Source of the DNA: Methanotrichaceae archaeon
GTDB lineage: Archaea; Halobacteriota; Methanosarcinia; Methanotrichales; Methanotrichaceae
Length of the DNA: 64,000 nt
NCBI GenBank assembly: GCA_963754945.1
Contig: CAVWIG010000028.1
Span: forward strand, 166,130-230,129
Reading direction: 5' to 3'
The translations under genes and the position numbers were made by a program. This document shows, piece after piece, positions 1 through 64,000 of this stretch. Under the pieces are notes generated by a model. It was given only the letters and a program-made list of their open reading frames with translations. It did no database searches and was not told where the DNA came from. Position 1 is the first letter of the stretch, and each line of letters opens with the position of its first letter.

Positions 1-185
1 CCCCACTGTATCCGGGCAACAATCCATTCCTCAATGACTTCAATGAGATCCTTGCGGCACTCTTCAAAAGAGTCGCCAACCGCTATGACTCCCTGAAGTC
101 CCGGAACTGTGGCCACATAAGAGCCGTCTTCTAGAGTGTCATATTTAGCTCTCTCTAAGGCAGCTTGAATGTACTCGGAGAACAT
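1..185 (-). CDS. hicB: HicB-family antitoxin (runs off window start)
   Basis: Manual translation from ATG at 185: MFSEYIQAALERAKYDTLEDGSYVATVPGLQGVIAVGDSFEECRKDLIEVIEEW..., a typical HicB/UPF0150 pattern; paralogous to 57496-57753 and 62539-62793. Confidence 0.8.
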   Translation of the reverse strand, partial: MFSEYIQAALERAKYDTLEDGSYVATVPGLQGVIAVGDSFEECRKDLIEVIEEWIVARIQW

Positions 186-512
186 ATCGATATCAATCAT
201 GCATTATTGGGATTTAATCCTTGCCGGAGCGGATGGCCTTTACCTCACACTGCTGCAAGAGTAGAGGATTTTCCCAGCCCACAAACGAATTATGCCAATC
301 GCCCCCAGCTGCGATCAACGATCCCACCGCTGGCAATCCCCAGCTCTGCGGAAATCCGATGGACCAGGCCAGTCAGCTCGCTTTCGGGCGACGAGCCCAC
401 GCGCTAGGCTCGGATGCTGGGTATCGGCTGGCAGTTTAACTGCAGGCAATCGCTACTTAGCGCCTCGGGCTAAATATATAAACTCGTGATGTAAATAGAT
501 CTTGGTGACAGG

Positions 513-689
513 ATGATCGTAAAGGCCAGATACGAAAACAATGTTCTGAAGCCTCTTGATAAGCTGAACCTGAGGGAAGGCGAAGAGGTGGACATCGAAT
601 TAAAGGAAAAGAGCCTCTTCGGTCTACTGAAAGGATGGAAGATCGACTCTCAATCCCTAAAGGATGAGTTGAGAGAGATCAATGGCTAG
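513..689 (+). CDS. Antitoxin, DUF104/AF2212-like family (58 aa)
   Basis: Manual translation MIVKARYENNVLKPLDKLNLREGEEVDIELKEK... matches the I-x-A-x-YENGVLKPL-x-L-x-EGE-V motif; overlaps the start of the downstream PIN gene. Confidence 0.85.
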   Translation: MIVKARYENNVLKPLDKLNLREGEEVDIELKEKSLFGLLKGWKIDSQSLKDELREING

Positions 690-1059
690 ATTTTTTGGGG
701 ATACTTACGCGCTTATCGAGCTTCTCAAGGGAAACCCTAACTACGAGGGCTATTCACGAGTAGGTCTGGTCACTACCGAATTCAACATTCTTGAGCTGAC
801 GTATGCCTTGTTTAGGGATTTCGGACGCAATGAGGCCGCAAATGTTATCGACTTTATAAGATTCAAGATCGAGGTTGTGCCTGCGGAGGACTCGGATTAC
901 CTGAATGCTTCCGAGTTCAGGCTATCCACAAATCGGACCGGAAAGAAGCTCTCCCTCGTGGACGCCCTTGGGTACTCGTATTCGAGAAAGCTCGGAATAA
1001 AATTTCTAACCGGAGACAAAGAGTTCAGCGGGATGGAAAACGTAGAGTACGTCAAGTAG
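682..1059 (+). CDS. vapC: PIN-domain VapC toxin
   Basis: FGDTYALIE N-terminal Asp, LSLVDALGY and FLTGDKEF PIN motifs; directly follows the antitoxin. Confidence 0.85.
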   Translation: MARFFGDTYALIELLKGNPNYEGYSRVGLVTTEFNILELTYALFRDFGRNEAANVIDFIRFKIEVVPAEDSDYLNASEFRLSTNRTGKKLSLVDALGYSYSRKLGIKFLTGDKEFSGMENVEYVK

Positions 1060-1080
1060 GGAACCAGAGGAGTTCTCAGT

Positions 1081-1884
1081 ATGTCGCTTTTCGCTCAACG
1101 ACTGAATGCCAACTCATCGGATCGGGGTACCATAGTATTTTTGCATGGCGGTGGAATAAGCGGCTGGTCATGGCGTCCGGTGGCCGAGCTTTTGACAGAA
1201 TTTGAAAGCCTGATTGTCGATTTGCCCGGACACGGGCAAAGTATTGGAATCGGGCCATTTACTATGAAACTGGCTGCCAATGAGGTTTCAAAAATCATTA
1301 ATGAGCGAACTTCTGGAGGCGCGCATGTCGTCGGGCTTTCGCTTGGCGCGCAGGTGATAATCCAATTGCTGGCCACGAATCCGGAAATCATCAAGAGCGC
1401 TTTTGTGAGCGGCTGTTCCGTTCGGCCGATTCCGATAGTCGGCAATTATCATTTCTTGAGAGCGTTATTCAGCGCCTATGCGCCATTCCGGAACATGCGC
1501 TGGCTGGTCCGAATGAACGCCCGCGCCATGGGAGTTCCAGAAGCGTATGAAAACGATTTTGCGAAAGATACTTGGTTGATGGTTCCGGCGAGCCTTGCCC
1601 GCATAGTTGCCGAAAGTCAATCCTTCATAATTCCGAAGGAGTGGGAAGGAGTTGCAACGCGCACGTTCGTCGCCTTTGGTGAAAAAGAATTGGATTCGGT
1701 CAAAAAATCAGCAACCGACCTGGCCCAGGCGCTGCCGAATTCAACCGCTTACAAGGTTATCGGTAGAAACCATGCTTGGCCAATCCAATATCCGCAACTC
1801 TGCGCCGATGCCATTCGCGCATTCTTGAGCGGTGGCGTTATCCCGGAACAATTTGTCGGTATGACGCGGATTAGCAGTACATAA
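1081..1884 (+). CDS. Alpha/beta-fold hydrolase
   Basis: FLHGGG, DLPGHG, GLSLG nucleophile elbow, C-terminal His (RNHAW). Confidence 0.85.
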   Translation: MSLFAQRLNANSSDRGTIVFLHGGGISGWSWRPVAELLTEFESLIVDLPGHGQSIGIGPFTMKLAANEVSKIINERTSGGAHVVGLSLGAQVIIQLLATNPEIIKSAFVSGCSVRPIPIVGNYHFLRALFSAYAPFRNMRWLVRMNARAMGVPEAYENDFAKDTWLMVPASLARIVAESQSFIIPKEWEGVATRTFVAFGEKELDSVKKSATDLAQALPNSTAYKVIGRNHAWPIQYPQLCADAIRAFLSGGVIPEQFVGMTRISST

Positions 1885-1988
1885 CCCTTTACGTGGCGAA
1901 GAAGGAGTTGCCGCATGTTTGAATGCGCATCATGAGATGATTGAAGCAAAAATAATAATAGCAGCATGCGAAATCAGTCTAGGGTGAT

Positions 1989-3011
1989 TTGACCTTGAGC
2001 ATGTGCGAGTCCAGGACCATCTGGTGGGACGACGGCTTGTGGCTGATCGATCAGACAAGGCTTCCCGTTGAGCTTCGGCCGATCAAGATTGAAAGCGTGA
2101 AAGGTCTGATCGAAGCCATAACAAGCCTTCGGGTCAGGGGTGCCCCGGCCCTGGGCGCTGCCGGAGCTTACGGGATCGCCCTGGCTGCACAGCTCTCGTC
2201 CACTGATAACCCGTTCCAGCTTCTTCAAGAGCTGGAGATGGCTGGGGAGATCATCAAGAAGTCCAGGCCAACAGCGGTCAACCTCTCCTGGGGGGTGGAC
2301 AGAGCTCTGAGGTCCGTTATGGTCCAGGATACAGCCGAGGGAATCAGGGAGGCAGCACTTCGCGAAGCGGAGCTAATCGCCGACGAGGACATCGCCATCA
2401 ACAAGACGCTAGGCAGGAAAGGAGCACTTCTCCTGGACGATGGAGACAGTGTCCTGACACACTGCAACGCAGGCAGGCTGGCCTGTGTGGGTTGGGGAAC
2501 AGCTCTAGGAGTCATCCGGTCTGCGGTCGAGGCTGGCAAGGAGATTCACGTCTATGCTTGCGAGACCAGGCCCCTGAACCAGGGGTCGAGGCTGACCGCC
2601 TGGGAACTGGTCCATGAGGGAATAGACGTGACACTGATCTGCGAGAGCGCCTCGGGAAGCCTCATGAGAAAGGGAAGGATCGATAAAGCAATCGTAGGCG
2701 CTGACAGGATAACCAAAGATGTTGTCTTCAACAAGATTGGAACCTACAATCACGCTGTCCTGGCCAAAGCCCACAAGCTGCCTTTCTATGTCGCGGCCCC
2801 TCTATCCACTTTCGACCTTGGGCACTGTGAGGCTGACATCACCATTGAAGAAAGAGGCGCTGAGGAGCTGTGCTCTGTTGGAGGAGTCCAGCTTGCTCCG
2901 ACGAGCGTAGACACATACAACCCTGCCTTTGACGCTACGCCGCTTAATCTTGTAACGGCGCTGATTACTGAAAAGGGCATCTTCAGGCCGCCGCTGATGC
3001 CGCCTGTTTGA
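1989..3011 (+). CDS. mtnA: S-methyl-5-thioribose-1-phosphate isomerase (eIF2B-like family); true start may be ATG 2001
   Basis: IDQTRLP, VRGAPALG, RPTAVNL, LTHCNAG, ETRPLNQGSRLTAWEL, GADRI, NPAFDATP motifs. Confidence 0.9.
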   Translation: MTLSMCESRTIWWDDGLWLIDQTRLPVELRPIKIESVKGLIEAITSLRVRGAPALGAAGAYGIALAAQLSSTDNPFQLLQELEMAGEIIKKSRPTAVNLSWGVDRALRSVMVQDTAEGIREAALREAELIADEDIAINKTLGRKGALLLDDGDSVLTHCNAGRLACVGWGTALGVIRSAVEAGKEIHVYACETRPLNQGSRLTAWELVHEGIDVTLICESASGSLMRKGRIDKAIVGADRITKDVVFNKIGTYNHAVLAKAHKLPFYVAAPLSTFDLGHCEADITIEERGAEELCSVGGVQLAPTSVDTYNPAFDATPLNLVTALITEKGIFRPPLMPPV

Positions 3012-3073
3012 TGCCCATTACTGCTGTCCCCTCAATCGATCAAGTGTAACTCAGATAGCGCTAGTCTTATTGG

Positions 3074-3188
3074 TTCCAATTTATCCGGATTCCAGTTGTC
3101 TAGACTCCAGTTATACCCCTGTTATAGAAGCCTAGTTATCTAGATTCCAAATATCCAGGATGTATTGTTTTACGGTCTAGATTCTCTT
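3074..3188. repeat. Degenerate ~15-bp tandem repeat (consensus ttccagttatctaga)
   Basis: Units such as ttccaatttatccgga, ttccagttgtctaga, ctccagttatacc, tagttatctaga and ttccaaatatccagga in the mtnA-TPR intergenic region. Confidence 0.5.
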
Positions 3189-3288
3189 TTTTCTCGTGAA
3201 GAATTTAAATGGTAATTAACCTATCGATAATTATCTTAGAATCAAACTATTCAAAAACTTTATAAAGATATAAGTTAGTTCATATTCC

Positions 3289-5709
3289 ATGAATCAACTG
3301 GTTGTTCTTCAAGAGATATACGAGTCGTTCTCAAAGGGTGGGGAGGGACTTAACACCATCGATCCGGAGTCGATCGAAGGGAGCTGCTCCGTCCAGGTTG
3401 CCCAACTCTTGGAAGGCTCTAAGCAGGGGAAGATAGATGCCGACCTCTGCTCAACTCTTGCCGACTGTCTCCAGGATGTTTACGAAGTGAAGAGATTGGG
3501 AGATATCTGCAAAAAGGCGGGACTTTTAGAACTGGCTATAAGATGCTATGACCGAGCACTATCAACTACCGGGGATAAGGGCGTGAAGGCGGTGCTTCTT
3601 AACAACCTAGGCCAGGTTTATGCTCAGTACGGTGATCTGGGAAGGGCTGTTGCATACTACAGGAAAGCAGTCAAGCGTTTCGAATGCATAGGAGACCGAA
3701 GCGGCATGGCCCACGTTCAGGGGAACCTGGGTTCCGCCTACAGAAGGGCCCACGAATGGGATAAGGCCATTGAGTACTGCTACAAAAGCCTGAGAGCCTT
3801 CGAGGATCTGGGAGACGAGCTTGGAGCTGCCCAGATGACGGGTAGCCTTGGCAGAGTCTACGCAGAGATGGGCGAGTCAGAGCTCGCCGCCAGGTATTTC
3901 GAGAAGAGTTTGAAGGCCTTCCAGAAGCAGGGGGATAGGAGAAGTGAGGCCTGGGTCCTTAATCGACTCGGTAGGAGCAGCGCCGATCAGAGCTTAGATG
4001 CCCCAATAAAATACTATAACCAGAGCCTGTCCATCTTCGAAGACCTAGGCCAGAGTCAAGGCTCTGGAATAGTTCTATCAAATCTTGGCCGAGCTTATCT
4101 CGACAAGGGCGAGGCTTCTTTAGCCAGGGACTGCCTCGAGCGATCATTGAAGATCTTGCGAAAGAAGACAAAGCCTGCGTACTGCAATGCATCGGCATGG
4201 CTGGCAGCGGCCTACAGCTCTTTGGCAAAGGAGAACCAGGTAAAAGCAAACACCACTTCATCAGTAGTAGTAATCGAAGGAGACAAGAAGAAAGATGAGC
4301 TTCTCAGGCTGGCCTCCCAGTACTATTCGAGGGCAGCAGATCGCTACCGTGATCTTATAGGTACATCTAGAACCGAGCTTACTGACATTGGCATGGCCGG
4401 AAGCGTTGCAGCTCTGCTGTCAATGCTTTCAGAGCTTCAGGCCGAGCACACAGACGAGGAGGCTGTCAAAATTGCCGATAGAGCCATCTCGAATCTGGAA
4501 GAGATGGCAAGAAATGATGGCAAGGAGACCGAACAGATTGAGGCTATCAAGAGGACTCTGACCGGAATGAGAGAGGTGTGGTCCCAGGGACTGCCCAATA
4601 AGGAGCCCTGGAAGCTAGCCAGGTCGATTACCGATTCTATAGAATACTTTATGGGAGGATTGTCTCTCCAAGGAGAGGCAGGCATTTGCATCTGCGACGC
4701 ACTGAGGAGCTTCAAGTGTGCCATCGAGGAAGAGCAACAAAGGAAAAATCCAACCGAGCTGCTCAAGGCCACAGCATCCCTGCTGAGACAGGCAGAGAAG
4801 AGATTCAGGTCAGACAGCATCGACCTAGAATGCGAGAGCGCGACTTGGTTAGGGAATACAGCGACTCTTATAGACCGTCTGATCAGCGCTGAGGCTGATC
4901 CAGTCAAGACAGTCTCTTTCAACATCAACGAGCTGCTCAACTACAGAACGCACAGAAAAGCGATCCTGCAAATCGGTTGGGTGTTGGTGGTGAATGCTCT
5001 ACCAGCTATAGACAAGACCGGTTACGTCTACTCCTGGGATGAATCGATGAACCTGGTGGAGAATAGACCTGCAGGACAACTTCAACAAGGGGCTGCATCA
5101 AAGGCCCAACAAATGCAGGAGAAGCCAATCCCAGACTCAGATACCCTTCAGGGAGATGATGCCTTCGACGAAGTGGAGGGTGAGACCATAATCGAATGTA
5201 CATCGGAAACGGATGGAATGAACGAGCGGAACACTATTTTGGAGATGGATGCTGAAAGGGCTCTATTTGCGGATGGGCCAGTTGTTGAAGTAATTCCAGA
5301 AGGTGGTAGTCTGGTTCCGACAACGTCAAATCTTGTGTACGCTCCACGCGACGCCCGGGTCTTGGTTCAGCGCAGCGAGAAGCCAGCAAGGGTCAGTGGA
5401 GCCTACCACTTCGATCCCGGATCTGATGCAATAAGCCTCGGAGGAAGAAACTCCAGGTCAGCCGAAGTGATCAATCGTTCGTCTAATGCCACACGAGGCC
5501 ACTTAAGCGAGTTCGAAGAACCCGTCAGGGTCAGAGCAGCGTGGGAGAGCCCGAACTTTTCAGCTTCTTCAGCGATGGGAAATGCAGAAAGACGATACGC
5601 CTTCGGCAATGGACTCTTCACAAGGTCCAATGTCATCAATTTGGTAAAGGCTTTAGCTGTTGTTGTGCTTTCGCTCCTGGCTATAGATGTAATACTATAT
5701 TTGATATAG
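3289..5709 (+). CDS. Tetratricopeptide-repeat protein with C-terminal membrane anchor
   Basis: Multiple TPR units (LNNLGQVY...A..YY.KA; GNLGSAY; SNLGRAY), acidic low-complexity linker, terminal hydrophobic helix ALAVVVLSLLAIDVILYLI. Confidence 0.85.
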   Translation: MNQLVVLQEIYESFSKGGEGLNTIDPESIEGSCSVQVAQLLEGSKQGKIDADLCSTLADCLQDVYEVKRLGDICKKAGLLELAIRCYDRALSTTGDKGVKAVLLNNLGQVYAQYGDLGRAVAYYRKAVKRFECIGDRSGMAHVQGNLGSAYRRAHEWDKAIEYCYKSLRAFEDLGDELGAAQMTGSLGRVYAEMGESELAARYFEKSLKAFQKQGDRRSEAWVLNRLGRSSADQSLDAPIKYYNQSLSIFEDLGQSQGSGIVLSNLGRAYLDKGEASLARDCLERSLKILRKKTKPAYCNASAWLAAAYSSLAKENQVKANTTSSVVVIEGDKKKDELLRLASQYYSRAADRYRDLIGTSRTELTDIGMAGSVAALLSMLSELQAEHTDEEAVKIADRAISNLEEMARNDGKETEQIEAIKRTLTGMREVWSQGLPNKEPWKLARSITDSIEYFMGGLSLQGEAGICICDALRSFKCAIEEEQQRKNPTELLKATASLLRQAEKRFRSDSIDLECESATWLGNTATLIDRLISAEADPVKTVSFNINELLNYRTHRKAILQIGWVLVVNALPAIDKTGYVYSWDESMNLVENRPAGQLQQGAASKAQQMQEKPIPDSDTLQGDDAFDEVEGETIIECTSETDGMNERNTILEMDAERALFADGPVVEVIPEGGSLVPTTSNLVYAPRDARVLVQRSEKPARVSGAYHFDPGSDAISLGGRNSRSAEVINRSSNATRGHLSEFEEPVRVRAAWESPNFSASSAMGNAERRYAFGNGLFTRSNVINLVKALAVVVLSLLAIDVILYLI

Positions 5710-5735
5710 TTTCCCGCCTACCTTATTGTTGCAGG

Positions 5736-6350
5736 ATGAAGAAGAAACAGCTCGAAATACAACTGGAGCGGCTTACGGGCTTCTCCAACCCATCAGCCGA
5801 AAAAGAGCAATATGCAACTCCTGCGTCTGTGGCAGCGGATTTGCTTTATCTGGCATATCTGCATGGAGATCTGGAGTGTGTCTGTGATCTGGGGTGTGGA
5901 ACCGGTGTTCTAGCCATAGGATCCGCGCTCTTGGGCGCAAAAGTAGTGGGAGTGGAGATAGATCCGCGGTCCCTACGGACAGCCAGAGAAAACGCCACCC
6001 GGCTTGGAGTCGAAGTGGAATTCATAAGGGGTGACGCTAACTCCGTGAGCCTTAAGGGAATCAAAACTGTGGTCATGAATCCCCCCTTCGGGGCGCAGAA
6101 AGCTAGCATGGGCGACAGAGCGTTTCTCAGAAAAGCTGTGGAGATCGCCGATGTGGTCTACTCCATCCACAACCTGGGAAGCGAAGGGTTCATTAGAAGG
6201 ATTGTAGAACCTTCCACTATTGAAGAGATCTACAGGATAAAGTTTCCCCTTAAAAGATGCTTTGCATTCCACAGCAAAGACGTAAAGATCATAGAGGTTG
6301 AGTTGTACAGAATATTGTGCCGCCGAAACGGCGCAACAGGACATGAATAA
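5736..6350 (+). CDS. METTL5-family SAM-dependent RNA (m6A) methyltransferase
   Basis: MKKKQLEIQLERL start, EQYATP, DLGCGTG, MNPPFG; conserved position upstream of csl4-rpoL. Confidence 0.88.
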   Translation: MKKKQLEIQLERLTGFSNPSAEKEQYATPASVAADLLYLAYLHGDLECVCDLGCGTGVLAIGSALLGAKVVGVEIDPRSLRTARENATRLGVEVEFIRGDANSVSLKGIKTVVMNPPFGAQKASMGDRAFLRKAVEIADVVYSIHNLGSEGFIRRIVEPSTIEEIYRIKFPLKRCFAFHSKDVKIIEVELYRILCRRNGATGHE

Positions 6351-6399
6351 CCAGTATATATCGAACAAGCAATATTCTAGCTTATTAGAGGAATTCGAG

Positions 6400-6957
6400 A
6401 TGGAAAACAGTTTTGTGCTCCCAGGAGACGTGGTAGGGTCTGCGGAGGAGTTCGTTCCAGGCGATTGCACCTACGTCAAGGGAGGAGTAATATACGCAAC
6501 GACTGCCGGATTGTTGAATATCGACGAGAAGAACAAGCTGGCTAGCGTAATTCCGAAGACCAACGCCCCTGCCAAGCTCTGTCAGGGAGATATTGTTGTT
6601 GGCGAAGTAATAGACATGAAGGAGAGTCTGGTCATAGTGTCGCTGGCCTTCAAGAAAGGTTATGAGGACCGACCAATCTCAGATGAGGAGGCCACGATTC
6701 ATATCTCCAACGTTCGGAACTCCTATGTCAAGGACCTGAGGCAGATGTTCTCTGTACGAGACATTCTCACGGCCAAGATAGTCGATGAGAGACAGCTTCG
6801 GTTGTCAACAGGTGACGAGGACCTCGGTGTTATTAAGGCCTACTGCAACAGATGTTTGACTGGCCTGGTCAAAAAGGACGGCAAGCTGGTCTGTCCGAGC
6901 TGCGCCAACACAGAGACCAGGAAGATGAGCTCATCCTACGGATTGGGAGTGGTTTAA
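6400..6957 (+). CDS. csl4: Exosome complex RNA-binding protein Csl4
   Basis: FVLPGDVVG..EEF, S1 domain, DLGVIKAYCNRC...CPSC...ETRK Zn ribbon. Confidence 0.92.
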   Translation: MENSFVLPGDVVGSAEEFVPGDCTYVKGGVIYATTAGLLNIDEKNKLASVIPKTNAPAKLCQGDIVVGEVIDMKESLVIVSLAFKKGYEDRPISDEEATIHISNVRNSYVKDLRQMFSVRDILTAKIVDERQLRLSTGDEDLGVIKAYCNRCLTGLVKKDGKLVCPSCANTETRKMSSSYGLGVV

Positions 6958-7232
6958 TGGATCTCAAAATAATCAATAAGACTGCAAATGAGATCTCCAT
7001 AGAGTTCATCGGAGAGGGTCATACGATTCTAAACCTCCTCCGCACAGAGCTTCTGCTCGACGAGCGGGTCATGCTTGCAACCTACGATACCAAATTTCCG
7101 GTCATGGACAATCCAGTGTTCCGGCTCAAGACCTTAGGAGCTGACCCGGTGGTCGTTCTGCGGGAGGCCGCGGCAAAGATCATTGGCCAGTGCGATCTTT
7201 TTAGCAGTGAGTTTGCGGCTGCCGCCAAATGA
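6957..7232 (+). CDS. rpoL: DNA-directed RNA polymerase subunit L
   Basis: GEGHTILNLLRTELL motif; TAATG coupling to csl4. Confidence 0.92.
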   Translation: MDLKIINKTANEISIEFIGEGHTILNLLRTELLLDERVMLATYDTKFPVMDNPVFRLKTLGADPVVVLREAAAKIIGQCDLFSSEFAAAAK

Positions 7233-7263
7233 TGCGGGCGGAATGATTGCGACTAGCAGCTAA

Positions 7264-8289
7264 ATGATGGAGATTGACGGATCTTATGGCGAGGGCGGCG
7301 GCCAGATAGTCAGGACTGCGGTGGCCCTGGCCGCAGTAACTGGAACATCCATCAGGGTTTCCAAGATCCGGCAAGGCAGGCCAAAGCCTGGCCTCGCTCC
7401 CCAGCACGCCCAGGCCATTTTGGCGCTCGCGGGGATCTGCAACGCAAAGACCGCAGGAATTGAGCCAGGATCTTCAGAGATCGCCTTTGAGCCTGGGCGG
7501 ACCAAGGGCGGAAGCTATCGCGTCGACATCGGCACAGCAGGCAGTATTACTCTTCTTGTGCAGTGTTTGCTACCGGCCATGATTAGAGCAGATGGGCCAG
7601 TTACTCTTAAGGTCACAGGGGGGACAGACGTTCGATGGTCGCCCACAATAGATTATTTTGAGAGAGTTTTTCTTCCAGCCCTGAGCGAGTTCGGAGCCCA
7701 GGTCAAGGTCGATAGCATGAGACGCGGTTACTACCCCAGAGGCGGAGGCTCGGTCATCCTGACGGTCAACCCAGGCAACCTGAAACCCGCCCATCTGAAA
7801 CCCAAAGAAGCAGGAATTGTAGAAGGAGTCTCTCATTGTTCTAACCTTCCGGAACACGTGGCCAGACGACAGGCTGATTCTGCTACTGCAGCTCTGAAGG
7901 ATGCAGGCCACATGGGCTTGGTAGCTACGGAGGTACTCAAGGAGACTTCCACAGGAAGCGGCATAACCCTGTGGAGCGGGCACAAGGGGGGGAGTGCTTT
8001 GGGTGAAAGAGGCATCCGGGCGGAGGACGTGGGAAAGGCCGCTGCTCTGGAGATAATAGCCGAACTTTCATCGCCTGCTGCCGTGGACGTGCGCCTGGCT
8101 GACCAGCTAATACCTTACCTGGCATTGGCCGGAGGGAGCTACACAGTCAGGCAGATATCCAAGCACGCAAGCACCAACATCTGGACGGCGAGGCAATTCT
8201 TGAACACGAAGTTGGAAGTAATGGAGGAAGCAGGAGTATTAAGGATCGAAGGGCAGCTTAGTCGATCACAACTTAGCATCGAAAATTAG
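7264..8289 (+). CDS. rtcA: RNA 3'-terminal phosphate cyclase
   Basis: [45 protein letters not shown] (catalytic His). Confidence 0.95.
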
Positions 8290-8317
8290 CGTGGAAAAAA
8301 AGGAATAATTAGCGTAA

Positions 8318-10027
8318 TCATGCCGTCTTCATCTTCGCCACTTCCTCCAGGCCCAGATCTTTGATGGATTCCTCTCTCATCTTGTACTTCTGAATCTTGC
8401 CTGTGACCGTCATGGGGAAATCAGCAACGAACTTGATGTATTTTGGAATCTTGAAGTGGGCTATTTTGCCTTTACAGAACTCTTTTATCTCATCCGGGGT
8501 TGCACTTGCTCCCTGCTTAAGCTTGATCCAGGCCATCAGCTCTTCGCCGTACTTCAAGTCCGGCACGCCTATGACCTGAACATCGCTGATAGCAGGATGG
8601 GTGTAGAGGAACTCCTCGACCTCTCTCGGATAGACATTTTCGCCTCCCCTGATGACCATGTCCTTCAAGCGGCCTGTGATTTTGCAGTAGTCCTCATCGT
8701 CCAGGGTTCCGAGGTCTCCTGTGTGCAGCCAGCCCTCTTTGTCTATTGCCTGATCCGTAGCTACAGGATTGTTGTAGTAACAGCGCATGATCATGTAGCC
8801 ACGGGCGCATATCTCGCCGGTCTCGCCCCGGGGGACCATCTTGCCGGTCTTTGGATCCACTATCTTGACCTCTGTGTGGGGCAGCGGCCTGCCGATAGTG
8901 GAAACCCTTCTATCGATCGAATCATCCGTGGAAGAGTTGGTGATTCCAGGAGAGGCCTCGGTCTGTCCATAGGTTATCACTACCTCCTTCATGTTCATGA
9001 GAGTGGCCGCTTTTTTCATGAACTCGATGGGACACGGCGATCCTGCCATGATGCCTGTTCGTAGAGTGCTGAAGTCGAATTTGCTGAAATCGGGGTGTTC
9101 AAGCTGGGCGACAAACATGGTTGGCACACCGTGCACGGCTGTGCAACGCTCTTTTTCGATTGCCCACATTGTCGATTTCGGGTCAAAATACTCTGCAGGC
9201 AGGACCATAGTCGCGCCGTGGGTCACACAGGCCATGTTGGACAGAACCATACCGAAGCAGTGGTAGAAGGGAACCGGTATGCAGAGCCGGTCCTTCTCTG
9301 TGAACTTCATGCACTCTCCTATGAAGTAGCCGTTGTTCACCAGGTTGTGATGGGTGAGGACGACTCCTTTTGGAAATCCGGTTGTCCCCGAGGTGTACTG
9401 GATGTTCACAGGATCGTCGAAGTCCAGGTTCTCCTGGATGTCGAGTAGTAAATCGTCGGGCATCTCTTCTCCCATCGCCATGACTTCGTCCCAGGAGTAC
9501 ATTCCCGGCTGCTTTTCGCCGCGAACGAGAATTGCCGTCCTCAAGAAGGGCAGCTTCTCAGAGTGAATTTGACCAGGCTTGCTCTCCTTTGCTTCGGGAC
9601 AGACCTCGTAGAACATCTTGACATAGTCCGATGTCTTGAATCGATCCATCAGCAGAAGTCCTTGGGCCTCCGATTGCCTGAGGGCATACTCCAGCTCGTG
9701 GGTCCTTGAGGCAGGGTTGACGTTCACGAGAATTATTCCCGCTTTCGCCGTGGCGAACTGGGTGACGACCCATTCCGCTATATTGGTGGCCCATATTGCC
9801 AGTCGATCGCCTTTTTTGAGCCCCAAGCCGACGAATCCCTTGGCGGCCCTGTCGACCTCGCGTTGAAGCTGCCGATACGTGTATCGGATGCCCTGGTGAA
9901 GCGAGACAATTGCATCGTTTTCAGGGTAGGTTTCCGCAATTTCATCGAACATATCGCCGATGGTCTTTCCAATAAGTGGTTTCTCTGAACCCCGAAACGC
10001 ATAGCTGCGGGAGACTTTGACTGGCAT
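8318..10027 (-). CDS. Acyl-CoA synthetase / AMP-binding protein
   Basis: YTSGTTGFPKG, YGQTE, LHTGDLG, GRLKDMVIRGGEN, TGKIQK. Confidence 0.92.
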   Translation of the reverse strand: MPVKVSRSYAFRGSEKPLIGKTIGDMFDEIAETYPENDAIVSLHQGIRYTYRQLQREVDRAAKGFVGLGLKKGDRLAIWATNIAEWVVTQFATAKAGIILVNVNPASRTHELEYALRQSEAQGLLLMDRFKTSDYVKMFYEVCPEAKESKPGQIHSEKLPFLRTAILVRGEKQPGMYSWDEVMAMGEEMPDDLLLDIQENLDFDDPVNIQYTSGTTGFPKGVVLTHHNLVNNGYFIGECMKFTEKDRLCIPVPFYHCFGMVLSNMACVTHGATMVLPAEYFDPKSTMWAIEKERCTAVHGVPTMFVAQLEHPDFSKFDFSTLRTGIMAGSPCPIEFMKKAATLMNMKEVVITYGQTEASPGITNSSTDDSIDRRVSTIGRPLPHTEVKIVDPKTGKMVPRGETGEICARGYMIMRCYYNNPVATDQAIDKEGWLHTGDLGTLDDEDYCKITGRLKDMVIRGGENVYPREVEEFLYTHPAISDVQVIGVPDLKYGEELMAWIKLKQGASATPDEIKEFCKGKIAHFKIPKYIKFVADFPMTVTGKIQKYKMREESIKDLGLEEVAKMKTA

Positions 10028-10264
10028 GGAGGAGTTAGTCCATCGTTATGTGAATATAACATTATCTTACATCAAGTTTCGATAAGGTAGCAAGCGAAGG
10101 TCGATTCGCAAGAGTAGTGAGAATAGTGCTATGCCTAGAAGACTATGTAACAGACTAAGAAAAAATCTTGATTTCTGCATATCTCGGTCATCTTGGTCAA
10201 CTCTCTTCCTAGAATCCATCCCCTCGAAACCGATTTATGTAATGAATCCTCACTATCCCTTGCT

Positions 10265-11449
10265 ATGCAGGACTACTCCGAAAATCAGTTTCTGGCCCTC
10301 GCCGGAACCCCTCCCCTGGACATCGAAATCTGCGATGTAACCCTTCGCGACGGAGAGCAGATGCCCGGAGTAGTCTTCAGACCGGATGAGAAACTGGACA
10401 TAGCTATGCGACTGGATGAGATTGGAGTGGAGGTCATTGAGGCAGGCTTCCCGGTCGTGTCCAAGGCTGAGAAGAACGCCGTGCGGGAGATCTGCAACCT
10501 GGATCTGGATGCTAAGATCTCCGCCCTGTCCAGGTCTGTCAAGGCTGACGTGGATGCCGCCCTTGATTGCGACGTGGACATGATCAGCGTATTCATCGCC
10601 ACCTCCGAGCTGCACCTCAAATACAAGCTGCATATGTCCTGTCCTGAGGCTATCAGGTGCGCCTTAGATACTGTGGAGTATGCGAAGGACCACGGCCTCA
10701 TTGTGAGATTCTCTGCCGAGGACGCCACCCGAACAGACTTCGAGACCCTGAAGAAGTTGTACAAGAAAGCGGAGGAGCACCATGCGGATTACATCAGCGT
10801 TGCCGACACCGTTGGGGTCATGAATCCTCGAACAACCTACTACATGATCAGCGAAATCAAAAAGGTGGTGAAGATCCCCATCTGTATGCACTGCCACGAT
10901 GACTTGGGCATGGCCCTCGCCAATACCCTAGCTGGGGCGGAAGCAGGTGCCAAACAGCTCCACACGACAGTTAACGGCATCGGCGAGCGCAGTGGCAACA
11001 CTCCTTTGGAAGAGATGCTTGTGACCCTTAAGCTGCAATACGGAGTTGATGCTTACGATCTTACCAGGCTCAAGGATCTCTCAAAGCTAGTGGAGTCCTA
11101 TTCTGGAGTGTCCGTTGCCAGGAACAAGGCTGTCGTTGGCGTCAACGCCTTTGCCCACGAGTCGGGGATCCACGTGGCTGCGGTTCTGGAGGAGCCCAGG
11201 ACATACGAGCTTTATTCTCCGGAGATAGTTGGTGCTGCCAGACACATTATAATAGGCAAGCACACCGGAGCAAAGGCCCTGAAATACATCACCGAGCGAA
11301 TGGGGTATCACCTGAAGGAACATGAAGTCTGCGAACTGGCTGAGAAGGTTAAGATGTGCAGCGAGTTCAAGCGTCCCATTAACTGCGAGGAATTGCGCAG
11401 GTTAATCCTGGGAATGGAGAACCTGGAAATTTCGTATCCGGGCCCGTGA
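10265..11449 (+). CDS. aksA: Homocitrate synthase family (AksA-like, DRE-TIM metallolyase) protein
   Basis: DVTLRDGEQ, HCHDDLG, GIGERSGN, AFAHESGIH; about 395 aa, no LeuA regulatory domain. Confidence 0.75.
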   Translation: MQDYSENQFLALAGTPPLDIEICDVTLRDGEQMPGVVFRPDEKLDIAMRLDEIGVEVIEAGFPVVSKAEKNAVREICNLDLDAKISALSRSVKADVDAALDCDVDMISVFIATSELHLKYKLHMSCPEAIRCALDTVEYAKDHGLIVRFSAEDATRTDFETLKKLYKKAEEHHADYISVADTVGVMNPRTTYYMISEIKKVVKIPICMHCHDDLGMALANTLAGAEAGAKQLHTTVNGIGERSGNTPLEEMLVTLKLQYGVDAYDLTRLKDLSKLVESYSGVSVARNKAVVGVNAFAHESGIHVAAVLEEPRTYELYSPEIVGAARHIIIGKHTGAKALKYITERMGYHLKEHEVCELAEKVKMCSEFKRPINCEELRRLILGMENLEISYPGP

Positions 11450-11690
11450 AGAAGGCCAAGGGGGTACCCCGAAGGATTTAGATCGAGTTAAACTCTCGAA
11501 AACTCCTGGGAGAAAAGTTTCAAGCGGACTGCTGGCTTGATCGCCGACGGATCTGCGTTCCGTATAGGCATCGATCATGCCCAAAAGAGACAAACCCGAC
11601 AATTTCGCCAAAACATAGAGCGCGAGGATGACCCGCGCTTCAATGTTGAGTTGGGATCCTGATGTACAGGATCGACACATTTCATTCTCC

Positions 11691-13058
11691 TCATGCTTCG
11701 ATGCCGAGGAATGCCAGCATCATCTCGGATTGCATCAGGTCCTCGATCCCCTGCGTTGCTGGAATGAACTTGAACTGGAAGGCATAGTTGTAGATTCCAG
11801 ATCCGTCAAGCTTCATCCATACCAGCCAGAGGTTAGTACCTGCCGGTTGGGCCCGGATGTTGTGGTATAGCCTATTCGCGTCCTTGAGCTGTAAGGTTAG
11901 GCCGCCAACTGCGAAGTTGCCCAGGCTCCTGTACTGGTAGAACGCCATGACCTTGATAGGCACATCCAGATCTGGATATCCCGTCCTCTGGACGATAAGG
12001 TCCGTTGTCTTGACACCAGTTATGGGCATGACCATCAGGACGCCTCCTGTTGGAAGGAATATATCACCAGCCGGGGCTATAGGTGTCAAGGTTATGGTCG
12101 TCTGGTATGTCTGCTTATCGGTTACTGTGAAGGTCAGGGGATAATCCTGGTAGCCCGTCTTCCTGACTGTCACTGAGTAGTAGCCTGCGGTCAGGGCGAT
12201 GAATTTGTCTGTTTGGCCTATAACAGCGCCTTTAATCACGATGTCGGCCTTGAGCGATCCAGCGGTGTTGATCTGGATTCCCGTTTGGCCGGAAGGCGGT
12301 ATAATCGACAAACTGTAGCCGTAGCCTGCATAAGCTCGGAAGATGCCGCATACGCCGTATGCAATCTTGAACCAGCCTGGATCGCTCGGATCGCCCCATT
12401 CTGTGCTCCAGGAGTTCTTACAGATCCAGCAGCCCTGTACATCGTCGTAGCCGATTATACAGACACAGTGGCCTCCCACATAATCACCGTACCCAGGAGA
12501 ATAGACGCCGCCAGAATAATCGAAGAAGTCAGAATCTACTTCCATCGCAGCCTGAATGGCCCCATTGGAGCTGAGCCACTGCTTAGCGACTGCATCAGAG
12601 GTGATTCTGGTGGCGGAGAGGATCTTGAGCTTGTTGCCGTCACAGCAGCTTTGCTTACTGCCGTTGTATGGCCAGCACCTCTCAGGACATACGCCCCTGG
12701 ACTGAAGAGCAGCATTTGCAGCTTCAAGTGTCCACCCATTAGCACATGTGCCACCGTTGCTGAATAGGTCGGCCTCGGAAAGCTTGTCGTCTTCGCCTGG
12801 ATTTTGGTCGGCGACTTTTTTGGTGACTTCGAGGGTGGCTGTAGAGCCAAAGGCCACACAGCTTCCACAATCACCCTGGTCCTGAATGGGTGTTGTATAG
12901 TTCTTGCCGTTGACATTGCGCCAGTTCCATGTGGCCGGTGTGCCCCAGATGGTGTGGACCTTAAGAGCTATGTCCCTGGCGTCCTCTGCGGCGGTACGTT
13001 TTAGCTGCTCGGTGATGATGAGTCCTAGCTTGCGAATCATACCCTTTCCTTTTTCCAT
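11691..13058 (-). CDS. Papain-family (C1A) cysteine peptidase with PEGA-like domain
   Basis: QDQGDCGSCVAF (Cys), GGHCVCIIGY (His), KNSWSTEWG (Asn); later LTAGYYSVTVRKTGY PEGA-like motif. Confidence 0.88.
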   Translation of the reverse strand: MEKGKGMIRKLGLIITEQLKRTAAEDARDIALKVHTIWGTPATWNWRNVNGKNYTTPIQDQGDCGSCVAFGSTATLEVTKKVADQNPGEDDKLSEADLFSNGGTCANGWTLEAANAALQSRGVCPERCWPYNGSKQSCCDGNKLKILSATRITSDAVAKQWLSSNGAIQAAMEVDSDFFDYSGGVYSPGYGDYVGGHCVCIIGYDDVQGCWICKNSWSTEWGDPSDPGWFKIAYGVCGIFRAYAGYGYSLSIIPPSGQTGIQINTAGSLKADIVIKGAVIGQTDKFIALTAGYYSVTVRKTGYQDYPLTFTVTDKQTYQTTITLTPIAPAGDIFLPTGGVLMVMPITGVKTTDLIVQRTGYPDLDVPIKVMAFYQYRSLGNFAVGGLTLQLKDANRLYHNIRAQPAGTNLWLVWMKLDGSGIYNYAFQFKFIPATQGIEDLMQSEMMLAFLGIEA

Positions 13059-13468
13059 TCACAATCATCTCCTTAGCTATCTATAACTAATGTCTAAAAA
13101 TATAAATATTGTGTATCCTTTGGTATGGAGGAGCAGGAAATCTCGTATCCAGGCCAGTGAAGAGGCATCAGGCAAGTGGATTGGTAGATTAAGATTAGTT
13201 TGAATTTGGAAAATAATTTCTGACTACTCAGATGCTTGCTCCTAACCCTCAATGCGGGCACTAATGGCAATTTTTAGAAAAACGCACAAAATCTGTTGTA
13301 GTCTTCTTATCCCTAGATATCATAACGCTAATATGTCTCCCAGTTATTCATGGCCAACCGCAAGCAGATCTGGCTCAAACCGGAAAACTATTTGGAAATC
13401 TGTTCATTAGCGGCATCCACTTTGGATAATTTGGCTATTGTCTCAGCAAATAAATGGAATGATTAATC

Positions 13469-14386
13469 TTAATCATTTAAGCAAATTATAAATAATCTCT
13501 GTGTTCTTTTCTCAAACGGCAAAGAATCATTCAAGGACGGCGTGAGATCTTTCGTTTTTTCAATTCCAGAGATCAACCTGATTCTACAGCTAGTTGTCTC
13601 TCTAGGAACTTTTGAAATTAAATATTCACCATTTTCATTAGTGAGATTTTGCCGTCCGCCCATCCCAATTATTGCGCCTATTACCGGCTCTGGACGCATG
13701 CCTTTTTGTCCGCAATAATCCTTCACCATGCCAAATACATCTATGGTATTGCCAGGATTAACAGTTATGTCATAATTTTTGTATTTTTCCTCGGTTTCAT
13801 ATTTTGAAAATTTAAGCTCATTTTGGTAGAGCACATTGTTATTAGCGTCAGCCACCACGATGTAGTTTAGCAATTTTGGGTTTATTGAAACTTGAGATAA
13901 TTGGTATTTACCAGTAGGAGCGTAAAAAGATTTATCATATCCGACTCTTACAGCTACATTTTTCAGTGGATTCCCTAATTCGTCAATCACGGTTCCTTCT
14001 ATTGTAAAATTTATTTTATTCACGTTCACTGATACATTTTGTGAAAGCAATGAATAAAAAGGTATATTTAATCCTTTGTTAATGGTATATTTAGGAAATA
14101 TAAAGTCAATAGAATTTGCATTTCTAGGTACGCTCTCTAATTCGTATATGCCTTCACTATTAGAAGTTGTACTGATATTCTCAATCTCAACTCTAACGGA
14201 ATTCGCGGGATTGCCATCCCAATACGTTATTTTTCCTTGAACTGTTACCGTTTTTGGATAAACTATTGCCCCGAAACCTATTAGAAGAAAAATAGCCCCA
14301 ATCGCTCGACACTTATTACAATCTCTTGGATTAAGTAATTCGATCTTTCCACTAATTTTTACGAAAGATACAACGAACAGCAGCAA
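13469..14386 (-). CDS. Membrane-anchored protein with repeated carboxypeptidase-regulatory-like (CarboxypepD_reg) domains; start uncertain
   Basis: N-terminal hydrophobic segments; repeats GKITYWDGNPANSVRV, GTVIDELGNPLKNVAV and TNENGEYLISKVP; very AT-rich. Confidence 0.6.
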   Translation of the reverse strand: MLLFVVSFVKISGKIELLNPRDCNKCRAIGAIFLLIGFGAIVYPKTVTVQGKITYWDGNPANSVRVEIENISTTSNSEGIYELESVPRNANSIDFIFPKYTINKGLNIPFYSLLSQNVSVNVNKINFTIEGTVIDELGNPLKNVAVRVGYDKSFYAPTGKYQLSQVSINPKLLNYIVVADANNNVLYQNELKFSKYETEEKYKNYDITVNPGNTIDVFGMVKDYCGQKGMRPEPVIGAIIGMGGRQNLTNENGEYLISKVPRETTSCRIRLISGIEKTKDLTPSLNDSLPFEKRTQRLFIICLND

Positions 14387-14557
14387 ACCTAGAATAATAA
14401 TTAATCCTGTGACATCTCTAACAATTGAAACATAAAATCGTAAAATTCCACGATCTCCTCCTACAATAGATTATTTGTATTTTTAAATTTCATCACAACA
14501 TTTTCATCTCCAGCAAATTACTTGGATTTAAATATTAGTTCTTCTACTTTATTTGGA

Positions 14558-14965
14558 CTAACTGAAAGGAGGACTCTTAGGTTTCGCCACAAACCACAAT
14601 CCATCTTGGTTATTCCCTTTGATGTCTCCTGGACTATGATCTCCTGTGTAAAGATACAGCGGCCATCTCTTATATGCGATCTGCTTTACACCATCTTCTC
14701 GTAATATTGTACTAAAATCATTTATGTTCAGATCTCCTCCAACGCTGATATCGTTCGCAGGGAAGGGTTGCCACCTCTCTGAACAGCTACCGTAGCATGT
14801 GCTTATCATGTTGCCACCATCATTTACAAAATAGTATAATGTCATCCCGTTTCCATTAACCATATTCCCATTGGTATCAGTCGTTATTATCGTAGATGAT
14901 GATGCCGTTGCACCTGTTGCGAACAAGGCAAGTGCCAAGAAGATCGTTTTAAATTTAGCCGACAT
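14558..14965 (-). CDS. Secreted repeat lipoprotein (COG4315 / Lipoprotein_15-like)
   Basis: Signal peptide; GMTLYYFVND..STCYGSCSERWQP and QIAYKRWPLYLYTGD..PGDIKG repeats. Confidence 0.85.
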   Translation of the reverse strand: MSAKFKTIFLALALFATGATASSSTIITTDTNGNMVNGNGMTLYYFVNDGGNMISTCYGSCSERWQPFPANDISVGGDLNINDFSTILREDGVKQIAYKRWPLYLYTGDHSPGDIKGNNQDGLWFVAKPKSPPFS

Positions 14966-15807
14966 AATTTTCTCCAGATATACTTGTGTAATTGTTATTT
15001 ATTTAGTTTTTGGTTATGTTGAACTCATTTGAAAAACTCATCGAACGACAAGAAAGTAATCGAGGCTCAAGTTTAAAGCATCTCGATCAAATAAATGGAC
15101 GGAGAATCCTTGGCACTTCATATTGCTCACCCAAAGGCATTGATCGAGGGCCCCCTTTTTGCCGCTGGCAAACACCTTTCCTTGAAGAACCTTATGCGGA
15201 TTTTAGCCCATCTGAGAACACGGCAGGATTTGCTCGTTTTCCAGGGCTATCTATCAAATGGCTGCAATCCGCTCCTTGCGGCCGCTCTTACAGTAGAAAT
15301 ATTCCAACTATAGAGACGTGCATCGTAATACAGGTTCAACAGCGCACCTTCTTCTGTGCCAGGCTGCCCAACCCTGTACAGGAAGTATTCAACATCTTTT
15401 TTGTGCGCTCCACGACGCGATGCAAACTCTTCGATATCAATAGCTGACAACGTATGCACTAAAACACCCTCTGGAAATAGTCTTAGCTCACGGATAGGTA
15501 GTTCGCTTACTGAAAATAACCTAGGCCCACTAGGGCAGACTATAGTCACAGTAGGAAATCAAAAGTATAAATTTTTATGTATGATCATAGTTACGGACTT
15601 AGAACTTCTTGCCAACAACAAAACCGTTTTGCAGAAACGTCATATCTCAAGCGGCGTGGTATTGCCTGAGAACTCGGTTTAACCCTGAACTCCCTATGAT
15701 CCATCTGGTCAATCCCTTATGTGCCTGGGAGGATAAGATCGGATACATAAGGCGAAATTGGTTGATCTGCATCAATACTAATAAATAATCCAAGGCCCGA
15801 CCTCCTT

Positions 15808-16062
15808 TTAGAAATCATCTTTAGTAACAACGAGGATGTCGCTTTTAGCCGCATGTTTCTTTATATCAGCCCATGCCTCCTGCAACCGTTCCACCTCCAG
15901 CGGGTGCGGCGGAAGCTTATAGCGTCTCGGTCCCAGAGCTGCTGCTGGATCTATCACCACCTTCAGGTCGTTAGACTCCACATAGGTGGCCATAGAGCGC
16001 ACGCCGAAACTGTCGAAGGCCAGAGGCTTGACCTTTAGTTTCTTCAATTCCTTTCTTGGCAT
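15808..16062 (-). pseudogene. Truncated UPF0282-like metallo-beta-lactamase-fold protein
   Basis: [22 protein letters not shown]...[15 protein letters not shown]-terminus; stops just where the HxHxDH-type motif is expected. Confidence 0.7.
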
Positions 16063-16270
16063 AATAGACTCACATCTGTTATTATGATTTTTTGTAGTTA
16101 TAATTTTGTGTTAGGATAGGTCAGGCTACAAGAGCTTTCAGAATCAAGCAGCACTTGTCGTACTATTTGATATTACTTCGGAGTAGTCCGAAACCAATAC
16201 AAATCACGAAGAATTGAGTTAGCCATAAGACTTAAATCCCTGTGTTTTGTTGCTTTCACATTTGATAGAG

Positions 16271-16687
16271 ATGGGATACCTTGAGGAGATCAAAGCGCGA
16301 GGACGGGCTGCCAACCCTTTCTTCCTCTTGATGGGAATCGTTGTGGACTCCTTTGGCGATGGTCGATCAGAACTGTCCATGCAAGTGCGACCCGACATGC
16401 TAAACGGAGTCGGTTGGCTGCAAGGAGGTCTTTACACTGCTCTGTGTGATGAAGCAATGGCTCTGGCCCTCTACACAGCTCTTGAGAATGGAGAAGGCAT
16501 TGCCACTATATCCGAGAGCACATCCTATCTTGAGGGAGTCAGAAGCGGAAAGATAATCGCAAAAGGCAGAGTTGTAAAGAAAGGAAGACACGTAGCTTTT
16601 ACGGAGGGGTGTGTAAAGAAAGCATGCGGGAATGAAGCCGTCCTCACGCAGACCAGGGCATCTTTTACAGTCATCAGAAAACCGTAA
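16271..16687 (+). CDS. PaaI-family thioesterase (hotdog fold)
   Basis: MLNGVGWLQGGLYTALCDEAM motif. Confidence 0.85.
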   Translation: MGYLEEIKARGRAANPFFLLMGIVVDSFGDGRSELSMQVRPDMLNGVGWLQGGLYTALCDEAMALALYTALENGEGIATISESTSYLEGVRSGKIIAKGRVVKKGRHVAFTEGCVKKACGNEAVLTQTRASFTVIRKP

Positions 16688-16733
16688 AGCATCTCCGGCT
16701 TGGTGGCAGTTGAGCGAAAAATGGTCCAAATGG

Positions 16734-16943
16734 TCAACCAGCACTGCGAAATCCTGTCATTTCCTTATCGCCCATCTGTAGCTTTCTCACCGTATCTCCT
16801 GCTTCTCTTGCGTCATCCGCCCGAGCCAGAATCCTGACTCTGTCGATTTGCGTCTTTCTTCCGCAAGGGCAGGTCCTTGTCTTTGCTCCTTCCTGTACGT
16901 ATAGGTGCCTGCCACAATTGCATCTAAAGACCAGGTAAGCCAT
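16734..16943 (-). CDS. DUF1922-family small Zn-ribbon protein
   Basis: YLVFRCNCGRHLY...KTRTCPCGRK. Confidence 0.8.
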   Translation of the reverse strand: MAYLVFRCNCGRHLYVQEGAKTRTCPCGRKTQIDRVRILARADDAREAGDTVRKLQMGDKEMTGFRSAG

Positions 16944-16968
16944 CTTACGAATTCAAAAGAGAGAAAGA

Positions 16969-17352
16969 TCACTGGGGCGGCAGTAGGACTGCATTTATGA
17001 GTCCATCCTGGCCTGGCCTGTTGGTGACCTTGGCATCACCGAGCTCTGTCTTGATGACAGCGCCCTTAGTGATTATGTTTCGCCTCATATAGTGCTGGTT
17101 GGCCTTGTTATCCTTCACAGTTTCGATCTTCACTTTCTTGGCATTGCCGGTTTTCGGATCAGAGACTAAGGCTACGTCCCCACGAAGGATGCGCATCTTG
17201 TGATTTCCTCCCATGGTCTCTATCCTCTTGGTCCTAACCGCGGCTATGGTCGTATCGCTCTGCTCTCTACCTATCTCGAACTTGCGCTTGCCCCTGGCCA
17301 GAATCAACCTTCCACCAGTGGGCTTTCTTCCAGATTCTCCTTGCCATCGCAT
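16969..17352 (-). CDS. rps8e: 30S ribosomal protein S8e
   Basis: RKPTGGR, KRKFEIGR, RRNIITKGAVI, VTNRPGQDG. Confidence 0.97.
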   Translation of the reverse strand: MRWQGESGRKPTGGRLILARGKRKFEIGREQSDTTIAAVRTKRIETMGGNHKMRILRGDVALVSDPKTGNAKKVKIETVKDNKANQHYMRRNIITKGAVIKTELGDAKVTNRPGQDGLINAVLLPPQ

Positions 17353-17644
17353 ACTTTAATTCCTCAGATCGCTGTTCCTCATTCAGCAGTGTATTTAATC
17401 ATTTTGGTAATATCAAAGCTGCTTGAGCAACTTGAAGTACGGGTCGTGGCCCCCCCCACCAGCGACTGGCACTTCCTGCATAGAATAGCCGCGTTTATTG
17501 TCTGGATGATCGAGCTTCTCTCGTCATTTACTGATCTTCCTTTATGGCTCTGTTCCAATCTTCTGTGCCATTTGTTCATCGTTCTTTATCGTCCAGAGAT
17601 CTAATACTCCAACTCAACTCGTTGTACATGGCCAGACCTCAAGC

Positions 17645-19231
17645 CTACAGGGATTTGGCCATGTAAGGTGATCTGAGAGCATACCCGAGGCGCTCATAAT
17701 AAGCACGAGCTCCTATTCCACTGGTGATCTCCAGCGATGCATAGCCCGCGCTCCTGGCAATCTCCTCTGCGGCCTCGACTAACCTTGCTCCATAGCCCTG
17801 ATGCTGCCAGCCGCCTTTTCTGGTCCCGATGGGCACCATGGGACCGTAGATGTGCAGCTCTCTTATCCTTGCAGCCTGGCCAAGTCGGAGGCGCAAGAAC
17901 CCCACAAGAGTGTCGTCCTCCCCGTCGAAGGACAGGAAATGCTCGTCTGCTCCGCACGCCCCATATGTCTCGTGATTCATTTCCAATTCGCCTTCATGGA
18001 CTCCTCGGAGACCTGCCTCTCGACAGCGTATGCACTGACATTTCTTGCCTCGATCTCTCAGTCTATAGCCAGCAAGCTGGCGAAGGTTGGACTTCCTCAC
18101 GCCAGCGACTATCAGATGTGCTGGTATGTCCCTTTGCACCCTCTGAAGCCGAACATACCTGGGTAGCAGCTCCTTAACCCTGGAGACCAAATCGGCAGCC
18201 TCTTCGCTCTCAAGAGGGCTGTATTCGCCCCTCTGGTACATCCTATGCAGCTCGGTTCCCTCTATCACCAGTGTAGGGTATATCTTGAGGTAATCCGGGC
18301 GAAAGCTGCTGCTATCGAACAGCTCTTCGAAGACATCCAGATCAACCTCAGGCGAAGACCCGGGAAGCCCTGGCATCATGTGGAACCCTACTTTGATGCC
18401 GGCCTCTCTGAGGGCTGTGTTGGCCTGTACTACATCATCCACACTGTGACCGCGATTTATAGTCTCCAGAATTCGATCTCTGGTGCTCTGCACCCCGAGC
18501 TCGACCTTGGTGGCCCCCAGAGCGAGCATACCATCTATCTGCTCTGGCCCACACCAGTCCGGCCTTGTCTCGAAGGTGGTGCCTATGTTCTTCACGGCAG
18601 CGTTTCGATTGGCCTCGGCGACATCCTCGAAGGAACTCCATTCTGGGCCGTGACAATTACCTTCTTGTTCGTTACCCTTCAATCTGAGATCTCGCCGGGA
18701 ATAGTCGTTCATCGCCTGCAGGCAGCGCTTGACGAACCAGTGCTGGTAGCCCAGGGGCCTGGAGGTAATGGTTCCTCCCATGATTATCAGCTCGGCCTTG
18801 TCCAAGGGGTGGCCTATCTCATAAAGCTGGCTCAATCTCGCCATGACCTGATCGTATGGATCGAAGTCATGCTGGGCTGCGCGCATGGCCGCTGGCTCTC
18901 TGCCTGTGTAGCTCTGTGGCGATGTGGCCTCACAACCCACTCCTCCGGGGCATGGGACACAGACTCCATGAGGGCACCTGGCAGGGGAGGTCATGGCGGC
19001 TATCACAGCCACACCCGAGAGGGTCCTGGTGGGCTTACGCACCAGCATCTTGAGCCGCTCCCGCTCTTTCGCCGTTGCAAATCCCAGGATGTCGGCATTG
19101 CTTGGCAAAGAGGCAAGACCAAGCTTCTCCGAAAGCCCCTTTTTCATAGACTCCAGCCCGGCTGGAGTGCTGACGGTTCCCGAGAGGATGGCGTCTACTA
19201 TTCCTCTCAGTTCTGTGCTCACTCTATCCAA
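17645..19231 (-). CDS. elp3: tRNA uridine(34) acetyltransferase Elp3 (radical SAM + GNAT)
   Basis: KPTRTLSGVAV, CPHGVCVPCPGG, ETRPDW, RVQRDIP, RELHIYG, WQHQGYG. Confidence 0.95.
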   Translation of the reverse strand: MDRVSTELRGIVDAILSGTVSTPAGLESMKKGLSEKLGLASLPSNADILGFATAKERERLKMLVRKPTRTLSGVAVIAAMTSPARCPHGVCVPCPGGVGCEATSPQSYTGREPAAMRAAQHDFDPYDQVMARLSQLYEIGHPLDKAELIIMGGTITSRPLGYQHWFVKRCLQAMNDYSRRDLRLKGNEQEGNCHGPEWSSFEDVAEANRNAAVKNIGTTFETRPDWCGPEQIDGMLALGATKVELGVQSTRDRILETINRGHSVDDVVQANTALREAGIKVGFHMMPGLPGSSPEVDLDVFEELFDSSSFRPDYLKIYPTLVIEGTELHRMYQRGEYSPLESEEAADLVSRVKELLPRYVRLQRVQRDIPAHLIVAGVRKSNLRQLAGYRLRDRGKKCQCIRCREAGLRGVHEGELEMNHETYGACGADEHFLSFDGEDDTLVGFLRLRLGQAARIRELHIYGPMVPIGTRKGGWQHQGYGARLVEAAEEIARSAGYASLEITSGIGARAYYERLGYALRSPYMAKSL

Positions 19232-19734
19232 CTTACGACCTCATCCAGGTTCCTGGCTGGCGGAGCATGCGGGCTCTCCGCTGGCCAGCCTATGGAAAGA
19301 ATGGCTACCGGCAGCACATCTTTGGCCAGATTCAGGGCATCTCTGACTATCTGATCGTCAAAGGCCCCGTTCCAACAGGCCCCCAGGCTCAGATCGTATG
19401 CAGCCAGGAGCAGGCACATAGTCGCCGCTGCAGCATCCTGTATCGAATAAAGGCTTCCGCGATCTCCGTAACGTCTGCTCGATCGAGGGACATCCGCACA
19501 GATCACGACCAGCAGAGGCGCAGTCTCCACCTGACTCTGACCGTAGGCGGCCACTGCCAAAGTCTTTCTCATTTGGGTGTTGGTCACGACAACATATTTC
19601 CTGGCTCGAAGATTTCCTGCGGACGGAGCAGTCTCAGCCGCTTTGATAAGATCGAGAATAAGATCCTTGGAGACAGGATCTTCCTTATAGCTCCTCATCG
19701 ACCTTCGCCCTTCAAGGGCATCCATCAGATTCAT
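19219..19734 (-). CDS. Nitroreductase family protein
   Basis: RRSMRSY, APSAGNL, LGACWNGAF. Confidence 0.9.
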   Translation of the reverse strand: MNLMDALEGRRSMRSYKEDPVSKDLILDLIKAAETAPSAGNLRARKYVVVTNTQMRKTLAVAAYGQSQVETAPLLVVICADVPRSSRRYGDRGSLYSIQDAAAATMCLLLAAYDLSLGACWNGAFDDQIVRDALNLAKDVLPVAILSIGWPAESPHAPPARNLDEVVSWIE

Positions 19735-19775
19735 CGTCTAAAGAATAGTGTCCCCATTGGATAAGAAATTGCTTG

Positions 19776-20714
19776 CTAATTATAATCGTGCGTGAACAAG
19801 GGCTCCTGTCTACCAAGCTGTCTTACTGTCACACAGTCGTCATCGATGACTATATAGGTGTCCGGCGACTTCTCATTGTTTCCATTTCGCCTCTCGGAGG
19901 TGAGGCTTCCTGCATTGACCGCTAATGGACCATCATCGCGTCTGTATATGCCTGCCTTATGAGTGTCCCCGTAGACGAAGCAGTCCACCTTCCCAACCCG
20001 CTGATTCTTCAGGAACTCCAGTATGGCATCGTACTGTCTCTCGACAGGGGCGTATTTCCTCCGAATCCCATTATTCATCTTGTTGAAGATACAGGATACC
20101 TTCCATAGCTTCTGCTCGAACTCCACCATCTCTCCGATGTAGCTGGACCTGTACATCCCTTCGTAGGCGTAGGCCATCATCATCTCCAGGTCGGCTGGCG
20201 AGATTTCCTCGCCGGAGAGCTTCCTTAGCTGCTCTACTAACTGGATGGAAAAAGCCTGGACACCTTTTAAATGGTGGCCGTGAGTGAACAGGTAGTTCCT
20301 ATGGTAGCAGCTTGCCTTGTAGATGGGGTAGTACATGTCAACGTTCAGGCCGTCAAGGGTCTGGTTCCAGTTGAGGTTGGGAGTGTAGACAGAATAGATG
20401 TCTCCTCTGGCCACCCTTTCCAGAAAATCCATCTCCTGGCTCATCACCGCCAGGTGATGATCATGATTTCCCACAACATAACTTATCTTCACATCCAGCT
20501 CTGACAGCCTCTCAAATAAATACCTGGAGTCCCGCAACGCTCTCTCCGGCCTGGCCCTCCACAGGTCGAAGATGTCTCCCAGGAGGACGATCTCTCCACA
20601 GCCTTTCCCGTACTTCCATACCTCCCATATCAGGCAATCGACCAGCTTATGATCGGTAAGAGTGGATGAGCTTAGACCAAAGTGAGTATCTGACAATACC
20701 AGGATTGAAGCCAT
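19776..20714 (-). CDS. Calcineurin-like metallophosphoesterase
   Basis: LSDTHFG, LLGDIFDLW, VGNHDH, THGH, GDTH motifs. Confidence 0.85.
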   Translation of the reverse strand: MASILVLSDTHFGLSSSTLTDHKLVDCLIWEVWKYGKGCGEIVLLGDIFDLWRARPERALRDSRYLFERLSELDVKISYVVGNHDHHLAVMSQEMDFLERVARGDIYSVYTPNLNWNQTLDGLNVDMYYPIYKASCYHRNYLFTHGHHLKGVQAFSIQLVEQLRKLSGEEISPADLEMMMAYAYEGMYRSSYIGEMVEFEQKLWKVSCIFNKMNNGIRRKYAPVERQYDAILEFLKNQRVGKVDCFVYGDTHKAGIYRRDDGPLAVNAGSLTSERRNGNNEKSPDTYIVIDDDCVTVRQLGRQEPLFTHDYN

Positions 20715-20904
20715 TATGATCTCCTTGTCGTATGAAATAGTATTACAGTTATTATTTATAAATATTTTGTGCAATCTACGCCGGGAATTTCGAAAAGATC
20801 TCTCGATTCGATGAACATGGGGTTGGACGCCGCGTACGCTAGGCAAACAACCAAGCAAAAGACAAAAATATCCGATATTGAACCAAGAACATGGAGTCTC
20901 ATCG

Positions 20905-21777
20905 ATGATAGATATCGCAATTCCCAAGGGCAGCCTCCTGAATCAAACCCTGCAGCTATTCGAGCAGGCTGGCCTGGAGATAAGAAGGACAGAGCGAGAG
21001 TACAACGCGAAGATCAACGATCCCCGCGTGGGCAAGGTCAAGATCCTCCGGCCTCAAGAGATCCCTTCCTATGTTGCCAAAGGCTACTTCGATCTGGGAA
21101 TATCGGGCACCGATTGGATTAGGGAGTCCAAGGCGGATGTAGTGACTGTTGCCGAGCTGAACTACGGCAAGCAGGGACCCGGAAAGGTGAAGTTGGTAGT
21201 GGCCGTTCCAGACTGCGAGGGGATAGCTTCGGCAAGAGACATCAAACCCAATAGCCGGGTTGCCACAGAGTACCCAGAGTTGACGAGGTCCTTCTTCGAG
21301 CGGCTCGGAATACAAGTGGATGTCCAGTACTCCTACGGTGCCACAGAGGCAAAGGTGCCTGAGCTGACTGACGTGGTCGTAGACCTTACGGAGACAGGTT
21401 CCACTCTTCGGAAGAACGGGCTGAAGATCGTTGATGTGATGATGGAGTCCACATCGGAGCTGATCGCAAACAAGAAGAGCTGGGCCGATCCGGAGAAGCG
21501 TGAAGACATCCAGGCCATTGAGACTTTACTGTCGGCAGTAATAAGAGCCAGGGGGAAGGTGCTCATTGATTTGAACGTACCCGAGGAGAAGATCGAAGAG
21601 GTGATATCCATCCTGCCGAGCATGAAGAACCCAACAATCTCCAAACTCTACAACTCCGGCTACTACGCAGTGGAGAGCGTTGTGGACAAGTCTCAGATCA
21701 ACCTGCTTATACCAAGGCTCAAGAAGGCAGGTGCAGAGGACATCCTGGAGCTGGCAATATCGAAGATTGTTCCCTGA
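20905..21777 (+). CDS. hisG: ATP phosphoribosyltransferase (long form)
   Basis: IAIPKGSL, RVATEYP, GATEAK, DLTETGSTL, C-terminal regulatory domain. Confidence 0.95.
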   Translation: MIDIAIPKGSLLNQTLQLFEQAGLEIRRTEREYNAKINDPRVGKVKILRPQEIPSYVAKGYFDLGISGTDWIRESKADVVTVAELNYGKQGPGKVKLVVAVPDCEGIASARDIKPNSRVATEYPELTRSFFERLGIQVDVQYSYGATEAKVPELTDVVVDLTETGSTLRKNGLKIVDVMMESTSELIANKKSWADPEKREDIQAIETLLSAVIRARGKVLIDLNVPEEKIEEVISILPSMKNPTISKLYNSGYYAVESVVDKSQINLLIPRLKKAGAEDILELAISKIVP

Positions 21778-21805
21778 TAAAATCCAAAATAATTTAACGG
21801 AAAAG

Positions 21806-21880
21806 CGGGCGCGGGGGGATTCGAACCCCCGATCTACAGCTTAGGAGGCTGCCGCCTTATCCTGACTAGGCCACGCGCCC
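21806..21880 (-). tRNA. tRNA-Arg (CCT)
   Basis: GGGCGCG acceptor stem, GCAGC-CT-CCT-AA-GCTGT anticodon arm, GGTTCGAATCC T-loop; CCA not encoded. Confidence 0.95.
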
Positions 21881-22140
21881 TCTGGCTCTTCCTCGTATAA
21901 CCAACACGTATATCAATCTTTCCGGGTGGCATCGATCTTCTATCAACTCATTTCGTGATCTTCTTGCCGAGTTATCTTATAAGCACGCCACTTAAGGTGA
22001 CCACGAATAGTCCCAGGAAGAACCATCCTAGAACCTCGATCATGGCCAGATGCCAACATACCCTATGGATAAACCCTATGGATAATTGTTCACAGGAGCT
22101 CGGGGATGGTTTTGACTAGATTATCAGACCGAATCTTGAG

Positions 22141-23658
22141 CTATCGGATCAATATGCCAACCAGGATAACCACGAAGAGCATCATGAAGAACCAACCCAG
22201 TATAATTTCTAACATCGCCAAATGCCTGTAAAAACCCACAGGATATCTATTCACCGGTCCCTGCGCTGAGTTGAACTGGGCGACACTGAAGTACATGGCG
22301 TCGATAAGGGATACACGCTGTTTCTGGATGCCTTTTGTTCTGCCCGGAATCCTCTGTCCGATTTGTTCGAACCCCTTCATTCCGTTGCCAGCCCAGAAGA
22401 CAACTCCAAAGAGGACGATGGTGAAGATGCACCAGAAGGCGGTGTAGCTCACGCGAACGCCGTAGCCGCAGGAGAGCCAGGCAATCACATCTGCCAGCTT
22501 TGCCCAGCCCCATGGCTCGTTTGCCTGGCTGATCTGGCGATATTCATAGTAACAGTCGTCTGCATCATTGAACCACTCGAGATTCTTGTAGTTTTTAACC
22601 AGGGCCAGGTAGGCGGCACCATTGAACTCCAATCTGTCTCTTATGGTTGACCAGGGGACAACCAGCCTTGTGAAGTCCGCATCCTTTAGACTAATCGTTG
22701 AATTCTTCCCGAAAGTAGCGTTGTCGAGTTGCATGTTGTAGATCCTGGCGCTCTCGAGGACCAGGTCTTTGTTGAATTTCGCGTCCAGAAAGTGAGCATT
22801 ATCATCGAACTTTGCCACGGCGAAGAACGCAGTGTTCTCAAAAGTAACGTTGGCAAAGTCAGCAAACCCACCGAAGCTGGCAAGGCCAAAGCTGGAGCCT
22901 CCGTAAAAATGGGACGACCGGAAAATGACGTCTCTGACGAACTGAGTTCCTGCAAAGTCAGCATTCCCTTTGAAATTAGAGTCCATGAAGATGGTAGTCC
23001 CGCTGAATTGAGAGTTGGTGATGCTTGCATCTCCGGAGAAGATGGCACCCATGAAGGTTACAGGACGGGAGAACTGGACCAGGTCGAATTTGGCGCCTGC
23101 ATCAAAGTTTGAGCCTTCGAAGACGGCATTTCCGTCAAACTGGGAGTTGGCAAAGCTGACCACCCCTTCGAACCTCGCTAGGCTGAAAGAGACTGCACTG
23201 TCGAACCTGGCAAACTTGAAATCCGTATTACCGGAGAATCTCGTGCCACCAAAATTCGCATCTCCCTGGAACCGGGCTTTAGCAAAGCTTGCATTGCCCT
23301 GGAAGGCCGTTCCATGAAAGTCCATAAGATCCCCAAAGGTTACTCTCTCGAAGTTCGCAGGTCCTTGGATTATGGAGTTGGTTATCTCTACCGACTGGCG
23401 GACCGGCCCTGTTAGTTTGCTCAGGTCAAGGTTCCCTGAGATGGAGACATTATCATAAGACACCGCTTGGTTGGCTTCGATCTCGTTCAGGATCTGGGAA
23501 GCAACGACCTCTTGCAGGCGGATAGCGCTATTCTTCGTCGAGTTTCCTGAAGCCGGCAGGCTGGATGCATCGCATGCAGAGGCGAAGATGAGGATTAGAA
23601 GTAATGCCGTAGTCCACTTGGATATTCGGAACATGCCCAACTCTCGGGGAACTCTCAA
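22141..23658 (-). CDS. Secreted pentapeptide-repeat protein with C-terminal transmembrane (channel-like) segment
   Basis: Signal-like N-terminus, long A-x-F-x-x-A-x-F repeats, CGYGVR, two TM helices flanking LIDAMYFSV. Confidence 0.85.
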   Translation of the reverse strand: MRVPRELGMFRISKWTTALLLILIFASACDASSLPASGNSTKNSAIRLQEVVASQILNEIEANQAVSYDNVSISGNLDLSKLTGPVRQSVEITNSIIQGPANFERVTFGDLMDFHGTAFQGNASFAKARFQGDANFGGTRFSGNTDFKFARFDSAVSFSLARFEGVVSFANSQFDGNAVFEGSNFDAGAKFDLVQFSRPVTFMGAIFSGDASITNSQFSGTTIFMDSNFKGNADFAGTQFVRDVIFRSSHFYGGSSFGLASFGGFADFANVTFENTAFFAVAKFDDNAHFLDAKFNKDLVLESARIYNMQLDNATFGKNSTISLKDADFTRLVVPWSTIRDRLEFNGAAYLALVKNYKNLEWFNDADDCYYEYRQISQANEPWGWAKLADVIAWLSCGYGVRVSYTAFWCIFTIVLFGVVFWAGNGMKGFEQIGQRIPGRTKGIQKQRVSLIDAMYFSVAQFNSAQGPVNRYPVGFYRHLAMLEIILGWFFMMLFVVILVGILIR

Positions 23659-23694
23659 GGATATAAAGCATTTCTGTTCTGCTATTTGATCATG

Positions 23695-24625
23695 TTACCT
23701 GATCGTAATCCTTCCCAAAGTCACCAGGAAGAGCGCCAGGAGAAGCCAACCCAGAATGCCCTCGACTATGACGTAGTACCTGTGCTCCTGTCGGCAAAAA
23801 GTCGATTGGCCCTTGAGAGAGGAAGATGCAGGTACTGAAGAACAGAGCGTTGCGAAAGATCGCTCTTCTGGAATGGAGTCCTTCTCGACAGGGCCCTGCA
23901 GGGGCTTGGCTGATCTGCGAATGCCGTCTCCCTTCCAGAAAATCAGTGCAAACACTAGGATTAGGATGGTCAATACCGCCCAGGCAAACAGTGTAACCGG
24001 GCCGAACACCGTAGCCGCAAGACAGCCAAGCTAGAACGTCTATGGCCTTCGACAAACCAAACCCTTTCTCTGCCTGGTCCAATCTGCGATACTCGTAGTA
24101 GCAGTCGTCTTGTTCACTATGCCAGTCAAGGACCTGTAGTTGTCGATAAGACCTAGGTAAACTCCCGGATCGTAGACCACATGATCTTTGATTTCGTTCC
24201 AGGGAGCCTTCTGTCTCTTAAAATCTGCATCCTTCAAGTTAATTTTGGAGTTCTGCTGAAGCTGGCCTTTCCAGAAGCATTGAAGAAATCTGGGCGCTCT
24301 ACAAGTTCAGTTCACTGTCGAATGCCGCGCTTTCTAAGCTCGTTATGTCTTCGAACTTGACGAGGCCGAAGAGGGCCTTATCCTTGAAATGAGCCTTAGA
24401 GAAGTCGGCAGCATCGCTGAAGCGTGCCAGGTTGAAGGTGGCCTCCTCGGAGAATAGAGCGTCGCCGAAGGAGGATAGGCCTGAAAATCTGGTCAGGCCG
24501 AACCTGGCTAGGCCACTGAAGTTACAATTGCCGAAGCTGGTATCCTTCTGGGCATAAGATAAGTCGCTGTGGACATCACCAGAACTGCGAACATTATCAT
24601 GAATAGCTTGACCATCTCACGGGAC
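23695..24625 (-). pseudogene. Degraded tandem paralog of the pentapeptide-repeat membrane protein
   Basis: Fragments in shifting frames (ARFGLTRFSG..ATFNLARF, LKDADF..PWNEIKDH, WLSCGYGVRP, EGILGWLLLALFLVTL) colinear with 22141-23658. Confidence 0.75.
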
Positions 24626-24788
24626 AAGTGAGGACAATTCAATGCTTTATCTTTTCCCCTGTATAGAGCTTTGAGACATGCAGGATGGTGCCGCAAAAAA
24701 AATGAAGTCTGCAACTTCATTCCATCACTTTCATCGATAAATATCAGGCGTCAAATTGGAACTCGCTTAAGAAGATTCATATGTAAAG

Positions 24789-25955
24789 CTAGCCTTTGGC
24801 AATATTGACTGCCAAGTCTAAAACCGTCATAGGTTGGACCGATGTTACTAGAATTCCGGCGTCTAGCGCCTTACGGCACAGTGAGCCTCTCAGAACCAGG
24901 TTCTTTCCGGAGATGCCTTTGACCAACCGGTCAATATCTACATCGCTCATGTTTCTAAGAGTCTCCAGGGACGCCCTGCCCAATCGGTATACCCAGCCGA
25001 ACTCGGACCACCAGAGGCGTTCGTAACGGGATAGGGTCGCCCTGGACACGTCTCCGGCTGAAACCGCCTGGCCGGCCACTGTGCCGCAGATGGTCCCGGC
25101 GCGCATACCGTAAATAAGCCCGCTCTGACCTGAAGCCCCTCCAGTCACCATAAAGCCGTCTGAGACTATCTCTCCCGGGAGAACGGCTATTGGGTCGCCT
25201 CCTTGCTTTATGGAGAGTACCTTCATCTGTTCGATTTTTCTGTAAGCTTCGGCCTTGTATGCTTTGAACCTACCGAGAAAGCTTTGGAAAAAAGGATTGA
25301 CGTCCATGCCGTGTCCCCTAACAAATACGCCCAAGGTAGCCAGGTCTTCCCCTGCGGGCGAGAATGTCGCCTTCCACCCTGGGGCCATGCTGCCAATCCA
25401 GTACTCGAAGAAATCCTCTTCTCCTAGGCCAGGATGCTGGACTGTGGCTTCCACGGCCCAGGCAATGTCCAGAGGATGGCGAATTGGAGAAATGCCTGCT
25501 TGACGAGCCAGAAAGGGCTGCACTCCAGAGGCATCTATCGTTACCTTGGCTTGGATATCCCCTTGCCGTGTAGATACCAGACTGTTACCCGATCTGATCA
25601 AAATTCCCGTTGCTTGGCCTTCCAGAAGCATAACCCCCTCTTTTTCAGCGATGTTCAGGTAGTGATCGTCGAAACGTCTTCTGTCTATGAAGTAGCCCTT
25701 CGCAGGTACGGTTGCGCAATGGCCGGAAGGCGAGACGATTCGCATTCCTCGCAACGATCTTTTTATATAGCAATCATCAACTTGAAAACCCGTCTGGGAG
25801 GCCATGCCTTCGAAGAAGGTGTTGGCTGAATGATCAACTCCCCAGGGGTTTCTGTCTAGGAGGATCACGTCAGATCCGCATCTTGCTGCTGAGATCGCCG
25901 CCATCATGCCGGCAGCAGAAGCTCCCACAACCAGCACGTCGCATTTCATAGTCAT
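24789..25955 (-). CDS. Geranylgeranyl-reductase-like FAD-dependent oxidoreductase (divergent)
   Basis: DVLVVGASAAG, IDRRRFD, IDASG, LSRYERLWW; GDAA and PxxYxWxFP motifs are diverged. Confidence 0.75.
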   Translation of the reverse strand: MTMKCDVLVVGASAAGMMAAISAARCGSDVILLDRNPWGVDHSANTFFEGMASQTGFQVDDCYIKRSLRGMRIVSPSGHCATVPAKGYFIDRRRFDDHYLNIAEKEGVMLLEGQATGILIRSGNSLVSTRQGDIQAKVTIDASGVQPFLARQAGISPIRHPLDIAWAVEATVQHPGLGEEDFFEYWIGSMAPGWKATFSPAGEDLATLGVFVRGHGMDVNPFFQSFLGRFKAYKAEAYRKIEQMKVLSIKQGGDPIAVLPGEIVSDGFMVTGGASGQSGLIYGMRAGTICGTVAGQAVSAGDVSRATLSRYERLWWSEFGWVYRLGRASLETLRNMSDVDIDRLVKGISGKNLVLRGSLCRKALDAGILVTSVQPMTVLDLAVNIAKG

Positions 25956-26144
25956 AGGTGAAACAAGGATCAGATGAACTTTTCCAGAAGAGGCCTGGTT
26001 CTTAAACAAATTACCCGATGAATCCAGTCGGATTAGTACAATGATGAAAATAAAGGGAATGAAATATAAATGATTGCGGTGAAATATAAATAAAAGAATA
26101 GAGATATAAGATTAAATTATGAAAAATGGCCAGATAAATCTGGC

Positions 26145-26552
26145 TTAAGCAGTTATCTTGGTCTTGGCGATGTACTTGATCAAGTCGGGACCCAAGCGTG
26201 CTTTCTTCTGGATCTGGCTTGCCATCTCGTCCATGTCCAAGCCGGTTGAAGTCAAGGTTCTGATCTCTTCCAGGGTGGCGTCCTCTACGGTGAAGTACTC
26301 ATCCAGGTCCTTCCTGTGACCCCAGACGTCCCCTTGCAGGAGTTCAATGCCCTGCATTTCCAGGAAAACCTGGATGGCATTGGACATAGTCTTGTGGTAG
26401 GATGGAGGCACCTGAATCATTCTGAGCCTGGGACATTTCTGCATCAGGTTTAGGAAGTCAACATTGGATGCCCTGAAGGCAAGGTGAACCAGCTTCTCAT
26501 TCGGGTTCAGGCTGGTTATTTCGTTCTTTGAGCTTACTACTCTTAGTCTCAT
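26145..26552 (-). CDS. DUF1699-family protein
   Basis: MRLRVVSSK..NPNEKLVHLAFRASN..GDVWGHRKDLDEY. Confidence 0.88.
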   Translation of the reverse strand: MRLRVVSSKNEITSLNPNEKLVHLAFRASNVDFLNLMQKCPRLRMIQVPPSYHKTMSNAIQVFLEMQGIELLQGDVWGHRKDLDEYFTVEDATLEEIRTLTSTGLDMDEMASQIQKKARLGPDLIKYIAKTKITA

Positions 26553-27361
26553 TTTTTTAACTCTCCTATCTTGTACGAAGTATAAGCTATTATTAATAGA
26601 CACTTGCACTGTACACATCTGTATAAACCAGTTGCAGATAGATAAACACATAGGAATTTAAAGTTTATTGTGGATCGTTCTGAGCTAAAATCCCGAGATA
26701 TCTGGTGATAAGAAAAGATAGCATGAAATATCCTGAAACCCTGAACTAAACGATAGCCTCTGATGCTTTAACCAAAATGGCATCCTCATAAGATCCAAAT
26801 CTTAAGCGCACAGCCATAGTGTCTGGGCCTCGGGTCCAGCATTGAAGACTTCGAGCAATTTTCGGTTTCACATCCTTCTCAAGATGATTGGAGTTGACGA
26901 GCTAGCATCTGAATTTAACCATGATTGAATTGAAGATGACTGATCAATGAATCCCAATACGTCCTTCGCGCATGATCCCAAAATGAGGCAGATGGCTGAG
27001 AAAAAAGAGCGCGGTTCTTCTTGGAATTAGGTCCTTGCTATTTCCTGTTGGAGGATCTTAGGAGGCTTGAACGTCTTAGTGCTTTGGGGTGAATTACAAT
27101 CTGGACCAACCACAACGAAAAACAAAAGCGCAAGCGCTTGAAGGTCCAGATACCCAGAGACATGTTTGTTATCAACACTGAAAAACTGCGAAGAAGCCTG
27201 GAATTATCTGTCCAATCTTCTCGATAGATTGGGAAAACGATGTCTTTTGGAGAACTGCGTGCACTTGGGGCAAAGTGGTTGCAGGTGATTGATACTCCGA
27301 GGCCCAAATATTAGAAAAAGTAGAGTTAGGGCTGGCAACGGCCCCGGCTCAGTATAAAGGA

Positions 27362-27775
27362 TCAAGCGATGATCTTAGTCCTGGCTATGTACTTGATGAG
27401 GTCTGGAGCCAGCCTTGCTTTCTTCTGGATCTGACCGGCCAACTTGTCCATATTCGCTCCGTTTGAGGCCAAACTTCTGATCTCTTCTATCGTGGCGTCA
27501 TCCACAACAAAGTACTCATCTAGGTCCTTCCTGTGGCCCCAGACGTCTCCCTCCAAGAGATCGATGCCCTGCATTTCCATGAATACGTGGATAGCGTTGG
27601 ACATAGTCTTTTGGTAGGATGGAGGCACCTGAATCATCCTTAGCCTGGGACATTTTTGAATCAGATTCAGGAAGTCGACGTTGGACGCCCTGAAGGCCAG
27701 ATGGACGAGCTTTTCGTTCGGACTGAGCCTGGATATCTCGCTTCTCGAGCTTACTACTCTTAGTCGCATGGACAC
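27362..27775 (-). CDS. DUF1699-family protein (tandem paralog)
   Basis: Same motifs; highly similar to 26145-26552. Confidence 0.88.
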   Translation of the reverse strand: MSMRLRVVSSRSEISRLSPNEKLVHLAFRASNVDFLNLIQKCPRLRMIQVPPSYQKTMSNAIHVFMEMQGIDLLEGDVWGHRKDLDEYFVVDDATIEEIRSLASNGANMDKLAGQIQKKARLAPDLIKYIARTKIIA

Positions 27776-28239
27776 TCACCAGATAATGCTATTTTATTAT
27801 TTATACGACCTCATGATGCAACATCAGGTATAAAACATTTACGACTTACATAAATAATTAGATAAATATCTAAGTATCTCTAGGAAGAAGGTTTATAAAA
27901 CTGTACATATAAATACATATTTCGAAATCCAGTTATGTAAATAAAGTTTTATAATATAGTTTTATATCAGTGTGTGAGGGAGGTTAAATAAGAGGAATAT
28001 TGCTTGCAGCCTTCGGTGTTCATCTACAATTTGTCTTCGGGTTCTATCGGACGTCATTTATCCAAATTATACGCACGGCTCAATTTCAGCGTGCCATAAA
28101 TAGAACGGCTGCCTGCTAAGGACGACAAATTCCAGCCAGATGAAGATCCCATCAATCTCATCATCGATGGCAGTTCAACTTCAAATTGATCAAGCTTTCC
28201 AGCATGACAATCTCATTGCCAATTGATTTCTGGTTGTTA

Positions 28240-28701
28240 TTATTGGGACGGTTCCTTCACTATTAGTTCGCCTTCTTCGGTGACGTAGATCTCGATATCC
28301 TGTGAAAGAGCACGCTTCTTGAACAGCTCGGGTGCTCCTCTTCTGAGCTGGAAGATTATATCAAGAGATGTTGCGGGCAGTTGAATGGACATTCTGTCAG
28401 CTGCCTGGAAGATCCTAGCAGGAATGTCAAAGACATCAGTCCCAGCGGTTACCTTGAGGGAGATGGGTGCCTGAATGGTCATCCACTGTCGAAGAGTATT
28501 TTGGGCCCGGGCAATGTTCTGATGAGCCCTTTTCTCCAGTATGCTGATGTTCGACCTGGTGGTCCCTATCATGTCCGCTACCTCCTGTTGGGATCGGCCT
28601 TTGTGGCGAAGTTTTATAACCTCGATTTGTCTTTCCGTTAGAAAGGAAGAGGCGTCATCCTTCAGATCATCATCCCTCAGTTCGTCATCTTCTTGCTTCA
28701 T
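28240..28701 (-). CDS. tfx: Tfx-family DNA-binding protein
   Basis: SFLTERQIEVIKLR..SQQEVADMIGTTRSNISILEKRA..NI. Confidence 0.88.
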   Translation of the reverse strand: MKQEDDELRDDDLKDDASSFLTERQIEVIKLRHKGRSQQEVADMIGTTRSNISILEKRAHQNIARAQNTLRQWMTIQAPISLKVTAGTDVFDIPARIFQAADRMSIQLPATSLDIIFQLRRGAPELFKKRALSQDIEIYVTEEGELIVKEPSQ

Positions 28702-29063
28702 CTATCCTTTGGAAAATGGAACTCTTAAGATAAAAACCTCTGCCCCTCTCATGATTCGTAGATCTGGATGCAGTTTTAAGATGAATTGAAAACTCTTCTT
28801 ACGACATCTGAATGCATCAACATCTATTAGCTTAACCGTGGATTCTCTACTATCGATTATCGCATTTCTGCTTGCGAAATCATAACTGGCGATGCCACAA
28901 GAAGATGAGTCCAGCATTCGAGGTTATTTTCGTGATTATATAATCATTTAAAACATATATAATATATCATTATCAAATAGATGATGGCATCTGCGGTATA
29001 ACAAGAAGTTACGAGAAGTGCTGTCAAAAAATACAAAGAGACAATTTTGCCTTCTAAAAAATA

Positions 29064-31001
29064 TCAGAGGCTGGCCCTGAGGCAAGCCTTATCCAACTCT
29101 TTATCTTTGATGTGCCCGTTGGGCTTAGTAATGAAGTAGGTGTAACCCTTCAGCGTCCTGTTGAGCTGTGCTTCGATCTGCTCCAGCTCCTTCTTGTCGA
29201 TACACTGCTTCTTCTCCACGCATCGGTCCATGATCTCCCAGATGTAGTCCTTGGTCTCGTAGTTGAAGAAGTCAAGCAGCTTCCTGCAGGTGTCGCCTTC
29301 CACCTTCTGGCAGATATACCAGTTGTCCCGCTCCACCATAACATGCACCTCGTGGGCACTTCCCAGCAGGTTGTGAAAGTCCCCCAGTGTATCCTGATAG
29401 GCGCCCAGAAGGAAGATGCCCATGTAGTAGTCCTCGTTCTCCATAATGGTGTGCATCTCCAGGTACTCCAGGCCCTCGCTATCGCCGGCGTACCGTTTGA
29501 CCTCGCCGTCTGAGTCACACGTGATGTCCACTATCCGGCCTCGTTCGCTCGGCATCTCGTTGTGCCGGTGCAGAGGAATGGTGGGAAAGATCTGCTCCAC
29601 TCCCCACATGTCTGGGACGGATTGAAAGAGGGAGAAGTTTCCGATGTACTTCTGGCTCACCAGCTTCTTAAGCTCCTGGAATTCCTCAGAATCGTCCTCT
29701 GTCTGCTTGGCCAGGAAGGCTGCCTTCTTGCAGACCATCCAGAAGAGCGTTTCTCCCTTGGCCCTTTCCTCCAGGCCGATGTTGCCCAGAATGAATGAAT
29801 CGTAAAGCTCGTCCCTGTACTGCAGGGCGTCGTGGTAGTGCTCTTTGTAGTTGTCTATGTCGATCTCCTTGAAAGCACAGCAGAGATCCTCGATCTGTAT
29901 AGGGTCCTCGGTTCCCCGGGACTTTAGAAGGGAATCCTTGGCGTTCTTTTTCCCTATTACTTTGAAGATGAGCATGGCGTGATAGGCCGCTATGGCCCTT
30001 CCACTCTCGGAGACAATAGTCGGGCAGGGCACATCTTCCTCTTCACAGATCTTCTGTACGGCATAAACAACGTCGTTGGCGTACTCCTGGAGGGAGTAAT
30101 TGGCGCTCGAAGGCGTGGCAGTGTTGGAACCGTTGTAGTCCACGGAGAGACCGCCCCCGACATTCAGGTACTCGATCTTGGCCATCTTGCGAGCTTTGGC
30201 ATAGATTCTGGCCGCCTCGTTCATGGCGTTCTTGATGGTCCTTATGTCAGTAATCTGCGAACCGATGTGGAAGTGGATCATCATAAGACTGTCCAGGAGG
30301 CCCTTCTCTCTCAGTATCTTCATCAGTTCCAAGGCTTCGCTTGTGGACAGGCCGAACTTGGCCGACTCTCCACCCGATTCGACCCAGCGGCCCGAGCCCC
30401 TGGCAAAGAGCTTGACCCTCATGCCGATCCTGGGGGTTATGCCCATCTCCTCTGCGTACTTCAGGATGTCATTGGCTTCCTCAAAGAGGTCAACAACTAT
30501 TACAATATTATTCACGCTGTGGACGCTCAGGGCTAGGCGCAGATAATCCTCGTCCTTATATCCGTTGCAGATCAGAAGGGCATCCTTTGGCAGACCTAAG
30601 GACAGAGCTGCCAACAGCTCAGCCTTAGTGCCCACTTCGAGGCCGATTTTATACTTGGCTCCGTGCTTAATGATGTACTCGATGACCTCTTTCCTTTGGT
30701 TGACTTTCATGGGAAAGATCGGCTGATATGTGCCCTTGTAGGAGAACTCCTCTATAGCTCCCAAGAATGATCCCGTGATCTCATCGATCCTGTCTTCCAA
30801 CATTTGAGGAAAGCGTAAAAGTACGGGAAACTCCAGATCTTTGGATTTCTCAATCTCTTCGATGAGATCCATGGCGTCTATGCTGCGAGAACGGTCCTTG
30901 TTGGGAAGAATGATGATATTGCCCTTATCATTTACTGAAAAATAGCCGTTGCCCCAATTCTCAACTCCGTAGAGGTCGATGGAATCCTCAACCTTCCACA
31001 T
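29064..31001 (-). CDS. speA: Biosynthetic arginine decarboxylase (bacterial PLP/alanine-racemase fold)
   Basis: YGVENWGNGYF, FPMKVNQ (PLP Lys), SAKFGL, HFHIGSQ, ESGRAIAA, NFSLFQSVPD, DITCDSDG, GAYQDTLGDFHNL. Confidence 0.95.
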   Translation of the reverse strand: MWKVEDSIDLYGVENWGNGYFSVNDKGNIIILPNKDRSRSIDAMDLIEEIEKSKDLEFPVLLRFPQMLEDRIDEITGSFLGAIEEFSYKGTYQPIFPMKVNQRKEVIEYIIKHGAKYKIGLEVGTKAELLAALSLGLPKDALLICNGYKDEDYLRLALSVHSVNNIVIVVDLFEEANDILKYAEEMGITPRIGMRVKLFARGSGRWVESGGESAKFGLSTSEALELMKILREKGLLDSLMMIHFHIGSQITDIRTIKNAMNEAARIYAKARKMAKIEYLNVGGGLSVDYNGSNTATPSSANYSLQEYANDVVYAVQKICEEEDVPCPTIVSESGRAIAAYHAMLIFKVIGKKNAKDSLLKSRGTEDPIQIEDLCCAFKEIDIDNYKEHYHDALQYRDELYDSFILGNIGLEERAKGETLFWMVCKKAAFLAKQTEDDSEEFQELKKLVSQKYIGNFSLFQSVPDMWGVEQIFPTIPLHRHNEMPSERGRIVDITCDSDGEVKRYAGDSEGLEYLEMHTIMENEDYYMGIFLLGAYQDTLGDFHNLLGSAHEVHVMVERDNWYICQKVEGDTCRKLLDFFNYETKDYIWEIMDRCVEKKQCIDKKELEQIEAQLNRTLKGYTYFITKPNGHIKDKELDKACLRASL

Positions 31002-31299
31002 TGGTTCTGACCTCACCAAGTAGTCTTGAAAAATCTTTACTACCCACGTTTCCAACACATGAGACGAATTCTTGATTATTAGACATATGACCCATTATCT
31101 CCCCATCATAAGATCGGCTGATAGTATCGAATCTGGATTTAGGGGCCCTTTTGATATATAAACCCCGTGTAGAGAGCTTCGTCCTGGTTTCAGTGGAGGG
31201 GAAGCTTTCAAGATGGATAATCTTAAACGTCTCGAAGCTAATTTCAGCTCAAGAACTTCACCGGCAAGAATTCACAAGAACAGTTTTCAGAGGGATGAA

Positions 31300-32331
31300 A
31301 TGGATCAAGGTCATGGCTTCATGTGCAATAGCGAGAAGATAAGGACTACGATACCGGTTAAGGACCGGAACGTGTCAGATCTGGTAAAGGACATGGGATG
31401 CATGGGGTTTCAGGGAGGGCAGCTAGGGGCATCCCTGCGAGTATGGGAACGCATGCTTGACGAGGATGTGACTATCTTCCTAGGACTAGCAGGAGCGATG
31501 GTTCCAGCCGGATTGGGCGAGTTCATAGCCTATCTAATTCGGGAGCGCCTTGTAGACTGCCTTGTCAGCACCGGAGCAAACCTCTTTCACGACCTATGCG
31601 AGGGCCTGGGGATAGTCCATTATCATGGAAGCGCTTGTGCAGATGACGCCTACTTGAATGAGTGCAAGATCGACAGGATCTATGACGTCTTCGTATCAGA
31701 GATAGAGCTGCACAAGGCCGACAATTACATATCCGACTTCGTGAAGGCTCTGAGCAGAGAGCGTCGCTACTCTTCGCGCGAGCTCATGCACATGGTGGGA
31801 AAGGATCTGCCAGACACAACGATACTTGGGGCTGCGCACAAAGCCAACGTGCCTATATTCGTTCCGGCTCTGGGAGATAGCTCCTGGGGAATAGGGATGG
31901 TCATGGCCTACCGTGAAGGCCAGAAGGTTATGGTTGATCAGATCAAGGACGTGGACGAGATCACGCAAATGGTAGAGAGATCCTCTAAAACCGGCGTGAT
32001 CTACATCGGCGGAGGCGTACCTAAGAACTTCATACAGCAGACAGAAGTGATAGCCGAGCTGATCGGCAACTACTCAGGCGGCCACAGCTATGCTATTCAG
32101 TACACCACAGATGCGCCGCACTGGGGAGGACTTTCTGGCTGCACTTTTGAGGAGGCAGTCTCCTGGGGCAAGGTGGCAAAGGAGGCGAGCAAGGTGCAGG
32201 TCTTCTCCGATGCCACTATAACTGTGCCTGTAGTAGTCCAGGCCTTGAAAGCCTCGGGCCATGGGCGAAAGAGTCATCCGGTTTATGATTGGACTGAGTC
32301 AGACCTGAAGCTCAAATATGAGAGAAGATGA
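31300..32331 (+). CDS. Deoxyhypusine synthase / SpeY-like homospermidine-biosynthesis protein
   Basis: STGANLFHD, IDRIYD, GGGVPKNF, GGLSGCTFEEAVSWGK (active-site Lys), SDATI. Confidence 0.88.
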   Translation: MDQGHGFMCNSEKIRTTIPVKDRNVSDLVKDMGCMGFQGGQLGASLRVWERMLDEDVTIFLGLAGAMVPAGLGEFIAYLIRERLVDCLVSTGANLFHDLCEGLGIVHYHGSACADDAYLNECKIDRIYDVFVSEIELHKADNYISDFVKALSRERRYSSRELMHMVGKDLPDTTILGAAHKANVPIFVPALGDSSWGIGMVMAYREGQKVMVDQIKDVDEITQMVERSSKTGVIYIGGGVPKNFIQQTEVIAELIGNYSGGHSYAIQYTTDAPHWGGLSGCTFEEAVSWGKVAKEASKVQVFSDATITVPVVVQALKASGHGRKSHPVYDWTESDLKLKYERR

Positions 32332-32557
32332 GCATTCAAAATATGAGAGAATGATGCGAGAATATGAGCGTATTCAAAACCGCCATATTCTCGATGCATA
32401 ATTTTTGTGCGCTCTCTTACGCTACTGATTGATGACTGTTCCTTGAGCCTAGAATAACAAATCAAGACCCCTTTTTGCGCTGAAACCTCTCGAGAAGACG
32501 GCTAACAGAAAAGAATCAATGGAAGGTAGCTGATTTCTGAAAATGCGTAGTTGTGCA

Positions 32558-32632
32558 TGGGGCCGGGACCGGGATTCGAACCCAGCTCGAGGGATCCACA
32601 GTCCCTCAGGATAACCACTACCCTATCCCGGC
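32558..32632 (-). tRNA. tRNA-His (GTG), CCA encoded
   Basis: GCCGGGA/TCCCGGC acceptor stem, AGGGA-CT-GTG-GA-TCCCT anticodon arm, GGTTCGAATCC, C discriminator followed by CCA. Confidence 0.95.
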
Positions 32633-32884
32633 GCGCCAGGGTTTTGACTCACTGCTGAGAGATAAAACTTTCCCCGTCCGCGTAGGACCAATTTGCTACT
32701 TTCCATGGATTACAGGGTTACCAAATGTTTATGCAACGACACAACCAGGAAGCGCGGAGATATCCACCAGCCGGTGTCAGACGAATTCAGTTTGTCATCG
32801 ATAGATGAACTCAACTATCTTTTCCTTACACAATTTAGGAATCTGATATTGATTCATGTCTGAACCTGAGTATCGGGAAATGAA

Positions 32885-32948
32885 ATGAGAAAAGGAGGGA
32901 TAGCAAAAGTCAGTGATGTAGGAGGGATATGGTGACCGACTTTTGCCT
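32885..32948 (-). ncRNA. Candidate sRNA copy 1 (hairpin with anti-SD-like loop)
   Basis: 13-bp stem GGCAAAAGUCGGU/ACUGACUUUUGCU, loop contains UCCCUCCUAC, tail AUCCCUCCUUUU; BRE-TATA CGAAAAC-TTTATAAT at 32985-32971. Confidence 0.6.
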
Positions 32949-33162
32949 TGTGCTATTACGTCACTTGCCGATTATAAAGTTTTCGGTTAAGGCGATCAGC
33001 GTACTTAGCATCAGCATTTGGGATCGATTGTTTTCTCAAGAATATAAAAGCAAAGCTAGATGTTAGGGGTTGTTTTGACTTTTCAGATGTAGCACTAAAG
33101 GAGGCGAATATCCCACAGTGGCCCTCGAAAAATCACCTTTGAGAACTCCAAAATCCAATAAT

Positions 33163-33224
33163 GAATAAGAGGGAGGCAAAAGTCTGTGGTGTAGGAGGGA
33201 GAAAATAGATATCGACTTTTACCT
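33163..33224 (-). ncRNA. Candidate sRNA copy 2
   Basis: Stem AGGUAAAAGUC/GACUUUUGCCU, loop contains UCCCUCCUAC, tail CCCUCUUAUU; BRE-TATA CGAAAGA-TTTATATC at 33260-33246. Confidence 0.6.
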
Positions 33225-33332
33225 AATCTTAGTACGGCATATGACGATATAAATCTTTCGGTAAGTATGCAAGAAAGCATAAGCTCGCAAATTTCCTGAA
33301 GGATTAATCAGTTGCAGACATCATTCATGGAT

Positions 33333-33395
33333 ATGAAAAGGAGGGGGAGCAAAAGTCAGGGAACGTAGAAGGATGATTATGATTGCCTTTTGCCT
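33333..33395 (-). ncRNA. Candidate sRNA copy 3
   Basis: Stem GGCAAAAGGCA/UGACUUUUGCU, loop contains UCCUUCUAC, tail CCCCCUCCUUUU; BRE-TATA CGAAAAC-TATATATT at 33433-33419. Confidence 0.55.
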
Positions 33396-33623
33396 GTGGA
33401 TAGTTACGGCGTTAAACGAATATATAGTTTTCGCCAATCGACGTACATAGATATCAGACAGCCATAGAAGGACAGATATCCACAACAGTAATATTGACAG
33501 AGACACAAAGAACAATATGTTTATGAGAACCATAGGCGGCCTTCTTCGACGCCTCGGCTTTTCGGAGTGGCCGGGAATAGCGACATGAAAAAAGAACCAT
33601 TAAATTGAGCGGACGCTAGTGAA

Positions 33624-34565
33624 ATGATGATTTACACCATTACCCTCAACCCTGCCCTGGACAGGACCATCTGGATTGATAGAATAAGGGACGATGTGTC
33701 CAATCGCATCATCGATGAACGGAGATACGCGGGGGGCAAGAGCATAGACGTCTCCAAGGTGTTGAAGAACTTCGGCGTAGACAACATCGCCCTCGGGTTT
33801 GTTGGCGGGTTCGCGGGAAGGGAGCTGGAGGGCAGGTTGCTCAACGATGGGATACAGACAAACTTTGTTCGTGTCTCAGGTGAGACCCGTACCAACATCA
33901 TAATACATGAAAAAGAGACCGGCAGACAACTCGCCTTCAACGCCCTTGGTCCTGAGATTCGTCCCAGCGAGCTGATGCAGCTCGTAGAGCAGATAGAGCT
34001 TCTTCCCTGTCCAGATGTTGTGACCATAGGAGGCAGCCTGCCACCCGGCGTCAGCCCTGAGATCTACCGCAAGATAATAATGTTGGTCGGCAGATGTCGA
34101 GCCCGTGTTGTCCTGGACGTGGATGGCCCTGGCCTCCTTTCTGGTATCAAGGCCCATCCCAACATCATCAAGCCAAACATTCACGAACTTAGTGAGCTGG
34201 TGGGGCACGATCTGAAGGAGATGAACGAGATAGTCGAAGCGGCCAGGCAGATAAACAGGGATGGTGTGGAGGTTGTCTTAGTTTCCATGGGCGCAAAGGG
34301 GATTCTGCTTGTTGCTAAGGGAGTTGAATGCGTCGCTATACCTCCTGAGGTAAAGGTGGAGAACACCATTGGTGCAGGGGACTCGGCGGTGGCAGGGTTC
34401 GTCTACGGCCTGGTCAACGGCAAAGACCTGAAGGAGTCACTTGTTCTTGCTGCCGCCGCAGGGACGGCTACGACTTTGCGTTTGGGAACCGCGTTGTCCA
34501 AGAAAGAGGATTTCCTCAATCTGGTTCCCCAGGTTAGGCTTAACGTATTGCAGGGCGGTGCTTGA
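33624..34565 (+). CDS. pfkB: 1-phosphofructokinase-family (PfkB) hexose kinase
   Basis: YTITLNPALD, GGKSIDVS, IKPNIHEL, NTIGAGDS. Confidence 0.9.
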   Translation: MMIYTITLNPALDRTIWIDRIRDDVSNRIIDERRYAGGKSIDVSKVLKNFGVDNIALGFVGGFAGRELEGRLLNDGIQTNFVRVSGETRTNIIIHEKETGRQLAFNALGPEIRPSELMQLVEQIELLPCPDVVTIGGSLPPGVSPEIYRKIIMLVGRCRARVVLDVDGPGLLSGIKAHPNIIKPNIHELSELVGHDLKEMNEIVEAARQINRDGVEVVLVSMGAKGILLVAKGVECVAIPPEVKVENTIGAGDSAVAGFVYGLVNGKDLKESLVLAAAAGTATTLRLGTALSKKEDFLNLVPQVRLNVLQGGA

Positions 34566-34566
34566 T

Positions 34567-35496
34567 ATGACTAAAGAGAAAATACCTGTTCTTTTGGATG
34601 TTCCAGCAGAGATGCGCCAGAGGTTCAGAAAGAACTACGTCAAGATCACAAAGGGCTCCGGGAGGCTAATGCTCTATGCAGGAGACCAGAAGGTGGAGCA
34701 CTTAAACGACGACTTTTTCGGTCCTGGGATAGCTCCTGAGGATAACGATCCTGAACATCTTTTCATGATAGCAAGCCGGGCCCGAATAGGCGTCTATGCG
34801 ACTCAAATGGGCCTGATTGCCAGGTACGGCACTGATTACCCGGAAGTGCCCTATCTGGTGAAGCTTAACTCCAAGACAAACCTCGTGAAGACCTCAGAGG
34901 CTGATCCATTCAGCTCCCAGTGGCTGGACGTCCAACAAGTCGATGACTTCCGAGAAGAGAGCGGCCTGAAGATCCTGGGAGTGGGGTATACCGTCTATCT
35001 CGGAAGCGATCATGAGGCGGAGATTCTGCGCCAGGCAGCGCAGCTTGTCTACGAAGCCCACCGGCTTGGATATGTTACCGTCCTTTGGATGTACCCGCGG
35101 GGCAGGGCTGTTAAAGACGAAAAAGATCCGCACCTGGTCGCCGGGGCAGCCGGCGTTGCAGCCGCGCTAGGTAGCGACTTTGCCAAGGTCAACTACCCAG
35201 AGAAGCCGGGGTTTGAATCTAGCCAGGTGTTCAAGGAGGCTGTGCAGGCTGCAGGCAGGACCAAGGTGGTTTGCGCCGGAGGGGCGAGCCTCGATGTGAA
35301 GTCCTTCCTGCAGCGGCTCCACGACCAGATCCATATCAGTGGTGCCTCAGGAAATGCCACGGGCAGGAACATCCACCAGAAGCCTCTGGACGAAGCAATC
35401 AGGTTCAGCAACGCCATCTACGCCATTACCGTGGAGGACGCAAGCGTCGAGGCAGCCTTGAAGATATATAATTCAGAGATAAATTCAGAGAATTAA
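34567..35496 (+). CDS. fbaB: Class I fructose-bisphosphate aldolase (DhnA/FbaB type)
   Basis: AGDQKVEH, VKLNSKT, LWMYPRG, DFAKVNYP (Schiff-base Lys), ATGRNIHQ. Confidence 0.88.
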   Translation: MTKEKIPVLLDVPAEMRQRFRKNYVKITKGSGRLMLYAGDQKVEHLNDDFFGPGIAPEDNDPEHLFMIASRARIGVYATQMGLIARYGTDYPEVPYLVKLNSKTNLVKTSEADPFSSQWLDVQQVDDFREESGLKILGVGYTVYLGSDHEAEILRQAAQLVYEAHRLGYVTVLWMYPRGRAVKDEKDPHLVAGAAGVAAALGSDFAKVNYPEKPGFESSQVFKEAVQAAGRTKVVCAGGASLDVKSFLQRLHDQIHISGASGNATGRNIHQKPLDEAIRFSNAIYAITVEDASVEAALKIYNSEINSEN

Positions 35497-35508
35497 CCTG
35501 AGGACAAT

Positions 35509-36225
35509 ATGCCCGAGTTGATCCTGCTCAGACACGGCCAGAGCCTGTGGAACCGAGAGGAAAGGTTCACGGGCTGGGCCGACATCGACCTTTCCGATGA
35601 GGGCAAGGAAGAGGCCAGGCACGCCGGCAGGTTGCTCAAAACCTGCGGATACTCCTTCGATTTGGCCTACACCTCTTTTCTCAAACGTGCAATCAGGACT
35701 CTGTGGATAGTCCAGGAAGAGATGGACTTGATGTGGATTCCCGTCTTTCCCTCCTGGCGGCTTAATGAGAGGAACTACGGCGCTCTTCAGGGGTGCAGAA
35801 AGAAAGAGATCGAAAGGAGGTACGGAGCCCAGGCGGTCCATAGATGGCGCAGGGGTTACGTTGAGACGCCGCCAGCCATAGATGAGAGAGATGAACGATA
35901 TCCTGCCAAAGATCCTAGGTACGAGATGCTGAAAGGTAATATCCCCAGGGCTGAATCCCTCAAAGACACTCTGAAACGTTTGTTGCCCCTTTGGCAGGAC
36001 AAGATAGCACCAGATCTGCTAGTCGGAAAAAAGGTCTTCATCTCGGCTCACGGAAACACAATCCGGGCTCTGGTTAAGCACATCGACGACATCTCAGATC
36101 AGGACATAGAGGACGTGGAAGTACCGACCGGGATTCCTTTGGTCTACCTACTTGACGATGAGCTTAGGCCCAAGGCGCACTTTTATCTCCATGACGAGGA
36201 ATCCAGAAAAGACCCTCATGATTAG
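35509..36225 (+). CDS. gpmA: 2,3-bisphosphoglycerate-dependent phosphoglycerate mutase
   Basis: LLRHGQSLWN, FTGWAD, LNERNYGALQG, AHGNTIR, PTGIPLVY. Confidence 0.95.
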   Translation: MPELILLRHGQSLWNREERFTGWADIDLSDEGKEEARHAGRLLKTCGYSFDLAYTSFLKRAIRTLWIVQEEMDLMWIPVFPSWRLNERNYGALQGCRKKEIERRYGAQAVHRWRRGYVETPPAIDERDERYPAKDPRYEMLKGNIPRAESLKDTLKRLLPLWQDKIAPDLLVGKKVFISAHGNTIRALVKHIDDISDQDIEDVEVPTGIPLVYLLDDELRPKAHFYLHDEESRKDPHD

Positions 36226-36275
36226 CTAGCATGATTAGCTAGCATAATTTAGCCAGCGTGACTAGTCCGCTAGCT
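36218..36275. repeat. 13-bp tandem repeat (atgattagctagc x2 plus degenerate copies) spanning the gpmA stop
   Basis: Directly visible in the sequence. Confidence 0.7.
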
Positions 36276-36337
36276 CTCTCCCGACCAATCTTTTTTTAAC
36301 GCTCCGATGATATCCAATTGTCAGGAGATAAATTGAG

Positions 36338-37285
36338 ATGGCTTACTCTGTGGAGCTCATATCCATTGGAAGAAAGTGCGAGATGGTCGAACATTATAGC
36401 AGCAAGGCTCTCCACGAAGTGAAATCCGATGTATACGGGTGCTGTATAAAGCTGTTAACGGGCAAACGTCCTGTAAAAGACCGCTGGGAGGAGAATTTCT
36501 ATTTTGCCTCTCAGAGCATACGCTCTCATGGACGTCTTTACGTTGTAGAAGATCCGTCGGAGGAAGAGAACACCGTCTACTACGATCCTCAGTCTAAGAC
36601 CGCCTTCCTCATCAACATCGATTACTACGGCTGGATAAAATCGCTGGCTTTAAGCCTGGCAGGTGATGTTCTGGAGGATGAACACGACATTTACTCTGTC
36701 CACGGGGCATGCCTGGATATTCGAGGCAAAGGCGTCTGCCTGCTCGGTGGTTCGGGGGCAGGAAAGACCACCCACACGTACGGTCTGCTCAGGAGCCCGG
36801 AAGTCCGAGTTGTCTCAGATGACTGGTTCTACGCCCGGATCTACGGAGATAACATCCTGGCTTACGGCTCGGAAAAGAACTTCTACATCAGAGCGGACTT
36901 GGCGACGATATGGAAAGATTTCGATGGACTTGTCAAGGGCGCAGAGTTCGACGACCTAGGCCGGGCGGTCGTGGATTTGAGGCAAGTGATAGGAAAAGGA
37001 AGAATACTGCCCCTGACGACCTTGGACACATTGATAATCCTGAAGAGGGATCAGGAAGACAAAGAGTCCGTGAAGAAGCTAGAAACAGCCGATGCCCTGA
37101 GGATTCTGGAGGATAATGATTACTTCAATCCGCATTTCCTTGTAAAAAACGAAATCAAGCGAAATCTTCGCAGCGGTTTCTTTGAGGCTCTGCTATCCAG
37201 GACAAATGTCTACCAGATCAACACCACCGGGACACCGGAGGAGAGCCAGAGTATCATAAAGAAGATAGCTTGTTTGAAATCCTGA
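36338..37285 (+). CDS. HPr-kinase/PEPCK-like P-loop protein of unknown function
   Basis: VHGACL, GGSGAGKTT Walker A, VVSDDW acidic pair. Confidence 0.75.
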   Translation: MAYSVELISIGRKCEMVEHYSSKALHEVKSDVYGCCIKLLTGKRPVKDRWEENFYFASQSIRSHGRLYVVEDPSEEENTVYYDPQSKTAFLINIDYYGWIKSLALSLAGDVLEDEHDIYSVHGACLDIRGKGVCLLGGSGAGKTTHTYGLLRSPEVRVVSDDWFYARIYGDNILAYGSEKNFYIRADLATIWKDFDGLVKGAEFDDLGRAVVDLRQVIGKGRILPLTTLDTLIILKRDQEDKESVKKLETADALRILEDNDYFNPHFLVKNEIKRNLRSGFFEALLSRTNVYQINTTGTPEESQSIIKKIACLKS

Positions 37286-37430
37286 ATCACAGGGCAGCGA
37301 TAGACTCGCTTGACGGCATTGATTTGTTTCACCATTATGAAGTCGCGATTTCGAAATATTAGAGCAGCTTTTATCTACAAAAAGGTAGAACTACTATTAT
37401 CGATCTTTTTGAGGTTACCTGGTGACAAGG

Positions 37431-39053
37431 ATGAAATGTGGGAGGCCGGTCATTATAGTCTTCTTATTATTTTCCCTCATATTCCTATCCGGATGCATAT
37501 TCCAGTCAAAATCCCCGGCAAACACAGTAGAGATAAAAGGCGGCTCCTTTCAGCCAAGTTCAATTACAGTTACCATGGGAACCACAGTTACATGGAAAAA
37601 CCTCGGCGGTGCCAATGAGACCATAACCTGCCCAGATGCTTCCTTCAGCTCGGGAAACATACCCATCGGTTATGAGTTCAGGTTTACTTTCTTGCAGACA
37701 GGAGTTTACAAATATTATTTCAAGAACGACAGATCGATGTTCGGTGTTGTTGTAGTGACGGCCCCTGATGGCTCTCTGCCCAATGATCAGGGGAATATGC
37801 CGGGTATGAACGCATCAAAACCAACCTCCCCGATGGACAACGGAGCGGCAGTCGAGCCAGCGATGCCCGTTTCTGTGGAGATCAAGGGCTTTGCCTTTAA
37901 TCCTAATTCGACAACCGTGCCCATAGGGACGACAGTCACCTGGAAGAACGACGACTCAGTGTCCCACACAGTGACCAGCATGAACGGCGAGTTTGGCTCT
38001 GACGTCCTGAGACAAGGCCAGGAGTTCAGTCACACCTTCATGAATCCAGGAACCTACGATTACAGATGTGCGATTCATCCATACATGCAGGCGCAGGTAA
38101 TCGTGACGGCTTCTCGGGGCGCCCAGCCAATACACACAGGGACGGACGGAACCGCGGCCAACTCGTCGCAAGCGACAGCGACTGAAATTAATTTTGAGGG
38201 CAAAACGATAGAGCCTGTATCGACAACTTCTCCACAACCATCCACGAGAGTAACTGTGGATCTCCTGGCCAAGGAGATGAATTTTGACAGGGACAACATC
38301 ACGGTCATCGCCGGAGCCCAGGTCAACATAAACTTCGTTAACCTGGACCGTGGAGTTCCTCACAATTTTGCCTTGTATGCAAATTCAGCAGCCAAGACGG
38401 TCATCTTCCAGGGACGTGTCTTGATAGGTCCTGGAAAGATCACTTACACCTTCAACGCACCGGTCGATCCCGGCGTATATTTCTTCAGGTGCGACGTACA
38501 CCCAAAGGTCATGTACGGTCAGTTCATCGTCCTGCCGAGTGAGGGTGTTTGGCCCTCAGCTCCACAAGTCGCGCCCGCGGTAAGCCAGATCTCGATGAAA
38601 ATGCCTGTTTCTGAGGCATCGGCGGGAAATGTTACCGGGAAAAATGCAATGATAGCTAATACTACAAAGGCAAACACAACAGAGCCTAACGCAACTGCGA
38701 TTAATGAATCCGGGTCAGGGCAAGAGAGCAATACTGTTGATCTTGTAGCGGAGAACATAGCCTTCGATAAGAGCTTGATAACGGTACCATCTGGAGCGCA
38801 TGTCACAGTTAACTTCGTCAACCGGGACAGTGGCGTACCTCACACCTTCTCTGTTTACAAAACAGCAGCGGCACAGAATGTCATTTTCCGGGGTCAGGCC
38901 GTGACAGGCCTAGCGAAGATCAAGTACAACTTCGATGCGCCGACCGATCCCGGGACGTATTTCTTCAGATGTGACATACACCCTACGCAGATGACGGGCC
39001 AATTCATTGTTATTGCCTCCGGCAATGCGACCAAACAGGCAAACATGACTTAA
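37431..39053 (+). CDS. Multi-domain cupredoxin (4 domains), probable lipoprotein
   Basis: LSGC lipobox; domains 2-4 have H...C-x2-HP-x1-2-M type-1 Cu ligands, domain 1 lacks them. Confidence 0.85.
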   Translation: MKCGRPVIIVFLLFSLIFLSGCIFQSKSPANTVEIKGGSFQPSSITVTMGTTVTWKNLGGANETITCPDASFSSGNIPIGYEFRFTFLQTGVYKYYFKNDRSMFGVVVVTAPDGSLPNDQGNMPGMNASKPTSPMDNGAAVEPAMPVSVEIKGFAFNPNSTTVPIGTTVTWKNDDSVSHTVTSMNGEFGSDVLRQGQEFSHTFMNPGTYDYRCAIHPYMQAQVIVTASRGAQPIHTGTDGTAANSSQATATEINFEGKTIEPVSTTSPQPSTRVTVDLLAKEMNFDRDNITVIAGAQVNINFVNLDRGVPHNFALYANSAAKTVIFQGRVLIGPGKITYTFNAPVDPGVYFFRCDVHPKVMYGQFIVLPSEGVWPSAPQVAPAVSQISMKMPVSEASAGNVTGKNAMIANTTKANTTEPNATAINESGSGQESNTVDLVAENIAFDKSLITVPSGAHVTVNFVNRDSGVPHTFSVYKTAAAQNVIFRGQAVTGLAKIKYNFDAPTDPGTYFFRCDIHPTQMTGQFIVIASGNATKQANMT

Positions 39054-39155
39054 AAATCGGCCTAAAGGAACTGAACCACCGGCAAAATTCAAAAATTATT
39101 TATCCTATAATGAGCCAAACCAATCACGCAGAAAGCAAAAAGAGTTGAGGTTAAG

Positions 39156-39662
39156 ATGAAAAGAAATGGACTTATTGTTCTCTCGATGTTGTTAATATTG
39201 TCAATAAACCTCGGTATTTGTGCTGATATAAGCCAGCCAGGTGCGATCACAGTTGATATCAAGGGCTTTTCCTTTCAGCCTAACTCAATTACGGTGCAGG
39301 TTGGGACAAGTGTCACATGGGTCAACCAAGATTCAGTAGACCATACGATAACCCTCGATGACGGCAAATTCGATTCTGGGAACATGAAAAGCGGCAGCGA
39401 GTTCAAGTTTGCATTCTCACAGCCTGGAACATATAGTTACCACTGTAGCATTCATCCATCCATGATAGGCGTCGTGACGGTGACTTCGGATCAAAAGGAC
39501 AGCGAGCAGTCGGCAGCGGCGAACAAAAGTGCAGTGCAACCGACCGCATCAAACGCTACTGGGACGTCAGCGCCTGCTGCCAAGCAGCCAGGATTCGAGG
39601 GCATCTTCGCAGTATCAAGCATCCTAGCGGCTGGATACCTGTTATCTGCTAAGAAGCAGTAG
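39156..39662 (+). CDS. Cupredoxin (plastocyanin/amicyanin-like) with PGF-CTERM sorting signal
   Basis: Signal peptide; DHTIT...YHCSIHPSM; C-terminal QPGFEGIFAVSSILAAGYLLSAKKQ. Confidence 0.88.
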   Translation: MKRNGLIVLSMLLILSINLGICADISQPGAITVDIKGFSFQPNSITVQVGTSVTWVNQDSVDHTITLDDGKFDSGNMKSGSEFKFAFSQPGTYSYHCSIHPSMIGVVTVTSDQKDSEQSAAANKSAVQPTASNATGTSAPAAKQPGFEGIFAVSSILAAGYLLSAKKQ

Positions 39663-40029
39663 GAGACTATCTTAGGGATTATTCAGATAGTAGCATTCCT
39701 AGTTGTGGTATACTTAGTGTTATATAAGCTGTATTATGAAATTTTTGATAAAGGATTTTTCATATAGCCACAACTAAGGAATTGATCCTGTGGAGATGAG
39801 GCCGAAAATCGAAGGAAAGATGGGCCTAGTCGAATCATTTATATAATTATCTTGATAATAGTAGCGAGGCGAGATTATTACATGTCAAGACGACCTGATC
39901 GAGTTCAGAGAAGCAATGAAGAATCTCAAAAAGGAGAAAGGCAGAAATGATCTGCCGTCTGAGACTGAGATGTCGAAAAACGATAACTGAATTGATCGGT
40001 CATGACAGCGGTTCCTGATCGACTCGTTG

Positions 40030-40290
40030 CCTTTGAACGCATTCCTTGAGGATACATTAACCCAGAGGCGAAGATCCGTGTAGGGCCCTGTAAAGTTGAA
40101 CTCCTTATAAAGTAAAACCCCGGCTTTTGATTGTCGCTAACACGTTGCAACGCAAAGATAACGGGCTCTCCAATGGTTGATTGTGATCAGTCGTAAATCT
40201 CTGCTCGATAACGTGGAGTTTTGAATGGCCATCTGCATGGTGTAGTTACAGTGACATACTCATGGTAACTACCCCACTATCACAGAGCTA
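40030..40290 (-). pseudogene. Frameshifted remnant of a DUF1616-family protein C-terminus
   Basis: Stitched across several -1 indels: VIVG..HEYVTVNYTMQM..DHNQ..VIFAL..DNQK.GFLLYKEFNFTGPYTDLRLWVNVS; matches my recollection of the DUF1616 pattern. Confidence 0.5.
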
Positions 40291-40476
40291 TTGGGAAAGG
40301 ACACAGGCACAAGTCAGATGCCCCATGTAGTGTAGTCTGTGCCGACGAGGAATTTTATATTATCAATATTGATAATATAGTTAGCGAAATCATAAATAGC
40401 GCTATTCTATCGATTGATTTTGCTGTCTGCCATGGCCCCAACGTTCATGAAGATCCAGATCTAAGATACTTCTTGT

Positions 40477-41403
40477 ATGGATCGAAAGCTGGCGATAACC
40501 GGTGGGGCAGGGTTTATAGGCTCGAACCTGGCAGAGGCCTTGGCTAAAGATAACGAGGTCGTAGCGATAGACGACCTATCTTCTGGTAAGGTGGAGAACC
40601 TTTCAGGGATCGATGCCAGATTTGTTCGAGGCAGCATCCTTGATTTGGCTCTTCTGAAGTCGGCTTTCCAGGATGTGGATTGTGTATTTCACCAGGCTGC
40701 TATTGCATCGGTCCAGAGAAGCATTCAAGATCCGGTTTGGACCGGCAGGGTAGGGACAGAGGGGACGCTCAACGTTCTGGTGGCGGCCAGAGACGCGGGC
40801 GTGAGAAAGGTGGTAATTGCGTCCTCGGCTGCAGTCTACGGCGACTCGCCCGAGCTACCCAAGAGGGAGGATATGTGCCCGAACCCAAAGTCGCCGTACG
40901 CTGTCTCAAAGTTGGCCGGCGAGCATCACAGCGAGGTCTTCCGGGAGCTGTACGGCCTGGAGACGGTCTCCTTGAGGTACTTCAACGTCTTCGGACCGAG
41001 ACAGGATCCGTCGTCCGAGTATTCTGGGGTGATATCCAGGTTCATCTCCGTGCTGACTAAGGGCGAGCAGCCGGTGATCTATGGCGATGGAGAGCAGACC
41101 AGAGACTTCGTTTACGTCAAAGACGTTGTGCGGGCCAACATCATGGCCAGCCGCTCTGGCAGAGGCGTCTTCAATATCGCTGGAGGTAGAAGGACAAACT
41201 TGAACCAGCTTGCTTTCCTGATAGGAAAGATCCTGGGGTGCAGTGTCCGACCAGAGCACGGAGATCCGAGGGCTGGAGACATTAGAGATTCTCTGGCGGA
41301 TATCTACAGGGCTAGAGAAATTGGCTACGGGCCTGAGACCCGTCTGGAGGATGGGCTCGCCCAGACGATAGAGTGGAACTCCCGCCAGATACGCCGCAAA
41401 TAG
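40477..41403 (+). CDS. NAD-dependent nucleotide-sugar epimerase/dehydratase (GalE/WbpP-like)
   Basis: TGGAGFIGS, SSAAVYG, YAVSK, RYFNVFGPRQDP, QTRDFVYV. Confidence 0.92.
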   Translation: MDRKLAITGGAGFIGSNLAEALAKDNEVVAIDDLSSGKVENLSGIDARFVRGSILDLALLKSAFQDVDCVFHQAAIASVQRSIQDPVWTGRVGTEGTLNVLVAARDAGVRKVVIASSAAVYGDSPELPKREDMCPNPKSPYAVSKLAGEHHSEVFRELYGLETVSLRYFNVFGPRQDPSSEYSGVISRFISVLTKGEQPVIYGDGEQTRDFVYVKDVVRANIMASRSGRGVFNIAGGRRTNLNQLAFLIGKILGCSVRPEHGDPRAGDIRDSLADIYRAREIGYGPETRLEDGLAQTIEWNSRQIRRK

Positions 41404-41580
41404 GCAGAATTTGGGCCTATGAGGCGGCGAGCTGACTAAAACGAGGCGCGATACATGAAAGTGTTAGGATACATCACGCAAAGATAGATTATTAGGTGCA
41501 TGTTTTGTTTCTTTAGCGTATTTTTGTTCTTCATCTCGTAAACCGCTTCCCACTCCTCATATCATGTGACTTTATATTCG

Positions 41581-42669
41581 TAGGACTTACGCAGTTGAAG
41601 CATTCGACAATGAATAAATAGGATATTTTATATACTCGCGAATTGCCTCACGAATAATTCTTCGCTTAGATTCGAACCAACTCATTCCCATTCTAAGCCT
41701 TTCTACTTCTAATCTGAGAAACGCTCTCAGGGAGAACATTATGTGTGCTCTCTGGGACTGACTTTTTCTTGCTTGACAGCTTTCGACTCCACAGAATTGC
41801 TTTATTCCCCTGTGATATTCCTCAATCTTCCAGGAATATCCACCAATTTTTTCGCGTTTAGCTTCGTCCATCTCCAGCACGTCAGTTGCCCAGTATCCTA
41901 TGTCGCCGTCATTAGAGACTATCTTGAATACTTTTATAAAACCATAAGCTTTTAAATGCACATCCCTGCCTTGCAGCGGTATCTCTATCTCCTGGATTTG
42001 CATGTTTTTTGTGTTATCTGGATTCACCAGCCTATTTTTCTTCAATCGGGTCAGCCAGTGCCATCCAGACTTCCGTATGGTTTTGAGATTATCTACACTG
42101 GCGTACCAGCTATCGAAGAGAACAATACGGGGCTGAAAACTTCGTTCTTTTGCTTTGGCAAGCATATCCCGAAAATGATCATTTTTTGTCTTGCCGTCAA
42201 CATCTATATCGTAGATTCGGAAATCAACGGGAATTATGGCGTTTCCATCTGTCCACAGCAACGTACAAATATTGATTCCATTCACCAGTCGATGCTGTTT
42301 TCCACTCCATTGATGATAAACTAGGCTCATATTTTTGGCATACGGCTTGTCCAACGTCGTATCGTCAATTACCAAGAAACCATTTTGAGGCTGAACAATA
42401 TTCTTTACTTCATTCCACAACGTATCCGTATCTGGAGGCTGTCTTTGTAGAAGACGGGTAAATGCATCATGCGATGAACTATTTTCTCCGACTGGCTGAC
42501 ACCTTGCGGCTTCGGTACAGGTAAAAACATCTACTGATGCTATCAGAAAGTGAATATAATCAAGATCATCGCACTTGGAAGGATTCAAGTTCAGCCCTAT
42601 TCCATTTATTTGTAGGTCTTAATATAGTCCATGCAATATAAGAAGATTCTGCCAAGTGCGTAAGTCCTA
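41581..42669 (-). mobile_element. IS701-family insertion sequence, intact
   Basis: 17-bp terminal IRs TAGGACTTACGCA(g/c)TTG; 5-bp target duplication ATTCG at 41576-41580 and 42670-42674. Confidence 0.92.
41587..42588 (-). CDS. IS701-family DDE transposase
   Basis: LVIDDTTLDKPY, WSGK, VLFDSWY, WKIEEYHRGIKQ. Confidence 0.92.
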   Translation of the reverse strand: MNPSKCDDLDYIHFLIASVDVFTCTEAARCQPVGENSSSHDAFTRLLQRQPPDTDTLWNEVKNIVQPQNGFLVIDDTTLDKPYAKNMSLVYHQWSGKQHRLVNGINICTLLWTDGNAIIPVDFRIYDIDVDGKTKNDHFRDMLAKAKERSFQPRIVLFDSWYASVDNLKTIRKSGWHWLTRLKKNRLVNPDNTKNMQIQEIEIPLQGRDVHLKAYGFIKVFKIVSNDGDIGYWATDVLEMDEAKREKIGGYSWKIEEYHRGIKQFCGVESCQARKSQSQRAHIMFSLRAFLRLEVERLRMGMSWFESKRRIIREAIREYIKYPIYSLSNASTA

Positions 42670-42707
42670 ATTCGATAGGGATATTTTCTGAGTTGATTTT
42701 TTCATTT

Positions 42708-43992
42708 GAGGGTTTCGATTTAGTGTTGGTTAATGAAGCCTTAAATTCTTGCGTTAATATTTTCAATCTTTATAGTGGTTTTTTAGCATATTTCACCCCT
42801 AAATTGGCTTATTAGATTTCAATTTACCTTGTTGTTTCTAATTTTTGCGCTTTTTTAGAGAGCTTCCGCTAGGCTGTTTGTTTATGCACTAAATATTTCA
42901 ACTGTTCCAGGTTGTAAACGACCGAATTCATCATGAATTTTACTCCAGCTCTTGCGACAGTTGTTACATAAACATGTGCTCCCTTATGCCCCCGCTTCAT
43001 AACAGCGAAGCATCTTTCGATGTGCGATCGCGTTTTACTGATTCTCTTATTCCTCAGAAGATCTATGATTCCAAGCTTGTGACCTCTTGTAGCTTTTTTC
43101 ATGGCTGCATCATATCCTCGAGTTTTTGCACCATCATATCCCTTATCGGCGTAACGTGGTAGCCCTTCAATTCCAAGATCTACCTGACTATCGTGTACAG
43201 AAGCAGTTGTAGTCTCAAAATATCTGATAAGGTGGTAATTGGTATCGATTGAGATATGACCTTTATATCCGAAAAAGGATTTGACACCCTTTTTTGCCCA
43301 ACTTCCCTCATTTATTGGCTCTTCTTCGAGTCTCTGTGGTTTGGCCTTGTCATCAATAATATTATTTGAAATACCAATTAGCTCTTTATCAAACTCCTGA
43401 TTCAGGCTCGTACTGGTGGCTTCGGAATCTTGACCTTCCTTTTTGTCCCCGCCTTGCTCGTCTTTCTTGTTCCTCTTCCGACCTGGGTCCGAAGTTATGA
43501 AGGTTGCATCCTGGATAGTGCCATTCTTTACAGTAAACCCCATCTCATCGAGCTGCCTTTGAAGCTCATTCCAAAGATCATCGTATACGTCGCACTTAAT
43601 CAAACGTTCACGGAATAGCCAAACTGTGCTGAAATCAGGAATTACTTCAGTGGTGCCAAGGAAAATACGAAAAGAGATCCTATCCGCAACCTGTCGCTCC
43701 AGTTCTGGATCTGTTAGACCAAACCAATGCTGAATTACGAGAGCTTTCACCATAATCACGATGTCAATGTTCGGACGACCTCCGCGGCTAGTTTTATTTT
43801 TGTATATCAATGGTTCCAAAAATCTGAAACGCTCCCAATTGATCAACGATCCGATCTCGGATAGATCATCTCCGAGGGCTTTTACTCGAGCATATTCTGC
43901 TCGAATGGCAAAATCAATGAGAGTCCTCATGCATTATATTATAATATTAATAGTATATAAGTATTTCGATTGATTAGTTTTTCGAAACTCTC
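42708..43992 (-). mobile_element. IS5-family insertion sequence, intact
   Basis: Terminal IRs GAG(g/a)GTTTCGA; 4-bp target duplication ATTT at 42704-42707 and 43993-43996. Confidence 0.88.
42869..43930 (-). CDS. IS5-family DDE transposase
   Basis: GGRPN, LTDPELERQVADRISFR, IQDATF, GYKGH, ADKGY, RSHIERCF. Confidence 0.92.
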   Translation of the reverse strand: MRTLIDFAIRAEYARVKALGDDLSEIGSLINWERFRFLEPLIYKNKTSRGGRPNIDIVIMVKALVIQHWFGLTDPELERQVADRISFRIFLGTTEVIPDFSTVWLFRERLIKCDVYDDLWNELQRQLDEMGFTVKNGTIQDATFITSDPGRKRNKKDEQGGDKKEGQDSEATSTSLNQEFDKELIGISNNIIDDKAKPQRLEEEPINEGSWAKKGVKSFFGYKGHISIDTNYHLIRYFETTTASVHDSQVDLGIEGLPRYADKGYDGAKTRGYDAAMKKATRGHKLGIIDLLRNKRISKTRSHIERCFAVMKRGHKGAHVYVTTVARAGVKFMMNSVVYNLEQLKYLVHKQTA

Positions 43993-44369
43993 ATTTGTAT
44001 TTCTAGGGCTAACTTCTTGTTGTGCCATGCTCTCACGAATAACGGCTCGATCTCGATAGCCTGGTTATAACAGAAGATCGCCTCTTCATACCTGCCTAAC
44101 TTGTACAGAGCGTTTCCTTTTGTGTTCCAGGCAAAGGCATTATTTGGGTTCAGCTTTATTGACCTCTCACAAGACTGTAAGGCAGAACCATACATTTCGC
44201 GAAAATACAGGATATCGGCCATGGCACCAAAGGCTTCCCAGCTATCCGGGCTCTTTTCAAGCTCTCTCTCGACGACCATCATCGCGCCGTCGAGCCCTTC
44301 GGCGGATAACAAATTCAGCGCCTTTTTAAAAGCGTTGTTTCCCTTGTTTTCATCTGTTGATGGTATCAT
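43974..44369 (-). CDS. Small TPR protein, 3' end replaced by IS5 sequence
   Basis: AWNTKGNALYKLGRYEEAIFCYNQAIEIEP TPR; terminal RVSKN derives from the IS5 end. Confidence 0.8.
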   Translation of the reverse strand: MIPSTDENKGNNAFKKALNLLSAEGLDGAMMVVERELEKSPDSWEAFGAMADILYFREMYGSALQSCERSIKLNPNNAFAWNTKGNALYKLGRYEEAIFCYNQAIEIEPLFVRAWHNKKLALEIQMRVSKN

Positions 44370-44678
44370 TGAACTACTAACCCTCAATAAATCCCGATCA
44401 AATTGTTTATTTTACTTTCAACCTCTTTTTTTCAGTCCAAGGTTTAAAAGTGATAGGAAAAACTGCTCAGTAAGTATCATAAGTATTACAGATTAGTAAT
44501 TCTCAATGTTAAGTTTGGTCTTCTGAAATGCATGTATAAAAAATTTCGGTACTCGGATTATCAAGGAGCAAGAATTTATTTGTATCTTTATGTTTCAAGA
44601 ATCATGAACAATGGCATAACGCTTTTATAGTAAATCCTCATGAATTAAAATAGAGGAAAGGAGGGTTGTTATAAAGTT

Positions 44679-45068
44679 ATGTCAGAAATTATAGAAAAAG
44701 AATTAAATTCAAATGAAGTAAAAAATATCAGTGAATTAGAAGATGAAGAATACAAAAGATTCGTTGACAGGATAGTCAAGGCAAATAGGGAGATCTTCGT
44801 GCTTTGTGTTCTGGCGAATAAACCGATGTGTGGTTATGATGTGATCAAGGAGATCTTCTTAAGATGCAACGTCTTTCTAAGCCAGGGAAACGTATACCCA
44901 ATCCTGTATTCCCTTGAAGAAGAGGGCATTCTTCACGTTGAGTTTACTAAGGGCAACATGCGTTCCAAGCTGTATTTCATCGCTCCTGAACAGAGTGAAA
45001 CTATTCAAAATAAAATTGAATTATTCGTCAAGGCCATGGAGTCTATGCTGTTTTTTGTCAAAAGGTGA
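44679..45068 (+). CDS. PadR-family transcriptional regulator
   Basis: PMCGYDVIKEI...SQGNVYPILYSLEEEG. Confidence 0.88.
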   Translation: MSEIIEKELNSNEVKNISELEDEEYKRFVDRIVKANREIFVLCVLANKPMCGYDVIKEIFLRCNVFLSQGNVYPILYSLEEEGILHVEFTKGNMRSKLYFIAPEQSETIQNKIELFVKAMESMLFFVKR

Positions 45069-45072
45069 TCCG

Positions 45073-45774
45073 ATGTTCAGGGATACCATAAACGGCCTTG
45101 ATAAGATAATAGATGGGGATATCCCCAAGGGCTCTATAATTCTGGTTACAGGTGCAGAAGGCACTTTGAAGTCTAGCCTGGTTTTTAGCATGATCGCCAG
45201 ATACCTCGAGAAAAGCAACGAGTTTGGACTTTACGCAACCCTAGAGCAGACCAAAGAGAGTCACCTGAAAAATATGGAGAGCTTGGGGCTAACAACGAAT
45301 AACGCTCTTCATCTGTTCGATTACAACGACATGCGGGCAGAATGGAAGGACAATGAGCCTGATATGATAAAAGTCACCGAAGAAATTATAGATTTCTATA
45401 GATGTAAACAGGAAAAATTGACCGTATTTGCCCTGGACTCGCTCAACGCCTTATGTTCATTATCGAACGAGGCTAACTTCAGAAGGAGTCTTTACTACTT
45501 TTTCTCAAATCTGAGGGACAAAGGGCTTACATCCTTTCTGATAATGGAGACCCCTCCATCAGGCGCATCTTTACTCGCCTATGACACCGGCAGATCCGAG
45601 CATTTTCTTGCGGACGGTGTAATAGAACTCGGGCTTATCGAAGCAAGCGAGGACGTCAAAAGGTACATCCAAGTCAGAAAGATGAGAGGTGTGAATCACA
45701 GGTTAGAGAAGAATCAGATCGTTGTTGGAGAAGAAGGCATATCGGTGCTCGGATCGATTTACAGATCTACTTGA
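45073..45774 (+). CDS. KaiC/RAD55-like RecA-superfamily ATPase
   Basis: GLDKIIDGDIPKGSIILVTGAEGTLKS, ALDSL, ADGVIEL, VRKMRG. Confidence 0.88.
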   Translation: MFRDTINGLDKIIDGDIPKGSIILVTGAEGTLKSSLVFSMIARYLEKSNEFGLYATLEQTKESHLKNMESLGLTTNNALHLFDYNDMRAEWKDNEPDMIKVTEEIIDFYRCKQEKLTVFALDSLNALCSLSNEANFRRSLYYFFSNLRDKGLTSFLIMETPPSGASLLAYDTGRSEHFLADGVIELGLIEASEDVKRYIQVRKMRGVNHRLEKNQIVVGEEGISVLGSIYRST

Positions 45775-46423
45775 ACACCTCTCCTGCCTCCTTGTACCAG
45801 AGCAGAAGGTCCAGATTGCCCATCGGAATCCCTGCATCCTTCGAAAACGCGGTCATCTTTCTCTCTATATCCAGATAGGTCTTTCTGGACAAGGTTGAAG
45901 GCACCTCCTTAATGACTCCCAGAAGCATCAGGTTCTTTAGGATGTGCCTGTCAAGAATGGCCAGATCCTCGCCCTGGCCGATGTTTCTTAAGAAGTGGCT
46001 GGCCTCTTTGTAGCCCAAACCCAGCACGTTCTCGACCAACCATTCTCTGGCCTCAAAAGGGTTGTTGAATTCGTTAAGGGTCGTCCTCAGGGGACGGTTT
46101 GAGAAGGTCTTTCTGGCCAGGCAGATGTACTCGGCCTTTCTCCGGTTGAACCTGACTCCGAACAGCTCCTCCTGAATCTGGCATGGCTCGCCTTCAGATA
46201 TCATGCACTTTCTGGTTAGGCGCTGAACTGCTTTCCAGCAAGTTTTGGCTTTGGACTGAGGCGTGAGCAGGCAGAAGACCAGCTCTATGAAGAGCTCTTC
46301 ATCGGTAGCCTTCTCCCAGATTTGCCTGAAGTCTACTAGCCTTGCATCAATCTGCCCTTTTATAGGGGCGTAGAGTTCCTTGAGTTCCCGTATGCTGTAT
46401 TGTTGCTTTGCCTCTTCGGACAT
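45767..46423 (-). CDS. ogg: 8-oxoguanine DNA glycosylase / N-glycosylase-AP lyase
   Basis: ELVFCLLT, GLGYKEASHFLRNIG, AILDRHIL, LDLLLWY...VFK. Confidence 0.93.
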   Translation of the reverse strand: MSEEAKQQYSIRELKELYAPIKGQIDARLVDFRQIWEKATDEELFIELVFCLLTPQSKAKTCWKAVQRLTRKCMISEGEPCQIQEELFGVRFNRRKAEYICLARKTFSNRPLRTTLNEFNNPFEAREWLVENVLGLGYKEASHFLRNIGQGEDLAILDRHILKNLMLLGVIKEVPSTLSRKTYLDIERKMTAFSKDAGIPMGNLDLLLWYKEAGEVFK

Positions 46424-46513
46424 CGGAGTTAAGCTGGTCCTTCAGCCTATTTAGTAGTTGCCTTCTCCGGAGGCGTTGCAATTGGATAAAACGTTTTCAG
46501 ATAATGCGGAATT

Positions 46514-47368
46514 CTAAAATGAAAGATGTAGCCATCCGAGAGCTCCTATCATCCGGAGACCAATGTATAGCATCACAGCTATAAAAATATATGTTAGTCT
46601 TTCCGCTGGAATCCTGTGGGCAACTCTGACCCCCGCACGGGCCATGAAAATGCTGGATCCCGCTAACAGCACCCATTGAAACAGGTCGATGTACCCCAGA
46701 GAATAGGGTGGCCGCCCCGCAACGCCCAAGCCATTTAACGCATAGGACAGAATGCCGCCAACCGAGATGATGGCGATGGCGATGGACGATGTTCCGATTG
46801 CCTGGTGCATCCTGAAGCCCATGGCTATGACCATGGCCGGAATAAGGATTACTCCGCCTCCTATTCCGCTTAGTCCTGAGACTATCCCCACGGCTGAGCC
46901 AAAGACAAAATATTGGGGAGGGCTCCCTTTAAGTTCTCCATCGTTGAAGCAGGACTCCTTTGCTCCAATCCTTCCGGAGAGAAGCATCCTCAACCCTCCG
47001 AGGAGTACAACCAGACCAAAGAATCTTTGTAGCAGATCCGCAGGGGCGTGAGCGGCGATGGTTCCTCCCAAAAATGCTCCCAGAAGGCCGGAGAGCCCCA
47101 GGGCAATGCCTGGCCTCCACAGAACAACGCCTCTACATGCATGACCATGACACCCGCTGAGGGCTGTGGGCAGGATGACAGCTAGGGACGTTCCAAGCGC
47201 CACTCGGGTGGCAATTGTCGGTTCGACTCCCATGGAGTTGAGGGCCCAGATTTGAACCGGCACCATTATGAAGCCTCCACCTACACCTAGAAGGCCACAG
47301 GCAAAGCCCACTATCATGCCTGTAATCAACAATACTAGGATGTAGATGATCTCTGGATCAGCAGTCAA
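46514..47368 (-). CDS. TauE/SafE-family (TSUP) transporter
   Basis: Duplicated GLLGVGGG / GLSGIGGG motifs, multiple TM helices. Confidence 0.9.
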   Translation of the reverse strand: MTADPEIIYILVLLITGMIVGFACGLLGVGGGFIMVPVQIWALNSMGVEPTIATRVALGTSLAVILPTALSGCHGHACRGVVLWRPGIALGLSGLLGAFLGGTIAAHAPADLLQRFFGLVVLLGGLRMLLSGRIGAKESCFNDGELKGSPPQYFVFGSAVGIVSGLSGIGGGVILIPAMVIAMGFRMHQAIGTSSIAIAIISVGGILSYALNGLGVAGRPPYSLGYIDLFQWVLLAGSSIFMARAGVRVAHRIPAERLTYIFIAVMLYIGLRMIGALGWLHLSF

Positions 47369-47539
47369 ACTATCAGATTTATTCTATTGAATTCCTATAT
47401 CAGTCTTCTATCGGGCTCTCTTCCTTCTTTCTAGAGCGATGGTCTGCACAGCTACGATCTTGCACCAAACCCTGCGTACCGTACATGGGACCATTCTGAG
47501 TTGATCGACACTTCAATTGAATAACTCAACCCAACCAAC

Positions 47540-48727
47540 CTATACCAGTTTTAGCTCTTTGTGCTTGACAAGGATTTCATCAGCCAGCTTGTCCAGAGCC
47601 TTCAAATCAGCCTCTTTAGGATGTCCTTTGGCAACCACAGGGCTGAGTACCTGGACCTTCAGATTTGGCATGGCTCCGGCAATTTGCTCAACCATCTTGC
47701 CGCCCCAACCGTAGGAGCCGATCACGGATGCAAACTTTGTTTTGGGCCTTAGGGCATTGGCCAGAATAGCAGCATATAAAGCCAGAGGATGAGCTCCCGC
47801 AAGAATTGTAGGAGAGCCTATAACCACCGTGGCAGCGTCCACCAGAGATTCGGCCAGCTCTCCAATATCGGTCCTTGTGAGGTCAAACTGCTTAACGGTT
47901 ATTCCGCGGACTATCAGAGCGTTCACGAAGTAGTCGACCATGGCTTTTGTTGCTCCGTGCATAGAAACATATGGCAAGATCACCTGGTTTTTAACGTCGT
48001 CCGAGGACCAGTCTCTGTAGGCGTTCAGCATGAACTCGGGCCTTTTGTACAGAGGCCCATGGCTAGGCGCTATTATGTCAATCCCTAGATCCTTGATCCG
48101 GGCCAAATGCCTCTGCACATTCTGCCGAAAAGGCATCATTATCTCGGCGTAGTACCTCTTGGCGGCCTTGTAAACTGTTTCCTCGTCAGTGGCGTAAAGA
48201 TCGCTGGTGGCCAGATGGGAGCCCAGGAAGTCGCATGTGAATAGGATCTTGTCCTCGGGCAGATAAGTGAACATGGTGTCGGGCCAGTGGACCCAGGGGG
48301 CATTGATGAACTCTAGGGTCTTGTCTCCCAGGGAGAGTTTCTGGCCGTCTTTGACCTCCACGACCCTGTCTTCGGACACCAGGCTGAAAGCCACCAGCAG
48401 CTCCTTGCACTTGCCGGAAGCTACTATCTGGGCCTGCGGGTAAAGCTCGGCCAGCTTCGAGATGGAGCCAGAGTGATCCTGCTCAGCATGCTGAGAGACG
48501 ATGTAGTCCAGCTGCTTGACGTCTAGGGCTTTTAGGTTGCCCAACAGCACGTCCATCATAGAAGCATCGACCGCGTCTATCAGTGCAGTCTTCTCACTGC
48601 CTTTTATCAGGTAAGAGTTGTAACTGGTACCATTGGGCAGAGGAATCAGGGCGTCAAAGAGCCTGCGGTCCCAGTCAATGGCTCCTACCCATTGAACTCC
48701 TGGTTTAATGTCTCTAACTAGGGTCAT
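47540..48727 (-). CDS. fprA: Flavodiiron protein FprA (type A flavoprotein)
   Basis: GTSYNSYL, HAEQDHSG, WVHWPDT, PSHG, SMHGAT, GSYGWGG. Confidence 0.93.
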   Translation of the reverse strand: MTLVRDIKPGVQWVGAIDWDRRLFDALIPLPNGTSYNSYLIKGSEKTALIDAVDASMMDVLLGNLKALDVKQLDYIVSQHAEQDHSGSISKLAELYPQAQIVASGKCKELLVAFSLVSEDRVVEVKDGQKLSLGDKTLEFINAPWVHWPDTMFTYLPEDKILFTCDFLGSHLATSDLYATDEETVYKAAKRYYAEIMMPFRQNVQRHLARIKDLGIDIIAPSHGPLYKRPEFMLNAYRDWSSDDVKNQVILPYVSMHGATKAMVDYFVNALIVRGITVKQFDLTRTDIGELAESLVDAATVVIGSPTILAGAHPLALYAAILANALRPKTKFASVIGSYGWGGKMVEQIAGAMPNLKVQVLSPVVAKGHPKEADLKALDKLADEILVKHKELKLV

Positions 48728-48900
48728 CACAACACCTTCTCAAAATCCGCTTTGGACGCCCCGCACTGAGGGCAGAACCAATCATCAGGGAGATCTTCAA
48801 ACGCAGTTCCGGGCTTGGCCCCCGATTCTGCATCTCCCTTCTCAGGATCATAAACATATCCGCAGATAGTGCATTGATATTTCTGAGCGGTATCCACCAC
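48727..48900 (-). CDS. rub: Rubredoxin (57 aa, not in ORF track)
   Basis: Manual translation [17 protein letters not shown]...[23 protein letters not shown]; TGATG coupling to fprA. Confidence 0.93.
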
Positions 48901-49135
48901 ACCCTATACAATCGCATTCAGTACCGTCTAAATATGGTTTCAATCGTACTTAAAGGTTTTTTGATTCAGATCGGTTTTGATTCAGATCGGAATACATTAA
49001 GCTTCATCAAAACAAAACAAGTATGAACGATTCGGAGCCGCAGTCTTTATTCCCCACTGAGCCCATCAGATTAAAATACGTGGTTGGAGCTTAAAATAGC
49101 AGAGTTGGCAAGAGGAGCCGTGCCCTCTTTAAGGT

Positions 49136-49849
49136 GTGAGTGATCTGATGAGATTGATGTTACCCTGGCTGGTCCTGGTTGTTCTCCTGGGCACTGCCGT
49201 TGTCTCACATGCCTATGCGGACACATCGTATCCAGTAGCAGTTATTCGGAATAGCGAATCCATCAATTGCGGCGCCTACAATAACAACACCTCTGCCCTC
49301 CAAGCAAAAGAGCACAACGTTTTTGCCCAGGCTCCCAAAATAATTGCTATAGGAAAGGGCTACTACGCGGATCACCCTATCAGCTACAATTCGCAAACAG
49401 GCCAACAGACATGGATAAAGAGCAAGGCAGTGGGTGTCTCCATGAACCATGAAGTAAGCAGCGCCCATAATTTGAGCCAGACACTTGATATGTCAGCTCA
49501 AGATAGCAGTCATCGGGACGAATACGGGATGACAGCCAATGATGGGGTCCAGATGAAGGTCGCTGAGGACGTCCAAGAAGGCAAGGTCAGCATAGGAGTA
49601 CTGAAGGGCGGCATGCCACCGAACGGCCAGTCTCCCACAGCAACAGCTTTGAGAAATCCGTCCCTGGACATAGAGGAAGACTACATTGGAAACTTCCATA
49701 TCGAGAAGAACATGACCCTCCAGGTGCCAATTCGGCTGCTTCAGGAGAACTATAGCTGGCTGCCCTGCTGTTCTGGTGGCTACTTTGATGTACCGGATCA
49801 TATTCGCGCGTACATCGGTGCGGAAAGCGTGTTCGACTATAGGAGCTAG
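49136..49849 (+). CDS. Secreted hypothetical protein
   Basis: Signal peptide; C-terminal WLPCCSGG; no recognisable catalytic motif. Confidence 0.65.
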   Translation: MSDLMRLMLPWLVLVVLLGTAVVSHAYADTSYPVAVIRNSESINCGAYNNNTSALQAKEHNVFAQAPKIIAIGKGYYADHPISYNSQTGQQTWIKSKAVGVSMNHEVSSAHNLSQTLDMSAQDSSHRDEYGMTANDGVQMKVAEDVQEGKVSIGVLKGGMPPNGQSPTATALRNPSLDIEEDYIGNFHIEKNMTLQVPIRLLQENYSWLPCCSGGYFDVPDHIRAYIGAESVFDYRS

Positions 49850-50165
49850 AAAGGCGATTCGACAGAATTATAAAATTTCTTAATAAATTAGCAAGTCCTC
49901 CTATGAAATCAATCCAGATAGTAGTATCTTTGGCTAAGATCTGGGAGAATTTATTTAGATTTTACGACATAACCATTCGAATTTCCTCATTCAAGAAGCA
50001 ACAATAATCAGTATTTGAGCTAAGAATTTATATTAAGAATAATAAATTCGTAAGAGTGAAGTAGATACCTGTAGTGTGGACTTGGGGTAAGAATGATGGC
50101 TACTAAGCACAAGTGCAATTGCAAAAGAATAAATAAGCAGATTTGTATTTGGAGAACTCAAGAAT

Positions 50166-51059
50166 GTGAGCTGGATAATTCTCGCTTTAATTAGCACTGT
50201 CTTCTTTTCTGCATCAGGATTACTGGATAAGTTCATCTTGAGCAATCATTCTTTCAATCCAAAATCTTATATAATTTGCCAGATATTTGTACAGCAGCTG
50301 TTCATTATTCCCATATTCATTTTTGCGGGTGTCGAGTTTACTTATCCGGTATCCATCTTTGCCATACTCTTAGGATCTTTCCAGGTAATTCCTGCCATAT
50401 ACTACATGAGGGCAATGCAAAATGAGGAGGTGTCCAGGGTTGCAGCCTTAGAATATCTATATCTTGTCTTCGTATTATTAGGCGCGGCAATCCTCCTAGG
50501 GGAGACTTTGACCCTTAAACATTATATCGGAGGATTGCTTTTGACCGTCAGCGTTGTACTTGTGTCCTACAGATTCAAAGGAAATGGTAGTCTACCCGGA
50601 ATATCCCCGGCCGTAAAGCAATTCTACATTTATTGGGCGTTCACCGCATTTTATTATCTAGCTCTTAAATATTTACTAGCATCGATGAATGAGTGGAACC
50701 TATTTGCCTGGTCTTCGATTGGTAATCTCATAATGGTAGCGCCTCTGATGACAGACAAAGGGGTTCGCAGAGATACTTTGAATTTCTTTGGAAATCACAC
50801 GTCGGCAATTGGTGCTCTGCTTTCTGAAGAGACATTCCACTTTTTGGGTGTAATATGCTCCATATCTGCCTATGCCTTGGGATCTGTGTCCCTGGTCACG
50901 ACGGTGGGCGCACTCCAGCCCTTCATGACCTTGATATCTGTGGTAGCCCTAAGCCAAATTAAACCCGGTCTAATCACCGAAGAGATTAACTCAAGTACAT
51001 TGGTGCAGAAGTTCATGTCAGTGGTTCTTGTAGCTGTTGGTATTTACTTTATATATTGA
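50166..51059 (+). CDS. EamA/DMT-family transporter
   Basis: About 10 TM helices, two EamA-like repeats (ILLGETLT; SLVTTVGALQP). Confidence 0.85.
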   Translation: MSWIILALISTVFFSASGLLDKFILSNHSFNPKSYIICQIFVQQLFIIPIFIFAGVEFTYPVSIFAILLGSFQVIPAIYYMRAMQNEEVSRVAALEYLYLVFVLLGAAILLGETLTLKHYIGGLLLTVSVVLVSYRFKGNGSLPGISPAVKQFYIYWAFTAFYYLALKYLLASMNEWNLFAWSSIGNLIMVAPLMTDKGVRRDTLNFFGNHTSAIGALLSEETFHFLGVICSISAYALGSVSLVTTVGALQPFMTLISVVALSQIKPGLITEEINSSTLVQKFMSVVLVAVGIYFIY

Positions 51060-51423
51060 TATTTAGATGCCTCGAATGCGGGATTGTTGAAACGTATGCA
51101 ATGCGGTCAGAGCTGGTTATTAAGAACGATATGATCTGTCTTATCATCATGAGTGATAGTAGGCTCCACCTAATATAAAGGATTATGAAAAAGGTATTCG
51201 AATTAGTGATTAGAACCAAAGCTCAGGTATCAGTAATACGAATTCTTCTTCACCGGAATTATTTCAAGTGATTCAAACCCAGTGCTTCGGCTCTGGCCTT
51301 CCGGATAGCATCACTCGGGATAGCTTCATGAAAGCTCTCCAGACGGATATTCCGCATCATGGCTCGAACCTCAAGAGACCAACTTTTCTAATCAGGACTG
51401 TAAAGGCTGTACAAGCATGCAGG

Positions 51424-52332
51424 TTAAGCAGTCTTTAGTCTGTTCAGAAGCTGGCACGCCTTGCACAAGTCCCCAACGCAGGGCTCGCAGCAAAGCCCAC
51501 AGGATGATAATTTCATAGGCGGGTAGCGCACAGCCAGCAGACCCGAGAGGCTGTCAAACCCCTTCATGCAGGACTGTTTGGTGCCTGGAAACTTCATCTC
51601 CAGGTTGTTGAGCATATCCCTCACATCCGAACGGAGAGACAAGCTTGCATAAGGGCACTCTGCCATCTTCACATAGAATCCCTTGACCATGCAGTACAGA
51701 GCGGTCTCTCGTTCAGGAATGTTCTTCAGCGGCTTGATCCTGGGTACCAAACCCGGCTGTATTCGTCGAGGCGCAAACCTGCCCAGGCGTTCTATGTCTC
51801 CTTTCATGTAGTTCATCAATATCGACTGGGCTTCGTCGTCAAGATCGTGGCCTGTAGCCACCTTCGTTGCCCCGTACACCTTGGCCGTCCGGTTCAATAG
51901 GCTCTTTCTCAAGACCCCACAGAAAGTGCAAGGAGCCTCTCTCTTTCCTGCGACTATCTCGTCCAGGCTCAAGCTGAACTCGTCTCTGAAGGAGACTATG
52001 ACGTGCTCGACTCCGAGCTCTTCGGTAATCTTTCGGGCCGATTTTATCGTGTCTTCTCTATACCCAACAATTCCCTCGTCAACGGTGACGGCAAACATCG
52101 TTATGTCCTTTCTGTCTGATAGAATCTTTTTCAGGATGTAAAGAAGGGCGGTGCTGTCCTTGCCACCGCTCAGAGCAACAGCGATTCGGTCTCCGCCTTG
52201 CAGCACCCGACCCTTTGCCACCGTATCTTTTACTCTATCCTCGAAATCCTCAACGAAATGCCTTTCGCAAAGGTGAGTGCACGAATACCTTTGAGATACA
52301 ATGGCGGTATCATCGCATTTGGAGCACTTCAT
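51424..52332 (-). CDS. TtuA/NcsA-like tRNA 2-thiolation protein (TIGR00269 family)
   Basis: Zn fingers at both ends, SGGKDS PP-loop, CTFCGVLR, ATGHDLDDEAQ, PRIKPL, ECPY. Confidence 0.9.
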   Translation of the reverse strand: MKCSKCDDTAIVSQRYSCTHLCERHFVEDFEDRVKDTVAKGRVLQGGDRIAVALSGGKDSTALLYILKKILSDRKDITMFAVTVDEGIVGYREDTIKSARKITEELGVEHVIVSFRDEFSLSLDEIVAGKREAPCTFCGVLRKSLLNRTAKVYGATKVATGHDLDDEAQSILMNYMKGDIERLGRFAPRRIQPGLVPRIKPLKNIPERETALYCMVKGFYVKMAECPYASLSLRSDVRDMLNNLEMKFPGTKQSCMKGFDSLSGLLAVRYPPMKLSSCGLCCEPCVGDLCKACQLLNRLKTA

Positions 52333-52526
52333 ATAATACCTCGAAGACGGGACCTTCGCAGAGGATCTTCTTCGACAGGTACACGCTTTCCCAAGGCGAT
52401 TATAATGGTTTGTCAACGTTGTTGCCTCAGATAGCCTATGCCATATCGAGTTTCAGCAGTGAGTGCCGTGCAATATTCGAGAAGCGGCTGTTAAAGTAGC
52501 ATCAATAGTTTGAAATAATTTCAGGG

Positions 52527-53075
52527 TTAGAGGTCGTGGATCACCTTTACCCTAAGCTTGGAAAAGTCCTCTTTGATCTCCACCATGAAGCCCATTCCCT
52601 TGAAGATCTCCTCCAGTTCGGCCTTAACGAACTTTTTTGGGAGATCCGAGCCAAAGATTAGAGTGAACTCCTCCTTGGATCTCTTCGACAACTGGAACAG
52701 ATTGCACATCTCAAGCCTTCGGAGGATGCTCTCGGCATTGTAGAGCTTGTGCTTGAACTGCTCGGCATGAGCCTGGCAGACCTCTTTGTGTAGCTCCCAG
52801 AACTTCTCCTTATCTGGGTGGGTTTCAATGAAGTTCAGAAACAGTATCCAATGATCTATGTCCAGAATTATGTGCTCGCCTGCCGACAGCATCTCAGCAT
52901 GGGTGTAGACCTGCTTATCCTCTGTAAACTCAAACAGGGACTTGTGCTTGCTGTAGAACTTCAGCGATTCACGCATGAGCTCGCTCTGCGAAATCCCCAG
53001 GTCATCCTTCATCTTCTTGAACAGGCCAGCCGTCTCTTCATCTAGGGCGATGGTTATCCTTTCCGGTGATTTCAT
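52527..53075 (-). CDS. CopG/ribbon-helix-helix transcription regulator with C-terminal effector domain
   Basis: ERITIALD...ISQSELMRESL RHH N-terminus. Confidence 0.8.
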   Translation of the reverse strand: MKSPERITIALDEETAGLFKKMKDDLGISQSELMRESLKFYSKHKSLFEFTEDKQVYTHAEMLSAGEHIILDIDHWILFLNFIETHPDKEKFWELHKEVCQAHAEQFKHKLYNAESILRRLEMCNLFQLSKRSKEEFTLIFGSDLPKKFVKAELEEIFKGMGFMVEIKEDFSKLRVKVIHDL

Positions 53076-53122
53076 CAGATCCTCATCAGTAATTCTTCCA
53101 TTATCCTTCCCGCTCTACATAT

Positions 53123-53197
53123 ATTACCTTTTTCCGGCATTACCTTTTGAGACATTGCCTTTTAGGAAATATTACTTTTCTTGGACATATTGCCTTT
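53123..53197. promoter_or_regulatory. Five direct repeats ATTRCYTTT spaced 15-18 bp, upstream of the RHH gene (candidate operator array)
   Basis: Copies at 53123, 53139, 53154, 53171 and 53189. Confidence 0.55.
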
Positions 53198-53322
53198 CTT
53201 GGACCTTCCTGGCAGGGATGATTTCGCTTCTGGATGCAAAACTAGAAAAAAGGTATGACTAACTGTGATGAGACCGACATGGTTATATTTTTGAATAGAT
53301 TTACCTGTGAGCCATGACATGG

Positions 53323-53454
53323 ATGGATGAAAAGAAGCAGGGCGGAAAAGACGTGTACAGTGAGAAGGAGAAGAAGAAGCTAGAGAAGGGGTCAGGGGAC
53401 GTCAAGGCCGTAACGGTCTTCTGCAACTGGCTCTACAGGGTTGTGTCCTGGTGA
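53323..53454 (+). CDS. Putative small protein (43 aa)
   Basis: MDEKKQGGKDVYSEKEKKKLEKGSGDVKAVTVFCNWLYRVVSW; host-like codon usage; fills the gap between neighbouring genes. Confidence 0.45.
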   Translation: MDEKKQGGKDVYSEKEKKKLEKGSGDVKAVTVFCNWLYRVVSW

Positions 53455-53481
53455 TTATTCGCCGGTCGACTTAAACAAACT

Positions 53482-54618
53482 TTAGCTCTGGGATTTTACT
53501 GCCGTTCGCAGCATGGCGGTCCGCGCCATCAATAGGTCCAGGACCTCTGCACGATGTCTTCCTGTGGCCAGGACGGACGCGACAGGATCGCTCTTCTTTA
53601 TAACCGATCCTGGTCTGGGAACATCTGTAATCCAATCCTTTTCCGTAATCCAGCGGGTCAAGAGTTCGCCGATCTTGACGTTCTCATCGGCAAAGAAGAT
53701 GGCCCTCCCGGCAACGTTCTTGGGCACCGTTATCTCAGGCAAAATGCCTTTAAAAGATTCAACATGGGCCTGGAAGACGTTTTTTCCAGTTGACATCTCC
53801 ACGGCGTCCAGGCTGCCCTGAAATCGCGGGTTCACTTCAACCACCATTGGCCCTCTTTCGGTCAGAAGGAAATCTACGCCGTTGCTTCCAACCAGCCCAA
53901 GCTCCGAGACGATCTCCTCCGCCATCCTGGCCATTTCAGGTTGTGGCCTGCCCTCACAGGATGTCAAGGCAGAGATTTCCAGCGGAGTTATATTACCGCT
54001 GTACCTGAATCCATCGGCTCCTGCCCAGGGTGCGCCTACGAGCTGCTCGTTTACGGCTATTGCCGTTGAATCTCGACCGGTGCCTATTACGGATACGCTT
54101 GCCGGCATGCCGGATAACCAGTCCTGGATTATCATCCCTTCTTCCAGCATCATGTCTTCTTCCATTTTCAGGTCCTCAGCCCTTTTCACCAGCTTGAAGC
54201 CCACACCACCAGCTCCTTTTCGGGGCTTAATCACAGCCGGAAAGCTGGCCTTTTCCGGAGACTCGCTAGTGGGTATGGACGGGAATCCTCTCTTCTCCAG
54301 CCAGCCGGCCAGCCAGAGCTTATCAGAGACAAGTGCAGCCTTCTCCGGCGGGTTGTTCAGGACGCGGACCCCATTTACCCGGGTCTCCTCCAGTCCCGGA
54401 CCGAGGACAACAGCATCAGGAGAAAACTTTTCCACATAGGTTTGGATCAGGCTTTCAGCTTGCGGAGCATCCAGCAGCTGCGGAAGGAGCGCGATGCAGT
54501 AGGAACAGGCCTCCAGATCCAGATCGCAGAAGCTATCAGCTGCGAAGACCTTATGGCTGGCTCTTGCCGCGGAGCAGGCTATGTGCCTGACGCTATAGCC
54601 CACGATTAGAATCTTCAT
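53482..54618 (-). CDS. ATP-grasp domain protein (COG2232-like carboligase)
   Basis: DSFCDLDL, IKPRKGAGG, FRYSGNITP, GSNGVDF, EVNPRFQG. Confidence 0.85.
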   Translation of the reverse strand: MKILIVGYSVRHIACSAARASHKVFAADSFCDLDLEACSYCIALLPQLLDAPQAESLIQTYVEKFSPDAVVLGPGLEETRVNGVRVLNNPPEKAALVSDKLWLAGWLEKRGFPSIPTSESPEKASFPAVIKPRKGAGGVGFKLVKRAEDLKMEEDMMLEEGMIIQDWLSGMPASVSVIGTGRDSTAIAVNEQLVGAPWAGADGFRYSGNITPLEISALTSCEGRPQPEMARMAEEIVSELGLVGSNGVDFLLTERGPMVVEVNPRFQGSLDAVEMSTGKNVFQAHVESFKGILPEITVPKNVAGRAIFFADENVKIGELLTRWITEKDWITDVPRPGSVIKKSDPVASVLATGRHRAEVLDLLMARTAMLRTAVKSQS

Positions 54619-54666
54619 AGATCGAATAATCCTATTGCAAGACCAGAAATCCTCCACAACTCAGTC

Positions 54667-55209
54667 TTATTTATCCGGAAAATCCTTCTTACGATGGCCG
54701 ACAACCTGTTTTCCCCTCGGAGACGGAATTATTTCAAGTCCGCCATCAAAATTTTTTGTCAGCTCACGCCCTTCCATGAGATGGTCGAGGAAGACTGCAA
54801 GGGCTGCTACCTCGGAGTGGGGCTGGCTTCCGACGGCCACGTTCCAGTCGGCAAGATCGTACATCTCTGACGGCACTTTTTCAGCTCCCACTACAACTAA
54901 AATATTGTCGTGCATCCTGATTTCATCTATGACGCTCTGCATTCTGGATCCGTACATGGTCAGGTGGACAACCTTGCCACCGGCTTCTTTCCAGCGGACG
55001 ACCTCACCCTTCCAGCTCACGTCCGTCTTGAGGCGAAAGTCACCGCCCCATCTCTCCACTACGTCTGCCAGGCTCTCCTCTACGCTAGGGTCGCGCCCGA
55101 CCAGAAGCATCTTCTCGGCTCCGAACGCCCTGGATACCAAGCCTACGTGGGTGGTGATCCTCTTGTCCCGCTCCGGCCTGTGGCCCAGACGCAGAACTGT
55201 AACTCGCAT
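54667..55209 (-). CDS. trm56: tRNA (cytidine(56)-2'-O)-methyltransferase aTrm56
   Basis: LRLGHRPERDKRITTHV, HLTMYG, VVGAEKVP, QPHSEVAALAVFLD. Confidence 0.96.
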   Translation of the reverse strand: MRVTVLRLGHRPERDKRITTHVGLVSRAFGAEKMLLVGRDPSVEESLADVVERWGGDFRLKTDVSWKGEVVRWKEAGGKVVHLTMYGSRMQSVIDEIRMHDNILVVVGAEKVPSEMYDLADWNVAVGSQPHSEVAALAVFLDHLMEGRELTKNFDGGLEIIPSPRGKQVVGHRKKDFPDK

Positions 55210-55285
55210 GGCAGGCTTTGAGAATTGGCCTGCTATTTATTCCCTTCCAAAATAGATAAATTCATGTGGCACTTCTCTCCTATTG

Positions 55286-57424
55286 ATGAACCTGTGCGAG
55301 GAATGCAAAGGGAAGGGGTACCTCCAAGTTGGGGAGAAGACCTGTCCAAACTGCAACGGCAGCGGAAAGACCGAGTCCATCAGCCTTGGTGAAGCTTCAG
55401 ATAGCGATATGAAGGAGCTGATAGAGCGTGGCTCAGCCAAATGCACCGTCTGTCACGGATCTGGAAGCATCCCGGTCACCGAGTCCTGTGAGGCTTGCCG
55501 CGGCCTCGGGCGAGAATACCTCTGCCTTGTGTGCGGCGCCAAGCTCACGACCAAGAAGGAGTTGTGCGAAAAGTGCTCAAAGAAGCCCCTGGTGCACATC
55601 CTCGATCAGGCCTGCGATACGGGAGATGTTGTCGTCGGCGACGTCTACCAGGGAAAGGTCAATGGATTGGCCAACTTCGGCGCTTTCGTAGATCTAAACG
55701 ACCACGTCAGAGGCCTTGCCCACAACAAATACCTGAAATCCAAGCCTGAGGTGGGAGATCCTATCCTGGTCTGCGTCAGGAACGTGGCTCCAAACGGCAA
55801 CATCGAGCTTGAGCCCGTTGAGCTGAAGGAGTACAACACAGTCGAGGTTGATAAGGATCTGCCGGTCTCCAAAACGGCAGAGCTGGATAAGCAGGTCGGT
55901 AAATTGGTCAGCATAAAGGGCGAGGTGATTCAGGTCAAGCAGACAGGCGGGCCTACCATCTTCACAGTTGCCGACGACAGCGGACTGGTCTTCGGGGCGG
56001 CCTTCGAGCGCGCTGGCGTACGGGCTTACGCCGATATCGACAGCGAGATGATGGTCAGGATGGTCGGGGAGGTAACCCTGCGTAACGGCCAGGTTCAGAT
56101 CGAGATCAGATCCTTGAAGCAGCTGTGGGGCGGAGAGGCATCAAAGGTAAAGGAGCAGATTGAGCAGGCCATCGATAAAAGGGCTGAACCATCGGACCCT
56201 GGATTCCTGGTAGAGAGCGAGGTCATGACAAGGCTCAAGCCCGCCATGCTGGCCGTTGCCAAGGAGATCCGCCGAGCTGTCCTAAAGTCTCAGCCAATAG
56301 TCGTACGACACCACGCCGATGCCGACGGCATTACCGCTGCTGTGGCCATCGAGACGGCCATCCTCCCTTTGATAAAGGAGGTCGGCGGACCGGATTCCGA
56401 GTACTACAACTACCGGCGCGCTCCTTCCAAGGCTCCGTTCTACGAGCTGGAGGACGTGACCAAGGACCTCAGCTACGCCCTGGAAGACCAGACAAGGCAC
56501 GGCCAGAAGATGCCCCTCATCGTCTTGATGGACAACGGCTCCACCGAGGAGGACGTACCTGCCATGAAGCAGGCTCAGGTCTATGGCCTTGAGATGCTGG
56601 TTGTGGACCACCACCATCCCAACGATGTGGTTGATCAGTACCTCATAGGTCACGTGAATCCGGCTCACGCCGGCGGCGACTTTGGTGTCACCACTGGAAT
56701 GCTGGCCACTGAGATTGCCAGGATGATCTACCCGGAGGTTGAGAGCAAGATTAAGCACTTCCCTGCTGTCTCAGCCGTTGGCGACAGAAGCGAGGCGGTG
56801 GAACGTGAAAGGTACATCAAGCTGGTGGAGGACAAGTTCGGGCTCGAGGATCTCAAGAAAATGGCGCTCGCCCTGGACTACGAGGCCTTCTGGCTGCGGT
56901 TCAACGAGGGGCGAGGCCTTATCAACGATATCCTGTGCCTCGGCAGACTCGACCGTCATCAGAAGATAGTCGATCTTCTATGCGACCAGGCAAACGGCAT
57001 GATCGACGAGCAGCTAAGGGCAACGATGGGCAACGTCAAGAGCACCAAGCTCCCCAACGGCGTGATCATGAACGTTCTGGACGTAGAGAACTTCGCCCAT
57101 AAGTTTACCTTCCCGCCACCCGGAAAGACCAGCGGTGAGGTCCACGATAGGCTGTGCCAGAAGTTCGCCGGAAAGCCTGTGTTGACCATAGGTTACGGCC
57201 CGGACTTTGCAGTGCTTCGATCTCGGGGTGTTCGCATGAACATCCCCCAGATGGTTCGCGAGCTTATGGTAGAGATCCCCAACGGCGGTGTCAGCGGCGG
57301 CGGCCACCTTGTAGTCGGCTCGATCAAGTTCGTTGGCGGAATGAGAAAAGACGTGCTGGCAAAGCTGGCGGAGAAGATTGCAGCCTGTGCAGTGGATGAG
57401 GTTATTCCGATCAAGAAAGTCTAA
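55286..57424 (+). CDS. Archaeal RecJ-like DHH phosphoesterase with DnaJ-type Zn finger and S1/OB domains (COG1107)
   Basis: CxxCxGxG repeats, S1 motif, HHADADG, DNGST, DHHHP, GGGH. Confidence 0.92.
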   Translation: MNLCEECKGKGYLQVGEKTCPNCNGSGKTESISLGEASDSDMKELIERGSAKCTVCHGSGSIPVTESCEACRGLGREYLCLVCGAKLTTKKELCEKCSKKPLVHILDQACDTGDVVVGDVYQGKVNGLANFGAFVDLNDHVRGLAHNKYLKSKPEVGDPILVCVRNVAPNGNIELEPVELKEYNTVEVDKDLPVSKTAELDKQVGKLVSIKGEVIQVKQTGGPTIFTVADDSGLVFGAAFERAGVRAYADIDSEMMVRMVGEVTLRNGQVQIEIRSLKQLWGGEASKVKEQIEQAIDKRAEPSDPGFLVESEVMTRLKPAMLAVAKEIRRAVLKSQPIVVRHHADADGITAAVAIETAILPLIKEVGGPDSEYYNYRRAPSKAPFYELEDVTKDLSYALEDQTRHGQKMPLIVLMDNGSTEEDVPAMKQAQVYGLEMLVVDHHHPNDVVDQYLIGHVNPAHAGGDFGVTTGMLATEIARMIYPEVESKIKHFPAVSAVGDRSEAVERERYIKLVEDKFGLEDLKKMALALDYEAFWLRFNEGRGLINDILCLGRLDRHQKIVDLLCDQANGMIDEQLRATMGNVKSTKLPNGVIMNVLDVENFAHKFTFPPPGKTSGEVHDRLCQKFAGKPVLTIGYGPDFAVLRSRGVRMNIPQMVRELMVEIPNGGVSGGGHLVVGSIKFVGGMRKDVLAKLAEKIAACAVDEVIPIKKV

Positions 57425-57495
57425 TCAAGAAAGTCTAAGAGGTTGCAAGCAAATCTTGATTGAATTCAAGTCCTTAGAGAAGGAAAAATGGGTGC

Positions 57496-57753
57496 CTATT
57501 CGACAACAGCCGTCTCCTGGGGAGCATTTACCGTATGTCCGCCTATCGGAGGGATAGTATGACCTAGCCGGATGCCCAAAAACACCCATTCTTCTATAAC
57601 TCCAATAAGTTCCCTTCTCGCCTCTTCGAGGGTTTTGCCTGTAGCCCATGCGCCAGGCAGTTGGGGAACAGAGACGAAAATAGGCTCTCCTTCACCAATA
57701 AGTGTCTTGTAAACCGCTATCTCCAAGGTGGCCGCTATATACTCTGCAAACAT
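57496..57753 (-). CDS. hicB: HicB-family antitoxin (orphan)
   Basis: MFAEYIAATL...VPQLPGAWATGKTLEEARRELIGVIEEW...IPPI. Confidence 0.85.
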   Translation of the reverse strand: MFAEYIAATLEIAVYKTLIGEGEPIFVSVPQLPGAWATGKTLEEARRELIGVIEEWVFLGIRLGHTIPPIGGHTVNAPQETAVVE

Positions 57754-58267
57754 CAGACCCCATTACGCCTTGAATGAATTTAGCACTATCCTGACAAGGG
57801 TGAAGTCCAGATGCACGTATTAACATTCATAGTGAGATATACAACTGCCAAAAATGGCCCAACTCACCCATCTGGCCAACCGGTCGTTCTGGTACAACTA
57901 TGAAATGATTCATCGACAATTGCCCGATTATGGTTTTTCTGAGAGCGGCTAAGTTCAAGACGTTCTGTATAATCTGGCGCGTATAGCAGGGAGTTTGACC
58001 TCAATTTCGCTTTTATGATAATTTAGTTAGGTTACGCAACAGCGAAAAATAAGGAAATAACTTGCAGGTTGTATATACTGCAAGAGGCTGGAATTAGCCC
58101 TTTGCGCAAGTTACCACCAAATTTGCCGGTATCTTTTGGATATCCTAAAACTCTGGGCCAAGATCTGAACATTCCGGTTCAGCGGCGGCGATACGCCATC
58201 CGCTGGAACCGATTGTTAGCTGATCGTTTTTTTTCGCCCCTGTCAGAAGCCCTCGAAGACGTTTATT

Positions 58268-60454
<2,187 letters not shown>

Positions 60455-60820
60455 TCATTATCTAAATTATTGAAAAGCGCTATTAGAATAACCATGTTTC
60501 GATGCCAATATAGCTAACATGGATTAGTCCGCCTACTTGCAGTAATAATTCACAGCAACCATATATTCATCATGAAAAATCGGTGAAATACGTGCGAGGG
60601 GTCTCATCCCACGCGAATATCAAGAACAGCAGATTGCTGGAGACCAGGTAAAGTACTGCGATGTTGGGTGAAGATTTGAATTCTTCGAATTTTTTATATC
60701 TTTATGTTCTTTCATGGCAATCTCTCCCCATTTCATTGATGGTTTCTGATATTCGCCTTGAATGACATTCTATTAAGATATAGTTCTAAAATGTCTCTGA
60801 CCCCAGGCAAATGAGAAGTG

Positions 60821-61362
60821 CTACTCACTCAATAATTTATAAATATTTATATAATATCTTGTCTCAATTTTCCCTGGTTTTAACGCTTACATCTGCGTGA
60901 ATCCCAAACCGGATTTCATATAAAGAGCAAGGGATTCTGCTTTAGGGTCTACAGTTATGTATCTACACCCGACCGCCTTGCAAACCACATCAGTTATCAG
61001 TCCAACTGCCCACTTTAGAATTTTGGTTCCGAGTCCTTTACGCTCATATTGCTTTATCACTGCCATGCGACCTATTAGGATACACGGGAGATTAGAAAAT
61101 AGAGACCTACCATCTTGCTTTCTCACTATGTCATCAGTCTTTAAACGTTGTACCGCAACTGAATCAGCACTTAGGGAGACAAAACCAATAACACGTCTTC
61201 ATAGAAGAAAAGGTAGGTCCTGCTCAACATGCACCTCTGCTCATGAAGGGCATCGTTTTTTATAAAATCATCTAAATCGTCGCTTGCACAATGAAAATCA
61301 CTAAAATCGTGATGACTGCTTAATGGCTCAACGCTTATACTGTCCCAATCAATTGAGGCCAT
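60821..61362 (-). pseudogene. GNAT-family acetyltransferase toxin with a frameshift (~61190) and a premature TAA at 60887
   Basis: FSDFHCASDDLDDFIKNDA / VIGFVSLSADS..LPCILIGRMAV..GLGTKIL..GCRYITVD; frame continues to TAG at 60821. Confidence 0.8.
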
Positions 61363-61514
61363 CAAAACTTGATTGGATGAGACTGATATATCCTTTGTGC
61401 TGCCTTAAGCTGGAGCTTCTGCTCAGGGGTAACGACATAGGTGTTTTCATTCTGCCAAAATACCTTGGCATCTTCGTCGTTTAGGGTTAAACCAAGCCTC
61501 AGCGCCTTTGCCAT
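61362..61514 (-). CDS. Small (50 aa) putative antitoxin upstream of the GNAT toxin
   Basis: MAKALRLGLTLNDEDAKVFWQNEN...; TGATG coupling to the GNAT gene; resembles the L-x-G-EDA-x-x-F pattern of GNAT-associated antitoxins. Confidence 0.65.
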   Translation of the reverse strand: MAKALRLGLTLNDEDAKVFWQNENTYVVTPEQKLQLKAAQRIYQSHPIKF

Positions 61515-61776
61515 ATTCTGTATACTCCAACAGCACTATTACTGACTATTACTGCATTTAGCCATTTTACGTATTTAAATGTCACTCTGGAATAGTGCGG
61601 CCAGGCTCTGTAGAAAAGAGCCCGCAACGCATGCTGCAGGTCGGAGATGTTTTATATTTATAATATAAGTCGATCGCGCATAACGCCGTATGAAGACGTA
61701 GCAGGTTAGGATTTTAGTTATCCTCAAGCGGCCTAGAAATTTATATTGATCGACTCAGCATCAAATCGATTATCTT

Positions 61777-61953
61777 TTACTTTGGAATCCATCCAAGTTT
61801 TCGCTCTATGATAGCTTCGGCGTTCTCCGTCAGGATCACTCGTTGGGCAATATGTCTTCCTGTCTTTGCTATAACCCGCGGGTCGCTGACCTTCCTAGCT
61901 TCGGCCCGGATTCTGTAGCCTCGAACGGAGTCTCCAACCTTGTAACACTCCAT
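61777..61953 (-). CDS. Small hypothetical protein (58 aa) coupled to the RHH gene
   Basis: MECYKVGDSVRGYRIRAEARK...; TGATG overlap with 61953-62282. Confidence 0.45.
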   Translation of the reverse strand: MECYKVGDSVRGYRIRAEARKVSDPRVIAKTGRHIAQRVILTENAEAIIERKLGWIPK

Positions 61954-62282
61954 CAAAGCACCGCCAGGCGTCCTTCTCTCTTAAGTTCGTCTACGATCTG
62001 GCAGATCAATTTATAATCGAGTTCCAGATCTTCCTCGATCTCGGAGGGATATGCTTCGCCTCTTTCCTGGAAATATCCCATGACTTCCTTCTTGGCGGTC
62101 TCATAATCCACATCACGGTATTTTATGGTCTTGATGGCTGCGAGTTTGTCCCTTACGGCATCCCTGACGAAGTCAGAGGTGTTCAGGTAGACGCCCGATT
62201 CAACCAGCTGCTTGATCTGCTCCAGTTCTACGGCAGAGACCATTGACCCGATAACACGACCCTTAGATCTAACAGCATCCAT
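61953..62282 (-). CDS. Ribbon-helix-helix protein with C-terminal winged helix (antitoxin-like regulator)
   Basis: LVESGVYLNTSDFVRDAVRDKL; EAYPSEIEEDLELDY. Confidence 0.8.
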   Translation of the reverse strand: MDAVRSKGRVIGSMVSAVELEQIKQLVESGVYLNTSDFVRDAVRDKLAAIKTIKYRDVDYETAKKEVMGYFQERGEAYPSEIEEDLELDYKLICQIVDELKREGRLAVL

Positions 62283-62538
62283 CGTGAGGTTTGAGATGGT
62301 TAAATTAATGAAAAAGCATTTCGGTCTCCTTACGGGGTCGATTTTGGGTCAAGAGAGAAAGCTGGCAGAGCATCCGATCAAATCGAGCGCAAACTACTAT
62401 GAGGAGCGGGGCTCAGGCTGCGCGGGTGCAGCTTCAGCTTCGCCGGTGTTGGCCGTATTTGGAGTATCCCATTTTAGTCCGTATAAGGCTGGGACAGGAT
62501 AATGTTAAATTCATTTAGGGAATTAATAGTATCTCGAT

Positions 62539-62793
62539 ATGTTCTCTGAGTACATTCATGCGGCGCTATCCAGGGCCCCTTATGAGATCATCGACGACCC
62601 TGAACCATTTTATGGAGAGGTCCCGGAACTGAGAGGTGTTTGGGCTTCGGGCAAGACCCTGGAAGAGTGCCGCGAAAATCTGTTAGGCGTTATCGAAGGC
62701 TGGATAGCCTTGAGACTAAGGCTGGGGTTGGCTATACCACCCGTTAATGGGCATACGATAGATATACCTTCAAGGGTCGAGGCAGTTGTCTAA
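62539..62793 (+). CDS. hicB: HicB-family antitoxin
   Basis: MFSEYIHAAL..FYGEVPELRGVWASGKTLEECRENL..IEGW. Confidence 0.88.
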   Translation: MFSEYIHAALSRAPYEIIDDPEPFYGEVPELRGVWASGKTLEECRENLLGVIEGWIALRLRLGLAIPPVNGHTIDIPSRVEAVV

Positions 62794-63012
62794 GCTCACA
62801 AGTGTCTCATGGAACGAAATGGTTAGACGCTTACGAGAGCTTGGTTTTGTTGGACCTTATCTCAGCAGCGGCCCCCATCCATATTACATGAAAAAAGAAG
62901 ACTTGACCGTCGACCTACCAAACCCTCATAAGCAGAATATTTTGGCATTGATCTACTTAAGAAGGTCTTGAAGCGGGCAGAGATTAGCCGCGAAGATTGG
63001 CTTTCAGTTTAG
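62786..63012 (+). pseudogene. hicA: HicA-family toxin, frameshifted at the T-run near 62940
   Basis: LRELGF..SGPHPYYMKK..LPNPH, then GIDLLKKVLKRAEISREDW in another frame. Confidence 0.8.
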
Positions 63013-63354
63013 ATTTTCGATTTCCCAGCATAAAACCTTGAGTGCAAAGGCACACGGAGTTTGAGCTGGAACGTATCCTTATAATAATATCTTGCTGTTT
63101 AAAGCATATTACAAGTTATATGCACCACTTTAGAGGCCAATTATGGCGGGCTCGATGCATGTCTAGCGACTAACGTCAATAAATAGAGCCCGTTGGGACG
63201 CGTAATAAATGTAAATGGGTGTCTAATATACTGTACTTTCCAACTTTTTCGTATATTTATAATATCATCAGATTAAATTAGAATATAAATTTAATAAAAA
63301 AAATAAAAAGTAAGGGTTTTATACTAGGATCAAATTCTCTCTTTTGGGAGTAGA

Positions 63355-63792
63355 ATGATCAAAATAATAAAGGTACCATTACAATTAGAGCCGTTCTTGA
63401 ATGAATTTCAGGATCTTTTTACGAAACCGAGTTATGGATCGTTTCGAGATTTGTGTGGAGCGTTAAGCGTGTGTGATAAATCCAAGACCGTTTCCAACCT
63501 TTGTGATACTATGGCCGAATGTAGGAAAGGAAAAAAAGCACGCTCTTCGTACAATTGGTTCTTTAGCGATGCGAATTGGGACGAGGATGAAGTTGCTCAA
63601 CGCAAAGTGGACCTTTTTATTGAGAAATTATGTTTAAAAGAAAATAATAGAATGTTGTTAATAATTGATGACACATACAATGAGAAGGAAGGAACTCAAA
63701 CGGAAGGTGTAGGAAAATTTTATGATCATAGTAAAGAAACCTACATTTGGGGTAACAATTTTGTTACCTCTGTTATCTGCTGTGTCGATTAA
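63355..63792 (+). pseudogene. IS701-family transposase, truncated by a second IS
   Basis: FFSDANWD, LIIDDTYNEK, YDHS..YIWGNNFVTS, then an abrupt switch at ~63778. Confidence 0.8.
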
Positions 63793-64000
63793 GCTTAAAT
63801 AGTTTAAATATAAATATTGTGTCATGAACTATGTTGATAATAGAGACTGGCCAGAATATAATGCCCAACTTGTTCGAAGAGGCGAATTCTATCTCGATTT
63901 GAGTTGTGTGAAGAACTGGAGTTGGGAATTAAGAGAAATGAATAGAAAGAAAACAGGCGCTCCATACAAATACCCTAACACTTTTATAACTTTTGCATCA
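63778..64000 (+). mobile_element. Left end and transposase N-terminus (ATG 63824) of an IS5-family (IS903-like) element
   Basis: MNYVDNRDWPEYNAQLVRRGEFYLD..WSWELREMNRKKTGAPYKYP; probable end near TGCTGTGTCGATTAAG. Confidence 0.8.

Follow-up and report, generated by a model that had tools for sequence, protein, structure and literature searches.

The window analysed here, a 64,000-nt stretch of DNA from a Methanotrichaceae archaeon, carries three hairpin units on its minus strand (all coordinates are positions in this window; the genome to which it belongs is designated G000). The array lies between a tRNA-His(GTG) gene (32558..32632, minus strand), identified by ARAGORN and by the Rfam tRNA model (56.3 bits) and forming the downstream flank, and a PfkB-family kinase gene (33624..34565, plus strand; Pfam PF00294, E 2e-52), which is divergent from the array and marks the syntenic locus. 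Each unit comprises a BRE/TATA promoter, a 10-bp stem, a G-poor loop and a CU-rich tail. A first-pass annotation had named both flanking genes correctly, and all the minus-strand features that it had claimed for the three units were found in the sequence.

In copy 1, the promoter (32948..32986, minus strand) contained the BRE CCGAAA (32981-32986) and the TATA box TTTATAAT (32971-32978), and a conserved promoter-proximal element (CGGCAAGTGACGTAAT...) reached to the predicted start. The predicted RNA (32887..32947, minus strand) consisted of the 5' arm GGCAAAAGUC (32938-32947), a loop with AUCCCUCCUACAUCA (32912-32937), the 3' arm GACUUUUGCU (32902-32911) and the tail AUCCCUCCUUUUCUC (32887-32901), the 3' end being uncertain (about 32887).

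The promoter of copy 2 (33224..33261, minus strand) had the BRE CCGAAA at 33256-33261, the TATA box TTTATATC at 33246-33253 and the promoter-proximal element. Its predicted RNA (33157..33223, minus strand) contained the 5' arm GGUAAAAGUC (33214-33223, with a U·G wobble), the loop (33185-33213; UCUCCCUCCUACACC), the 3' arm GACUUUUGCC (33175-33184) and the tail UCCCUCUUAUUCAUUAUU. Copy 3, the weakest of the three, had a promoter at 33395..33434 (minus strand; BRE GCGAAAA at approximately 33428-33434, TATA TATATATT at 33419-33426, and the promoter-proximal element) and a predicted RNA at 33333..33394 (minus strand). The latter was composed of the 5' arm GGCAAAAGGC (33385-33394, one G-A mismatch), the loop with a degenerate motif, AUCCUUCUAC (33358-33384), the 3' arm GACUUUUGCU (33348-33357) and the tail CCCCCUCCUUUUCAU.

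The mean column identity across the aligned copies 1-3 was 76%. The arm pattern occurred three times in the window and not once in 100 shuffles; isolated stem arms at other places in the genome were as frequent as chance predicts and had neither hairpin nor promoter. The loops of the window copies contained UCCCUCCUAC or UCCUUCUAC, and a U-tract terminator was seen 3' of copies 1 and 3.

The minus-strand folds of copy 1 (-16.1 kcal/mol, z -5.7) and copy 2 (-13.0 kcal/mol, z -4.4) were equalled by none of 200 shuffles each. The fold of copy 3 was weak (-7.4 kcal/mol, z -0.9; equalled by 45 of 200 shuffles) because of the G-A mismatch in its stem. This mismatch was absent from the description in the first-pass annotation. 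On the plus strand, folds of copies 1-3 were no better than those of shuffles (z -1.1, -0.3 and +0.1).

The strand could also be read from the stem substitutions. In 21 copies of G000 the stem deviated from its consensus at 18 places, of which 16 were G·U wobbles and two were mismatches on the strand with the pyrimidine loop; on the opposite strand, 17 of the same 18 would be mismatches. The earlier argument from G·U versus A·C pairs thus stands. Pairing was maintained in 99.0% of the stem cells, versus 36-60% when the partner columns were slid, and RNAalifold recovered the same helix. Nine of the ten stem pairs varied on one side only, and none on both sides (21 copies). A homologue from another family of the class (f4) had a C-G pair at the position of the family U-A pair. 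All folds, and the consensus, contained one hairpin only.

These substitutions also bear on the proposal that the units are small protein genes of the plus strand, in which the GGAGGG motifs would be real Shine-Dalgarno (SD) sequences of short ORFs that traverse the hairpin and the complement of the promoter. In copy 1, GGAGGGAUAUG is indeed followed by a 45-codon ORF (32929-33066, plus strand), and copy 3 also has a short ORF. However, copy 2 has no start, a frame-shifting indel separates copies 1 and 3, and the stem substitutions would be A·C mismatches. Among 138 members (the arm was not located in four), 39 lacked a start codon behind the SD-like motif, the 95 with a start were split over three frames (38/36/21), and 58 of these 95 encoded fewer than 20 residues. 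This spread agrees with the earlier statement that no reading frame is conserved, and we find the protein-coding proposal scarcely credible. C/D box sRNAs were also considered and rejected: both motifs together were found in none of the 23 G000 copies on either strand, and the C-box motif in 0 of 138 members in sense and 3 of 138 in antisense orientation.

A covariance model (CM) search of G000 detected 23 copies, including the three in the window, which scored 59.8, 65.8 and 49.3 bits (copies 1, 2 and 3, respectively); relatives contained hundreds more. The search of relatives suggested in the first-pass annotation found the family in all 74 Methanotrichaceae genomes sampled, with 1-20 copies in each, and in 24 of 24 genomes of a smaller set. 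Three other families of the class (f3, f4 and f5) contained homologues that shared the promoter and the stem and occurred as a single copy; DUF2117 was seen near these homologues in two genera and was uninformative. A weak match in a large-genome genus (g21, genome G144; one of 18 genomes) had no TATA box and imperfect arms, and was judged spurious. These results, together with the TATA spacing and the stem wobbles, support the claim that the units are paralogous, promoter-bearing, strand-defined genes for small hairpin RNAs.

The stem was constant except for wobbles in more than 100 copies from 16 genera and in the three other families, while the loops diverged. Since 80 of the 99 source loci in this set had been chosen by the exact stem pattern, the unbiased evidence of constancy comes from the CM matches.

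The pfkB-side array was syntenic in four genera, and two to four family copies adjoined a pfkB homologue in G001, G002, G016, G017 and G019. In comparison with G002, of the same genus, the copy 1 unit was identical at 94 of 100 positions (flanking spacers 62-72%), the copy 2 unit at 89 of 99 and the copy 3 unit at 85 of 104; spacers as a whole were 62-76% identical. The units are more conserved than the spacers, which shows that selection acts on the units. In the G002 orthologue of copy 2, all stem differences kept the pairs intact (U·G to C-G and A-U to G·U), and the G002 and G001 orthologues of copy 3 had the arm intact, GCAAAAGUCGA. The sole structural difference seen was a recombinant (chimeric) unit in G001, generated by unequal recombination between two units.

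The dispersed, multicopy palindromic core, the difference in copy number among genomes and the recombinant unit of G001 would fit a non-autonomous mobile or REP-like repeat, recognized as DNA and with no RNA function. A transposase or integrase gene also lay within 2.5 kb of 4 of the 18 G000 loci. On the other hand, no repeats at the unit ends exceeded the shuffled controls, either as terminal inverted repeats or as target-site duplications (means 3.78 versus 3.76 and 3.78 versus 3.88), so that the match to a MITE or IS end envisaged in the first-pass annotation did not appear. The same array locus is kept in four genera, the promoter distance is fixed, the substitutions preserve pairing on one strand only, and the neighbours at the 18 loci were mostly housekeeping genes. 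The mobile-repeat reading is therefore highly improbable.

The start of a TATA-like motif preceded the first stem G by 30-32 nt in 102 of 135 members, and by 28-33 nt in 114 of 135. Between the TATA box and the stem the family consensus was TTtAattTCG.caAttG.cgta. The units of the family thus have their own predicted archaeal BRE/TATA promoter at a fixed distance from the stem. Homology among paralogues was confined to the interval from about -45 to about +65, counted from the start of the stem, which corresponds to the promoter plus the RNA. A TTTT within 15 nt of the stem was present in 29 of 136 members, making the terminator signal weak family-wide.

RNA data were available as contigs of three peat metatranscriptomes (Logan), which held 5-12% of the sampled words and in which ends and strand are unreadable. 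An X1 contig of depth 419 had loose ends that matched a paralogue (G000:C17:245273-245340), and pfkB contigs had depths of 24-36; such contigs give no expression level. Low-depth X2 contigs traversed the copy 1 promoter, and several metatranscriptome contigs ran past the unit.

Contigs of the latter kind would be expected if the units were cis-acting elements of adjoining genes (5' leaders, orphan promoters or terminators), and a same-strand ORF does lie 170-830 nt downstream of some copies. Against this, 7 of 16 G000 loci were convergent with the downstream ORF (at least 100 aa) or tRNA, the distances ranged from 12 to about 880 nt, homology and conservation ended at the tail with the spacers least conserved, and the tandem units have one promoter apiece. 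We regard a cis-acting role as quite improbable.

How the family is transcribed, where its RNA begins and ends, and what effect it has on regulation are inferred here as follows. The transcript would start at the first G of the near-invariant 10-bp stem (GGCAAAAGUC/GACUUUUGCC) or no more than about 4 nt before it, that is, at or 1-4 nt 5' of GGCAAAAG, which places the predicted minus-strand starts near 32947, 33223 and 33394. The stem would close an unstructured, G-poor loop of 21-48 nt, to be followed by a single-stranded CU-rich tail (typically CUCCCUCCUU...). The predicted size of the RNA is approximately 60-85 nt.

Of 138 members, 110 carried CCCUCC, CCUCCC or CCUCCU in the loop and 123 in the tail; 80 of the 99 source loci behind this count had been chosen with a tail-containing pattern. 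Among the 23 copies of G000, 11 had such a motif in the loop and 16 in the tail. Each RNA had two or three CU-rich motifs, and the G fraction of the loops was 0.084. The 3' end of the 16S rRNA of G000 is GGAUCACCUCCU. Of 2619 long ORFs, 398 had a GGAGG located 3-11 nt upstream of a candidate start.

This 16S end is similar to the tail CUCCCUCCUU and to several of the loops (GAUCACCU..., CACCUC...). The units might then mimic it, with the hairpin and anti-SD tail imitating helix 45 and the anti-SD, and compete globally for SD-led mRNAs or for factors of the 16S end; such titration would fit the high copy number. However, the best partner of CCCUCC, the most frequent motif, is GGAGGG, which of all four GGAGGN hexamers is the least frequent at predicted ribosome-binding sites (RBSs; 70 of 398). 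Mimicry also fails to account for the variable halves of the loops and for the subfamily-specific target described below, and it appears improbable.

This target was found with a paralogue outside the window (G000:C39:1705-1776), whose UUCGUUCCCAC loop could form 21 contiguous pairs (20 Watson-Crick and one G·U) with AGGAGGUGGGAACGAAAUGAG. The latter is the SD-to-AUG region of a gene for a family-specific secreted protein of 236 aa (G000:C18:10896, minus strand; blastn E 0.004). The duplex had an energy of -45.8 kcal/mol, versus -27.9 for the next unrelated window and -39.4 for the best-scoring of 46 control loops, which were reversed or shuffled. Matching pairs of sRNA and RBS were found in three genera and three of the five genomes tested, namely G000 (0 of 300 shuffles as good), G015 (0 of 300) and G010 (1 of 300); G009 and G006 had no sRNA matching the RBS of this gene. 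This conserved 21-bp complementarity points to RNA-RNA pairing, at least in that subfamily.

Short complementary matches at ORF starts numbered 78 in the target orientation versus 10 in the opposite one, or 37 versus 10 when 41 copies of repeat elements were subtracted. For the three window copies, the best duplexes (-30.2, -27.8 and -25.9 kcal/mol) were within the null range of the reversed- and shuffled-loop controls, and among the paralogues tested only one sRNA-target pair was above null. Masking of RBSs, as proposed in the first-pass annotation, thus has indirect support from one paralogue outside the window with conserved SD-to-AUG complementarity; the window copies have no target above null. 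Outside Methanotrichaceae, the single-copy homologues have a loop complement in which AUG lies upstream of the G-rich stretch, unlike the layout of an RBS.

Several other candidate targets were rejected. Two DUF1646 membrane-protein genes (G000:C8:17526 and 18872; leader AUGUAGGAU.G.GAAA(A)GAGGUG) were the top predicted target of six paralogues (-34 to -37.5 kcal/mol), and this was not significant because reversed and shuffled loops reached -36.2 and -39.4. The copy 1 tail matched 13 nt at the RBS of a 375-aa ORF that has 25 copies, and the loop of the C34 paralogue matched 13-14 nt just 5' of a 146-aa ORF that has 16 copies. Both ORFs belong to repeat elements, and the matches were dismissed because chance yields such lengths and copy number merely multiplies them. 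Other RBSs with (U)GUAGGAGG or GUGGGAGG belonged to unrelated genes (among them those for M32 carboxypeptidase, pentapeptide-repeat, AAA and S-layer proteins) with no shared functional theme.

Taken together, we lean, with moderate confidence, toward a new archaeal multicopy family of independently promoted sRNA genes whose loops are antisense to RBSs. The function of these RNAs is probably RBS masking, by which protein synthesis would be controlled. The loop, and probably the tail too, would pair with purine-rich ribosome-binding regions of mRNAs (SD, spacer and sometimes the start codon), and this pairing would block initiation or alter mRNA stability. The anti-SD core would come from the tail and from the conserved 3' half of the loop (CCCUCCUACA), and the variable 5' half of the loop may direct each paralogue to its own target. 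The stem would present the loop, and may also serve as a protein handle.

Base pairing with targets leaves the invariance of the stem across four families unexplained. A protein-bound RNA would account for it: the stem, unchanged apart from wobbles while the loops diverge, would be a sequence-specific handle, and the CCC/CCUCC motifs would titrate a C-rich-RNA-binding protein (a sponge), or the RNA would guide a ribonucleoprotein. The repetition of CU-rich motifs within each RNA and the lack of a specific target above null for most paralogues are in line with this, and a sponge was also raised in the first-pass annotation and in the LhrC paper, in the latter for the bacterial analogue discussed below. 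Opposed to it is the 21-bp RBS complementarity of one subfamily in three genera. In addition, the 18 G000 loci had no recurrent neighbouring protein gene, and no candidate protein emerged. We consider the protein-bound RNA possible and on the whole unlikely.

The antisense sRNA family could also be extended into a programmable RNA-guide system, a scheme that we offer as speculative and rather doubtful. In it, the invariant 10-bp handle, shared by at least four families of the class, would recruit a dedicated protein and the exchangeable loop would pick the RBS to be silenced. One ancestral guide would have expanded to as many as about 20 in Methanotrichaceae, with new specificities arising through loop divergence and through recombination in the CCCUCC core, as in the G001 chimera.

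In wetlands, rice fields and digesters, Methanothrix and its relatives rank among the principal methanogens that consume acetate. Our literature search found no paper on small RNAs of these organisms and none on the hairpin family, although an earlier unnamed listing of a single-copy homologue is possible. A scan of positions 32300-33900 of the window with Rfam 15 (E up to 10) returned only the tRNA-His and, within that tRNA, a second match below threshold, and the loci of one paralogue and two single-copy homologues gave no matches (E up to 5). This agrees with the earlier impression that the units belong to no named family. According to a review, the mechanism is known for very few of the trans-acting sRNAs of Archaea. 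As far as our searches reach, a multicopy family of 'sibling' sRNAs appears to be new to Archaea.

Sequence suffices to define the hairpin family, which now has a covariance model and one concrete candidate sRNA-mRNA pair. Its stem, too invariant for base pairing alone, points to an RNA-binding partner in Archaea. Since single-copy homologues occur in genera near genetically tractable methanogens, the function could be tested there.

Known systems are compared here as they are described in the literature. LhrC1-5 of Listeria monocytogenes block translation by binding, through CU-rich motifs, to the G-rich SD region of the mRNAs that they target. Like the archaeal family, they exist as several homologous copies (four of the LhrC adjacent) and are G-poor, with redundant UCCC-type motifs both in a loop and in unpaired stretches. 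They differ in being bacterial, about 110 nt long and built of two stem-loops and a terminator hairpin, with no sequence relationship to the archaeal family. The archaeal RNA, known so far as sequence, has one hairpin, an invariant stem, an archaeal promoter and up to 23 copies.

The cuckoo RNAs of Alphaproteobacteria (RSs0680/CcsR, SmelA075/A099), invoked in the first-pass annotation, have two to four adjacent hairpins with CCUCCUCCC in each loop and stems that vary freely by compensatory changes. The two groups share an anti-SD-like C-rich loop motif, multiple copies, clustering (up to nine in cuckoo RNAs) and partly conserved neighbourhoods. The comparison survives as an analogy only, since the pattern is opposite: cuckoo stems are variable around a fixed loop motif, whereas the archaeal family has a single hairpin with an invariant stem, loops that vary around CCCUCCUAC and an archaeal host. 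Membership among the cuckoo RNAs was rejected on the single hairpin, on window loops with UCCCUCCUAC or UCCUUCUAC rather than CCUCCUCCC, and on the absence of any stem pair varying on both sides.

Closer in phylogeny are sRNA154, sRNA41 and sRNA162 of Methanosarcina mazei, which belongs to the class Methanosarcinia. As described, they are intergenic and mask RBSs with anti-RBS loops or single-stranded parts; they are single-copy, multi-hairpin RNAs of about 100 nt or more, and are set apart from the archaeal family by description only. The cold-induced sRNAs of Methanolobus psychrophilus are likewise reported to be intergenic, with their own BRE/TATA promoters and with several of them conserved. 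A single-copy homologue of the hairpin family occurs in genera of the family of this organism, and was compared with the cold-induced sRNAs by description only. The 'cold box' of M. psychrophilus lies upstream of the promoter, whereas the element shared by the hairpin family lies between the TATA box and the start site.

Three minus-strand units occupied the interval (32880-33435) between tRNA-His (32558-32632) and a PfkB-family kinase gene (33624-34565), with the architecture that the first-pass annotation had described. Each possessed a BRE, (C/G)CGAAA, and a TATA box (TTTATAAT, TTTATATC or TATATATT), followed on the 3' side by about 23 partly conserved nucleotides that included CGTA. The stem, GG(C/U)AAAAG(U/G)C closed by GACUUUUGC(C/U), enclosed a loop of 26-29 nt with the motif UCCCUCCUAC (UCCUUCUAC in copy 3), and a second CCCUC(C) lay within a CU-rich tail. 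The deoxyhypusine synthase gene on the far side of tRNA-His (31213-32331, plus strand; PF01916, E 5e-100) had no homologue adjacent to an sRNA array in other genera.

The window contained three occurrences of the arm pattern; 100 shuffled versions had none. Copies 1 and 2 folded far more stably than shuffles on the minus strand only (z -5.7 and -4.4), against -1.1 and -0.3 on the plus strand. Copy 3, which has a G-A mismatch in its hairpin, did not rise above shuffles (z -0.9). An Rfam scan of the region matched the tRNA alone, and none of the units matched any Rfam family.

The hairpin pattern was searched in the whole source assembly (2.97 Mb, 54 contigs, 87.7% complete). It produced 17 forward and 19 reverse matches on 13 contigs, compared with 0 and 0 for the control. 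With the pyrimidine-rich loop taken as sense, 21 loci displayed a common upstream BRE/TATA and a common tail. All-against-all BLAST confined the homology between paralogues to about -45 to +65 from the stem start, which covers the promoter and the RNA. A covariance model built from these 21 copies retrieved 23 in the same genome, bearing out the proposed paralogous family, and RNAalifold independently predicted the same helix.

The stem was nearly unchanging, with 18 departures from the consensus among the 21 copies. On the strand with the pyrimidine loop, wobbles (G·U or U·G) accounted for 16 of these and mismatches for 2; on the other strand, 17 would be mismatches. This asymmetry was not built in, because the search that collected the copies was symmetric for both strands, and it upheld the original assignment of the strand from G-U versus A-C pairs. 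Pairing was found in 99.0% of cells, versus 36-60% when the partner columns were slid. Nine of the ten stem pairs varied on one side and none on both, and the support therefore comes from wobble asymmetry and not from classical covariation. Two double changes were seen elsewhere: the closing pair was A-U in one relative, and U-A was replaced by C-G in a homologue from another family.

Among the 135 members with enough flanking sequence, a TATA-like motif began 28-33 nt ahead of the stem's first G in 114 (30-32 nt in 102), and a regular expression found none in 17. No promoter could be recognised at C39:9785 or C39:22772, two of the 22 own copies shown. From this geometry, the predicted transcription start coincides with the first base of the stem or precedes it by a few nucleotides. 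The 3' end is uncertain because the U-tracts are short.

The segment from TATA to the predicted start was itself conserved (TTtAattTCG.caAttG.cgta) and recurred in homologues of other families. This suggested that the promoters share a regulator or form a special class. Its core, TCG.caAttG.cgta (32948-32970, 33224-33245 and 33395-33418, minus strand), was present in family members and in the single-copy homologues, and a common regulator may bind there.

Transcription was assessed from the contigs of three peat metatranscriptomes. In one of them, a contig of about 450 nt at depth 419 matched window 33169-33205, with flanks matching the paralogue at C17:245273-245340; contigs over the neighbouring pfkB had depths of 24-36. 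This is compatible with high expression of a paralogue-like locus, but is no proof of it.

On the plus strand, GGAGGG could be read as a Shine-Dalgarno (SD) sequence leading a small ORF, and copy 1 does have an ORF of 45 codons there. Across the 138 members (arm not located in 4), however, 39 had no start behind the SD-like motif, and the remaining 95 were spread over all three frames (38/36/21), 58 of them encoding fewer than 20 residues. A small coding gene is thus unlikely, and the lack of a conserved reading frame noted for the three copies extended to the family. C-box and D-box motifs were absent.

The locus has been retained. A pfkB homologue was flanked by 2-4 copies in five other genomes of four genera. 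Between the source genome and a congener, units 1, 2 and 3 were identical at 94/100, 89/99 and 85/104 positions, and the spacers at 56/74, 113/182 and 153/212; the stem differences in copy 2 preserved pairing. In a third congener (L146:2820-3590, aligned to window 32620-33640), copies 2 and 1 were replaced by a chimera, to which copy 2 contributed the promoter and the 5' half of the loop and copy 1 the 3' half and the tail, with the junction inside the shared CCCUCC core. This is unequal recombination giving a new but intact hairpin gene.

The array is kept beside pfkB in four genera, its units under stronger selection than the spacers, and terminal inverted repeats and target duplications in the family units did not exceed chance, which speaks against a MITE or IS end. 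Housekeeping genes predominated around the own loci, where no partner gene recurred, and downstream genes were convergent as often as co-oriented. Together these argue against both a mobile element and a cis element such as the 5' leader of a neighbouring gene, and we consider either unlikely.

Homologues were found throughout the home family, in 24 of 24 genomes of a first sample and 74 of 74 Methanotrichaceae in a class-wide sample (1-20 copies each, often in tandem). When one genome per species was scanned for the exact pattern across all prokaryotes, 108 stretches matched; the titles of the 80 listed were Methanotrichaceae, Methanothrix, Methanosaeta, Methanosarcinales MAG or Ca. Methanocrinis, with one 'uncultured archaeon'. 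In other families of the class, a single copy was present in 28 of 67 f3 genomes, concentrated in three genera (8/9, 16/17 and 3/6), in 2 of 4 f4 genomes and in 2 of 2 f5 genomes; 3 genomes of f2 gave no match. One match in a large-genome genus was regarded as false, being without a promoter.

The single copies (L152:1501-1588 and L154:1501-1586, both plus strand; L267 in f4, L265 in f5) shared the Methanotrichaceae promoter and stem, with a longer loop containing AUCCCCUC. They also shared a second loop motif, CCGUCAUA / CCGUUCAUA / CCGUCAAC, and in two genera a DUF2117 gene lay nearby. The apparent orthologue of the ancestral single copy is the own paralogue at C50:11057, together with its counterparts in five further genera, in which the loop reads ...CUCCCUCCUUUACCCUACAUCCAAUCG and the tail lacks CCUCC. 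By this distribution, the hairpin RNA predates Methanotrichaceae and was amplified within it. The family appears undescribed in Rfam and in the literature searched.

The loops were G-poor (8.4% G). Of 138 members, 110 carried CCCUCC, CCUCCC or CCUCCU in the loop and 123 in the tail (own genome, 11/23 and 16/23). GGAGG stands at SD distance in 398 of 2619 long ORFs (~15%). The 3' end of 16S rRNA is GGAUCACCUCCU; that the RNA mimics this end seems quite improbable.

Each RNA was reverse-complemented and searched against the own genome, and one match stood out. Through its loop, the paralogue at C39:1705-1776 formed 21 contiguous pairs (one G·U; E 0.004) with AGGAGGUGGGAACGAAAUGAG, which takes in the SD with its spacer and the start and second codons of a tandem pair of identical genes encoding a protein of 236 aa (L157:2187-2897 and 862-1572, equal to C18:10189-10896 and 8864-9571; minus strand, outside the window). 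The upstream GAGGGUAU gave 8 further pairs. This duplex had an energy of -45.8 kcal/mol among 7155 start-site windows, where the runner-up among unrelated windows had -27.9; with 23 reversed loops the best energy was -36.2, and with 23 shuffled ones -39.4.

The 236-aa protein is cysteine-rich with an N-terminal hydrophobic segment, had no match in Pfam, NCBIfam or PDB, and may belong to the envelope or sheath. All 15 Methanotrichaceae genomes searched had members of its family (3-16 matches each, best hits 73-94% identity), and none of 10 genomes from other families did. The ribosome-binding site (RBS), GGAGGUGGGAAC(G/U)(A/G)AAUG, was kept across genera while the upstream sequence diverged, and sRNAs in three genera contained its complement in their loops. 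Against shuffled RBS windows, the pairs in G000 (the source genome; 21 pairs) and G015 (14 Watson-Crick pairs) were equalled by 0 of 300 shuffles, and that in G010 (14 pairs) by 1 of 300. Two tested genomes, with 4 and 2 family copies, had no matching sRNA.

No other paralogue, the three window copies included, had a best predicted target outside the null range. The RBS occlusion proposed for the array found indirect support at the C39:1705-1776 paralogue, and none at the window copies themselves.

A second candidate was rejected. The leader of two tandem DUF1646 membrane-protein genes (L158:1027-2115 and 2373-3461, equal to C8:17526-18611 and 18872-19957; plus strand), AUGUAGGAU.G.GAAA(A)GAGGUG, mirrors the consensus loop and is kept in two genera, but its predicted pairing was no better than that of shuffled controls. 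Two repeated ORFs, presumably insertion-sequence genes, occurred with identical leaders outside the window: one of 375 aa in 25 places (e.g. C28:133570-134697, minus strand) and one of 146 aa in 16 (e.g. C7:41864-42304, minus strand).

The best-supported model, drawn from sequence comparison, is a family of trans-acting RNAs of about 60-85 nt that would mask ribosome-binding regions. These regions of mRNAs would be covered by the open loop with help from the tail, and the variable half of the loop would set specificity. Masking leaves unexplained why the stem sequence is invariant over four families, which keeps alive a reading of the stem as a protein handle or of the RNA as a sponge; we rate it a minor possibility. 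RBS masking by a hairpin family would have parallels elsewhere, although the family is a member of none of the groups compared. LhrC1-5 of Listeria works alike, and a looser likeness in their working is borne by the cuckoo RNAs and by M. mazei sRNA154 and sRNA41.
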